This document shows positions 1-64,000 of a DNA stretch of 64,000 nucleotides, piece after piece. The notes beneath the pieces were generated by a model that searched no databases, was not told the origin of the DNA, and was given only the letters and a program-made list of their open reading frames with translations. The DNA is from an uncultured bacterium (GTDB lineage Bacteria; Babelota; Babeliae; Babelales; Vermiphilaceae), in assembly GCA_963701085.1 (NCBI GenBank), contig OY969561.1, positions 864,001 through 928,000 on the forward strand, in the 5' to 3' direction. The position numbers and the translations under genes were made by a program. Every line of letters begins with the position of its first letter. Within the stretch, counting starts at the first letter, position 1.

Positions 1-8
1 AGATATCT

Positions 9-437
9 ATGAAACACCTTCATTCTGCCGGAATCATTACCTACACAACAAACAATGATACAGCCCTCTACTTGCTCTTGCGTTACGGCGCTGGCCATTG
101 GGATTTACCCAAAGGTAAAATTGAAACAGGAGAAACAAAACAAGAAGCGGCATTACGAGAACTTATGGAAGAAACGGGACTCACCGCCCAGATTGATGAT
201 GACTTTGAGGAAACAATACACTACATTTTTACGGATTACGATAAAAAATTAGCACAAAAAACGGCTTATTTTTTTATTGGAAAAGCAACAACTACACAGG
301 TAAAACTGTCTCATGAACATACTGATTTTAAATGGTTACCATATAAAGATGCGCTTGAACAATTGACCTATGATAATGCAAAAACATTATTAAAAAAAGC
401 TCATAATCATATTATCAAGCATGAAATGAATTCTTAA
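9..437 (+). CDS. NUDIX hydrolase, Ap4A hydrolase-like
   Basis: Nudix box GKIETGETKQEAALRELMEETG; WDLPKG and LSHEH..W motifs typical of bis(5'-nucleosyl)-tetraphosphatases. Confidence 0.85.
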   Translation: MKHLHSAGIITYTTNNDTALYLLLRYGAGHWDLPKGKIETGETKQEAALRELMEETGLTAQIDDDFEETIHYIFTDYDKKLAQKTAYFFIGKATTTQVKLSHEHTDFKWLPYKDALEQLTYDNAKTLLKKAHNHIIKHEMNS

Positions 438-1332
438 TTTTTCCAAATGTTATTGTTTTTACTGGTGGATGGTCTTGAAGATAAGATCGATTGGTTAAAA
501 TAGAAACACCCGTTACCGGTATACCAACTCCCACCAAAAAAAGACCTGTATACGGAACAACAGATTGAGATGATGAAGGTATACCTAAAATATACAAATC
601 TATAAAAATCGCCGCGACAGCTATCAAACAACATCGCAATAATGCTTGTGGACTCGGCAAGCAAATAGAACAAAAACCTTGAGTTCCCCTCGCTAATGAT
701 CGTGCCAATAAATTGATTTTTTCTGAACGGGATAAATCAACAGAAATACATTGATCTTTTAACCCAGGAAAATTGTATATATCATTGGGGAGAGTCTTAT
801 TAATCACCAATAGACCATCGTTAGTAATCGTTTTTCCGCATGTTGCATCCGACATAACCTGCGCACAATCAGGCTGTATTCTCATGTGAGACGCTGGTGA
901 AAGTATGTGCTGATTATTCAAAAGAATAGGAAAACATTCGGCTTGCCTTGTTTTTTTATTACATATTTCAAGAATTTTACCAAGAGGCATAGCACAAAGG
1001 TGCTGTAAACATAATGCATCTTTTGTACATCCATCTGCATCCGTAAACATGCACACCTTAGAAAGAACTTCGTACTGCACATCATGAGCAGTCATTGCAA
1101 TAAAAATGAGAGGTTTTGCCTCTCCACATGATTCAAGAACTCTAAGACGAGCTTTTTTAGGTAATTTTTGAAATTCTTCTTTATTCTGCGTAAAAGTGCG
1201 CTCAAAAAAACTATCTAAATAATTATGAGCATCAATCTTTCCTTCTTTATCAGAAAAAGAAATGAGCATTGCACACACATTGCTTGTTATAAAAAAAATA
1301 GAAATGATTAAAAAAAGACTATTTTTATTCAT
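415..1332 (-). CDS. Hypothetical secreted/membrane protein
   Basis: 305-aa ORF, N-terminal signal peptide ending VCAM, two C-terminal hydrophobic segments. Confidence 0.65.
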   Translation of the reverse strand: MNKNSLFLIISIFFITSNVCAMLISFSDKEGKIDAHNYLDSFFERTFTQNKEEFQKLPKKARLRVLESCGEAKPLIFIAMTAHDVQYEVLSKVCMFTDADGCTKDALCLQHLCAMPLGKILEICNKKTRQAECFPILLNNQHILSPASHMRIQPDCAQVMSDATCGKTITNDGLLVINKTLPNDIYNFPGLKDQCISVDLSRSEKINLLARSLARGTQGFCSICLPSPQALLRCCLIAVAAIFIDLYILGIPSSSQSVVPYTGLFLVGVGIPVTGVSILTNRSYLQDHPPVKTITFGKIKNSFHA

Positions 1333-1438
1333 GAGGGTTTTTTACATACACGTTAGAATTAATGTAGTTCTTTAAATTACCAATAATTAAACCTCATGCG
1401 ATAACGTTTGTCAAAAGAAAAAAAATAAGAAGACCGTA

Positions 1439-1680
1439 TAAGAACTTATCCCTAATTAAAATCCTCCCCGCGCTCGTTTAACCCCATCTTCATTCTTTCG
1501 ATGGGGACCCCGATTGGAACGAAGTGGAAATTGGGGGATAAAGGATATCCTTGAGCGCTCGAAGAAAACCCTTCAACCCGCCTTCGCCAAGGCTTCTGCG
1601 GGCAGGCGGGTGTTTACTCCTGAGCTTGCCGAAGGGTCAGGGCGAGCGCAGGAAAAAATTAGTTGAGGGATAGGTTCTAA
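1439..1680. repeat. Composite palindromic element (MITE/REP-like) with nested sub-elements
   Basis: Outer inverted repeats aagaacttatccct / agggataggttcta; core gcgctcg...cgagcgc; ~1571-1650 is the exact reverse complement of ~7204-7283; similar flank at 45749-45790. Confidence 0.75.
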
Positions 1681-1733
1681 GAAAACAATTAATACACAAA
1701 AAAACCCACATCTTACAATGCAGGTTTACAATT

Positions 1734-1810
<77 letters not shown>

Positions 1811-2142
1811 ACATATTTTTTATATCTCTTTTTATAACGTAATAATAAGAAAAGTTATTATAACTATACGGCCTGTTTCTATATTTGTCAAATAAAAGAG
1901 TCACTATTTTTCCCATTTTTTCACACCTAACAACGTTTTTTAGGGTAATAACCAACAAACAACCACTGCATCTCTCCCAGACTTCTCCCAAGCAATGCTC
2001 TCAATCGCTCTTTTCAGATTAAACTACTTCAGATTGAAATAGTTATTTTACAAAATCATTGATTTTTCTTCTGTTTTTTATTTAAAATTAAACTAGTAGT
2101 AAAAAAGATCGTTTCAATCTCAATATTTTTTAAGGAAACGTT

Positions 2143-2877
2143 ATGAATAATCGTTTAAACAAAGCTCTTGCTGTTCTGGCAATACTGATAACAACCGCTC
2201 AGGTGCAGGCATATAGTTATATATTCTCTAATCATACCAACAAAAAAATTGGTGTGGGTATGAGATTTTATGGTCTTGGTGAACCACGCTATTTTAGATG
2301 GATCCCAGCGCACCAAGCACGTCAATTTACACCAGGTCAACCTACTAGAACATCAACAGAACGTGAAATAGAATATAGAAAAATAGGATTTGTTGCCAAA
2401 ACATGGTGGTACGTAACAAACCCAACGCCATCACAAAAACGGAATTCAAAAGCTCTCCCATGGCGTGAATTCCAAATAACATGGTTACCAACAGAAGCTC
2501 ACGAACTTGCTATAAATCTTTGCGAAGCCGTAGGCGCCGCAACAGTAGAAGCTGCAAAAATAGCTCTTGATGCAGCTATTGCTCTTAGCACAGAAGGAGC
2601 ATCCGTACCAGTACAAGCGGCTATTAAAGCAGCTCAAGAAGGTGTCAGTACCCTCAAAAAGAGTCCTGCAGCAGGAGCCCCTACTACCCGTGCATATACT
2701 AAAAACGCAGAACCAAAAACAGCCGTTCTTAAAACAATTCAAAACGGCATAGTTTCTGACGCTCTTTCTCAATTAATGTCTGCTGTTGGAAAATCAGCTG
2801 CTCGTTCAATGATGACAGATCGTCATATAGATATCATTGAAGACAAGGGACAAATCAAATTTATATCTCAGTTATAA
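2143..2877 (+). CDS. Hypothetical secreted protein (paralog of 2901..3401)
   Basis: Signal peptide ending VQA; shares F.N.T..IG, FTPG, W.E..ITW and RH.DII motifs with the next ORF. Confidence 0.7.
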   Translation: MNNRLNKALAVLAILITTAQVQAYSYIFSNHTNKKIGVGMRFYGLGEPRYFRWIPAHQARQFTPGQPTRTSTEREIEYRKIGFVAKTWWYVTNPTPSQKRNSKALPWREFQITWLPTEAHELAINLCEAVGAATVEAAKIALDAAIALSTEGASVPVQAAIKAAQEGVSTLKKSPAAGAPTTRAYTKNAEPKTAVLKTIQNGIVSDALSQLMSAVGKSAARSMMTDRHIDIIEDKGQIKFISQL

Positions 2878-2900
2878 TCAACAGGCAATAAAGGACTACC

Positions 2901-3401
2901 ATGAAAAAAACTATCCTATTCCTTACCATATGCTCCATTACTGCACTGCTCAATGCATATGAAAATAACTTTTTTAACAATACCGATGAACCAATCGGCA
3001 TTGCCATACAATACACTGGCAATGATACCAATGAGCCGCTCTATAAACAACTTGTAAAACCAAAATCCATGAACCACTTTACGCCTGGCAATGCAGGGGT
3101 ACCTGAGATAAAATATGGCTTTTGCCTGGACAAGATTTATTACATAGAAAATCCTACCCCAGAACAAAAAGCTCATAATTTTGAAAAAGCTGTTTGGAAA
3201 GAAACCCCTATAACCTGGGTTGAGGCAAAAAGCGCAACAAAAAAACCTACCAAGGCTACAACGGGCAAGAAAAGTCACGTAAACCTTGTGGTACAGAAAG
3301 CGGTGCCTGCTGCAGCTAAATCACTGTGCAGAGCTCGTCACTTTGATATCATACGCGATGAACATGGCAAAATAATTATTACATCATCATTGCGCGATTA
3401 A
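2901..3401 (+). CDS. Hypothetical secreted protein (paralog of 2143..2877)
   Basis: Signal peptide ending LNA, RBS aagga, shared motifs with upstream ORF. Confidence 0.7.
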   Translation: MKKTILFLTICSITALLNAYENNFFNNTDEPIGIAIQYTGNDTNEPLYKQLVKPKSMNHFTPGNAGVPEIKYGFCLDKIYYIENPTPEQKAHNFEKAVWKETPITWVEAKSATKKPTKATTGKKSHVNLVVQKAVPAAAKSLCRARHFDIIRDEHGKIIITSSLRD

Positions 3402-4768
3402 TAGTACATTTTTTGCAGTAGACCATGTGTATCAATAAACAGTGATTGTGCATAGGAAACATAGACTATGTCCCGCTGCCATTGTAGTGCTTTGAATCGC
3501 GCAAGTAATATCAAAAGTTTTTGCACATATAATGACCAAACGCTGCCCACAAAAAGTGAATCATTTACCACGGCAATAATGGGTTCATTTCTGTGTATAT
3601 CATCAGGCAATTCATTAAAAAAAAGCTCTGAACAAATATAAGGAATAAATGAATCCTGTTCCAACAGGGAAAGTTTTATGCGCTCACATGCTGATATAGT
3701 AATTAGTGGACCATGATTAAAATACATTTTCAACAACATAGGATGGTTGCCCCATGAGGGTAACCGTTCTGAAAGAAGCATTGCATGTCTTTTGTCATAG
3801 CACGTTTGCAACGTACCGTTATATACCCAATGCAATGAATTATAATAATCACCACCTCGCCAACGTGACGCTCCAAAAATAATATGCACCGCCTTTCCTA
3901 AACAATACTCATTCCATAATTGTAGTAATTCAGGCAACTCTACAAAATTACTCACGTTGAATGCCGATTCGGGCATGATAACAATTTCCGTTTCCGGACA
4001 CTGCGCAATAATTTTTTTTAATTGATTACCAACAATTTTTATCATCACTATCGGATTATTCATGGTCGAGCATGCCATATACGGCAAACTTTTTACTTTT
4101 GTGTGCCAATGCACCATCTGCATTTCTGATTCTCCTCCACACCAAAAAAGTAGCCATGAAGCAACGGTGCTGCAAAAAAATAGTGCTGTACCATAACTTT
4201 TATGCCACAACAACAATACACAGCTAACAGAGACAAGTAAAAAAAGGACGGTTAGCACCTGCTTACCAACAATTGGCAACAAACATAAAAGTGCCGGCTT
4301 TTGTGCTAATGGAATCAGTGGATGCATTAATGGATACCCTTCTTTGATACCAAAAATCCACATACTGTACCAATCAGTCCAAATGATAAAAAACCATAGA
4401 GCAATGGCCCACATAAATACGCGTGCTATTGGTGATTTAACTGAAAGAATATGAACTGTGTGTGCTACGCACCACAATAAAAATGCGGGAAATAACGCCT
4501 GATACAAAACCATTGCAATGCCAAGCGCAACACCAATTGGCCAGGCATCATGAGCCATATGTACAATAACATACATACCTCCACTCAAGTGAAGTGCAAA
4601 CGTAATACAACCCCATACGTAGCCATGGATAAATGAAATGTTATGTGTACATGTTGTATATAATAAAGGAATAGGAAATACAAAAATCAACCACCAGAGA
4701 TGATCACTCAATAAAAAAGGGAGTGCGTATAAAGTGGCGGATAAAACTAATAATAACAAACCCCTCAT
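3398..4768 (-). CDS. lnt: Apolipoprotein N-acyltransferase-like
   Basis: Multi-TM N-terminal half, then nitrilase-fold triad motifs MPESA (E), YDKRH (K), ICSE (C). Confidence 0.75.
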   Translation of the reverse strand: MRGLLLLVLSATLYALPFLLSDHLWWLIFVFPIPLLYTTCTHNISFIHGYVWGCITFALHLSGGMYVIVHMAHDAWPIGVALGIAMVLYQALFPAFLLWCVAHTVHILSVKSPIARVFMWAIALWFFIIWTDWYSMWIFGIKEGYPLMHPLIPLAQKPALLCLLPIVGKQVLTVLFLLVSVSCVLLLWHKSYGTALFFCSTVASWLLFWCGGESEMQMVHWHTKVKSLPYMACSTMNNPIVMIKIVGNQLKKIIAQCPETEIVIMPESAFNVSNFVELPELLQLWNEYCLGKAVHIIFGASRWRGGDYYNSLHWVYNGTLQTCYDKRHAMLLSERLPSWGNHPMLLKMYFNHGPLITISACERIKLSLLEQDSFIPYICSELFFNELPDDIHRNEPIIAVVNDSLFVGSVWSLYVQKLLILLARFKALQWQRDIVYVSYAQSLFIDTHGLLQKMYY

Positions 4769-4779
4769 AATCGCATGCT

Positions 4780-5121
4780 TTATTTGATTATGAGTTCAAT
4801 TCTTTTGAATATTTCTACCACTTCTGTTTTCTGATCATTATCATGTATTACTGCTTGAACAAAAGGTATCGCTTGCTGAGCAAAAACAATGGCTTTACCC
4901 TTTTCTTTATTTATATGGGTCATTTGCTCTTCTGGAGTCTTGTAACGATGTCGTAGAGAGCCATACTCCATACACGCAATAATTGCCTCAGCCTTACCAA
5001 CTAACCCCTTTGCCTGTGATAGATTTTTTAAAGATTGGGTCGTACCATCATTGTGCATTGAATACATAGTACCAGAAAGAGAGATACCTACTAACAGTAA
5101 TGATAATGGAATCAATTTCAT
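4780..5121 (-). CDS. Hypothetical small secreted protein
   Basis: 113 aa, signal peptide, RBS aagga. Confidence 0.6.
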   Translation of the reverse strand: MKLIPLSLLLVGISLSGTMYSMHNDGTTQSLKNLSQAKGLVGKAEAIIACMEYGSLRHRYKTPEEQMTHINKEKGKAIVFAQQAIPFVQAVIHDNDQKTEVVEIFKRIELIIK

Positions 5122-5197
5122 ACCATTCCTTATTTAAACTATAAACCAAAAAAACGGGTAGGAAGAGATCATCCTCTTTACCCGTTTTCCATATTTT

Positions 5198-7066
5198 TTA
5201 GGCAACTACCGTGAGCAAATCATGCGCCACAACCTTTTGCCCATCTGGATTGATAATCTTTATTTTCTTTGAGCCAAGTGAAGCATGTTCTGTTGAGACT
5301 ATAACTTTAATTGTTGTTGGATCAATGTAGTTAACTTGTTTAACCGTAACGCCTCCGGATATTTTAACCCGTAATCGACAATCAAAATCTTTCCCTGGAT
5401 CAAAAAAACCAGAACCATCATGAGAGTGTCCATGAATAATAAGTCTCACTGAAGATTTTCCTTGATGAATTTCATGTGGCGTAACTGAAACTGGTTTGAC
5501 AGGAGCTGGTGCACGCAGCTGAGCAACTTGCACTCCCCATTGATCAGTATCAACAGCATATTCTTGAATAGTCCATATCGTCATATCATCACATGGATCT
5601 ACACTGGTATATGAAAAATCACCCCAACGCAACACATCAGTTGGTTGTTGAAAGTTGTATACTGTATTACTATTGGTGTATATTATCGGTTTTTGTAATG
5701 TTCCAGCACGATCATGCTTAAAGCGTCGGGCAATTGCGCAATTAACAAATCTATTTTCTCCCGCCGTACTGCATCCAAGAGACATAGTACCTTGCCCTGA
5801 TGTCATAAGAGATGGCGTCCAAAAATAACGTGCATCAGTTCCATTTTTTTTAGTTTTATCAAACAAAGTACCATGTTGTATTAATGTCGGTTGCTCATGT
5901 TTAACATTAATTTCATACCATCGTGAACCATCACGTGTTACTGGTGTTGTTACACAACATTTGCCCTTGTTATTCACACCAACATGATGCGCTGTCCATA
6001 AATGCCCGTCTCTAATATGAGCCATCAAAAGACGAATACCAGTAGAGGCATCAAGATTTTTACTACCACCACGATGAGGAACGGAAAGTGGCTGACATGG
6101 CACAGGTATTTCTACTAAAATAGGATCTGATAATGTTGGGGATTCACTTCCCGGATTAAACACCCGATACAATACCAAATGATTCGATGTAAAACTATCT
6201 ATTCCTACCAAATAACCAACTGAGGCATCCTCATCAAGATTATCCACTCCTTGAAGAACAAATGAAAATGGCGAAACAGATTCAGAATTAATCAAAAAAT
6301 CAAATTTAGTAAAAATCAGTGATTCTCCTTCAAATGTTGAGTTCTTATTAACAACATAAATAGGTTGGTTTAATGGCAATGACGTTAAATCAGCGACAAA
6401 CAATAATCCACCAATATAAAGTGCCTGATTATCTAGACCTAGTGTTGGATAATCCAAAAAAAATCCATCACCAGCTTCAATAAAAGAAAAAGTCCACGTG
6501 GTAAAAAAAGTAATTTCTTTATTATCACTTACCGCAATCATGATACGATTATTACCACCCTCACCTGATTCTATATCTAATCCCGTAGACATAATAATAA
6601 ACCAACGTTCTGAAAAACGATCATACCGTATGCGTATATCCGATGTTGGCCTTCCGTCTCTTTCTTGCACAAAAAAATCATCTGTTGTTGCATCAAGTAT
6701 TAAATCTGCAATACCCGTTTGTTTATCAAAGGAACGAATACGCCCATTAATTGCAACAACAAACTGCGTAGGTCCTACTGCCCCCATACTGTCTGGTACA
6801 GCACTGCCACTAACAACTGCATAATCTACTTGTTCTATTCGCGCACCAAGGAAATTCAAACCAATTTCATCATGATGATTAGAGCCTTTTGTTAAAGTCT
6901 CATCACAAAATAGTTCTCTCTTTTTTGCAGCAGCCATTATTTCTGCTGTTGTACGCGTACCAGTCTTGATACCAGTTCTTCTAATCCCAGAATGCCCCTC
7001 AGCACAAAGTTCTTGCGTACCCATAACTACACTCACGGTAGTTATTAAACAAAACAATTTTTTCAT
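5198..7066 (-). CDS. Secreted beta-rich protein, tandem paralog A
   Basis: Signal peptide; PDSMGAVGPTQF, DYP.LG, RWGD motifs; C-terminal Ig/IPT-like segment; highly similar to 7403..9301. Confidence 0.75.
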   Translation of the reverse strand: MKKLFCLITTVSVVMGTQELCAEGHSGIRRTGIKTGTRTTAEIMAAAKKRELFCDETLTKGSNHHDEIGLNFLGARIEQVDYAVVSGSAVPDSMGAVGPTQFVVAINGRIRSFDKQTGIADLILDATTDDFFVQERDGRPTSDIRIRYDRFSERWFIIMSTGLDIESGEGGNNRIMIAVSDNKEITFFTTWTFSFIEAGDGFFLDYPTLGLDNQALYIGGLLFVADLTSLPLNQPIYVVNKNSTFEGESLIFTKFDFLINSESVSPFSFVLQGVDNLDEDASVGYLVGIDSFTSNHLVLYRVFNPGSESPTLSDPILVEIPVPCQPLSVPHRGGSKNLDASTGIRLLMAHIRDGHLWTAHHVGVNNKGKCCVTTPVTRDGSRWYEINVKHEQPTLIQHGTLFDKTKKNGTDARYFWTPSLMTSGQGTMSLGCSTAGENRFVNCAIARRFKHDRAGTLQKPIIYTNSNTVYNFQQPTDVLRWGDFSYTSVDPCDDMTIWTIQEYAVDTDQWGVQVAQLRAPAPVKPVSVTPHEIHQGKSSVRLIIHGHSHDGSGFFDPGKDFDCRLRVKISGGVTVKQVNYIDPTTIKVIVSTEHASLGSKKIKIINPDGQKVVAHDLLTVVA

Positions 7067-7202
7067 TACCCAATACTCCTCTTAAAAATCATTCTTTATA
7101 ACTTGTTCAAAAACATAACAAAACATTTTTTCCATAGGCAATAATAAGTTCTTAGATATAACATAAGTCGTTAGAGTCGCCCGATGTAATTTTTTTGTTT
7201 TT

Positions 7203-7333
7203 CGCGCTCGCCCTGACCCTTCGGCAAGCTCAGGAGTAAACACCCGCCTGCCCGCAGAAGCCTTGGCGAAGGCGGGTTGAAGGATATCCTCGAGCGCTCG
7301 AAGAAACCCTTCAACAAGTTCAGGACGAGCGCG
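7203..7333. repeat. Composite palindromic element
   Basis: cgcgctcgccctga[nested insert]ttgaaggatatcctcgagcgctcgaagaaacccttcaacaagttcaggacgagcgcg. Confidence 0.8.
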
Positions 7334-7402
7334 AGAAAAGATATAAATTGGGCAAGGCTAATATTTTCTGCTATATATTATTTTGATGGTTTTCCATATT
7401 TT

Positions 7403-9301
7403 TTAGGCAACTACCGTGAGTAAGCCATGCGCCACAACCTTTTGCCCATCTGGATTGATAATTTTTATTTTCTTTGAGCCAAGTGAAGCATGTTCTGTTG
7501 AAACTATAACTTTAATTGTTGTTGGATCAATGTAGTTAACTTGTTTAACCGTAACGCCTCCCGATATTTTAACCCGTAATCGACAATCAAAATCTTTCCC
7601 TGGATCAAAAAATCCAGAACCATCGTGAGAGTGTCCATGAATAATCAGTCTCACTGAAGATTTTCCTTGATGAATAGTATGCGGTTTAACCTCTACTGGT
7701 TCGACAGGGGCTGGTGCACGCAACTGAGCAACTTGCACCCCCCACTGATCAGTATCAACAGCATACTCTTGAATAGTCCATATCGTCATATCATCACATG
7801 GATCTACACTGGTATAAGAATAATCACCCCAACGCAATGGATTGCTTGGATCTTGTGCAGGATTATATGTTGTCTTACTATTTGTGTAGAATATCGGTTT
7901 TTGTAAAGTTCCTTTAGGATCATGCTTAAAGCGACGTGCAATTGCGCAATTAACAAATTTATGTTCTCCCGCAGTACTACAACCAAGAGCCATAGCACCT
8001 TGTCCTGATGTCATGAGCGATGGCCGCCAATACGAGCGTGCATCTGCTCCATTTTTTTTCGATGGATCAAACAATGTACCATATTGCATTAATGAAGGTT
8101 GATCATGTTTGATATTAATTTCATACCACCGTGACCCATCACGCGTTGGTTGTTTTTTTGAAGAACATTTACCTTTATTATTAACGCCAACAGTATGCGC
8201 AGTCCACAAATGCCCATCTCTTATATGTGCCATAAGAAGTCGTGCATCACCCCCCGTAATATTCCTATTTACACCACGCTGAGAAACTGAAAGTGGCAAA
8301 CATATTTCAGGCACTTCTACTAAAATAGGATCAGATAAAGCTGGGGATTCACCACCCGGATTATATACCCGATGCAATACCAAATGATTTGAACTAAAAC
8401 TATCTACCCCTATAAAATAGCCAACCGTAGCATCCTCATCAAAATTATCCACTCCTTGAGGAATAAAAGAGTCTGATGGAACTGTAGGATTAATAGGAAA
8501 TGAAAACTCAGTAAAAATAATCTCTCCTTCCTCTAGCGCCTTCTTGTTAATAACATAAACAGGTTGATTTGCCAGAGGTGAATCAAATTCAGCTAAGATT
8601 GTCACTCCGCCAACATAAAGTGCTTGAGTATCTATACCCAGTGCTGGATAATCGAAGAACAATCCTTCGCCGACTGCAATAGAAAAAAAATCCCATGAGG
8701 TAAAATAAGTAATCTCTTTACTATCACTTACCGCAATCATAATACGATTATTACTACCATTAGATCCTGCTCTAGCATGAGAGACTTCACCTTCCATGTC
8801 AGGTTCTACATCTCCTATCGTAATCATAACAATAAACCAACGTTCTGAAAAACGATCATAACGTATCCGTGGATCACTCGTAATAATTCCATTGCTTACA
8901 TTCGCAAAAAAATCATCTGTCATTGCATCAAGTATTAAATCCGGACTGCCCGTTTGTTTATCAAAGGAACGAATACGTCCATTTATTGCAACAATAAATT
9001 GCGTAGGCCCTACTGCTCCCATGCTATCTGGCGGAATTCTACCACTGGCAAATGAATAATCCGTTTGTTCTATTCGTGCACCAAGAAAATTTAAACCAAT
9101 TTCATCATGTTTATGAGAACCTTTTGTTAAAGTCTCATCATGAAAGAGTTCTCTCTTTTTTGCAGCAGCCATTATTTCTTGTGTTGTACGTGTCCCAGTT
9201 TTAATACCAGTTCTTCTTATCCCAGAATGCCCCTCAGCACAAAGCTCTTGCGCACCTACAACCACACTCATGGTAGTTATTAAACAAAACAATTTTTTCA
9301 T
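7403..9301 (-). CDS. Secreted beta-rich protein, tandem paralog B
   Basis: Same motifs as 5198..7066; near-identical upstream RBS region and near-identical last ~100 codons. Confidence 0.75.
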   Translation of the reverse strand: MKKLFCLITTMSVVVGAQELCAEGHSGIRRTGIKTGTRTTQEIMAAAKKRELFHDETLTKGSHKHDEIGLNFLGARIEQTDYSFASGRIPPDSMGAVGPTQFIVAINGRIRSFDKQTGSPDLILDAMTDDFFANVSNGIITSDPRIRYDRFSERWFIVMITIGDVEPDMEGEVSHARAGSNGSNNRIMIAVSDSKEITYFTSWDFFSIAVGEGLFFDYPALGIDTQALYVGGVTILAEFDSPLANQPVYVINKKALEEGEIIFTEFSFPINPTVPSDSFIPQGVDNFDEDATVGYFIGVDSFSSNHLVLHRVYNPGGESPALSDPILVEVPEICLPLSVSQRGVNRNITGGDARLLMAHIRDGHLWTAHTVGVNNKGKCSSKKQPTRDGSRWYEINIKHDQPSLMQYGTLFDPSKKNGADARSYWRPSLMTSGQGAMALGCSTAGEHKFVNCAIARRFKHDPKGTLQKPIFYTNSKTTYNPAQDPSNPLRWGDYSYTSVDPCDDMTIWTIQEYAVDTDQWGVQVAQLRAPAPVEPVEVKPHTIHQGKSSVRLIIHGHSHDGSGFFDPGKDFDCRLRVKISGGVTVKQVNYIDPTTIKVIVSTEHASLGSKKIKIINPDGQKVVAHGLLTVVA

Positions 9302-9402
9302 TACCCAATACTCCTCTTAAAAATCATTTTTTATAACTTGTTCAAAACATAAAAAAATAGTTTTTACATAGTCAACAATGGGCTCTTAAACTCAATAATT
9401 TT

Positions 9403-9807
9403 TCATCCATTGAGTGTTAGTTGGGCAGACTGCTCAACAACAACAAATGCAGTTGCCAAAGTGCGCGAATGGGATAAAGAAAGATGGATAGCTAAAGAAC
9501 TGGTATCATTACCAATACCATCACGAATAATAATCTGTGGTCGTCCATGTAGTTTTGTAATAACCGTATGTGCGCACAAAGTTAAGAAAGGAATTTTTTT
9601 ATCAGGAAATGCACTAAAAAAAACTTTATACAACGCTTCTCGTGCAGCAAATCGCACCGCAAAACGCTCAGCACTTTTATTGTTACTGCTTAAACAATAG
9701 TCAATCTCTTCTTGCGAAAAAATACGCGATAATTTTTTCCTTGAATACGTGTGCCACAACGCAAATCTATCTATCTCAACCGTATCAACACCAATACCTA
9801 CAATCAT
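9403..9807 (-). CDS. acpS: Holo-[acyl-carrier-protein] synthase
   Basis: GIGVD, RFAAREA..K, HLSLSH motifs. Confidence 0.9.
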   Translation of the reverse strand: MIVGIGVDTVEIDRFALWHTYSRKKLSRIFSQEEIDYCLSSNNKSAERFAVRFAAREALYKVFFSAFPDKKIPFLTLCAHTVITKLHGRPQIIIRDGIGNDTSSLAIHLSLSHSRTLATAFVVVEQSAQLTLNG

Positions 9808-11345
9808 TGCGTCTCTTTTTCAAGGTACTGATCAAGCGAACGATACATAATAGCTTCTTGAATATGCACAACATCAATTTCTTCACTTGATGCCAAATCT
9901 GCAATAGTACGTGCTACTTTTAAAATTTTATGATAACCACGCATACTTAAATTAAGCTTATCAAATGCTTTTCTGATAATAGATTCTGCTGCAGGAGTGA
10001 GTACACAATATTTTTCAACCTGATCCGCCGCCATAAAATTATTATAGGTCTGTGTATCGCCAAATCTTTTTTCTTGCGTTACACGAGCTATCGCAACTTT
10101 TTCATATAAAATAGCACTACTTTGAGTATCAACTCCCGTCTTAATAGAATCATATTCAATAGATTGCACATGTACCTGCAGATCAATACGATCTAACAAT
10201 GGCCCCGATAACTTGCTGATATATTTAACAATCTGTTGACGCGAGCATCTACATTGACGTTTTTTATCACCAAAAAAACCACAAGGACACGGATTAAGCG
10301 CCGCAACAAGCAAAAATGATGCGGGAAATGAAACACTTTGTGCAACACGTGATATTGAAACTGTTTTACTTTCTAATGGCTGGCGCAAAGCTTCCAGCGT
10401 ATCACGTTTAAATTCAGTCAGCTCATCTAAAAATAAAATACCGTGGTGGGCAAGACTAATTTCACCAGGTTGCGGATAAGAACCTCCACCAACAAGACCT
10501 GCTTGAGAAATAGTATGATGAGGGCTGCGAAATGCGCGTTGTGTAAGAAGTGATTGATTAGTTAATTTACCCGTAATTGAATAAATTTTACTCGTCTCTA
10601 AAAGTTCATTAAATGTCATCGGTGGCATAATAGTTTGCAAACGTTTGGCAAGCATGGTCTTACCAGAACCAGGCGAACCAATAAAAAGAATATTGTGCCG
10701 CCCTGCTGCTGCAATTTGCAACGCCCTTTTTGCCATTTGTTGGCCCTTAACCTGAGAAAAATCAAGAGATGTATCTTTTTGTGCCGCAAGATACTCATCA
10801 AACATATGTTGAGCTGGTGCAATATCAGCCTCACGACGCAAATAAGCAATCAGTTCAGTCAGATGGTCTACGCCAATAACTTCTAAATCTTTAATTAATG
10901 CAGCTTCTTGCATATTTGCTTTGGGAACAATAATGCGACGTTTGCCCAACTTTTGTGCATCATACGCAATTGCCAATGCACCTTTAATAAAGCGAATGCT
11001 CCCATCAAGTGAAAGCTCTCCCAAAAACAACGTCTCTTGCAAAAATGCTTGTGGAACTTCTAATGATTGATTCGCCAACAAAATACCAATTGCGATCGGT
11101 AAATCAAACAACGTTCCCTCTTTTTTTAAATCTGCAGGAGCCAAATTGACCGTGATGCGTTTTGCAGGAAGCCGGAATCCAGCATTTTTAAGAGATGTTA
11201 AAATACGTTTGCTACTTTCTTTAATAGCAGTATCAGGTAATCCAACAATATAAAAGTTAACTAACCCAAATGAGATATCAACTTCTACTTCCACCAAATG
11301 AGCATCAACACCTATTGTTGTTGCAGAAAATATTTTTGAATGCAT
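9804..11345 (-). CDS. comM: YifB/ComM family Mg-chelatase-like AAA+ ATPase
   Basis: IVGLPD, ITVNLAPADLKKEG, GSPGSGKT, FRSPHH, GEISLAHHGILFLDE, NPCPCG, SGPLLDRID. Confidence 0.92.
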   Translation of the reverse strand: MHSKIFSATTIGVDAHLVEVEVDISFGLVNFYIVGLPDTAIKESSKRILTSLKNAGFRLPAKRITVNLAPADLKKEGTLFDLPIAIGILLANQSLEVPQAFLQETLFLGELSLDGSIRFIKGALAIAYDAQKLGKRRIIVPKANMQEAALIKDLEVIGVDHLTELIAYLRREADIAPAQHMFDEYLAAQKDTSLDFSQVKGQQMAKRALQIAAAGRHNILFIGSPGSGKTMLAKRLQTIMPPMTFNELLETSKIYSITGKLTNQSLLTQRAFRSPHHTISQAGLVGGGSYPQPGEISLAHHGILFLDELTEFKRDTLEALRQPLESKTVSISRVAQSVSFPASFLLVAALNPCPCGFFGDKKRQCRCSRQQIVKYISKLSGPLLDRIDLQVHVQSIEYDSIKTGVDTQSSAILYEKVAIARVTQEKRFGDTQTYNNFMAADQVEKYCVLTPAAESIIRKAFDKLNLSMRGYHKILKVARTIADLASSEEIDVVHIQEAIMYRSLDQYLEKETQ

Positions 11346-11555
11346 TCTATAATTTCTTACGTGTAATAATTTAATAATTTAAAAAAACTTATTAATTAAA
11401 ATATATATCATAAATCTTGATGGTTGGAAATAAATATTATAACAATTAAGACCAATAATAAAATGAGCCTCATTAATTGAGGTGGTAGTTTTCAAAAAAA
11501 ATCGTAAACTATAGCTATGATATGAGCCACTATGCAAGCAAAATAGAGAAAGTAC

Positions 11556-14366
11556 ATGAATAAAAAAATAACTATTTCACTGATCGCAATTTTATTATCT
11601 TTGCATCTTAACAGTGCCGTACTAATACGCGGCGATAAAGATGCCCCAGAAGGACAAACATTCTCATTCAATGTAAACAAAAATATCTTCAGCTCTTCAG
11701 GCAACTTCTACGAAGGCTCAAATCAAATACTCACCGATGAGAATGCACAACCATTTGCCCTATCTCGCCTACTTCGCGGAGCTATCGGATTTATGCCTAT
11801 AACTCCTGCAACAGTAACCTTAAACGGGCAAGCAGATATAGCAAACCCTCTTCTTGGACAACAAATTATTGCACTCGGCATGCTGGAAACAGAAGATGGT
11901 TTTACCATGCGCGATATGCCCATTGTTGTTGGTGCACAGAGGCCAGCTACCGTGTATCTTTTTGAAAACATTTCACAATCCTTTCCAACTACGGTAGTAA
12001 TGGCTGCTTCACAAGATGTGCATGATGCAAATGGCGCTGTTTCACCGGGCATTGTTGATCTTACAACAAATATCACCAGTCACGTATTTGCCGCAGCCAA
12101 ACCCAATGGTGGAGAATTTGGGGATCTTAACAGCAGCATTGCAATGCTCATACGAGGCATAGTGGAAAACCCAATTGATAAATCAAAAAACCAAATTTTT
12201 AGTGAAATTCAAGCTCTACGCCTTGATCCAACATCACCAGCACTTTTTATTAATAACAATCTTGCACGCATTATACAAAATCAGGTTGCTATGCATTGGG
12301 ACCCTTTCTTAGAACGTCTCTATATTGGTTTGTCAGTTGTGGCCAACAGCGGCGCCACTGATGGTGCACGCTCTATTGCAGTTGTTAAATTTATAGAAAA
12401 TGGCGCAATCACTCTCGAAACCATTGCACCTGATACCGCGTTTACTCCAGGAAATATCGAAAGTATTATTGGTGTTATTGGTGCCAACCAACAACTCTCT
12501 GTTAACGCACTTTCCACCATGTACACGAGCACCGCACTCAACTATCTCATTATTGTTGGTGGAAATGGTAACCTTGCAGCTCACAACAATTCTGTATTCG
12601 CACTACCACTCGTCAATAGCGGTGATGCACTTGGAATGATTGCACAAAAAAATGCACAGCCGGTTAACGTTTTTAAAGATGCAAATGTTCCCCGCTTAAT
12701 TGCACGCACTATCAGTGAACCTGCAACAACCCCTGCTGACATGACACAAGCAACGGACATCGCTGCACAAGTTGGCGGTGGGCCGTTAACCGCAGGACCT
12801 ATTGTAAATATTATTGTACGCGATGATACGGTATTCGCTTTTGTTGGTACAGAAACTCCTGGTGTGTATTCTTCCCAAGCAATTTTCAATGCTGCCGGCA
12901 AAATAACCTCCTGGACCAATTGGCAACGGGCAGCAGGAACAACAGAACAAATTTTTGGTGCTGCGCTCAACGCATTTGATGGTAATTTTATTTTAGCTTC
13001 AGGAACGGATGCAGATTCTGTTAACACCATACAACGAACATTATGGTCTGATGGTTCACCAGAAAGCTTGCAACCTCTCACCGCCATTTTAGACGCAACA
13101 TTTGCACAAAATAACGGTGGCATTCAAGGATTAGAAACATTCTTACCAAACACGCCCGGACTACACAACATTGCGCTCCTCATTGCAGGAGGAATCGGTA
13201 ACATTGTATTGGCACAAACAGGACTGCTCAATAATAACGGCATTATTATCCCAACAGCCGGAGCTGATTTTAACAACATGATAGAATTTGATAATGGTGC
13301 TATCACGAGCGATGTTACTGCAAAAACTGTCATCATTTCTGGTGGCGCACTGGATAATGTTGGCCCAATCACTGCGATTGAAATTGCACGCAACGCAACT
13401 AACGGTTGGCTTTTTGTTGGTGGATCAAATGGACTTGCAATTCTTGCGCAACCAGATGGCACAGGCTGGGATACCACAACACAACTTGGTGATAATTTAA
13501 CGGGATTACAAAGTGGAATGAATTTCAAAAGTATTGGTAATTATAGTTTTGTAAAAAAACTTATCAGTGATAGTAATTTTTTATACGTCATCAACCATAC
13601 CACTATTGATCGTATTAACCTCACCACATCTGATTTTGGCACTAATACCCTTGATGTGACCACCATTCATTCCCCAATTTCCACACCGTTCCAATTGGGG
13701 TCCCCATTGAAGAGTAATGGAAATGGGGTTCATTTTCTTGACGGCATATTTTCACAAGCATGCGGCATTATCGCAACAACAGATGGATTATTACGCATCG
13801 GTGATGGTAAAGATGTACGCACCGTCATGAATGAAACAGATGCACAATGGACACCGATTGCAATTGGTGAAAATGCAGGCGCTCCAACCGCACTGTATAC
13901 GGTAACAAAAACTAATATCGAGCAGGATATTACAAGAAACAGCGGTGGTCATTTTTATGTGCTTACTGCCGATGTTGGTCTTAATCAATCACGCATTAAC
14001 AGATTTGCGGTACAACCGCTTGGCGCAACTGACACAATGGCTTCTACAACAGTGCAACCGTTTGACGATCTCTTTGTAAAAAATATTCCTTCATTTTTAC
14101 TTTCATTCGGGGAGTTTAGAAGTAATTTTGCAACGGATGGTGCACTTTATTTTGCAACACGCAACCAAAATGTCAGACGTGCACCAATTGCTTTAGTTAC
14201 GCCATCATTCCCCGTGCCACGTGTTGGGATTTCTGGCGTTGGCGATCGCAGCTCATTAGTAAATATAAACTTCCAACAGGGAACAGAGATAAATTATTTT
14301 TCACGCAGCCAAGCCTCAGGAAGCTGGATTGCCGCAGGAAATTTTAATACGCAAGTGCTTGAATAA
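11556..14366 (+). CDS. Large secreted beta-rich hypothetical protein
   Basis: 936 aa, signal peptide, Gly/Thr/Asn-rich; carries an in-frame palindromic insert at ~13672-13728. Confidence 0.7.
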   Translation: MNKKITISLIAILLSLHLNSAVLIRGDKDAPEGQTFSFNVNKNIFSSSGNFYEGSNQILTDENAQPFALSRLLRGAIGFMPITPATVTLNGQADIANPLLGQQIIALGMLETEDGFTMRDMPIVVGAQRPATVYLFENISQSFPTTVVMAASQDVHDANGAVSPGIVDLTTNITSHVFAAAKPNGGEFGDLNSSIAMLIRGIVENPIDKSKNQIFSEIQALRLDPTSPALFINNNLARIIQNQVAMHWDPFLERLYIGLSVVANSGATDGARSIAVVKFIENGAITLETIAPDTAFTPGNIESIIGVIGANQQLSVNALSTMYTSTALNYLIIVGGNGNLAAHNNSVFALPLVNSGDALGMIAQKNAQPVNVFKDANVPRLIARTISEPATTPADMTQATDIAAQVGGGPLTAGPIVNIIVRDDTVFAFVGTETPGVYSSQAIFNAAGKITSWTNWQRAAGTTEQIFGAALNAFDGNFILASGTDADSVNTIQRTLWSDGSPESLQPLTAILDATFAQNNGGIQGLETFLPNTPGLHNIALLIAGGIGNIVLAQTGLLNNNGIIIPTAGADFNNMIEFDNGAITSDVTAKTVIISGGALDNVGPITAIEIARNATNGWLFVGGSNGLAILAQPDGTGWDTTTQLGDNLTGLQSGMNFKSIGNYSFVKKLISDSNFLYVINHTTIDRINLTTSDFGTNTLDVTTIHSPISTPFQLGSPLKSNGNGVHFLDGIFSQACGIIATTDGLLRIGDGKDVRTVMNETDAQWTPIAIGENAGAPTALYTVTKTNIEQDITRNSGGHFYVLTADVGLNQSRINRFAVQPLGATDTMASTTVQPFDDLFVKNIPSFLLSFGEFRSNFATDGALYFATRNQNVRRAPIALVTPSFPVPRVGISGVGDRSSLVNINFQQGTEINYFSRSQASGSWIAAGNFNTQVLE

Positions 14367-14426
14367 ATATGATTAAACTTATTTATAACATAAATCACTA
14401 TAGTTACCCGCTTGAAGTATTCTCTT

Positions 14427-14504
14427 CCGCGCTCGTCCTGAACTTGTTGAAGGATATCCTCGAGCGCTCGAAGAAATCCTTCAACAAGTTCAGGACGAGC
14501 GCGG
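14427..14504. repeat. Near-perfect ~78-bp palindromic element (simple form)
   Basis: ccgcgctcgtcctgaacttgttgaaggatatcctcgagcgctcgaagaaatccttcaacaagttcaggacgagcgcgg; near-identical copies at ~24415-24489 and ~45780-45854. Confidence 0.9.
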
Positions 14505-14568
14505 GAGACTATACAGACAAACCAAATTTGATGATTGTTGCTATAAAAACTAAACGTAGGATGCTGCA

Positions 14569-15828
14569 ATGACGTGCAGAAAAAAAGTAATACTCTCAAT
14601 CTTTATATCACTCGCTCTCACGAGCAACGCCGTTCGGGCAATGAACATTGTTAATACATTGTGGCCGTATGATACTCTCATTCGTCCAACATTTAATAAT
14701 CAACGCGCGTGGCAATTAGCATTCTACACTGAAGGTGGATACCATAATGCCAGAGGATTTGATGATGAAGGTGATAATGTTAATCCACTACAAATTTGGA
14801 ACAGACAACAAAATGCACTTGCAATGTTAGAAGGGTTCCCTGAAGAGAGTCCCATTTCCCAATTGCGCGCAGAACTACTGGATTGTGATGATGGTATTCG
14901 CGGAAGATTTAATGTCTGTGGTGATGTGCAGATGAATTTTAACAGCTCATTTGCTGCTCGCTTCTTTTTTGCCAATGATTGGTCGGTAGGGTTATATCTC
15001 CCTGTTTATCAAATGAAACTGAAAGATGTTCATTTTCAGGATCTTACACCCAACGTTGATAATCTCGATAAACTTGTCCACCGTTTACTCACTGATAACT
15101 TAGCAGAAAATGTACAACAACTTGGCTGTCTTGATATTGGCCCCTGGAAACGGGATGGCGTTGGTGATCTTCTTTTGCTTGTTGACTGGTTTCGCGATTT
15201 TTATCAAAACAAACCATTTCTGAAATGTGTACGCACAAACTGGCGTGTTGGTTTAGGGTTCCCTACCGGATTACATGAAAATCCAAATCTTATTTTCGCT
15301 GTTCCATTTGGCTACGACGGTGCATTCTTCATGCCATTTGGCCTTGGCATTGATCTTACCCTGGGCACAAATTTTAAATGCGGCATTGATGTGCAATTAA
15401 CCCAAATTTTTGGCCATACACGATCACGCCGAATTAAAACAGACCTACAGCAAACAGAATTGCTGTTGCTGCAAAAAGCTACAACATTCGAAGACTATGG
15501 GCTGGTACAACGCTTTAATCTCTATGCTGAACTGTATAATTTCTTTAAGGGGTTATCATTTGTTGCTGGTTACCAATTCCTCAAACAAGGTGAAGGAGAA
15601 ATTTCATTAAAAACACAAGAATTCTCAAGCAACATTGCTAACACATCTCCACGCCTTGAACCTTTCACCATGCATCATGCGATTACCAAGTTCACCTATG
15701 ATTTTGGTGTTCACAATCCTGCCGGCCGCACGCGCCCTGAATTGAGTGTATACGCACGCTTACCATTTAACGGCAGAAATGTTGCACTTGTTCCTATGAT
15801 CGGCTTTGTCGCTTCTATTGATTTCTAA
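14569..15828 (+). CDS. Putative outer-membrane beta-barrel protein
   Basis: Signal peptide, aromatic/alternating strands, G.GD motif, C-terminal GFVASIDF ending in Phe. Confidence 0.55.
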   Translation: MTCRKKVILSIFISLALTSNAVRAMNIVNTLWPYDTLIRPTFNNQRAWQLAFYTEGGYHNARGFDDEGDNVNPLQIWNRQQNALAMLEGFPEESPISQLRAELLDCDDGIRGRFNVCGDVQMNFNSSFAARFFFANDWSVGLYLPVYQMKLKDVHFQDLTPNVDNLDKLVHRLLTDNLAENVQQLGCLDIGPWKRDGVGDLLLLVDWFRDFYQNKPFLKCVRTNWRVGLGFPTGLHENPNLIFAVPFGYDGAFFMPFGLGIDLTLGTNFKCGIDVQLTQIFGHTRSRRIKTDLQQTELLLLQKATTFEDYGLVQRFNLYAELYNFFKGLSFVAGYQFLKQGEGEISLKTQEFSSNIANTSPRLEPFTMHHAITKFTYDFGVHNPAGRTRPELSVYARLPFNGRNVALVPMIGFVASIDF

Positions 15829-15833
15829 AACAC

Positions 15834-15874
15834 AAAAAAAGGGGCCTTGGAATTTTTACACTCCAAGGCCCCTC
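15834..15874. terminator. Bidirectional intrinsic terminator
   Basis: A-run + ggggccttgga...tccaaggcccc hairpin between convergent genes. Confidence 0.7.
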
Positions 15875-15900
15875 ATAATTAAAAATCAATTTTTTACAAA

Positions 15901-16326
15901 CTACTTATTGTCACGAGCTATTGTTAGTTCTTTCCTAAGATCCATCACTGACATATCACCTTTTCCTGCGTGCTCAGCCCTAGAAAGAACAAAATCAGAT
16001 GCCATAACAAACATTACTGTATCCCTGCAATCATTACATTGGTGATGTTTGTTGTATTTCTTAACTGCATATTCGAGCTGTAATCCCACAATATGATTAA
16101 ATTCTGAAACTGAAAGATCACGACTATTATCTCGCAAATCATTCATTCTCAATTCATGATTACCATCAGCGTTATCGCAATTGGTTATAACATCATAAAG
16201 GCTCTTTTCCGCTTTATGCATAGCGTCCACATCTTTTTGTATGAGCTGTTGAAAATTTATGGTTATTGCATTAACCGAAATAACCATTGTCGCCATCAAT
16301 AAAAATAACATTTTTGTATTTTTCAT
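15901..16326 (-). CDS. Hypothetical secreted protein
   Basis: 141 aa, signal peptide ending VNA, RBS gagggag. Confidence 0.65.
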   Translation of the reverse strand: MKNTKMLFLLMATMVISVNAITINFQQLIQKDVDAMHKAEKSLYDVITNCDNADGNHELRMNDLRDNSRDLSVSEFNHIVGLQLEYAVKKYNKHHQCNDCRDTVMFVMASDFVLSRAEHAGKGDMSVMDLRKELTIARDNK

Positions 16327-16500
16327 AAGAAACTCCCTCTATTGTTAAAAAAACAACTTCTCTGTGTTCTATTATAAGATTATCATATAGAATTAAAACC
16401 GTCAAATGGCCCCATATATCGTACTACTTTTGCTTACCAACCATTGGCACCAAAAAAAAGGGCTTGGAAGCATACATCTTCCAAGCCCTTCTCAATTACA

Positions 16501-16986
16501 TTATTTTACTTTTTTTATACCTGCTGTATATTGGTTTGGATGCTTTAGCCCGGCTTTTTGTGCAAGATCCATCAAATCACGACTGCTTTTTAGTGCCATT
16601 GTGTTCAAAAAATTAACTTCTTGTTGCTTAAGATACACTGCCAACAATCCACATACAGGATTACCTGATCTGATATAACTTGCTTTTGCTTCTTCTTTTG
16701 CAGTTTTACCACTCCTATTTTCTATCAATGGATTTGGTAACCAGTTTTTATTATTGTGCTTAAACTGTTCCATTTTTTGATTAACCTCAGACCAATCTTC
16801 AAACGTTTTACACTCAATAGCCAGCTTATGCCAAAATGTATTGTTGTATTCATCTTGTTTGTTATGCGCAAATTCCAATCCAAATTTTCTAATATCCACG
16901 ATAACTTCTTTGTTATCCATAGCAACAATCACCGGGCTATACATCATCGCTGCAATCATTAACATTTTTGCATTAATCATCAACAT
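16501..16986 (-). CDS. Hypothetical secreted protein
   Basis: Start reassigned to MLMINAKML (aggag upstream); signal ends IVAM; terminator hairpin at ~16452-16490. Confidence 0.6.
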   Translation of the reverse strand: MLMINAKMLMIAAMMYSPVIVAMDNKEVIVDIRKFGLEFAHNKQDEYNNTFWHKLAIECKTFEDWSEVNQKMEQFKHNNKNWLPNPLIENRSGKTAKEEAKASYIRSGNPVCGLLAVYLKQQEVNFLNTMALKSSRDLMDLAQKAGLKHPNQYTAGIKKVK

Positions 16987-17096
16987 CTCCTGTATATAAA
17001 CTAAAAATTTAAAAATTCTCGACATTTCAAAACACCGTTTATTACACTGCCTATACATGTCATTATAATACTATTTTTTTTAGAAGAGGAATTTCT

Positions 17097-18203
17097 ATGA
17101 ATAAAAGAACTCAGACAAACTATTTTTTAACTGTTTTATGCTTATTAGTACCAGCATATGCGCATGCAAGTAAAGACAACACCGTTATTGCAACCATCAA
17201 TACAGGAGTTAACCCAGCGGGCATTGCAATTACTCGTAATAATCATTACGCATATGTTGCAAACAACAATAATTATGGAGTTAATGATCAAGACTCAGTC
17301 AGTGTACTCAATCTTAAACATAACAATGTTGAGAGTATCATATTCGATTCCAGTTTTAACGAACCATACACCATCACTATTAACCACAAAGGCACAAAAG
17401 CCTATGTTACCAATAGCAACAGCACAACAATCACCATTATCTATCTTGCAACGAACCAAGTTATAGGCGTTATTAATGGCTTTGATGGCCCATCTGGCAT
17501 GGTGATAACTTCGGATGATAATTTTGCATATGTAAACAACTATGGTGGCCCTGAAGGCGTTGGTAGTGGTAATGCACGCACCGTCAGTTTTGTTGATTTG
17601 AATAACAACATCATTATTGGAGCACCAATTACCGTAGGACTTGCTCCTGCTGCATTAGCAATATCACGTGATGGTAAGTTTGTATATACGATCAATTATG
17701 TCGACGGTAATCCAGGCACAGGAACCATAAGTGTTATACGCACCAGTGATAATGTAGTAATTGATACAATAAGCGGCTTTTCTGGGCCATTTGCAATTGC
17801 ACTAACACGTGATAGCAAACATGCGTATGTAACCAATTTTGGCAGCAACAATTTTTCACCAATCGGCACAACAGTAAGCATTGTTAATTTAGAATGCAAT
17901 GAAATAGTTGATACCATTGATCTTGCAATACAACCAGCTGGTCTTGCTATAACACCAAATGGTAAATTTGCATACGTCAGTAATTATAATACGCTCTACC
18001 AAAATGGCGCGCCTAACTTTACTGGTCTAACAGCTGGTCAAGGAACGGTGAATGTTATTGATGTTAAAAAAAGAAAAGTACTCAACAACACAATACCAGT
18101 TGGTGAATCACCTGCAAATATTGCAATATCGCGTGATGGTAAATTTGCATACGTGACTAATTACACTTCAAATACGGTGAATGTTATTAAGCTTGATCAT
18201 TAA
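17097..18203 (+). CDS. YncE/YVTN-repeat beta-propeller protein
   Basis: Repeated P..IAI..DG..AYVTN...TVSVI units; signal peptide; terminator at ~18216-18261. Confidence 0.88.
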   Translation: MNKRTQTNYFLTVLCLLVPAYAHASKDNTVIATINTGVNPAGIAITRNNHYAYVANNNNYGVNDQDSVSVLNLKHNNVESIIFDSSFNEPYTITINHKGTKAYVTNSNSTTITIIYLATNQVIGVINGFDGPSGMVITSDDNFAYVNNYGGPEGVGSGNARTVSFVDLNNNIIIGAPITVGLAPAALAISRDGKFVYTINYVDGNPGTGTISVIRTSDNVVIDTISGFSGPFAIALTRDSKHAYVTNFGSNNFSPIGTTVSIVNLECNEIVDTIDLAIQPAGLAITPNGKFAYVSNYNTLYQNGAPNFTGLTAGQGTVNVIDVKKRKVLNNTIPVGESPANIAISRDGKFAYVTNYTSNTVNVIKLDH

Positions 18204-18795
18204 ATAATTTATAACAAAAAAAAGAACTTGTAGCAGTAAGATGCCGCAAGTTCTTTTTTTTGTTATTTTTGAATTTTTATAAGTTAGTCCAGCCGTCGCC
18301 CCTCTTTCGCCAAGGCTTCAAAGCGCAAAGCAAGACTATGGAGGATTATACTTCAAGTTCCATCGCCTGACGATATTCAATGAGATCAGCCTCAAAATCT
18401 AACGCTAAATTATCATGTTCATGAATTATCTGACCGGCTAATTTTTTTTTGCTTCATACTTTTCCTAAAAAAGTAGTGCGATTTATTGCACCATGTGTTT
18501 GTTGCACGAAATGTATTAAAAGACATTGTGCAACAAAAATGTGAAAAAACCTTTATTTTTCATAAAAAACAATTGTTGCTTTGTATCGTAATCATAATAA
18601 AAAAAGCAAACAATATCAAAAATTGAGTTTAAAAAACTATTTATTCTTTACCATTGGCATAATATATGTTATTGTTTTCTAAATTAGTTACATAACAGAA
18701 ATATTCAGGAGGCGTTCATCATGTTTTAACCACAACATGTTTTTAACCACAACGTTAGTTCTCACAATATTTAATTTTCTTTAATAAAGGTCTTT

Positions 18796-19398
18796 ATGAG
18801 AAAGATTTTAGGTTTATTATTTATTTCATTTTCTATGTTTTCGATGCAATTAGATCTCGTAAGTTCTAAAAGCAAAGTAAATAGATTCCAAGAAAAGTTA
18901 TCTAAACAGATAGATAGCGTAGATAAAGTACACATTAAACCAGCATCGATTGTTGTTCCAAACCGTTTGGGATCGGTCGAACTTTATCATAGTAAAAAAG
19001 GCTTTTATGTTCGCCAGGATGATAAAAAATACGCTATTAAAAAGTATTTTACTGATCCAATGTTACAGAACATAACAAAAACACAACTTAAAGCCTTTCT
19101 AGCAAATGGATATCTTACTATCAATCAAATGGAAGATGGTGAGTATTCACTTAAAGCTAAAGGACGTATGGTTGGTGGAGGAGCAATTGGAGCAGCAATT
19201 GGAGCTTGCGTCGGCAAAGTAGCTGTTTCTTTAGTAGGTCATGGAGCTATTCAGATAATTGCACTATGTACAGGACCAGCTTACATTCCAACGGTTATTG
19301 CTTTAGAAACATTTTTCGGCGTACAAATTGAAGCAGCCACTATGGCAGGAGCTGTTGCAGGAGGTATAGCGCTTGGTGTTGCAACAGGACCTGTATGA
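18796..19398 (+). CDS. Secreted precursor, conserved pro-domain + Gly/Ala-rich hydrophobic tail (array copy 1, intact)
   Basis: Signal peptide, SMQLDLVSSKSKVNRFQEKLSKQI...YSLKAKGRMVGG then GxxxG-rich tail. Confidence 0.75.
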   Translation: MRKILGLLFISFSMFSMQLDLVSSKSKVNRFQEKLSKQIDSVDKVHIKPASIVVPNRLGSVELYHSKKGFYVRQDDKKYAIKKYFTDPMLQNITKTQLKAFLANGYLTINQMEDGEYSLKAKGRMVGGGAIGAAIGACVGKVAVSLVGHGAIQIIALCTGPAYIPTVIALETFFGVQIEAATMAGAVAGGIALGVATGPV

Positions 19399-19526
19399 TC
19401 TATTGGTATGAACAAGTACTTTATGGATTAATAACATTTTTATTGATTCATATATTTAAGTTCTATGTTCTAGGAAATGAAGACATTGGCCTAATTATAA
19501 TTAAGTATTTTAGGAACAAAAAATGA
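19395..19526 (+). CDS. Small membrane peptide (43 aa), putative immunity/accessory
   Basis: ATGA overlap with upstream stop; MIYWYEQVLYGLITFLLIHIFKFYVLGNEDIGLIIIKYFRNKK; below ORF-track cutoff. Confidence 0.55.
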   Translation: MIYWYEQVLYGLITFLLIHIFKFYVLGNEDIGLIIIKYFRNKK

Positions 19527-19666
19527 CTCAAAATGAACATACTTTTGTAGCAGGAATTATTGTTTTCATTTCATATCAAGCAATATTTCATATGGTGTTA
19601 AAACATCATCCTGTTACTAAGAAAAACATGGAAGAATTATTAGAGATTATTAAAGAATATTTTTAA
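19523..19666 (+). CDS. Small membrane peptide (47 aa), putative immunity/accessory
   Basis: ATGA overlap; MTQNEHTFVAGIIVFISYQAIFHMVLKHHPVTKKNMEELLEIIKEYF. Confidence 0.55.
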   Translation: MTQNEHTFVAGIIVFISYQAIFHMVLKHHPVTKKNMEELLEIIKEYF

Positions 19667-19690
19667 AAACAAACTAAGTTAGGAATCTCT

Positions 19691-20525
19691 ATGAGAAAGA
19701 TCTTATACCTATCGTTAATCGTATTTCCCATTTTTTCAATGCAATTGGATCTTGTAAGTTCTAAAAACAAAGTGAATAGATTTCAAGAAAAATTATCTAA
19801 ACAGATAAGCAATACAGATAAGGTACACATTAAACCGGCATCAGTTTTTGCTCCTAATCATTTAGGGATCAGTTGAACTTTATCATGGTAAAAAGGGTTT
19901 TTCTGTTATCCAAGATGACAAAAAACATATCATTAAAAAATACTTTACTGACCCAATGGTACGTGACATTACCAAAAAACAATTGAAATCATTTCTAAAG
20001 GGCGGCTATTTTTCACTTAATCAGATGGATGATGGTGAATTTTCACTCAAAACTAAAGGACGCATAGTCGGTGGTGGTCCTCTTTTTGGCACCGCAGCTT
20101 ATTGGATAACTAAATCACTATGCTATGCAGTAGGATTTGCTGCAATTGGTGGTACCGTTGTTACAACTGGAGGAGCTGCAGTAGGATTAGCTACTTATGC
20201 AACAGCAACTGCCGGTGGTGTAGCACTTACAACCGCTGCAATTACTACAACGTCAGCAGCGGCGATAGGCACCACAACCGGTGTTGTAGTAGGAACAGTT
20301 GCAACGGGAGCATCATTAGCAACGGGAGCTGGTATTGTAGGCGGAGCAATTGGTGTTGCAAGTGCAAGTGGGGTAACTATTGCTGGTGCAACTTTAGGTA
20401 CTGCAGCTGCAACTACTACAGCAGCAGTTGTTACAGGGGCTGGTGGTATTGGAGCAACTATAGCAGGTGTAGAGGCAGTATCATTGGCTGTTGGAACATT
20501 CTTTGGAATGCTACCTACTCCATAA
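19691..20525 (+). pseudogene. Array copy 2, +1 frameshift near 19865
   Basis: ORFs 19691..19876 and 19956..20525 together align to copy 1; ttagggatcagttgaa has one extra G versus ttgggatcggtcgaa. Confidence 0.75.
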
Positions 20526-20534
20526 AGGTAAAAT

Positions 20535-20630
20535 ATGAGCACTGAACAGATCGTATCATGGATATGGTTGATAACATGCTTTGTTATCGGCGCATCTTCT
20601 TGGAAATGGTATTCTCAATCAAAAAAATAA
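20535..20630 (+). CDS. Small membrane peptide (31 aa), putative immunity/accessory
   Basis: aaggt RBS; MSTEQIVSWIWLITCFVIGASSWKWYSQSKK. Confidence 0.5.
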   Translation: MSTEQIVSWIWLITCFVIGASSWKWYSQSKK

Positions 20631-20646
20631 ATTAGTTAGAATTTCT

Positions 20647-21355
20647 ATGAAAAAGGTTTTATACCTATCGTTAATCGTATTTCCCATTTTTTCAATGCAA
20701 TTGGATCTCGTAAGCTCTAAAAGCAAAGTAAATAGATTCCAAGAAAAGTTGTCTAAACAGATAAGTAATATAGATAAAGTGCACATAAAACCGGCATCAG
20801 TTTTTGTTCCTAATCGATTGGGATCATTAGATCTCTATCATAGCAAAAAAGGTTTCTATGTTCGTCAGAATGACAAGAAACAAACTATTAAGAAGCATTT
20901 CACTGATCCAATTCTTCTGATATCACAAAACCTCAATTGAAAGCCTTTCTAGCGAATGGATATCTTACTATCAATCAAATGGAAGATGGTGAATATTCAC
21001 TTAAAGCTAAAGGACGCATGGTTGGTGGTGGGCCTATCTTAGGTACAATTGCTTACTGGGTAACTAAATCGATATGTTACGGAACAGCAGTTGGGGCTAT
21101 AGGAGCTACTGTTATTGGAACTGGAGGAGCTATTGGGGGAGCTGTTGGAGGAGGAGCGTTTCTTGCCGGAACTGCAGTTACTGGAACGGCCGTCGCTACT
21201 ACTGCAACTACTGCCATAGCTACCACAGCCGGAATTGTTACCGGAATGTCGCAACTTGACCTTCAAACAACAGGAGCAGGGCTTGAAGGAGCAACAATTA
21301 CTGGTGCAGGTTTGGCCGGAACAGCAGCAACGACTACTGCTGCTGTTGTCACTAT
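20647..21355 (+). pseudogene. Array copy 3, -1 frameshift near 20917 and 3' truncation
   Basis: MKKVLYLSLIVFPIFSMQLDLVSS start; gatccaattcttctgatatcaca lacks one base versus copy 1; Gly/Ala tail ends abruptly at ...AAVVT. Confidence 0.7.
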
Positions 21356-21562
21356 AATGATTTCTCTTATAAGGGGCCCCCGAACTGGAGCCACAGCGAA
21401 GTCTGGGGTAAAGTCCGTCTACGCCTTCGATCCGTTTTCGCCTACGGCTTCTTCGGACTCACGCTACTTCGGACAGTCTTCGCTTTCTGCTATCAAACTT
21501 TTTATATTGGCAACAATTATCTTATTGCGGCGCAGCCAGACGAAGCTCGTTAGAGCGAAGAC

Positions 21563-21932
21563 TGGTGGAGGCGATGGGAATCGAACCCATGTCCGCAGAG
21601 CAAGTAACTCCAAGCACTACATGCTTATTCTTTGATTATACTCATACAACACCTCAAAGACACAGCATTGTTGTATAAGACAGCTTGTGATACGTACGCA
21701 AGCTACTAAACAGTTCAATCTCGCTCGGAAGTTCTATCTCTTTATTATACGAATTGGTTCAACTGATAGACACGTCAACCCAATAAGCCAGTTACTTACG
21801 GCTAAGCAAAAGCTGGAGCGAAACTAATAGTTTCTGTCATTTATTGTTTTGATTAATTGTTTTACGAGCACTTAATCAACGCTCGGCATGCTCTCAAAGC
21901 GACCAACAACACGTCGAAGCCAGTACGCCCCC
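21563..21932 (-). ncRNA. ssrA: tmRNA
   Basis: 5' GGGGGCGTACTGGCTTCGAC, 3' GGACATGGGTTCGATTCCCATCGCCTCCACCA, 370 nt, internal frame ending FAPAFA-stop, near smpB. Confidence 0.93.
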
Positions 21933-22000
21933 AAATTTTTCAAAGAATATATGTATTATTCAAATAGTAACAGGCAGCATAAGAATAGTCAACAACACAC

Positions 22001-22180
22001 TTATCTGCTTTCTTTCATCGCCCGGCTTGTTTCCCGCTTAATATCCCAGTCTTTGCTCTCACCGCTCATCCTGCGTGCCCGAAGAAGCCTTGGCGAAGTC
22101 GGGAGCTTGTCGAAAGACGTCTGGCTGCGCCGCATTGAGAGGAAGCTCTTTTTCTTACTCAGTGCCTTTTTTTTTGTTAT
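22001..22180 (-). repeat. Displaced, partly degenerate second copy of the smpB 3' end with a palindromic element inside
   Basis: 22001-22045 encodes DIKRETSRAMKESR-stop, identical to the SmpB C-terminus but with different codons. Confidence 0.8.
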
Positions 22181-22309
22181 TATTCTTTAACACAAGATGA
22201 TAAATTATTTCTTATTTTAATATATGCAAAAAATGTACAAGAAAATTTAACAATGCAAGAAAAAAAAGAACTTAAAGAATTAGTCAATATAATAAAAGGC
22301 AAAACATAA
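22178..22309 (+). pseudogene. C-terminal remnant of RelE/HigB-2-like toxin
   Basis: YYSLTQDDKLFLILIYAKNVQENLTMQEKKELKELVNIIKGKT-stop, TAATG-coupled to the HTH antitoxin; no N-terminal half. Confidence 0.7.
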
Positions 22310-22620
22310 TGGGTAATAAATTTTTCAAAGATTTAAAAAAAGGACTTGAGGAAGTAATTGCTTATCAAAAAGGCAAACTTGATCTTCGATCAGAAGAAAT
22401 CGAAATACCTGAACCGCCAGCTCAATATAAAGCTAAACAAATCAAAAAAATACGAAAACAACATCATTACTCTCAAAGCATATTTGCAAAAGTACTCAAT
22501 GTTAGTATTAGAACTGTACAATCATGGGAGTCAGGAAAACGTATACCAAGTCATGCTGCCTTACGTCTTCTTGAAATAGTTGATAAAGGAATATATTGTC
22601 CCGAAATTTATAAAAAATAA
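22309..22620 (+). CDS. HigA-like XRE-family HTH antitoxin
   Basis: F.DLKKGLEE N-terminus; IKKIR...SQSIFAKVLNVSIRTVQSWESGKRIP HTH. Confidence 0.85.
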   Translation: MGNKFFKDLKKGLEEVIAYQKGKLDLRSEEIEIPEPPAQYKAKQIKKIRKQHHYSQSIFAKVLNVSIRTVQSWESGKRIPSHAALRLLEIVDKGIYCPEIYKK

Positions 22621-22625
22621 TATCT

Positions 22626-23078
22626 TTAGCGGCTTTCCTTCATCGCCCGAGAAGTTTCCCGCTTAATATCCCGCTCCTTGAGCTCTTTTTTCCTATCCGG
22701 TGCCTTTTTATGTTTTGCAACACCAAGCTCAACTTTCATCTTACTTTTGTCATTAAGATAAATACGCAACGGAATCACCGTGATGCCCTTTTGGGCAATT
22801 TCACCAAGCAACTTTAAAATTTGACGTTTATGGAGCAGCAGAACGCGTGTACGCGATGCCATTTCTTCACTTTTTTGATACGCCTTGTCATACGGCGCAA
22901 TGCGACAGTTAACCAATGTTAATTCACCATTACGGATTGCAGCAAAAGAGCCTACCAATGAGACTTGCCCTGCTCGCAATGATTTAACCTCATCACCAGT
23001 GAGCACAATACCTGCTTCAATTTTTTCTAAAATATCGTAATCGTGATATGCTTTTTTATTCTGAGTTATTATTTTCAT
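22626..23078 (-). CDS. smpB: SsrA-binding protein
   Basis: NKKAYHDY, EAGIVLTGDEVKSLR, R.LLLHKRQI. Confidence 0.95.
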   Translation of the reverse strand: MKIITQNKKAYHDYDILEKIEAGIVLTGDEVKSLRAGQVSLVGSFAAIRNGELTLVNCRIAPYDKAYQKSEEMASRTRVLLLHKRQILKLLGEIAQKGITVIPLRIYLNDKSKMKVELGVAKHKKAPDRKKELKERDIKRETSRAMKESR

Positions 23079-23083
23079 GAACT

Positions 23084-23569
23084 TTATCTTGCTGACAATG
23101 TTTTTTTTGATAAATAAATGGCAAAAACTCGCTTCATAGGCGGATAAAGCATAACACTAATACCAGTGGCAAGCAAATTACCCCCAAACAAAAATGCTGA
23201 TAATGATACCCCTGACATGCCGGCATGCTGCTCTAAAAACAGATTGAATGATTCCACCCACGCAGGATCCCAGTTGAGATAATCGATATTAAGAACTTCA
23301 AGGAGCCATTTACCAAAGAAATGATCAAAAGAGTAGATTGGCACCATTGTCCAAGGATTATTAACGAACACAGAAACGGCAAAAAGAGCAGGAATACTCA
23401 GTCTCAGCAACCACCCGAATAAAAGTGTCATAGCTGTGTGAGCACCAATGAGCGGTGAAATAGCAATAAAAACACCCAAAGAGCAGGTTAATGCCAATTT
23501 GTGTGCAGAACTCTGATGCTCTAGCGCCATTAATCGTTCAACTAATGATCGTATCTTTTTACGTACCAT
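23084..23569 (-). CDS. DUF2062-like membrane protein
   Basis: S.HKLA...LGVFIAISP.IG.H, NNPWT motif, several TMs; start reassigned to MVRKK. Confidence 0.75.
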   Translation of the reverse strand: MVRKKIRSLVERLMALEHQSSAHKLALTCSLGVFIAISPLIGAHTAMTLLFGWLLRLSIPALFAVSVFVNNPWTMVPIYSFDHFFGKWLLEVLNIDYLNWDPAWVESFNLFLEQHAGMSGVSLSAFLFGGNLLATGISVMLYPPMKRVFAIYLSKKTLSAR

Positions 23570-23686
23570 ATATAATCCTTTCAATTGCCACAAAGAAGTA
23601 GTATACATTTGAAATTAGAAAATCTTTCAGCTATCCTGATTGTAATCATAAGGACATTCTTTAACTCGAAAAGAAGTAGGAATAAT

Positions 23687-24373
23687 ATGAAAAATATAAA
23701 AACAACGTCCTATAAAGCATTATCTCTTATTTTCACTATTTTTTCAACAGCCTCCCATTCTCTTGCCGCCCCATCCTTAATTGGAGCGACAATTCAATTC
23801 AGTAGAAACTCAACCTTAATACCGATAAATGTTAATTGCGGCGGAGCCCAAATAACAACCACCATTCATGAAACAGCATTGCCAAAAATAACCTTTGAAA
23901 TTCCCAAAGCAACCGATCAGTCACACTTTGAGGTACTGGTGACCTCTGCCAAAATTGATGTACAGCTCAAAAAATTTCCTGACAAAACTGATATTCTTAA
24001 TACCATTGATTACCTCAAAATAGACCCACAATCATCCTATAAATACTACGTTGTTGATCTTATTGAAGATGCTTGGGAAATAAAAGAAGAAACATTACCA
24101 GAAACAGGCCAAATACCTGATAAAGCAATCATGATTGAATGTTACCAAGAATGGATCAGCGGCTTTAAAGGTGGCTCTGGGGTAGAACTTCCAACATTAT
24201 ATATCAATAATGCAGCAAGTGAACGAGGTGAATCAGAAGAAAATTTTGAAGAAGCGCTCATTAAATTAGAACTTACCGCACTTGATTCAAAAATAATCCA
24301 TGCACCAATTAAGCGCCAAATACAAACAGTTTCTGATAAAAAACGCCTCATTATTATGGATACAATAACTTAA
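23687..24373 (+). CDS. Hypothetical secreted protein
   Basis: Start reassigned to MKNIKTT with agga RBS; signal peptide ending SLA. Confidence 0.6.
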   Translation: MKNIKTTSYKALSLIFTIFSTASHSLAAPSLIGATIQFSRNSTLIPINVNCGGAQITTTIHETALPKITFEIPKATDQSHFEVLVTSAKIDVQLKKFPDKTDILNTIDYLKIDPQSSYKYYVVDLIEDAWEIKEETLPETGQIPDKAIMIECYQEWISGFKGGSGVELPTLYINNAASERGESEENFEEALIKLELTALDSKIIHAPIKRQIQTVSDKKRLIIMDTIT

Positions 24374-24414
24374 AAAAGTATTTTAAAATATCTCCCAATG
24401 TCTGATTTCTTAGG

Positions 24415-24489
24415 CGCTCGTCCTGAACTTGTTGAAGGATTTCTTCGAGCGCTCGAGGATATCCTTCGACAGGCTCAGGACGAGCGCGG
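24415..24489. repeat. Palindromic element (simple form, opposite orientation)
   Basis: gcgctcgtcctgaacttgttgaaggatttcttcgagcgctcgaggatatccttcgacaggctcaggacgagcgcgg. Confidence 0.88.
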
Positions 24490-24533
24490 GGTGAGAAATA
24501 CTTAAAAGACTATTCTAAAAAAATTAAGGTTTC

Positions 24534-25562
24534 ATGAAACAACCAATTATAACTCTCGGCATTGAAACTTCATGCGATGAAACAGCTGCTGCCGTCTACC
24601 ATAGCACACAAGGGCTTCTTTCCAGCGCGCTGTATTCGCAAATAGAGCTCCATAAAAACTTTGGTGGCGTTGTACCAGAACTTGCATCACGCTCACAACT
24701 AGAAAAAATTGGCCCCATCGTAGAAGAGGCACTTATCCGCGCAAACACAACATTAGACGATATTGATGTTATTGCCGTCACCAACAAACCAGGACTACCA
24801 GGATCATTGCTTGTTGGTATCTGTTTTGCAAAAGCGCTCGCGTACTCTCAGCACAAAAAACTAATTGGCGTTAATCATCTTGAAGGGCATGCATTTTCTG
24901 CATCAATAGAACACGATGTACCTTTTCCACATCTCTGTCTTACCGCATCAGGAGGCCACACATCACTCTATCTCATGAAAAATTTTGGTGACTACACAGT
25001 TCTTGGAGAAACACAAGACGATGCTGCCGGTGAGGCGTTTGATAAAATTGCAAAATTAATGAACTTACCATACCCCGGTGGACCAGTTATTGAAAAGCTT
25101 GCACGTGAAGTTAACTTTCAAGATTTTTTCCATTACCCACGCAGCAAACATAAAACTTTAGATTTCAGTTTTTCAGGACTAAAGACTGCGGTGTTGTATG
25201 ATATGGTTAAACAAGGCGCCTACAATCTCGCCACAAAAACATTCTTACGCCCTCATGATGAACAGTTTAAAAAAGAAGTAGCAAGCTCATTACTCGTTTG
25301 TATAGCGGATATTTTTGAACAAAAACTTGCCCTCGCATTAGACCTGCATCCACATATCAAAGCAATCACCTTTGTTGGTGGTGTTGCATGTAATGCATAT
25401 ATCACTGAACGTCTTAAAACTTTCTCTTCTTCACACAACATTCCTTTTTTCCACCCATCACGTGCCTTTTGCACTGATAATGCCGCAATGATTGCATTTG
25501 TTGGCAACTATAAAGCACAACAAGGTTTATTTGCAAACTTCACCCTTGATATTGGTGAGTAA
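24534..25562 (+). CDS. tsaD: tRNA N6-adenosine threonylcarbamoyltransferase
   Basis: LGIETSCDET, GGVVPELASR, NHLEGH, SGGHT, DDAAGEAFDK, FSFSGLKT, TDNAAMIA. Confidence 0.96.
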   Translation: MKQPIITLGIETSCDETAAAVYHSTQGLLSSALYSQIELHKNFGGVVPELASRSQLEKIGPIVEEALIRANTTLDDIDVIAVTNKPGLPGSLLVGICFAKALAYSQHKKLIGVNHLEGHAFSASIEHDVPFPHLCLTASGGHTSLYLMKNFGDYTVLGETQDDAAGEAFDKIAKLMNLPYPGGPVIEKLAREVNFQDFFHYPRSKHKTLDFSFSGLKTAVLYDMVKQGAYNLATKTFLRPHDEQFKKEVASSLLVCIADIFEQKLALALDLHPHIKAITFVGGVACNAYITERLKTFSSSHNIPFFHPSRAFCTDNAAMIAFVGNYKAQQGLFANFTLDIGE

Positions 25563-25677
25563 CAACAACATTTATCAATCTTCACTACCAAACCCTTTAC
25601 TATTTCAAATAAAAAATATTATCATGAAATCATGGAATAATAATTTTAGTGTTTGAATTAATAAAAAAGGCAGTAGC

Positions 25678-27021
25678 ATGGGAAAAAAAATCTATTTTCA
25701 ACAATTTACCATCGCAATGGCACTCATATTAATAATTCTAGCCCATGGCACAGCTACAAAGCGTGGCGATGACCTTATTGCATCAATAAAAACTAATATC
25801 AATCAACTTAAGGCTTTACAAGCAGAATCTTCTGACGTAGAGCAAGTCAATTCTCCAGCACTACAAAAAGAACATGAACAGATTTTGAAAGCAATCATAA
25901 ATGATGCGAAACAGTTAGATAATTTTATAAAAACATTGCCGAGCACCGAACAACGCGCATGGCAGAATAAACAGTCCGAAATACTTGAGCCTGCAAAAAA
26001 TATGCTCAAAGGTGCGATTGCAGAAAATATCACCGCAACCTGGCAACAGCAAGGTAAAGCCATTGCCCAAACTGCTTTGGATATTGTTATTGCAGGGGTA
26101 GGAACAGCGGCTATCAATCTCGTTATACAAGGGCTTAAAATAGGAACAGGAAATCTAACAAACCTCGACACCAATACATTGCTCCTCGCTGGTTTAACAT
26201 CAACCTCCGCTGCCGCTTTAACAGCCCTCACCAAAAATCGCAGCACATTTTTACCATCTACATCCGCAAGCGCACTCTCTGAGGCTCTTATTGCTCCATG
26301 CATGATAAGTAATTCTTATGCCATCGCAATGCCATCATTTACTGGGCCAATTACGTATTGGTTAACCACTGAAGCTATTGAAATAGCAACCGCAATGCTA
26401 GAAAAAAGCGGTGGAATAAGTAAAATGCTTGGCAACATAGATCTCAATAAAACAATAATACCAGGATGGAGTAAACAAATAGGAGCTCCTTCCAACATAT
26501 TAGTTGAGGCTGCTTTACCAACCGTACAAGCCGTTGTGAGAAATCAAAAAATAGCTTCCGTGTTAACAGAAGTTGGCTGGATTGTCATACAATCAGCAGC
26601 AGTTGGCGGACTAGTACACATGGCAGGCTTTGGTTATGCCGATACGACAATGATTTCATCTGTTGGCAATGCAGTTTTAACAGGCGTTGCACAGGGCACA
26701 CTTTCAGCCGTTTTAACACTTGCAGCAAAAACATCTCCCGGGGCTATTGTTAATATAACAACAGCATCTGTTGTTCAAAAAGCTTTATTAATTGGTGGCG
26801 AAACCTCACAAGCATCTGCAACTGCCATAATTCAAACAACCCTAAAAGAAGTCTCTAATCTATTCTTGGATGAAAGTAAAAAACAAGGTGGACTACTACA
26901 AACTCTTCAAAAAGGAAAAGAGCTCTTAGGACAAACAATACGCTCACGCTGGAGCAGCACATGGGCAACAATTACCGATGCATGGGCAACAATACAATCA
27001 ATTGAACCGCTTCGGATTTGA
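25678..27021 (+). CDS. Hypothetical secreted protein, coiled-coil plus Ala/Thr-rich hydrophobic region
   Basis: 447 aa, signal peptide, helical N-terminus, several weakly hydrophobic helices. Confidence 0.6.
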   Translation: MGKKIYFQQFTIAMALILIILAHGTATKRGDDLIASIKTNINQLKALQAESSDVEQVNSPALQKEHEQILKAIINDAKQLDNFIKTLPSTEQRAWQNKQSEILEPAKNMLKGAIAENITATWQQQGKAIAQTALDIVIAGVGTAAINLVIQGLKIGTGNLTNLDTNTLLLAGLTSTSAAALTALTKNRSTFLPSTSASALSEALIAPCMISNSYAIAMPSFTGPITYWLTTEAIEIATAMLEKSGGISKMLGNIDLNKTIIPGWSKQIGAPSNILVEAALPTVQAVVRNQKIASVLTEVGWIVIQSAAVGGLVHMAGFGYADTTMISSVGNAVLTGVAQGTLSAVLTLAAKTSPGAIVNITTASVVQKALLIGGETSQASATAIIQTTLKEVSNLFLDESKKQGGLLQTLQKGKELLGQTIRSRWSSTWATITDAWATIQSIEPLRI

Positions 27022-27031
27022 ATACTCAATC

Positions 27032-27071
27032 AAAAAAAAAGGGATCCTGATATAATCAGGACCCTTTTTTG
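27032..27071. terminator. Bidirectional intrinsic terminator
   Basis: A-run + gggatcctgat ata atcaggaccc + T-run between convergent genes. Confidence 0.75.
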
Positions 27072-27083
27072 ATTAATTACGTA

Positions 27084-28688
27084 TTAAATTTCAGCAGTAC
27101 GTTTATTAATAGATTCAAAGAATTCAGCATTCGTTTTGGTCTTCTTCATTTTATCAATCAAGAATTCCATACCTTCAATCGTATTCATGCTAGAAAGTAA
27201 CTTTTGCAAAATCCATACTTTATTAAGTTCTTCTTCAGAAAGTAATAAGTCATCACGACGTGTGCCTGAAATCAATAGGTCAAAGGCAGGGAAGATACGA
27301 CGGTGCGAAAGTTTACGCGTCATATTCATTTCCATGTTACCGGTACCCTTGAATTCTTCAAAGATAACTTCATCCATACGTGAACCGGTTTCAACAAGTG
27401 CCGTTGCTAAAATAGTTAGTGAACCAGCTTCTTCTGTTGCACGCGCTGCACCAAAAAATCTTTTTGGACGTTGCAATGCATGCGCATCAATACCACCCGT
27501 CAGTACTTTTCCTGATGCGGGAGCAACGGTATTATATGCACGAGCAAGGCGCGTAATTGAATCAAGCAAGATAACAACATCACGATTACATTCAACTAAT
27601 CGTTTTGCTTTTTCTAACACAATTTCTGCTACCGCCACATGACGTTCTGCTGATTCATCAAAGGTTGAACTAATAACTTCCGCCATTGTTCCTTTGACAG
27701 TACGGCGCATATCAGCAACTTCTTCAGGACGCTCATCAACACAGAGCACAATAAGATGTGCTTCAGGATGATTAGCAATAATTGCGCGAGCAATTTCTTT
27801 TAAAAGAAGCGTTTTACCAACTTTAGGTGGAGCAACTATCAACCCACGTTGTCCTTTACCAACCGGGGTAAACAGATCAAGAATACGAGTTGAGAGCGCC
27901 ATAGGATCAAATTCAAGATTAAATTTTTGAGTAGGATGTTGCGGACTCAAACTATCAAAATTAGATCTATCGATCATAGACATTGGTTCTGCATAATTTA
28001 CCTGTGATACTTTCAACAGTGCAAAATATTTTTCACCTTCTTTTGGTTTTCTGATCTCACCTTTGATAGTATCGCCGGTACGCAACCCAAAACGTCTAAT
28101 TTGTGATGGAGAAACATAAATATCATCTGGTCCTGAAACGTAATCATACAATGCTGAACGCAAGAAACCAAATCCATCAGGTAATTTTTCAAGAACACCC
28201 TCAACTGCCATTTCAGCATTGGGATTTTCTTCGGCATAACGAACTTTTCTTAATAACTCATCTTTTTTAGTAATCGCTGCACCCATAATACCATAGCGTC
28301 GCGCATATTGAACAAGCTCTGCCAATGATAAATCTTCCAATGGTCGCTTGGTATAGACAGGCCTTTCATGCTGTGCATGAGTATAGGGAGTATTGTTCTG
28401 AGAATATGAGGAAGATGCTTGGCGATTATTATCTTCTCGCTGTTGTTGCTGAGCATGTTGGATATCTCTCCGCTCTTGCAACAGTACATCACGCTCTGAA
28501 ATTTTTTGCTCTGGCACAGGCTGTGCTGCTTCTACCGCATCTGGTTTTTGCTCCACTTTAGGAGCCCTTGGAGCACGCGTACGTGTCGGTTGTGACGACG
28601 ATAGAGGTTGTGCTGTTGTTTTTGCTGCTTCTTGGGTTTCTTCCGTTGAATGTGCAGAATCAGCTGTTTTTATATCGCGAGTTTTCAT
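27084..28688 (-). CDS. rho: Transcription termination factor Rho
   Basis: [68 protein letters not shown]. Confidence 0.97.
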
Positions 28689-28989
28689 ACAGACCTCCTA
28701 TAAAAGATACTCTGACGGTTGTGCGTCATGCATTATTCCTTGAATTTGTGAAAATAAGATTTAAAAAAAATGATGTACTAGATATGTGAATTTATGTATC
28801 AAAAGTCTACTTCGCTCTAATAAGCTATGAAGACCACGTATGAAAGTGATCATTTTGATCACAAAGCAACCTTTGCATATCAAAATGATCATATTTTTTA
28901 AGTAACTCGTCAATATATTTCAATCCTTCGATACGTTTTGATGACAAAACACTCAGGATGAGCGGGACAAAGTCATGATAAACTCTACT

Positions 28990-29883
28990 TTAAAGCGAAG
29001 CAGGTTGCTTTGGTTGCAATAACATCATAATAGGACTTGCAATATACACAGATGAATATGTACCAAAAATTATTCCAATCAACAATGCAAGTGAAAAATC
29101 TTGCAATGCTTCACCACCAAAAAACAACATTACCAATACCGGCAACCCTGTTGAAATACTCGTCAGCATTGTTCGTCGCAACGTATAATTAAGACTATCA
29201 TTAACAATTGTTTCTAACGCTACGCCTTTTCTTTTCTTCATAAACTCACGTATCTGAGAAAAAATAACAATCGTATCATTAATTGAGTATCCCAAAACCG
29301 TCAATACGGCTGCAATAAAGTTAATTGATATTTCTCGGTCAAGAAACAAAAAAATTGCGAGCATAACAAGCGCATCATGAATAAGTGCCACAATCGCACC
29401 GGTAGCAAACGCAATTGACCAAAAACGCATCGCAATATACATCAACATAAGAATAAGAGCTACAGACATTGCATAAAATGATTTTCCACGCAAATCAGCC
29501 CCAACACCCGCGCCAACACTTTCTGTTTGCAAAATAGTCACGGCATTATCTGGCATTCCTTGCTGTACAGCATCTTTCATGCGTTCACCAAGACCAATTA
29601 TGTCACCTTCAAATTCTTTAACGCGAACAAGAACTTCATTATTGCCAAATTCACGTATACTTGCGTTAGCCCAGCCGTTATCAATAATGATTTGCTTTAC
29701 TTGAGCGCCATCAACTTCATGATCAAACCCAAATAAAACCTGGGTTCCACCCGTAAAATCAACACTGTAACTATATACTGAACCGCGTGTTTGTTGTCGG
29801 TAGATAGCAACTCCTGCAAATGTAACCATCAAACCAAGAGATGCTAAAGCTGTTACTGTACGATATTTCAAAAAATTAATCAT
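28990..29883 (-). CDS. secF: Protein translocase subunit SecF
   Basis: DFTGGT, VGAGVG, HDAL, GYSINDTIVIF, GTYSSVYIA. Confidence 0.93.
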   Translation of the reverse strand: MINFLKYRTVTALASLGLMVTFAGVAIYRQQTRGSVYSYSVDFTGGTQVLFGFDHEVDGAQVKQIIIDNGWANASIREFGNNEVLVRVKEFEGDIIGLGERMKDAVQQGMPDNAVTILQTESVGAGVGADLRGKSFYAMSVALILMLMYIAMRFWSIAFATGAIVALIHDALVMLAIFLFLDREISINFIAAVLTVLGYSINDTIVIFSQIREFMKKRKGVALETIVNDSLNYTLRRTMLTSISTGLPVLVMLFFGGEALQDFSLALLIGIIFGTYSSVYIASPIMMLLQPKQPASL

Positions 29884-30064
29884 CTATGTATCCGTTCTTT
29901 TAGCAGCGTACTGTTTTAAAACCTTTTTTTATCGAATTGTCTTTTTCTAGCAAGCTTTAAACTCTTTTGCAAGAACTTTCTAACTCGCCAGCCTCACCCT
30001 ACCACTTCATCCTTCGCACAAAGCGGAGTTTATCCTGAGCTCTGTCGAAGGGGAGAACAGGCTA

Positions 30065-30322
30065 CTACTTCAGAGGGAGAACAGAGACGTATTTACGACC
30101 TTTTGGACCAAAATGAAATTTAATCACGCCAGGAGCTGTAACAAACAAGGTGTCATCACCACCGCGAAGAACTTGTTTGCCTGGATGAATATGAGTTCCG
30201 CGTTGACGAACGATAATTTCGCCACCAAAAACTTTATGACCGTCAAATATTTTACAACCTAACCGTTTACTATGACTCTCACGATTATTCTGGGTACTGC
30301 CGCCGGATTTACTCGTTGCCAT
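30065..30322 (-). CDS. rpmA: 50S ribosomal protein L27
   Basis: MATSKSGGSTQN.RES.SKRLG, IIVRQRGT, GGDDTLF. Confidence 0.95.
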   Translation of the reverse strand: MATSKSGGSTQNNRESHSKRLGCKIFDGHKVFGGEIIVRQRGTHIHPGKQVLRGGDDTLFVTAPGVIKFHFGPKGRKYVSVLPLK

Positions 30323-30632
30323 TGGGTATGTCCTTCAAAAAATTGAATTTATTATTTTTGCTGAATGTTTTTACCCCATTTCTATCGGGGCCCTCATCGA
30401 AAAGCCTGTCCGACGAAGTTTTAACAAAGTCGGGAAACTGAAGATGAGATATAAAAAGATCAATCTATATATAGAAATAATGTCCTATATTTGGTCAAAT
30501 GTCAACCTTAGCCTCCTGCATATATCTCTTATACAAGACCTCTCCACGTGACCCTCTTTTGATTAAAAACAAGGGATATGCTACACTAATTACTAAAATA
30601 TTACTTTATCATTTAACCTTTTTTGGATTATT

Positions 30633-31235
30633 ATGCTTAAAAAATTATGCTTATCCACAACCTTTATTGCACTATCCTTTGCCTCAACATATGCTTCTAC
30701 CGATAGAATTGTCGCTATTCAAGACAGCCTTGTGCATATTGCTCAAGCAAAAAAGGACATTAACACTGAAAAAGAGACAGTAATCTCTCTCAACAAAAGC
30801 GCACAAGAGTATATAGATGACAAACATCTTGGTCATATGATCGACGTTATTCATTATGAAGAATTAAAAAAGGAAATCCACTCGATTCTTGATCAAATCA
30901 CCTCAAATGATGAGTTTATCAATACAATTAACTATCTCACTGATTTTCAAATAACATGCATCGTTGATAAACATATGACTTATAATGATATTGAGTATAC
31001 TCCTGAATCATACCCCTTAGAACAAAAATCACTGATGCAAACAATAGATACAGCTATTGCAAGTTCTTCTATCCCATCACATACAGATGGTGAATTACTT
31101 TTTAATATATATTATCTCCAAGCTACCCAAAACCTTGGCTACAAACTCCTTCTTGAAAAACTTACTCTTAAAAAACAAGAACTTATTACAGAAATTGCAG
31201 CATTGGAAGCGGTAAATCAAACAATCAACGAATAA
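30633..31235 (+). CDS. Hypothetical secreted helical protein
   Basis: Signal peptide ending TYA; weak resemblance to next ORF (I..I...D.F...). Confidence 0.6.
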   Translation: MLKKLCLSTTFIALSFASTYASTDRIVAIQDSLVHIAQAKKDINTEKETVISLNKSAQEYIDDKHLGHMIDVIHYEELKKEIHSILDQITSNDEFINTINYLTDFQITCIVDKHMTYNDIEYTPESYPLEQKSLMQTIDTAIASSSIPSHTDGELLFNIYYLQATQNLGYKLLLEKLTLKKQELITEIAALEAVNQTINE

Positions 31236-31342
31236 TAAACCAGCTCTTTATTGACAAATAGAAATCGATTATGCTACTTTTATGGTAGAAATAAAAACCT
31301 ACCCGTATTAAGTAGGTTCTAACCGCAAAACGTTAATAAGGA

Positions 31343-31891
31343 GTGGCTATGTTTAAAAAAATATACCTTTTCTCAGCACTTTCACTTGCAGCAATAGCGT
31401 CAGTACAAGCTATGTCGACTACCGATATTGCAAGTCTTACGGTCCAATTGAACAACATAAGCACTCAAATGAATGCTATTAAACGAGCGTGGAACACAGA
31501 GCGTGCACACATAAAAATGGCGGAAAAGGCGTCAACAACGCTTTATGCTTCAGTTAAACCAATCATTGAAAAAATTATAGCAAGTGATGATTTTACCTCA
31601 AAAATGAATACTGTTGTGGATATGCAATTTGATGCCATCATCAACAATAATACGCCATTTGGTACGATGAAAGCTGCAAATAACTTATCTGACTTCTTCC
31701 CCAACCTCACCATGAGTGAATATGGGCGCAAACTTTACTCAGCCATGGCAAATAAAGCATATTGCCGACGTTTAGGGGAAAGATTGGCAGAAAAAAGTCG
31801 TGACATTGCTGCGGCTATTAAATCTGCACAGCAAGCAACAGATACCCAACAAGCTCCTGCTAGCCAAGAAATTGGCCAATCAGTTATGTAA
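31343..31891 (+). CDS. Hypothetical secreted helical protein
   Basis: aggag RBS; signal ends VQAM; TTGACA at ~31250 upstream. Confidence 0.65.
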   Translation: MAMFKKIYLFSALSLAAIASVQAMSTTDIASLTVQLNNISTQMNAIKRAWNTERAHIKMAEKASTTLYASVKPIIEKIIASDDFTSKMNTVVDMQFDAIINNNTPFGTMKAANNLSDFFPNLTMSEYGRKLYSAMANKAYCRRLGERLAEKSRDIAAAIKSAQQATDTQQAPASQEIGQSVM

Positions 31892-31961
31892 CTTACAAAC
31901 TTTACTTGAAATTCCCTCACTGTCCCTGTTAGTTTATTAAACATAAAAAAGGGTATCATAT

Positions 31962-32501
31962 ATGCTCAAAAAATTATTATATATACCAATCATCTTTTAT
32001 ACATCACTCGAGGGAACCATGAAGCTCACCAGCCCCGCCTTTTCTCATAATGAAGCAATCCCCGCGCAATATACCTGCGAAGGTGCCGATATTTCACCGG
32101 CATTGCAATGGACTACTCCCCCAAAAGATACTAAAAGTTTTGCCCTTATCGTTGATGATCCTGATGCACCGGGTAAAGTATGGGTACATTGGATATTATT
32201 CAATATTCCCGCTAACGTGGATACTATAGCAGAAAACATGCCATCCAGTTCTTTTACTCCCTACTCCGCACAAGGCTTCGAAGGGCCTCGGCAAGGCGCA
32301 ACTGATTTTAACGGCGCACAACACTATGGCGGCCCCTGCCCACCAAGCGGCAATCATCGCTACCATTTCACCCTCTACGCTCTGGATACCATGCTTGATT
32401 TACCAGCAGGAGCAAGTAAACGACAACTTCTTGCCGCTATGCGCAACCACATTCTTGAAGAAACAACCCTCATTGGAACTTACCAACACAAAAATAAATA
32501 A
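31962..32501 (+). CDS. YbhB/YbcL family (PEBP/RKIP-like) protein
   Basis: SPALQW, ALIVDDPDAP, WVHW, YGGPCPP, HRYHFTLYALD. Confidence 0.92.
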   Translation: MLKKLLYIPIIFYTSLEGTMKLTSPAFSHNEAIPAQYTCEGADISPALQWTTPPKDTKSFALIVDDPDAPGKVWVHWILFNIPANVDTIAENMPSSSFTPYSAQGFEGPRQGATDFNGAQHYGGPCPPSGNHRYHFTLYALDTMLDLPAGASKRQLLAAMRNHILEETTLIGTYQHKNK

Positions 32502-32530
32502 AAGAAGCCTCAAAAATAGGGCTCGTATTT

Positions 32531-35260
32531 TTACTCAGTCACTGCTTTCCAATCAACACCACTGCACGTACTCACTTCAAGTGGCACACTCCATTGCACC
32601 ACCGATTCTAATACACGCTTCACTAACGCTTCAACAGCAGCTGCATCTTTTTCAGGAGCAGAGATAATTAACTCATCATGAATTTGTAATACTATGCAAC
32701 TTTCTGCATATTGCGCTAATAATTCTTTACGCACCGCAATCATACCCAACTTCATAATTTCTGCGGCAGTACCTTGCGCAACGGTGTTAATTGCTATGCG
32801 GCATGCTTCTTCATACATTGTGCGATTTTTTTCATAAATAGTTGGGATATAACGGCGACGTCCCCAGTATGTTTCCACATACTCATGCTTTTTTGCAAAT
32901 TCAATTATCGATTCCATCCATGCTGAAACGTGGGGATATTGCTCAAAATAACGTTCAATATATTTTTTTGCATCTTTAAACGGAATACCTAAATCTTTTG
33001 ATAATCCGTACGGTGTCATTCCATACAACACACTAAAATTAATACGTTTACCAAGTTGACGTTGCTCATGCGTTACATTTTTAAGCTCAACATCAAATAA
33101 ACGTGCTGCTGTTTCTGTGTGAATATCATGTCCTTGTAAAAACGCATTCAACAAATTCGTGTCTTGCGATAAGTACGCAAGCACGCGCAACTCAATTTGT
33201 GAGTAATCAGCAGAGATAAACAAACGTCCAGCCCCAGCTTTGAATGCAGCACGCACTTCTATGCCATAACCAGTGCCATCCGCAGGAATGTTTTGCAAAT
33301 TAGGATTGGAGCTCGCAAGACGCCCCGTTGCGACTGATGTTTGACTAAATGTTGTATGTAAACGATGCGTATTTTTATTCACGTAGGTTGGCAATGCATC
33401 AATATACGTATTTTTTAATTTTGTTAACTCACGATATTTAATAATCAATGCAGGGATGGGATGCAACGCAGCAAGTATTTTTAGCACCTCTGCATCCGTT
33501 GAATATTTCCCCGTAGGACTCTTTTTTTGTGGTGGCAATTGCAACACACTAAACAACAAATATTCCATCTGACTTGGTGAATTCAGGTTAATTGTTTCTT
33601 TACCAACAACTTGCGCGATCGCTGATTCAATCGTACTGATATCAACAACAACTTTTTTATCAAGCTCATGCAAAAAATCAACATCAAGATTAACACCCTC
33701 TTTTTCCATCTCATACAATACTTCAATTAACGGATGCTCAATATGTGCGTATAAATCATGTATTTTTGGATCTTTTTTAAATGCATCTTCAATCACCGCA
33801 ACCAGGCGAAATGTTTGGTATGAATCAGCGCATGAATAAAGTGCTGCTAAGTCATGAGGAACAAAAGAAAAATCTTTATATTTGTTAGATTTAACGACAT
33901 CATCGAACGTCAGCATTTCTTCATTAAAAAAAGAGTGTGATAATTTTTTTAAACTTGCACTCTGCCACTCTTTAATAATAAGATTTGCACCAATCAATGT
34001 ATCAAGTGCAATGCCAGCAAGTTCGATACCATGCGTTGTTAACACAAGCTGATCATACTTTGCATTGTGCAAATATTTTTTATACTGCGTACTTTCCAAA
34101 ATTGGTTTTAACGCTGCAATAACTTCAGTGCATGGCAATTGCAGTTCATCAGTTTTATGTCCACAAGGAATGTAATATGCACTCTGCTCATCCAAACAAA
34201 ATGACACCCCAACCAACTCAACTTCCAATGCTTGCAACCCCGTTGTTTCAGTATCAACAGCAAATGCACCTTTGTTTTTTAGATGCTCACACAATTCATG
34301 CAATTGCTGCGTTGTGGTAATAGTGGTAAAATTGTGCTTTCTCCAATAATCAATCTTATCTTGCACATCGTTCGCACGCTCTTGTTTGGTTTCTCCCGCA
34401 CCAGCAGTGAGTGATTTAAAACCAAGCTCTTCAAACAATGGTCGTGCATTATTCCAGCCACGCGGATCAAAAAACAATTGCTCGGGCGTTAAATTGAGTT
34501 GATCATATTGCAGTAAAAAAAGCTGAAAGCTTAAAAATGCATTGTCTTTGTTGGTGAGCAATGCAGTTTTTACGCCAGCTTTTTTAATTTCATTAATGCG
34601 TGCATACATATCTTCCAGTGAATCAAACTGGTTAACCAAATCCACCGCAGTTTTTTTACCAATGCCGCGTACACCCGGAATATTATCAGAGCTATCACCA
34701 AGAAGTGCAAAATAAAATGGCATCTTTTCTACGGAAAATCCCATCTTTTGTTGCACTTGCGCAGCATCAGAGAATTGTTCTTTAAAAGCATCCAATAGAT
34801 ATATATTTTGTCCGAGCGTCAGTGCCTGGCCCATATCTTTATCAAGCGTTACAAACACAACGGCTTTATCTGGCTCATCAGTCATCCAATCTTTTGCCAA
34901 TGAGTACATCAAATCATCCGCTTCAATGCCAACCTGTGCAACCTGCGGCATACCAATCATTTCCGCAAACTGCAGTATATATTCTTTTTGATCAAACAAA
35001 TCACTTGGTGGTGCTTGGCGCGTAGCTTTATACGCAGGAAACATCTCATGACGTGTTGTTTTACCTTTACTATCCCACACCAATACAACATATTCCGGCC
35101 CATATACATCAATCAATTTTTTAATCATGCGGCAAAAACTAAAAACCGCTTGCACGGCAACACCTGATGGTGAGTGCAATGGTTTAAGGCCATAATATGC
35201 GCGGTATAAAAATGATGAACCATCAATAAGAAAGAGTGTTTTTTTAGGATCAAAATTCAT
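32531..35260 (-). CDS. polA: DNA polymerase I
   Basis: LIDGSSFLYRAYY, YKATR, GDSSDNIPGV, DTETTG, TGRLASSNPNLQNIP, ADYSQIELR, QIHDE. Confidence 0.97.
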   Translation of the reverse strand: MNFDPKKTLFLIDGSSFLYRAYYGLKPLHSPSGVAVQAVFSFCRMIKKLIDVYGPEYVVLVWDSKGKTTRHEMFPAYKATRQAPPSDLFDQKEYILQFAEMIGMPQVAQVGIEADDLMYSLAKDWMTDEPDKAVVFVTLDKDMGQALTLGQNIYLLDAFKEQFSDAAQVQQKMGFSVEKMPFYFALLGDSSDNIPGVRGIGKKTAVDLVNQFDSLEDMYARINEIKKAGVKTALLTNKDNAFLSFQLFLLQYDQLNLTPEQLFFDPRGWNNARPLFEELGFKSLTAGAGETKQERANDVQDKIDYWRKHNFTTITTTQQLHELCEHLKNKGAFAVDTETTGLQALEVELVGVSFCLDEQSAYYIPCGHKTDELQLPCTEVIAALKPILESTQYKKYLHNAKYDQLVLTTHGIELAGIALDTLIGANLIIKEWQSASLKKLSHSFFNEEMLTFDDVVKSNKYKDFSFVPHDLAALYSCADSYQTFRLVAVIEDAFKKDPKIHDLYAHIEHPLIEVLYEMEKEGVNLDVDFLHELDKKVVVDISTIESAIAQVVGKETINLNSPSQMEYLLFSVLQLPPQKKSPTGKYSTDAEVLKILAALHPIPALIIKYRELTKLKNTYIDALPTYVNKNTHRLHTTFSQTSVATGRLASSNPNLQNIPADGTGYGIEVRAAFKAGAGRLFISADYSQIELRVLAYLSQDTNLLNAFLQGHDIHTETAARLFDVELKNVTHEQRQLGKRINFSVLYGMTPYGLSKDLGIPFKDAKKYIERYFEQYPHVSAWMESIIEFAKKHEYVETYWGRRRYIPTIYEKNRTMYEEACRIAINTVAQGTAAEIMKLGMIAVRKELLAQYAESCIVLQIHDELIISAPEKDAAAVEALVKRVLESVVQWSVPLEVSTCSGVDWKAVTE

Positions 35261-35349
35261 AAATTAACCTATCTAATCAGTTAAGTTTTTATTACTATAA
35301 AAGTGTATTATTATTAATCAGTTTAATCCGTTTATCAGAAAGGTACATA

Positions 35350-36318
35350 ATGAAAAAAATGGCGCAACTTCTTGCTCTCTCAGTCACGCTCTGCAGTAGT
35401 CATAATACATTAACTATGGAGTCACAACCAAACACCCATCTTCTTGTTATCCCAGGACAAAATGGCATGGGTGGTCAAAACGTGGATAAAGTTTTACCAT
35501 ACTTTTCACAACATAACCGTAAACATCTCATTCCAACCCCTCTGCAAAAGCCGGATTTTGGACAAACAACCTGTCAAAATTATCTTAAAGAAGCATTAGA
35601 CATCCTTAAAGATGCAGGCGTTATTCGTAACAATGATCACCTTATTCTCCATGGATCATCGCAAGGAACCGCGACAACCATAAATTATGCTGCTAACAAT
35701 CCAACAAACATTAAAGCTCTTATTCTAGAAAGTGTGATGCTTACCGGCAATAGTGCCATATTCCACACCGTTGATAATATGATGATACCAGAATCATGTG
35801 ACCTACCAGATAGCAGCTATTACACATTACCTTACACAGCAAAGGTTATGTATTCAAATTATTCACCCACTGGTGAACAACCAATCAACAATATTGATAA
35901 ATTACCCAATGATTTACCAATCATAATTTTACACGACACTCAAGATTTCCAACTATCTTTTAAAGACGCACAAGCATTGTATGCTTATTTAACAAGCGTG
36001 AGAAAAAATGAAAATGTGTATCTTTTTGCTCAAGAAAGTCAACGAGGTGAACATATTAACTTATTAAAAAAAAACAATGAGCAAGAAATAAGTGCTATCA
36101 ATACCATTTTGATATTACATAACCTATTACCATTTGGTCGCAACCAAAAAATAATTAATTTAGAAAAATATCAACCTGAAGTGCAACTAGAATGGCTTGA
36201 TCATTTTGAAGCAATGCGCAATAAAGAACAGAACTTGGAATGCATCGATAGTTCAGTCAAAGTAACGAGCACAAGTTTTGGACTGTATGCATTAGGAAAA
36301 TGGTTGGGGATTATATAA
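35350..36318 (+). CDS. Secreted alpha/beta hydrolase
   Basis: IPGQNG oxyanion region, HGSSQG nucleophile elbow, LHDTQD, distal His (GEH). Confidence 0.7.
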   Translation: MKKMAQLLALSVTLCSSHNTLTMESQPNTHLLVIPGQNGMGGQNVDKVLPYFSQHNRKHLIPTPLQKPDFGQTTCQNYLKEALDILKDAGVIRNNDHLILHGSSQGTATTINYAANNPTNIKALILESVMLTGNSAIFHTVDNMMIPESCDLPDSSYYTLPYTAKVMYSNYSPTGEQPINNIDKLPNDLPIIILHDTQDFQLSFKDAQALYAYLTSVRKNENVYLFAQESQRGEHINLLKKNNEQEISAINTILILHNLLPFGRNQKIINLEKYQPEVQLEWLDHFEAMRNKEQNLECIDSSVKVTSTSFGLYALGKWLGII

Positions 36319-36462
36319 TCCTTCGACCCAGCCTTCGTTAAAACTTCGGCGGGCATGCAAAGTCCGCCATAGCCTTGGCGACGGCGGATACAAACTTTCT
36401 TAAAAAACCGGAATTTTCATTCCGGGTTTTTTTACTATACTCAACGTACTAAAAAATATTAC

Positions 36463-36867
36463 TTAACGGAGTTCAGGAACCTCACCATTGTCATCAAAGT
36501 CCTGAATTTTTACAAAAAAATTATTTTTTTTATTAGCTTTAACAAGCGGGGTAATAGTTGCTATAAACGCTTCCCCTTTTAAATGATATGGTACTTTTAC
36601 TGTTTTATTTCCATTAAAAGCATCATCAAATCCTTTTTGAACAGCATCTTTATCATGTTTATTCAAAGACACTATATCAATAATATTTTTTCCTATAAAC
36701 GCCTCTGGCGGCATATCAAACCCCATGTTCTCTGCTGAATAACCTTTGATGCAACAATTATGCTTACAAAGAAAATTTAAACGTGCTGTATTCTTTTCCA
36801 TGCTCATCAAAGACCCGGTTGCACATACCGCGACTAATGACGCTAATAATAAATTTGATTTCATCAT
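36463..36867 (-). CDS. Small secreted protein, possibly PAS-like
   Basis: Signal peptide; PEAFIGKNIIDI segment resembles PAS folds. Confidence 0.5.
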   Translation of the reverse strand: MMKSNLLLASLVAVCATGSLMSMEKNTARLNFLCKHNCCIKGYSAENMGFDMPPEAFIGKNIIDIVSLNKHDKDAVQKGFDDAFNGNKTVKVPYHLKGEAFIATITPLVKANKKNNFFVKIQDFDDNGEVPELR

Positions 36868-36935
36868 CCCTCTCCTCTATTTAAATATATCTTATTATCA
36901 AGCAGAATATTACCATGCAACCAAACAACTTGCAA

Positions 36936-37466
36936 CTATACTACCTTGCCTTTAACAGCACACCTAAACTGCTTACCAGCCCCTTCATGCTGCAAAGAAA
37001 CAAGCTTAACGCCAGTAAATAATTCCGATGCAGACAATCTTTTAATAAACACGGTAGCATGTTCCGGCGTTGGACATAACAGCGTAAGTTCACAATCTTT
37101 TTTATTAAACCGCACCGCTTCCAATGATGCACCATCACCACATGCTTGGACAATCGCTGCAACATACTGATGAGGATTTTTTGGCGAATCATTATAATTT
37201 TCTATTTTCTTTATCCTCATCCGCAACGTATCATGCTCAACCGCCAATTCATTTTTGTTCTTGGCGATTTTTTCATAATCTTTTGTTACTTGCCGCAATG
37301 CACTCACCTCTTTTTTGAGCGTTATATATGCCAAAAACTGCGGCACAATAAAATACGCACTCACGAGCACACAACATACAAACAAAAAAAATGTCACCCA
37401 AAACCAACGAGCAATTGCATACTGTTTTTGTGGCGACAATGACGTAATAAAATTAACTTTTTTCAT
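36936..37466 (-). CDS. PilN-like protein
   Basis: VNFI N-terminus, single TM, coiled coil, FIKRLSASELFTGVKL ferredoxin-like C-terminal motif. Confidence 0.7.
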   Translation of the reverse strand: MKKVNFITSLSPQKQYAIARWFWVTFFLFVCCVLVSAYFIVPQFLAYITLKKEVSALRQVTKDYEKIAKNKNELAVEHDTLRMRIKKIENYNDSPKNPHQYVAAIVQACGDGASLEAVRFNKKDCELTLLCPTPEHATVFIKRLSASELFTGVKLVSLQHEGAGKQFRCAVKGKVV

Positions 37467-38207
37467 CTACTCTATCCTTTCAGAACAAAACAAACCCGCG
37501 GCAGCCCCCACCTCCGCTAAAGCGGAGTTTATCCTGAGCTCCGTCGAAGGAGCGGGCAGGGCAGATAAATCCAATGCGCTCATATTTATCATGCGTCGTA
37601 GCATATCAGCCGTTATAAGATCAGCAATATTATTATTGCACCGCATCATATCAACAGCAAGTTGACTACGCCTAAATGCTGTACCAAAAACATGTTGGTA
37701 CACAGATAATAGTGCCATTGTTTGCGTTGTGATGGTAATCAAATTGCACTGCGCAGCAACAGCAAGCATCTCATACTGCAATAATAAAAACCTTGGAACG
37801 CTATAGAGATAAAAAACAAACTGACCATCATCATTCGGGTACAAATACCGATATTCCCACAACAGATTCCGCGCGCTGTTTGCCATACCAAAATCAGTAC
37901 GATGCGGCGTTGATGTTGGCATTGCTACAAACTGCTCCGTAACAGCAGGGCCGTGTAATATAAATGCTATAAATGCATTTTCAAGATTATGTTCTTGTAA
38001 AAAAGACGTGATATGTTTTTTTATAACAGTGGGATTAAAAAGTATAAGGTTGGCAAGTTCAAGATTATCAAGCGGGTACCGTTTATATGCACGTAATACC
38101 AGAGGTGATGTTCCATTATTTGTTTTTTCCAACCAATAACAACTCAAGGCATCTTGAGCTAAAAAAACAGAAACAAGTTTATGTTCAAGTGCTGGAATTG
38201 GCCACAT
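37467..38207 (-). CDS. Divergent PilM-like protein
   Basis: Immediately upstream of pilN-like gene, ends ..AAAGL; contains in-frame palindromic insert near C-terminus. Confidence 0.45.
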   Translation of the reverse strand: MWPIPALEHKLVSVFLAQDALSCYWLEKTNNGTSPLVLRAYKRYPLDNLELANLILFNPTVIKKHITSFLQEHNLENAFIAFILHGPAVTEQFVAMPTSTPHRTDFGMANSARNLLWEYRYLYPNDDGQFVFYLYSVPRFLLLQYEMLAVAAQCNLITITTQTMALLSVYQHVFGTAFRRSQLAVDMMRCNNNIADLITADMLRRMINMSALDLSALPAPSTELRINSALAEVGAAAGLFCSERIE

Positions 38208-39102
38208 AGTCCACTCTCCCGGTAACAAAGCGGTCTTTGCCTTCTAAATCTTTATGCACAAGAACATCGTTATAACGAGCTGCTTCCATAAGATCTCTAA
38301 CAACTGCTCCCTGTGCATAACCAATTTCAATAACTACCTGAGGAATATTTTTATTTTTCATTTCATTATTAGGTTGTATGCATTGCGGCGCCTGCGCAAT
38401 AATCTTTTTAATAATTGCAAGTCCATCATCAGCAGCAACAAGCGCACCATGATCTTCCCAATTTGTCACCATTTTATCAAGTTCAGTAAATTCAGATGGC
38501 GTAATATAGGGAGGGTTGGAGACAATAATATCAAACAGCATGCCACATGGTAGTGATTCAAAAAGATCTGATTTGATAGCAGTAACATTCATCATTTTAT
38601 TATGTTCAATATTTTTTTCTGTTAATTCAAGAGCTGCATCAGCATTATCTGTTGCAACAATGTTTGCGAGCGGTAAATGATGAGCAAGAGCAATGGCAAT
38701 GCATCCTGACCCTGTACACAAATCTAAAATGTTGATTTTTTTATTATCCAAAAGTTGCAGATGTTCAATGATATGTAAACACCACTCTTCTGTTTCTGGA
38801 CGTGGAATAAGCGTTGGTGGTTCAACAAGAATATCACAATCATTAAATGGCACTGATCCAAGAATATATTGCAGCGGCTTTTTATCAACAACAAGCTCGT
38901 GAACCCACCGATCAATCTGCTCTTTTTGTGCATTGCTGAGCATCACGGTATCTTGCGCAATAAGCTCTGTTTTTGTTGTGCTACAAATCGCCTGCAAAAT
39001 CCACCATGCATATTGCTGACACAGTGTATCATCATCATAGCCCTGCGCAATCTTGTGCCGAATATCGTTAATATAGTGCATAACGTCATAATTAGTATTC
39101 AT
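38185..39102 (-). CDS. prmC: Release factor glutamine methyltransferase
   Basis: PLQYILG, LIPRPETE, LDLCTGSGCIA, VSNPPYI, EIGY, KDLEGKDR. Confidence 0.94.
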   Translation of the reverse strand: MNTNYDVMHYINDIRHKIAQGYDDDTLCQQYAWWILQAICSTTKTELIAQDTVMLSNAQKEQIDRWVHELVVDKKPLQYILGSVPFNDCDILVEPPTLIPRPETEEWCLHIIEHLQLLDNKKINILDLCTGSGCIAIALAHHLPLANIVATDNADAALELTEKNIEHNKMMNVTAIKSDLFESLPCGMLFDIIVSNPPYITPSEFTELDKMVTNWEDHGALVAADDGLAIIKKIIAQAPQCIQPNNEMKNKNIPQVVIEIGYAQGAVVRDLMEAARYNDVLVHKDLEGKDRFVTGRVDYVANSST

Positions 39103-39264
39103 GGCAGCCAGTCTAGCACATTTTTATGAGACTCGTGAAGTAGTATAAAAAGGTAAGGCTAATGTTTTTGCTATAAAGTGCACGCAATTGAATATTGTGA
39201 TATAATAACAATTAAAATCCTCAGTATAGGCTGAGGATTTTTCAATTATGTTAAAGGATCTTTC

Positions 39265-40248
39265 GTGAATAACAATCGTGCTATCATTACACTCGGCATT
39301 ATCGCATCACTGCTCATGAGTGCCATTATTATCAAAAAATCTCTCGTTCGTTCACAAAAAACTGCGCAATGGAATATCGCGATCATCCAGACAGCTTCTC
39401 ACCCTGCACTTGATGCCGCGCGTGATGGATTTATCAATGGCCTACAAGACACATTAGGCAATGATATCGGTTTTACAATCCGCAATGGTGAAGGTTCTAT
39501 CAACACACTTTATGCCATTGCACAACAGTTCCATGCACGCCAAGACATTGATGCAATTTATGCAATCGCAACACCTGCTGCTCAAGCAATGGCATCGGTG
39601 GAAAAAGAAAAACCAATAATTATTGCTGCAGTTACCGTGTCACCAGAATTAGGAATAAATTTTGATGGACCCAATATATGTGGCGTCAGCGATATGATTA
39701 ATATACGCGCTGAGATTGAAGCAATGCAGCAGTTACTACCAAACATCAAAACTGTTGGTATTATCTTTACCACTGCTGAAAGCAATTCAGTTGCTACATC
39801 AAAAATAATGGTTACTGAATTAGAACGCGTAGGCTACACTCCCGTAACTATTGGCATAGCATCTGAATCGGATATAGAACCAGCCGTTATGAGTGCACTA
39901 CGTAAAGTTGATGCTCTCATTGCACCAACTGATAACACAATAGCAAATACCATCGCTCTTATTTCTGATTTAGCACGTAAGGCCGAAAAACCACTCATTG
40001 TCAGTGACAATATGCTCGTCAAATATGGTCCATTAATGGCTCGTGGTGTTGATTATCATCAAGCTGGCATTGATGCTGCTCGTATTGCTCTACAACTTTT
40101 AATCAATCATAAAAAACCATATGAGTTGCCCATTTTAGGTGCTGATAGTAAACAAATCTTTGTTAATATGAACACGGCTACCGCATTGAATGTGGAGATT
40201 CCTGCAAAATTAGAAAAATATGTTGTACCTGTTGAAATGATTGAATAA
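39265..40248 (+). CDS. ABC transporter substrate-binding protein (COG2984-like, aromatic amino acid type)
   Basis: IIQ..HPALDAARDGF, IATPAAQ, PTDN, GVDY..G; no permease/ATPase adjacent. Confidence 0.82.
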   Translation: MNNNRAIITLGIIASLLMSAIIIKKSLVRSQKTAQWNIAIIQTASHPALDAARDGFINGLQDTLGNDIGFTIRNGEGSINTLYAIAQQFHARQDIDAIYAIATPAAQAMASVEKEKPIIIAAVTVSPELGINFDGPNICGVSDMINIRAEIEAMQQLLPNIKTVGIIFTTAESNSVATSKIMVTELERVGYTPVTIGIASESDIEPAVMSALRKVDALIAPTDNTIANTIALISDLARKAEKPLIVSDNMLVKYGPLMARGVDYHQAGIDAARIALQLLINHKKPYELPILGADSKQIFVNMNTATALNVEIPAKLEKYVVPVEMIE

Positions 40249-40296
40249 ACAACATGAGTTCAATCTAAAAAAAGTTAAAAAAAATCATCTAGTCTT

Positions 40297-40496
40297 GCGC
40301 GCTCGTCGAGCTATCTCCCATCTTCATTCTTTCGATGGGGACCCCAATTGGAATAAAGTGAAAATTGGGGCTAAAGGATATCTTAGAGTGCGCTCATTCT
40401 TTTTGATTATTTTAATTACCCTTTAATAATAAGAACTTTGTTGTATTATTATGAATGCGCTCGAGGAAACCCTTCAACAAGTTCAGGGCGAGCCGG
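40297..40496. repeat. Composite palindromic element with nested catcttcattctttcgatggggacccc sub-element
   Basis: Same nested insert at the same arm position as at ~1483-1540. Confidence 0.7.
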
Positions 40497-40536
40497 GAAG
40501 GCAATTTAATATTTTTCGATTTTAATAATCTCAGGA

Positions 40537-41427
40537 TCAACCTAACAACTCATTCACATATTCTTGCCCATCAAATTTTTTAATCTGATCAGATTGTTCA
40601 CCAAAGGTAAGAAAAACAACAGGAATAGCCAGTTCTTGAGCAATCCCAAATACAATACCACCTTTTCCCGTACCATCCATTTTGGTCAAAATAATACCCG
40701 TAACATCAGTGCTCTCTTTAAATAACTTTGCTTGTTCAAATGAATTTTGTCCAAGCATTGCATCAATAGTGAGCAATGTCGCAACATGCTGACCAGAAAG
40801 TTGTTTTTCAACAGATCGTTTTATTTTTGCAAGTTCATGCATTAAGTTTATTTTTGTTTGCAAGCGCCCTGCCGTATCAATGATAAGAATATCGTAGCCT
40901 TCAGTTTTAAACTTTTCACAACCTTGATATACCAGAGATGCTGGATCTTGCCCTTCTTTACCAACCAAAATATCAGCACCTGATTTTAATGCCCATTGAT
41001 TCAGTTGTTCTGGTGCGGCTGCACGGAACGTATCTGCCGCAACCAAGAGTACTTTTTTTCCTTGTTGTGTATATTTATGGGCAAACTTACCAATACTCGT
41101 TGTTTTGCCACTGCCATTAATACCCACGAAAAGAAATATCTGTTGTTTATCAATATCTGGCATGGAATATTGGATCAAAATATCTCTCAAAACGGTATGC
41201 ATTATTTGTTTGAGCTGTGCACCATCGATAATTCCTGCACCAATTTGTTTGCGTAATGCAGCAATAATTGAACGTGTTGTTGAAACACCAACATCACTGG
41301 AGATGAGTAAAATTTCTAATTCTTTGAGCGCAGCTTCATCGATAATAGTTCTACTAAAAAATGAACCTAACTTTGATGTGACGGTACTAAATATTTTTTG
41401 AAGTTTATCTTTGATAAAACTAAACAT
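40537..41427 (-). CDS. ftsY: Signal recognition particle receptor FtsY (NG domain only)
   Basis: GINGSGKTTSIGK, DTFRAAA, DTAGR, TKMDG.GKGG; start reassigned to MFSFIKDKL. Confidence 0.93.
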   Translation of the reverse strand: MFSFIKDKLQKIFSTVTSKLGSFFSRTIIDEAALKELEILLISSDVGVSTTRSIIAALRKQIGAGIIDGAQLKQIMHTVLRDILIQYSMPDIDKQQIFLFVGINGSGKTTSIGKFAHKYTQQGKKVLLVAADTFRAAAPEQLNQWALKSGADILVGKEGQDPASLVYQGCEKFKTEGYDILIIDTAGRLQTKINLMHELAKIKRSVEKQLSGQHVATLLTIDAMLGQNSFEQAKLFKESTDVTGIILTKMDGTGKGGIVFGIAQELAIPVVFLTFGEQSDQIKKFDGQEYVNELLG

Positions 41428-41515
41428 GGGGCCTCTATATAAATGATGAATAATCTGAATTAGTTTTAACATTATAACAAAAAGATGCCTTTTTAGCGAT
41501 ACCAAAAACAGTTCT

Positions 41516-42493
41516 TTATGCAACAACAAGCACATCAAGCTGCGCAACAACACGCTCAACCTGACAACAATTATAATCAACAATCGCTTGTATATACTGT
41601 TTTTTTACTGAACTATACGTATACACCGCATCATGAGCACATTTCATCCACAAATCATATAACGCGTTTGCAGAATATTTATCAATAAGTTTATTTAACC
41701 AATCACGTACATGACTCAACGCCGTAACTTCTTTTGGTGATAATTGTTCACTATTAAGTCTGACTAAAAAGTCATAAGAATCTGTTGCAAGATGAGATAT
41801 AGACTTTAAATCCCATGTAATTGCGCTAGCTGAAGCATTGTTATTAAACCAATAAACAGAACTAAAAACACGATCCATATCAATTGCATAAAAATGAGCT
41901 GTTTGAGCATCAAAAAATAAATTACCCTGATGACGATCATAATTATCAAGATAGATATCAAGCGCTACAATAGAACAAAGTTCATCATTTTCAGTAATAC
42001 TTTGTAAATGAGCGAAACAACGCAACCCCCCATAAATATCAGCCTTTTCACACATGTTTGCAATATTACATACTTCTTTACCCGGCACGCAGGTATGAAT
42101 AGTGGCTACACAACCATCATCTTTACCAGCACAATGGATGTGCGGTGGAATTATTCTTACTTTATTAATACGAATACCAACCGATGCCCCAACATGGGCA
42201 CCCAGCGCCTCATGAATTGCTTGTTCAGGATCAGCATAACATTTAATAATAAAACTATGTTTATGACCATCTTTTAAAAAAGCGACTTTGTTAAAACTCA
42301 CCAGTGGTAATCTATCCGTATCCAAAAACAATGGCTCCTGATACGTAAAATCAGTACCATTAAGCACATTAACAACTGCACGATTTGGCGCAGCCAAGCG
42401 TTTTGCTTCAACAAAACCTGCTGCTGAAACCAATAAAGCAACAAAAAGTGCCTTTACGGCCATATATCGTCTATTTTTCTGTATAATGTTCAT
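41516..42493 (-). CDS. Secreted HipA/PI3-PI4-kinase-like protein
   Basis: Signal peptide; FIIK, EAL helix, NYDRHQGN catalytic loop, AIDMD; start reassigned to MNIIQK. Confidence 0.65.
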   Translation of the reverse strand: MNIIQKNRRYMAVKALFVALLVSAAGFVEAKRLAAPNRAVVNVLNGTDFTYQEPLFLDTDRLPLVSFNKVAFLKDGHKHSFIIKCYADPEQAIHEALGAHVGASVGIRINKVRIIPPHIHCAGKDDGCVATIHTCVPGKEVCNIANMCEKADIYGGLRCFAHLQSITENDELCSIVALDIYLDNYDRHQGNLFFDAQTAHFYAIDMDRVFSSVYWFNNNASASAITWDLKSISHLATDSYDFLVRLNSEQLSPKEVTALSHVRDWLNKLIDKYSANALYDLWMKCAHDAVYTYSSVKKQYIQAIVDYNCCQVERVVAQLDVLVVA

Positions 42494-42598
42494 AACAACC
42501 CCCTTGATTAGATACTTAATCACTATATGACCAATATACATTAAAAATAGAATAAAGAAAAAAGCCCCCACAAAACACCTATCTAGCCGATAATTCTA

Positions 42599-43219
42599 TT
42601 AGAATGACAAATCTTGACAATTACCCAGCATATGCTCAGCTCGCTGCAAAAACAGCTTGATACGGCGATAATCGTTGCCAATCAGCAGCGAATACGTCTG
42701 CATAAACCCATTAATCTTATCTTTAGTGAGAATTTTAAGCTCAATATGCTGCTTTAAGAGCGCAAGCATAAGCTCATCCATATTAAAGATTTGTGCTGAA
42801 TGAGTAAAAAGAAGATGCATATAGCGCGTACTTGCAAAAAAAATCTTGCTGATCTCAGCATCTGGACGGGTAATAAAGGCATGAATTTTAGGGGGTTCTG
42901 GCGCAATAAGATACGACATAGACTTCTTTTCTTGATAGCCAATTGCTATGCATGAAAACGTTGTTTTAAGAAATTCAAATATTTGTGGCTGCTCTTTAAG
43001 CAGCTCTTCTTCTGTTTTTTGATAAGGGAATGGATAACGAACAGGATCCATTGAGCCTGTCTGCACCTGATGGACAATGCCAAATACCGTGCGTTTTTTA
43101 CCTTCTATGGCTACAAATGAACCAAATTCAGGAAATGTGTCCCAGGACCAGCTTTGGGCGAGCCAACCTGTTAAAGAACTTTCAATCACTTCCGCAAAAT
43201 ATTTCTCCTTGCTCATCAC
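42599..43219 (-). CDS. HAS-barrel-like domain protein
   Basis: AEVIESS, P.FGSFV, GIV..V.T.S.DP.R, EE..L..EQPQI, PP.IH pattern. Confidence 0.6.
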   Translation of the reverse strand: MMSKEKYFAEVIESSLTGWLAQSWSWDTFPEFGSFVAIEGKKRTVFGIVHQVQTGSMDPVRYPFPYQKTEEELLKEQPQIFEFLKTTFSCIAIGYQEKKSMSYLIAPEPPKIHAFITRPDAEISKIFFASTRYMHLLFTHSAQIFNMDELMLALLKQHIELKILTKDKINGFMQTYSLLIGNDYRRIKLFLQRAEHMLGNCQDLSF

Positions 43220-43901
43220 TACTTATCTCCAGTTGTACGCTACTTTCACTCTCATTACTCAGTAATTTTTTTAAAAAACTTGTCCGGTGAATTATTGAAC
43301 TATGATGCGTTTTCAAAGCAAGCTTATGCACCACCGTGCCATATCCTTTATTATCTGCCAATGCATAACCAGGAATAGCACAATCGTACAACTCCATCAT
43401 GGCATCTCTGGTAACTTTAGCAACAATAGATGCTGCGGCAATAGAACTTGATTTTGTTTCACCTTTTGTAAAATAATGGACGGGAATATCATTAAATTGG
43501 GTATCAGACAGATCTAATGGCATGGCATCAATAAGAATTGCTGATGGGCGCTGAACAGACATTTCAAGCGCATGCACGAGCGCCTTTTTCATGGCGATAA
43601 GCGTCGCCTGGTAAATATTATGCTTATCGATGGTACGATGATGCACAATACCAACGCCATAGCCACAATTGAGCGTAATCCAATTAAAAGCATCATTCCG
43701 CTCTTCCGGCGTCATAATTTTTGAGTCTTTAAGCATGCGATGGGCTTTATTAAGCGGCAAAATAACGGCTGCAGCAACCAATGGCCCCGCCAAACAGCCC
43801 CTACCAACCTCATCAATCCCCACCACAACCGCTTGTTGTTGCCACGCTGCGCGTTCATGGGAATTCTTCTTTAAATTGCCTGTTTGTCTGATTATGACCA
43901 T
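43182..43901 (-). CDS. rnhB: Ribonuclease HII
   Basis: GIDEVGRGCLAGPLVAAAV, DSK, IAAASIVAKVTRD, KGYGT, HRTSF. Confidence 0.95.
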   Translation of the reverse strand: MVIIRQTGNLKKNSHERAAWQQQAVVVGIDEVGRGCLAGPLVAAAVILPLNKAHRMLKDSKIMTPEERNDAFNWITLNCGYGVGIVHHRTIDKHNIYQATLIAMKKALVHALEMSVQRPSAILIDAMPLDLSDTQFNDIPVHYFTKGETKSSSIAAASIVAKVTRDAMMELYDCAIPGYALADNKGYGTVVHKLALKTHHSSIIHRTSFLKKLLSNESESSVQLEISSDEQGEIFCGSD

Positions 43902-44009
43902 AAATTTTCATTTCCATTTGACAAAGTTGTCACGATGAGTACAATTAGAAATAATACAGTAGTTTCAATAGTACTATAAGTGTAACCACTTTTTAAGGAG
44001 ATATAAAGA

Positions 44010-44687
44010 ATGATTTCAGTATCTACACAATTACGAGTAAAAGAACTTTTAAGAGAAAAAGGTTGGACAACCAAGATTTTAGCAGAAAAAACTGGTATGT
44101 CTGAAAGCTATCTAACCCATATTAAAAACGGCACACGTCGTTGGAATGAAGATTCCTTGAGAAAATTATCTCAAGCGTTTGAAATCAGCCCAATCGATCT
44201 GTTTGCTGAACACCGCCAACGCACTGATGACATTGATAAAAATGTCAGCATGCCTGAACAATCTGACCTTGAATTACAAGTTAAAGTTGTTCCTGTTGTT
44301 GGTGAAGTACCATCAAACCCATCTCCATACAATAATCAATTAATGCAAGTTACTACTGGCTATAAAGATGTCTTTGTTCCCGTATTCAACTCAGCTGACA
44401 ATGCAATGTTTGCTCTTTGTGTTGAAAACAATGGAATGGCGCCAACATTTATAAAAGGTGATTATTTAATAGTTTCTCCAGAAGTATGGACACGCTCAGG
44501 CGATATCGCTGCTGTTGAATTTGGCAACGATACTCCTATTAAAGCAGTTATGCAAGTTACCTACACTGAAGATTTTATTGTTCTTGAATCAGTCAACCAC
44601 AAACAACCTCCTATAGCATTGGTTCGCGGCAAAGATCACTTCAGAATAATTGGTCGTGTTATCCAACGCAGCCAAAAATTTGCATAA
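44010..44687 (+). CDS. XRE-HTH + S24-like (LexA/CI-type) transcriptional regulator
   Basis: N-terminal HTH (LAEKTGMSESYLTHIKNG); VPVVGEV, FALCV...M.P...GD.LIV, L.S.N, IIGRVI. Confidence 0.85.
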   Translation: MISVSTQLRVKELLREKGWTTKILAEKTGMSESYLTHIKNGTRRWNEDSLRKLSQAFEISPIDLFAEHRQRTDDIDKNVSMPEQSDLELQVKVVPVVGEVPSNPSPYNNQLMQVTTGYKDVFVPVFNSADNAMFALCVENNGMAPTFIKGDYLIVSPEVWTRSGDIAAVEFGNDTPIKAVMQVTYTEDFIVLESVNHKQPPIALVRGKDHFRIIGRVIQRSQKFA

Positions 44688-44913
44688 TCCTTCGATACAC
44701 CCCTAACGGGGCACTTCCTACTACGCGTGAAGCTTCGTAGGATAAACAGGATGACCGGAAGAAATAGTTTAATAAATAGCAGAAAACCTAGTATTTCTCG
44801 GGTTTTCTGCTATTCTCGTTTATGAAGGGGTTTGTAAAAAAACCTCAATGAAACAGTCAAAGGCTAGTTTCATAGTTATATAATTAACTTCCAAATCATA
44901 TAAAGGTTCATCC

Positions 44914-45351
44914 ATGGCGGTATTGCGACAATACGAGGCTTTATTGCTCACCGTTCCGGAAATCACCGGTGACGAAGTAAAACACCTTGAAACCAATCTT
45001 GATAAAGCTATCAAGACAGGCACAGGTTCTACTATCTCTTTTGAACGTTGGGGAAAATACAAATTAGCATACGACATTAACAAAAATGAGTATGGCATTT
45101 TCTTTCTCATGCGTTTTGAAGCTCCAGAAAAATCAACACTCATCAACGATATGAAAACATTACTCAAAGTAAAACTGAATAACGTTGTTATGCGTGATAT
45201 GATTTCTGTTCTTAATCCAAAACATCCGCTTACTTACCAAAGACCTCGCTCCCTTGAAGAAGCTCCAGCACGTGAAGCTGATGGTTTTGCAAGAGATAAA
45301 GCGTCTAGCTACTTCTCTGCTGATGACAGAGATGACATTGACGAAGACTAA
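44914..45351 (+). CDS. rpsF: 30S ribosomal protein S6
   Basis: [16 protein letters not shown], acidic C-terminal tail. Confidence 0.9.
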
Positions 45352-45383
45352 ATCATACTAAGAAAACTTTAGGATTTAACACT

Positions 45384-45671
45384 ATGACTAAGAAAATTAA
45401 GCTAAAAATAAGCGCTCGTTTGGTTAAGAAACGCTCACGTCGTGGCAACGGTAACCGTCCAAAAATGTGTCGTTTCTGTTCTGATAAAGAGCAAGTGTAT
45501 GGTATTGACTACAAAAACTCTACATTCCTTAAGGGTTTTTTGACTGAGCGCGGGAAAATATTACCTTCGCGCATTTCAGGTGCATGCGCACGTCATCAAC
45601 GTACTATTTCTCAAGAAATTAGAAAATCCCGTGTTATGGCATTATTGCCGTACTCAGGGCCAGCGTTTTAA
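45384..45671 (+). CDS. rpsR: 30S ribosomal protein S18
   Basis: [32 protein letters not shown]. Confidence 0.95.
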
Positions 45672-45699
45672 ATAAAACGCTCATTGCATCATGATATTT

Positions 45700-45732
45700 A
45701 AGAGTGATTCCACAAGAATCACTCTTTTTTTT
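45700..45732 (+). terminator. Intrinsic terminator after rpsR
   Basis: aagagtgattc cacaa gaatcactctt followed by a T-run. Confidence 0.75.
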
Positions 45733-45779
45733 GGGGTCCCCAACTTTCTAAGAACCTATCCCTAAATTAATTTTTTCCT

Positions 45780-45854
45780 GCGCTCGTCCTGAACTTGTTG
45801 AAGGATATCCTCGAGCGCTCGAAGAAATCCTTCAACAAGTTCAGGACGAGCGCG
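45780..45854. repeat. Palindromic element (simple form)
   Basis: Core identical to the 14429-14503 copy. Confidence 0.9.
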
Positions 45855-46061
45855 AGTAAAACAGGAAAAATGTATTAATAGTATTCTGGATACCCTTATG
45901 AATCTAGGGTTTTAAATTCGATCGCCCTGTATATTGTTACAAAATTATTGCAATCTGAATAAATTATTTGCTATTTTTAAGATACCTAGAGACCTCTATG
46001 GTAAAAATAAGAGACATAGTGCATAGTGCAATATGCTCAACAATGTTCATGAAAAAGGAGA

Positions 46062-46529
46062 GTGATTATGAAAAAGTACAATGTAAGTTTAGCGAGTTTA
46101 CTGTTGTTTTTTGCAACTGGTGCAGCAATTGCTATGCAAGGAAAAAGCCTTCAAGTGATGTTAGAAAATAGATCCACGCTTCCAATAAATGTGCTCATCA
46201 CCTATGATAGTGGTAAAGGTAAAGACATAATGTTTAAGCTCAAAGGCGGGGCATTAACTCCCATCAAGCAGGCGAACGACATTAAAAATATACAGGTAGA
46301 AGATTTTATGAGTGCCCTCAGTGGAGGACTTTCTAAATTTTCTAAGTATTCTGGTGAGCTATTTAAAATTATGGTTGGTTTTTATAGGAACAACTATTAT
46401 AAAATGAACGTACAAGCCACTGTAGTTGTTCAAGATGATTTAAGCATTAATATTGAGTGGGCTGATATGGACAATAATGGTGCACCAATGGCCAATGTTC
46501 TTACCGCCACCACTTTTAGAGAGCAATAA
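46062..46529 (+). CDS. Hypothetical secreted protein
   Basis: aggag RBS; signal MKKYNVSLASLLLFFATGAAIAM. Confidence 0.65.
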   Translation: MIMKKYNVSLASLLLFFATGAAIAMQGKSLQVMLENRSTLPINVLITYDSGKGKDIMFKLKGGALTPIKQANDIKNIQVEDFMSALSGGLSKFSKYSGELFKIMVGFYRNNYYKMNVQATVVVQDDLSINIEWADMDNNGAPMANVLTATTFREQ

Positions 46530-46741
46530 TCCTACATCAGATCTTTCCATGCCCCTTGAGGACTAGGCACGTTCAGCAAAGCATTTCCCGCCTATCCCCT
46601 ATATTTTATAAAATTATTGCAAAATTATTGCAATCTGAATAAATTACTTGCTAGTCTTAACATACCTAGAGGCCTCTATGGTAAAAATAAGAGACATAGT
46701 GCATGGTGCGCTACGCTCAACAATGTTCATGAAAAAGGAGA

Positions 46742-47221
46742 ATGATTATGAAAAAGTACAATGTAAGTTTAGCGGGTTTATTGTTGTTTTTTGCAACTGG
46801 TGCAGCTATCGGTATGGGAAACCAAAATCTTGAAGTTATTTTAAAGAATGATACCCAGCGTGATATAAAAGTAACTGTTGAGTATATAAATGAGGAAAAG
46901 GGATCATTTATACTGCAAGCAAATAAGCAGCAAACGATAGGTGCACAGGGGATGAAGGTTATGAGTATTATAGCTGAAGGTTCGGTGTCCCCTTATCCGA
47001 GTTCGCTATTTGATGCGATTAATACCTATTATAAAGCGAACTGCGCAAAACAACCTGTGAAAGCCATAATGAAAGTTATGGCAAAAAAAGAGGCTAATAA
47101 CGAGCTTGCTTTTATTGTTCACGAAATTGATTGGGTTGATCTAAATACGAAGAAAACAGTAATAACTTCTGTTACGCCTAAATTGGTACAGACTAAAATT
47201 TTTTCTATAACAAAAAAGTAA
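46742..47221 (+). CDS. Hypothetical secreted protein (shares promoter/signal cassette with 46062..46529)
   Basis: ~45941-46130 is repeated at ~46621-46810. Confidence 0.65.
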   Translation: MIMKKYNVSLAGLLLFFATGAAIGMGNQNLEVILKNDTQRDIKVTVEYINEEKGSFILQANKQQTIGAQGMKVMSIIAEGSVSPYPSSLFDAINTYYKANCAKQPVKAIMKVMAKKEANNELAFIVHEIDWVDLNTKKTVITSVTPKLVQTKIFSITKK

Positions 47222-47457
47222 ATTAGCCATACATTTAAAGATTATGGGCATGGAGCTTGATGTTTCAAGTGAAATGCCCACAATCTTTATTTTTTTTTAG
47301 TTACTATCCCACCTTGAGGTTAAGCACGATCAGCAAGCTCTTTTCCTGCGTAAGCCCCTGCATAAATATAGACATTATTGACATATTGAAAATAATTTGA
47401 TAGACTTATAGATGAAGTAGATAAAACTCTATCCTCATTACATGAGAGGTTTTTATT

Positions 47458-47853
47458 ATGAATATTTCAAAAAAACTGTTTTTAATAGCTACATTTGGAC
47501 TTGGATTAGGCTTGCAAATCAGTGCATCTGAACCAGCAAGTACCTTAGACTTTGCAGATAAATTGGACAGAGTATCAAACACTGAACCCAAAAATATTGC
47601 CCGTTGGATCCGAGAAACCTATAACCGTGTTGATACTCGCGGCAAAGAAATAAATGAGAAACTAGAAGGTATAGTTAGTTCTAATAACTCTGATACAAAC
47701 AAAACAAAGGCTATCAAAACAATATGGGAACAAGAAACTACCCCAAAAAGCAATGAAGGTTACTTCTCTAACATAAGCACTTTCGCCAAGGTTGCGGCAG
47801 CGTTTATAGTAACTGCAAGCATTGCATCCTATTTCTATTTTACACGCCGATAG
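47458..47853 (+). CDS. Hypothetical protein, signal peptide plus C-terminal TM anchor
   Basis: TTGACA...TAGACT promoter and gagg RBS upstream; hydrophobic C-terminus ending TRR. Confidence 0.6.
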   Translation: MNISKKLFLIATFGLGLGLQISASEPASTLDFADKLDRVSNTEPKNIARWIRETYNRVDTRGKEINEKLEGIVSSNNSDTNKTKAIKTIWEQETTPKSNEGYFSNISTFAKVAAAFIVTASIASYFYFTRR

Positions 47854-47970
47854 ACACGACCAACTAATGACTAAAATCTACTTTTCTTAAATAATTATAA
47901 AAAAGCCCTGGCTAACTATGCCGGGGCTTTTTTGCGAGCATAATAACCTTTTTTATGCTATTCTAAAAGC

Positions 47971-48726
47971 ATGAAAGTATATAAATTAATCATAGCATAC
48001 GACGGTTCCGATTATTTTGGTTGGCAAGATCAACCAGAAAAGCCATCCGTTGCAGCAGCATTAAATCGTGCATTTACAACCGTATTTAAAATAGAAATGA
48101 AGGTGCTTGGCGCATCGCGCACTGATGCCGGTGTACATGCCCTGGGTCAAGTTGCACGCATAAAAACGGATCTTGCCATTACACCAGATCGCCTTAAATG
48201 GGCATGGAACAACGCGTTACCAGCAGACATAACTATTCGATCACTTGAAGAGATCGATAATTCTTTCAATCCATTTTGCAATGTTGCACAAAAAATTTAT
48301 CATTACCATTTTTTTACCGAGCGCCCTCTCCCATTTATCCAACGCTACGGTTCTTTTTACCCCTATAAAATAGATTTTGATTTACTCAGACAAGCTTTAC
48401 AATTTTTTGTCGGCACCCATGATTTTTGTGCTTTCAAAAGTAGTGAAGACACGCGCACAAACACTGTTCGAACCATTGATGCAATTTCACTTGAATACGT
48501 ACCGCGATATAAAGCGTATCGCATCACGGTTACAGGACAAAAATTTTTACGTCACATGATTCGGCGTATTGTTGGTGCAAGTCTAGCGGTTGCATCAAAA
48601 AACGGGCATACTTTAGAATCATTACAAAAAATAATGGATGCTTGTGATCCAAGACATACTTTACCTAATGCACCGGCACAAGGATTAATGTTATATAAAA
48701 TTATATATGATCAATGTAAGGATTAG
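47971..48726 (+). CDS. truA: tRNA pseudouridine(38-40) synthase
   Basis: AYDGSDYFGWQ, SRTDAGVHALGQ, GTHDF, FLRHMIR, APAQGL. Confidence 0.95.
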   Translation: MKVYKLIIAYDGSDYFGWQDQPEKPSVAAALNRAFTTVFKIEMKVLGASRTDAGVHALGQVARIKTDLAITPDRLKWAWNNALPADITIRSLEEIDNSFNPFCNVAQKIYHYHFFTERPLPFIQRYGSFYPYKIDFDLLRQALQFFVGTHDFCAFKSSEDTRTNTVRTIDAISLEYVPRYKAYRITVTGQKFLRHMIRRIVGASLAVASKNGHTLESLQKIMDACDPRHTLPNAPAQGLMLYKIIYDQCKD

Positions 48727-48728
48727 AT

Positions 48729-49289
48729 ATGTTCAATCATCGCATAAAAAAAATAGTTTTATTGATAAGCATCACTCTTGCTGCTTGCGGCGGCATTGGT
48801 ACATATATTTATTATGCAAATACACAACAAGAACAGATATCTGATTTTAATCCCGCGCGTGATACGCAAGCAATCATGGATATATTTAATCAAAATTGGT
48901 ACTGGCTTTTGGCCAGTGAAGAGTCTTCGCCGGCTTTTATGATTAAACACCGTACCCATGATACCAATCCTTTGCATTTTGGATCATTACATATTAAAGT
49001 ACTACGTAAAAACAACAAATTAGCTGGTTTTGCGGCATATTTTATGGAAAATCCACAAGAGGGCCGCATTCTCTTTTTAGCCGTTGGACATGATTTCAGG
49101 GGCAAGGGATATGGCAAAATATTAGCGCAACATGCGATGAAGGAGATGTTTGCAATGGGTGCCACCCATATTGCACTGTGGACACGCGTGAGCAACCTTC
49201 CTGCACAACGCATTTATAAAGAACTTGGATTTAAAGAAATGTTTGATGACAATGGCTATGTTTTCTTTGAATACTGGCCAAATAAATAA
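48729..49289 (+). CDS. GNAT family N-acetyltransferase with N-terminal TM/signal
   Basis: LAV..DFRGKGYG motif A, N.PAQRIYKELGF motif B. Confidence 0.85.
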   Translation: MFNHRIKKIVLLISITLAACGGIGTYIYYANTQQEQISDFNPARDTQAIMDIFNQNWYWLLASEESSPAFMIKHRTHDTNPLHFGSLHIKVLRKNNKLAGFAAYFMENPQEGRILFLAVGHDFRGKGYGKILAQHAMKEMFAMGATHIALWTRVSNLPAQRIYKELGFKEMFDDNGYVFFEYWPNK

Positions 49290-49298
49290 AAAATAATT

Positions 49299-50267
49299 AT
49301 GAACAACAAAATAATCATCACCATTACGACTGTATCATTATACGTTTCATCACACACCATCTGCATGGAGCAAGAGTTAGAACAATATTTGAATGGATGC
49401 AAAATAATACGTACATATAATGAAAAAAAACTTCAACGGTACAAAAATGAGCTGATTGCCAAAGACACTGAAGCCCTTGAACAAGAAAAAATTATTATAA
49501 AAAACAAATTTGCACGCTATAAAACCAATTTATTACAACAAAAACAAACACTCCTTAATAAAATCAAAAAGCACCATACTATAGATAAACATCTTTGGCG
49601 AATGTGCATAAGTACCATCAAAAAAATAGATTGCTATAATAAGCAACTTCAACATACTCCTTTAGATCATGCGTATCATGGTAACGCAATTGATAAACAT
49701 ATACTCCAATTTATGACAGAAAGATTAAAAAATAACGGTATTAACCCACTCAGAGTCACCATACGGAATGAACACAACCATCTTGGACATGTATATCGTT
49801 CAAACATACAGATTCCTCATATCTACAAATCACCACGTTCGTCAGAAAACAGCGCTCCTATTGAACTTATCTTTAACTGGAATATTTTCTCACAACTTTC
49901 TGCATCTCATCAGATAGCAGTAACTGCCCGCTTGGTTGAAGATGCAGTGCAAAACTCTTCAATAATAACACCTGGTCTTATTGCAGAAATTGAACCATTA
50001 GCAACTAATGAAGAAAACTCTATTATAGATAGTCCAGAGTTTATTGCATTACAAAAAATATGCTCAGAAACATTACCAACTTTTTTACCATGTCTGATCA
50101 ATCCTATTATTGCATCATGCATGCTCGATCTTTTGTCTGAAAATTATCGTCAGGATTTTAGCCTGAAAGATTACAAACTTTTGAGCAAAATCAACAGACA
50201 TTGGAACATCCTGAGATGGATTGAACAACTTGAAAAAATTCCGTATACACTGCGCGCAATACTATAA
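49299..50267 (+). CDS. Hypothetical secreted protein
   Basis: Signal ends TICM, coiled-coil N-terminus. Confidence 0.6.
   Translation: MNNKIIITITTVSLYVSSHTICMEQELEQYLNGCKIIRTYNEKKLQRYKNELIAKDTEALEQEKIIIKNKFARYKTNLLQQKQTLLNKIKKHHTIDKHLWRMCISTIKKIDCYNKQLQHTPLDHAYHGNAIDKHILQFMTERLKNNGINPLRVTIRNEHNHLGHVYRSNIQIPHIYKSPRSSENSAPIELIFNWNIFSQLSASHQIAVTARLVEDAVQNSSIITPGLIAEIEPLATNEENSIIDSPEFIALQKICSETLPTFLPCLINPIIASCMLDLLSENYRQDFSLKDYKLLSKINRHWNILRWIEQLEKIPYTLRAIL

Positions 50268-64000: not shown

Follow-up and report, generated by a model that had tools for sequence, protein, structure and literature searches.

The window analyzed here, a stretch of 64,000 nucleotides from an uncultured bacterium of the Vermiphilaceae, carries three head-to-tail copies of one gene on its forward strand between positions 18796 and 21352. 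Copy 1 (18796..19398) is an intact open reading frame for a protein of 200 aa that AF2 models with a mean pLDDT of 85, and it gives the strongest match to the family within its own genome (E = 2.6e-93). Copy 2 occupies 19691..20525 and copy 3 20647..21352. The copies bear tails of two kinds, called class A (copy 1) and class B (copies 2 and 3). As an earlier, preliminary description of this DNA had claimed, the genes are tandem relatives, each with a Sec-type signal and highly similar up to a shared junction. Their DNA is 77–83% identical in that part: from the ATG to the GGG of that junction the pairwise DNA identities are 77.0, 82.6, and 81.3% (386–387 aligned bases), and over the 200 alignment columns past the GGG they are 39.6, 46.9, and 61.3%. 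Copies 1 and 3 are 93–97% identical across the 90 nt upstream of the junction; just downstream, the value falls to 50% and then to 27%.

Copy 1 is the sole intact copy as assembled. Copy 2 has one extra base at 19864 and is read in two frames (19691..19876 and 19956..20525). Copy 3 is split into a piece at 20647..20940 and another starting at 20937 by one base missing after 20917. Further single bases of copy 3 are missing after 21246, 21266, and 21267, and near 21350 the gene breaks off without its 3′ end. At all five single-base indels the intact form is present on contigs from four public metagenome runs, several of these contigs having a depth below 5; the base at 19864, for example, is absent from two contigs of run X4. 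One public metagenome contig extends beyond 21349, where copy 3 loses its 3′ end. Because the public contigs are intact at all five sites, the breaks must have arisen very recently or else be errors in the local assembly. A close intact counterpart of copy 3 is found in P0033 (266 aa). No public sequencing run shared more than 0.18 of the words in this stretch, and no RNA run was among those listed; a promoter and terminator scan of 18200–22000 gave counts not above those in shuffled sequence. Outside the system, a tmRNA gene lies on the reverse strand with its 3′ end towards the array (21563..21932; Rfam RF00023, 145.1 bits, E = 7e-58). A "permuted tmRNA" called by ARAGORN at 20986–21655 was rejected in favor of the Rfam gene.

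The proteins of the family have four parts: a signal of the Sec type, a basic domain, a loop with the RxxGGG motif, and a hydrophobic tail rich in Gly. In copy 1 the signal peptide would span approximately residues 1–17 (18796..18846, forward strand), where a hydrophobic core, with its Kyte-Doolittle maximum of 1.82 at residue 13, comes after a basic start; we infer, rather than compute, its cleavage site. A ..S.FSM(Q/E)L.. stretch in the signal region is kept among homologues. In some distant paralogues a lipobox-like L-x-A-C, read by eye, takes the place of this stretch. The whole N-terminal part is basic, with 22 Lys and Arg against 11 Asp and Glu over 129 residues, and ends in RxxGGG, in agreement with the preliminary description, which had reported a conserved basic region with a Sec-type signal ending in RxxGG. 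Modeled alone, the basic N-domain (residues 44–129, with RxxGGG at its end; 18925..19182, forward strand) reaches a pLDDT of 87.1 and a pTM of 0.72 and is predicted to contain four strands, two helices, and two further strands in that order. As modeled, the domain (about 80–110 aa) matches no solved fold: among PDB structures none reached a Z score of 5 or an E value below 0.29, the best hits being the SAS-6 head in VIA-align (Z = 4.6) and a Foldseek match with E = 0.29 (TM at most 0.33). A profile of the domain searched against PDB sequences gave only matches at E = 1–3, to staphylococcal exotoxin-like C-terminal domains.

The tail of copy 1 (19183..19395, forward strand) is 71 aa long and that of copy 2 about 148 aa (counted by eye), close to the ~70 and ~150 aa with GxxxG repeats described initially; five GxxxG motifs occur in copy 1 and seven in P0033, and Gly, Ala, Thr, Val, and Ile together make up 72 and 83% of these tails, respectively. 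It had also been proposed that the sequences diverge into variable tails after the GG. Different Gly-rich hydrophobic tails do occur across the family, but they sort into two conserved classes, A and B, and inside each class conservation runs over the full length of the protein, contrary to the idea of variable tails. Indeed, class A tails have a fixed length (71–77 aa), a mean pairwise identity of 64% compared with 46% for the N-domain, and a near-invariant C terminus (G198 and P199 in 47/47 sequences, V200 in 46/47).

In the AF2 model, the class A tail folds into a two-helix hairpin (residues 129–157 and 160–196). Mean pLDDT values in ten-residue blocks are 91–98 for residues 131–190, 78 for residues 121–130, and 76 for residues 191–200. 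Each helix carries a GxxxGxxxG glycine zipper, helical in the model and set in a hydrophobic helix: G132, G136, and G140 of helix 1 are kept in 47, 47, and 45 of 47 class A sequences, and G190, G194, and G198 of helix 2 in 47, 39, and 47. Four polar residues of the hairpin, K141, H149, E171, and E179, are conserved in 45–46 of the 47; in class B, K141 and one Glu are present in 30/30. When the full model was searched with Foldseek and VIA-align, only the hairpin was matched, and generically (Z at most 6.8). Its look-alikes are small membrane subunits such as ATP synthase c and Tim17-type proteins, with generic Z scores around 6. Like F-type ATP synthase c and other small Gly-rich hairpin subunits, it has two helices in some 70 aa, packing faces rich in Gly, and a carboxylate that is conserved in helix 2; the match is nonetheless generic (Z about 6, rmsd 4.2–4.7 Å), there is no sequence relation, and the family adds an exported domain and a signal. 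Scans of the copies and of 77 members, with E allowed up to 1, gave no match to the Pfam glycine-zipper families PF13488, PF13441, and PF05433. Atlas feature scores were only 0.77–0.79 against clusters in which 15–31% of members bear Pfam glycine-zipper domains, and the top ESM Atlas scores (whole protein, 0.79; tail, 0.80) were both under the useful level.

N-domain and tail meet at R124-x-x-G127-G128-G129 (19165..19182, forward strand), and the conservation first ascribed to this junction is real: G127 and G129 are present in all 47 class A and all 30 class B sequences, and R124 in 43/47 and 30/30. Sequence comparisons show that the junction separates two modules, N-domain and tail, which have been re-assorted there. 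The class label switches at least 30 times over the N-domain tree, on which an AU test rejects class B as a single clade (dlnL 511, p = 3e-8). Consistently, two paralogues of genome G023 are identical by eye between signal peptide and junction (87.7% identity over the full N part, signals included), and their tails are 22.5% identical. As in polymorphic toxins, a conserved N region is thus joined at a kept motif to interchangeable tails, of which the family has at least three types; the hypervariable toxin and immunity modules of CDI, Rhs, and LXG systems have no parallel here, class A tails being more conserved than the N-domain (64 versus 46%) and the mini-proteins described below aligning across genera. 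In the AF2 models RxxGGG forms a loop joining the last strand to the first tail helix, and when the domain is modeled alone, pLDDT is below 50 in its final four residues. A hinge at this place would account for the conservation of the motif without any cleavage, and we infer that RxxGGG is a surface hinge rather than a cleavage site.

Two mini-protein genes follow copy 1 on the forward strand. smORF1 (19395..19526; 43 aa) starts with an ATG that overlaps the copy 1 stop codon (ATGA), and the start of smORF2 (19523..19666; 47 aa) overlaps the smORF1 stop. The first combines a W-Y-(E) motif with one hydrophobic helix; the second has an MTQxxH motif, one hydrophobic helix, and a basic/amphipathic end. 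Both are kept in relatives and align across genera, with W4 and Y5 of smORF1 and H6 of smORF2 invariant in 13 sequences each. The two genes lie together downstream of the family gene at 12/16 class A loci, the very loci from which the mini-ORF profiles were derived, and also at locus L029. The smORF2 profile matches in 42/261 genomes, and of its 53 matches at least 30 closely follow a match to the family. Among the smORF2 loci that were fetched, ten show no family gene in the surrounding 1.5 kb, and eight of the ten also have smORF1; such loci resemble orphan immunity genes. Conversely, four of the 16 class A loci are without mini-ORFs, and three of the genomes concerned (G254, G101, and G017) are without any smORF2 match, which is awkward for the idea that the mini-proteins guard against self-harm. 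That small membrane-protein genes follow class A genes is borne out by the 12/16 loci. The preliminary description had noted tiny membrane ORFs past copies 1 and 2: past copy 1 there are two, both conserved in relatives, but the 31-aa ORF past copy 2 (20535..20630, forward strand) has no homologue, whether at the loci fetched or in the rest of the genome, and is not supported as a gene. At the loci examined, class B genes showed no conserved small partner. No recurring neighbor of the family, protease genes included, was found among the 63 flank ORFs scanned (of 86).

The family is large and so far undescribed, and has been detected to date in the phylum of the window and among unnamed metagenome proteins only. 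One of the hits bears the label Candidatus Babeliales, which points to Dependentiae. It comprises 1262 clusters (at 50% identity) whose representatives match at E = 1e-3, 935 at 1e-10, and 183 at 1e-30, and within the phylum it has matches in 84/261 genomes and 52/145 genera. Multi-copy arrays and decayed copies are seen among the loci. Neither Pfam nor NCBIfam has a match to the family, and among 84 homologues a Pfam domain occurs only in P0082, where the N half of a family protein is joined to ankyrin repeats. A pattern search of genome contigs with the query A8 returned 600 pattern matches, of which none was confirmed. In the literature we found nothing linking glycine zippers or this family to the names Dependentiae or Babeliales; the secreted-protein lists in the supplements of PMC6561590 and PMC4776705 may name homologues.

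The first reading of the locus was that of a bacteriocin-like family, in which the N part acts as a pro-domain and a protease, either a double-glycine peptidase of the bacterium or a deubiquitinase-like enzyme of the host, cuts after RxxGG to free a membrane-active peptide. Several features fit: the GGG is near-invariant and the Arg present in 43/47 and 30/30 sequences, the loop that holds the junction is exposed and modeled with low confidence, small membrane ORFs follow, and the tail, with its counted GxxxG motifs, is similar in composition to Gly-rich class II bacteriocins and microcins. Like those peptides, it is a Gly/Ala-rich hydrophobic stretch of about 70 aa preceded by Gly-Gly. Yet we found nothing in support of cutting at the Gly-Gly junction. 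The absence of a C39 peptidase from the window, already noticed initially, extends to the whole genome, a single contig of 1,198,634 bp that is 92.6% complete by markers: PF03412 had 0 matches there, and the control was positive in 7/14 genomes. A search of the genome for OTU (PF02338) also gave 0 matches, but its control was positive nowhere, so that this result is uninformative. Bacteriocin_IIc (PF10439) did not match the window copies at E up to 1, matched 1/47 class A members at an insignificant E of 0.26, and matched 0/30 class B members. Nor did the copies or the small ORFs match, with E allowed up to 1, any NCBIfam leader family, including the NHLP and Nif11 leaders of long-leader RiPP precursors, the models for which presumably belong to that library. 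Double-glycine leaders are about 15–30 aa long and lack a Sec signal, whereas the "leader" here would be a 129-aa part with a folded domain behind a Sec-type signal.

The other protease proposed is of the deubiquitinase type. Ubiquitin and ubiquitin-like fusion precursors end in RLRGG, and the family shares with them the succession of a small domain's last strand, R-x-x-G-G, and a different polypeptide. In contrast to them, the N-domain has another predicted order of strands and helices, no ubiquitin-like chain was among its best 50 matches in either of two fold searches, and Sec export would remove the protein from the cell's own cytosolic proteases. Moreover, Arg is absent from four class A members, and the flank ORFs scanned hold no recurrent protease gene beside the family. 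Taken together, release of a cut peptide seems to us very improbable.

Pore-forming colicins consist of receptor, translocation, and pore modules and have membrane immunity proteins. The family has comparable features, to the extent covered by the accessible text of PMC11630599: a conserved, putatively membrane-active hairpin module, a more variable candidate targeting module, recombination between the modules, and a possible membrane-located protector. It differs in being far smaller (a hairpin rather than a ten-helix domain) and in its Sec signal, and homology was not found. Three glycine-zipper or ionophore systems offer further precedents in the accessible parts of their reports: CDI ionophore toxins, which form highly variable pairs with small hydrophobic immunity proteins of 72–100 aa (PMC11630599); the Caulobacter glycine-zipper bacteriocin CdzC/D, with its membrane immunity protein CdzI (PMC5380434); and the glycine-zipper depolarizing toxin EsxX of S. 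aureus (PMC12744356). As far as those texts go, CdiA-CT/CdiI, CdzC/D-CdzI, and EsxX have in common with the family an N-terminal part for delivery or entry, a hydrophobic Gly-zipper part towards the C terminus, genes for small hydrophobic partners directly downstream, orphan partners, and modular recombination at a kept junction. On the same basis, the family stands apart from them in using a plain Sec signal where they depend on secretion systems of type I, V, or VII, in a predicted two-helix hairpin instead of a five-helix bundle, in tails and partners that are conserved instead of hypervariable, and in two single-helix partners of 30–50 aa instead of one two- or three-helix protein. Sequence similarity to these systems was not found, and the bacteria that carry the family are, judging from the label of one hit, apparently intracellular parasites.

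We tentatively favor, at somewhat less than an even chance, the view that these genes encode a candidate uncleaved, Sec-exported, membrane-active hairpin protein with the mini-proteins as partners. The protein would stay whole following Sec export and signal removal. Its basic domain would remain on the outer face in a targeting or binding role, and the hairpin would enter the membrane and, through contacts between glycine zippers, self-associate into a small oligomer that leaks ions or perturbs the membrane, comparable to known glycine-zipper membrane toxins. The two mini-proteins might be cognate partners in the producer's membrane that neutralize or gate the hairpin; the target could be the membrane of a host vacuole or organelle, of co-infecting bacteria, or of the cell itself. 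The size and spread of the family (1262 clusters; 84/261 genomes, 52/145 genera), the predicted hairpin with its conserved zipper glycines and K141, H149, E171, and E179, and the modularity at the junction seen in the DNA identity break, the G023 pair, and the AU test all point this way. So do the mini-ORF cassette and the pairs without a family gene, the accessory behavior (no recurring neighbor, arrays, decayed copies), a possible export route through the signal peptidase I and two secretins encoded in the genome, and the precedents of CDI ionophore toxins, Cdz, and EsxX, within the scope of the texts cited above. Against it, conservation is highest in the tail and extends to the mini-proteins, whereas CDI ionophore/immunity pairs are highly variable (PMC11630599, accessible text). 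The four class A loci without mini-ORFs and three genomes without smORF2, and class B without a conserved small partner, also fit poorly, and the mini-ORF profiles were built from the loci in which they were then counted. A Sec-exported hydrophobic hairpin would by default be retained in the cell's own inner membrane, the proteins show no export signal other than that of the Sec type, a dedicated delivery system is not linked to the genes, and the structural matches are generic.

That default location is where the protein would act if it were instead an inner-membrane component of a resident envelope complex, with the hairpin as its anchor, the mini-proteins as subunits, a periplasmic basic domain that might bind the wall or outer membrane or serve ion homeostasis, and no toxicity. 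This is a real but less likely possibility. It would suit the Sec signal followed by a hairpin, the fixed tail length and near-invariant C terminus, a tail conserved above the N-domain, mini-proteins kept across many genera, and the small membrane subunits among the generic look-alikes. It sits badly with the patchy distribution (84/261 genomes), with parts that occur apart both ways (the ten smORF2 loci without a family gene, eight with smORF1, and the class A genes without mini-ORFs), with tandem arrays in which some copies are decayed, and with the absence of conserved neighbors among the 63 flank ORFs. By the positive-inside rule, basic flanks are expected on the inner side of a membrane, and here the basic domain and its K-x-K-G-R flank would be outside. 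An Inc-like host-membrane anchor appears rather improbable: the protein would exit by a secretin pathway or vesicles, place its hairpin in a host vacuole or organelle membrane, and present the basic domain to host factors without forming a pore. Relatives live as intracellular parasites and encode many ORFans with Sec signals, for which an action on the host has been suggested (PMC6561590, accessible text), the N-domain evolves faster than the tail, P0082 links the N half to ankyrin repeats, and secretins are encoded; but no sign of secretion past the periplasm was seen, the two mini-proteins are left without a role, and the buried Lys, His, and two Glu residues are unexplained. A bolder form of the membrane-active hairpin protein, which we regard as unlikely, would make the family a Sec-launched, colicin-like effector system of obligate intracellular protist parasites, in which a new-fold targeting domain specific to the lineage is recombined onto a few conserved glycine-zipper hairpin warheads that permeabilize host vacuole, organelle, or co-infecting bacterial membranes. 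The two mini-proteins would be an immunity pair that protects the producer, persisting as orphan pairs, and RxxGGG may also be a release site.

The bacterium is probably a parasite of protists, and its phylum is, according to the accessible text of PMC6561590, known almost solely from genomes, most of its exported proteins having no assigned role. To it these loci add a large family of two-module design with a confidently modeled domain unlike any solved fold, and a conserved three-gene cassette with two mini-proteins that gene callers would mostly overlook. Whether the hairpin is membrane-active or part of a resident complex, the notion of a hypervariable, GG-cleaved peptide family is corrected. 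If the protein belongs to a resident complex, two bacterial mini-proteins would be newly described together with the partner they work with; given a membrane-active hairpin, the family would be a simple Sec-dependent counterpart to glycine-zipper toxins that need specialized secretion, and a way into the action of these parasites on host membranes.

The genome from which the window comes is a single contig of 1,198,634 bp, and the family described here is confined to one locus in it. As the preliminary description had it, one type of gene occurs there in three head-to-tail copies on the forward strand (18796-21352; G+C of the window, about 38%). Copy 1 (18796..19398, +) is an open gene of 200 aa. 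Copy 2 (19691..19876 and 19956..20525, +) is split into two reading frames by one extra base at 19864, and copy 3 (20647..20940 and 20937 onward, +) by a base missing after 20917. Copy 3 lacks three more bases (after 21246, 21266, and 21267) and has lost its 3' end near 21350. The intact form of all five indel sites was found on contigs from four public metagenome runs, some of them at a depth below 5. Over a stretch of 87 bases, a contig from one run (X4) differs from the window solely in the base at 19864, one metagenome contig extends beyond 21349 and keeps the tail reading frame, and a 266-aa metagenome protein (P0033) is a close, intact counterpart of copy 3. With 84.5% of the genome lying in ORFs of at least 100 aa, indels are not widespread in the assembly; hence the five found within these 1.7 kb of repeats reflect either very recent decay or a local error of assembly or polishing. 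Just beyond the copy 3 break, 46 bp (21365-21410) match a genome segment at C1:670586-670631 at 83%, and the truncation may therefore border a repeat. Positions 21463-21597 are 91% conserved beside the tmRNA gene of another genome (G253).

The tmRNA gene (21563-21932, −; Rfam, 145 bits) has its 3' end about 200 bp beyond the array and is followed by smpB (22626..23078). ARAGORN called a 670-nt "permuted tmRNA" (20986-21655, −) that overlaps copy 3 and takes its tag peptide from the strand opposite the Gly/Ala/Thr-rich tail of that copy; this call is an artefact, the true gene being the one placed by Rfam. Within the genus, 3 of 11 genomes have family genes adjoining the 3' end of the tmRNA gene (the window's own, G249:C59 at locus L007, and G253:C1:444770-448527). 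The tmRNA-smpB space (21932-22626) is an insertion hot spot in the genus; its length ranges from about 50 bp (G250) through 0.7 kb in the window to 1.5-8.7 kb in five further genomes. Here it holds a duplicate of the last 14 smpB codons (22001-22045, −), a GC-rich dispersed repeat of about 55 bp (~22052-22117), with no fewer than 12 additional copies in this genome and numerous ones in relatives, that resembles a REP- or MITE-like element, and an HTH gene (22309-22620, +; Pfam HTH_3, E 5e-9; MqsA-antitoxin-like at E 1e-4, below the cut-off), whose DNA recurs elsewhere in the genome and in relatives at 72-84% identity. Between housekeeping genes and the array, the stretch 11556-18203 contains genes without Pfam matches (936, 419, 140, and 184 aa) and a seven-bladed beta-propeller lactonase-like gene (17097..18203, E 1.4e-18); this run may belong to a single tmRNA-associated island.

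A search with copy 1 in an index of 5.8 billion proteins found 84 homologues, one of them labelled Candidatus Babeliales; going by that single label, the organism is probably a member of the Dependentiae. Only one homologue contains a Pfam domain: in P0082, a metagenome protein of 292 aa, the signal and first half of the N-domain are followed by ankyrin repeats in place of the remainder. With an E-value cut-off of 1e-3, a profile of 40 members retrieved 1262 cluster representatives. Within the phylum it had matches in 84 of 261 genomes, in 63 of the 189 that are of high quality, and in 52 of 145 genera, frequently in multiple copies. Pfam and NCBIfam searches of the window's copies gave no match, nor did Pfam scans of 77 relatives taken singly; the best hit of a PDB sequence profile search had E 0.23, no Atlas score exceeded 0.80, and no description of the family was found in the literature, supplementary material excepted. 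By sequence criteria, the family is outside every sequence family tested.

Alignment separates the Gly-rich tails into two classes, and typing of 223 proteins gave 132 class A (as in copy 1), 65 class B (as in copies 2 and 3), and 26 truncated or variant forms. Class A tails, 71-77 aa long with a median of 71, terminate in ..ATGPV. Those of class B (44-275 aa, median 155) start with P-x-x-G-x-x-x-Y-W-x-T-K, pass through a low-complexity middle rich in Thr, Ala, Gly, and Val, and close with ..FFGMLPTP. Both classes have a Lys near the beginning of helix 1 and a Glu close to the end, and so look like one tail type whose middle has expanded. The tails had been taken to vary freely after the Gly-Gly; instead, they are conserved modules. 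Mean pairwise identity in class A is 25% in the post-signal linker, 46% in the N-domain, 64% in the tail, and 73% in the last 25 residues; in class B it is 63% in the N-domain and 58%, 38%, and 65% in the tail start, middle, and end. Distant subfamilies (loci L025-L029) have 30-45 additional residues within the N-domain and retain the junction as ..DGEY.L....RLLGGG, followed by other Gly-rich hydrophobic tails and then hydrophilic ends. Three tandem distant paralogues at L025 (G156:C3) show, by eye, a lipobox-like L-x-A-C at the signal end and thus may be lipoproteins.

At the RxxGGG junction, G127 and G129 are invariant in 47/47 class A and 30/30 class B proteins, R124 is retained in 43/47 and 30/30, respectively, and position 128 in class A is Gly or Ser. 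Copies 1 and 3, which differ in tail class, share 93-97% DNA identity in the 90 nt before the junction, compared with 50% and then 27% after it. Likewise, a class A and a class-B-like paralogue in genome G023 appear identical, when compared by eye, between the end of the signal peptide and the junction (87.7% over the whole N part, differing signals included), while their tails are 22.5% identical. On a phylogeny of 153 N-domains (95 from class A and 58 from class B), the class labels switch at least 30 times, against 44-51 when labels were shuffled (ten of 200 shuffles), and the AU test rejected class B as a single clade (dlnL 511, p 3e-8). We conclude from these comparisons that the junction is a recombination boundary. 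Since a conversion tract must end where homology ends, a sharp break is expected and by itself is no sign of a processing site. The proposed switch at the Gly-Gly holds, in that the junction is conserved and the tails change there.

The whole class A protein, modelled by AF2 with 47 class A sequences (mean pLDDT 85, pTM 0.57), is predicted to contain strands at 45-47, 62-66, 69-74, 77-80, 105-111, and 117-123, a helix at 95-104, a loop at 124-128 comprising the RxxGG stretch, and long helices at 129-157 and 160-196 (pLDDT averaging 91-98 per ten-residue block across residues 131-190). In the resulting hairpin, helix 1 carries G132/G136/G140 and helix 2 carries G190/G194/G198; K141, H149, E171, and E179 are also conserved. 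In the PDB the hairpin matches others of a generic kind, namely ATP synthase c subunits, Tim17-type proteins, and an ACIII subunit (Z at most 6.8). The N-domain modelled alone (16 sequences; pLDDT 87.1, pTM 0.72) had no fold match at Z 5 or above, the best being head domains of SAS-6, CCDC61, XRCC4, XLF, and PAXX (Z 3.0-4.6), and the best Foldseek hit had E 0.29, with TM at most 0.33. A resemblance of RxxGG to the ubiquitin C-terminus had been pointed out; no ubiquitin-like chain was among the top 50 matches of either fold search, and a distant beta-grasp, though conceivable, gains no support from these model-based searches.

Two mini-ORFs, each with one predicted hydrophobic helix, follow copy 1: smORF1 (19395..19526, +, 43 aa), whose start overlaps the copy 1 stop, and smORF2 (19523..19666, +, 47 aa), which overlaps the smORF1 stop. 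Two homologues (P0003 and P0015) read through the usual stop (Trp for TGA) and are about 12 residues longer; the extra residues resemble in-frame translation beyond the copy 1 stop (19396-19430), which also encodes the smORF1 start. Both mini-ORFs follow 12 of 16 class A genes examined, the profiles having been built from these same loci (present: own genome, L006, L009, L010, L011, L013, L017, L018, L019, L021, L022, and L024; absent: L008, L012, L015, and L020), and both occur at L029, which comes from a distantly related family within the phylum. W4 and Y5 of smORF1 and M1 and H6 of smORF2 are conserved in 13/13 sequences each. The smORF2 profile matched 42 of 261 genomes; of the 53 rows, at least 30 are located directly downstream of a family match (coordinates compared by eye). 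None of ten strong non-adjacent smORF2 matches has a family gene within 1.5 kb; smORF1 is present at 8 of the 10 smORF2 loci without an adjacent family gene. Genomes G254, G101, and G017 have class A genes and no smORF2 match genome-wide. Of the tiny membrane ORFs described after copies 1 and 2, those after copy 1 form a conserved pair; class B genes have no conserved small partner.

Interpretation starts from what was observed: the arrangement of domains, the hairpin of the models, the conservation of the junction, the re-assortment of modules, and the cassette of class A gene and mini-ORFs. The protein would be exported by Sec and remain in one piece, the signal peptide being the only part removed; RxxGGG would serve as a hinge at the membrane surface, and the hairpin would lodge in a membrane and associate through its glycine zippers. 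The earlier proposal, in which the N part is a pro-domain cut after RxxGG to release a free membrane-active peptide, appears very improbable to us. The family lacks three defining features of double-glycine bacteriocins, the genome encodes signal peptidase I and two secretins but no C39 peptidase, and the flanks of 26 relatives' loci revealed no recurring gene, protease, or exporter (63 of 86 flank ORFs, the 23 shortest omitted). That the hairpin anchors in a host membrane and displays a fast-evolving domain is also unlikely.

We tentatively favor a membrane-active, leak-forming protein, with the two mini-proteins as cognate partners that would neutralize or gate it. The architecture, the small membrane genes downstream, mini-ORF pairs without a family gene, accessory distribution, and modular recombination all point this way, and by analogy parallel glycine-zipper toxins, namely EsxX and the systems in PMC11630599 and PMC5380434. 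However, tail and partners are conserved, some class A genes have no partners, and such a protein would by default be retained in the cell's own inner membrane. The conservation fits a resident envelope complex, which we regard as possible though rather doubtful, as its parts also occur separately. The family shares the modularity of polymorphic toxins but not their hypervariability, and is unmatched by Pfam glycine-zipper models although the motif is present. We would place the family among the glycine-zipper membrane proteins that have small partners in the membrane, a kind already known; what sets it apart is an N-domain without a solved-fold match, putative plain Sec export, and a two-mini-protein cassette.
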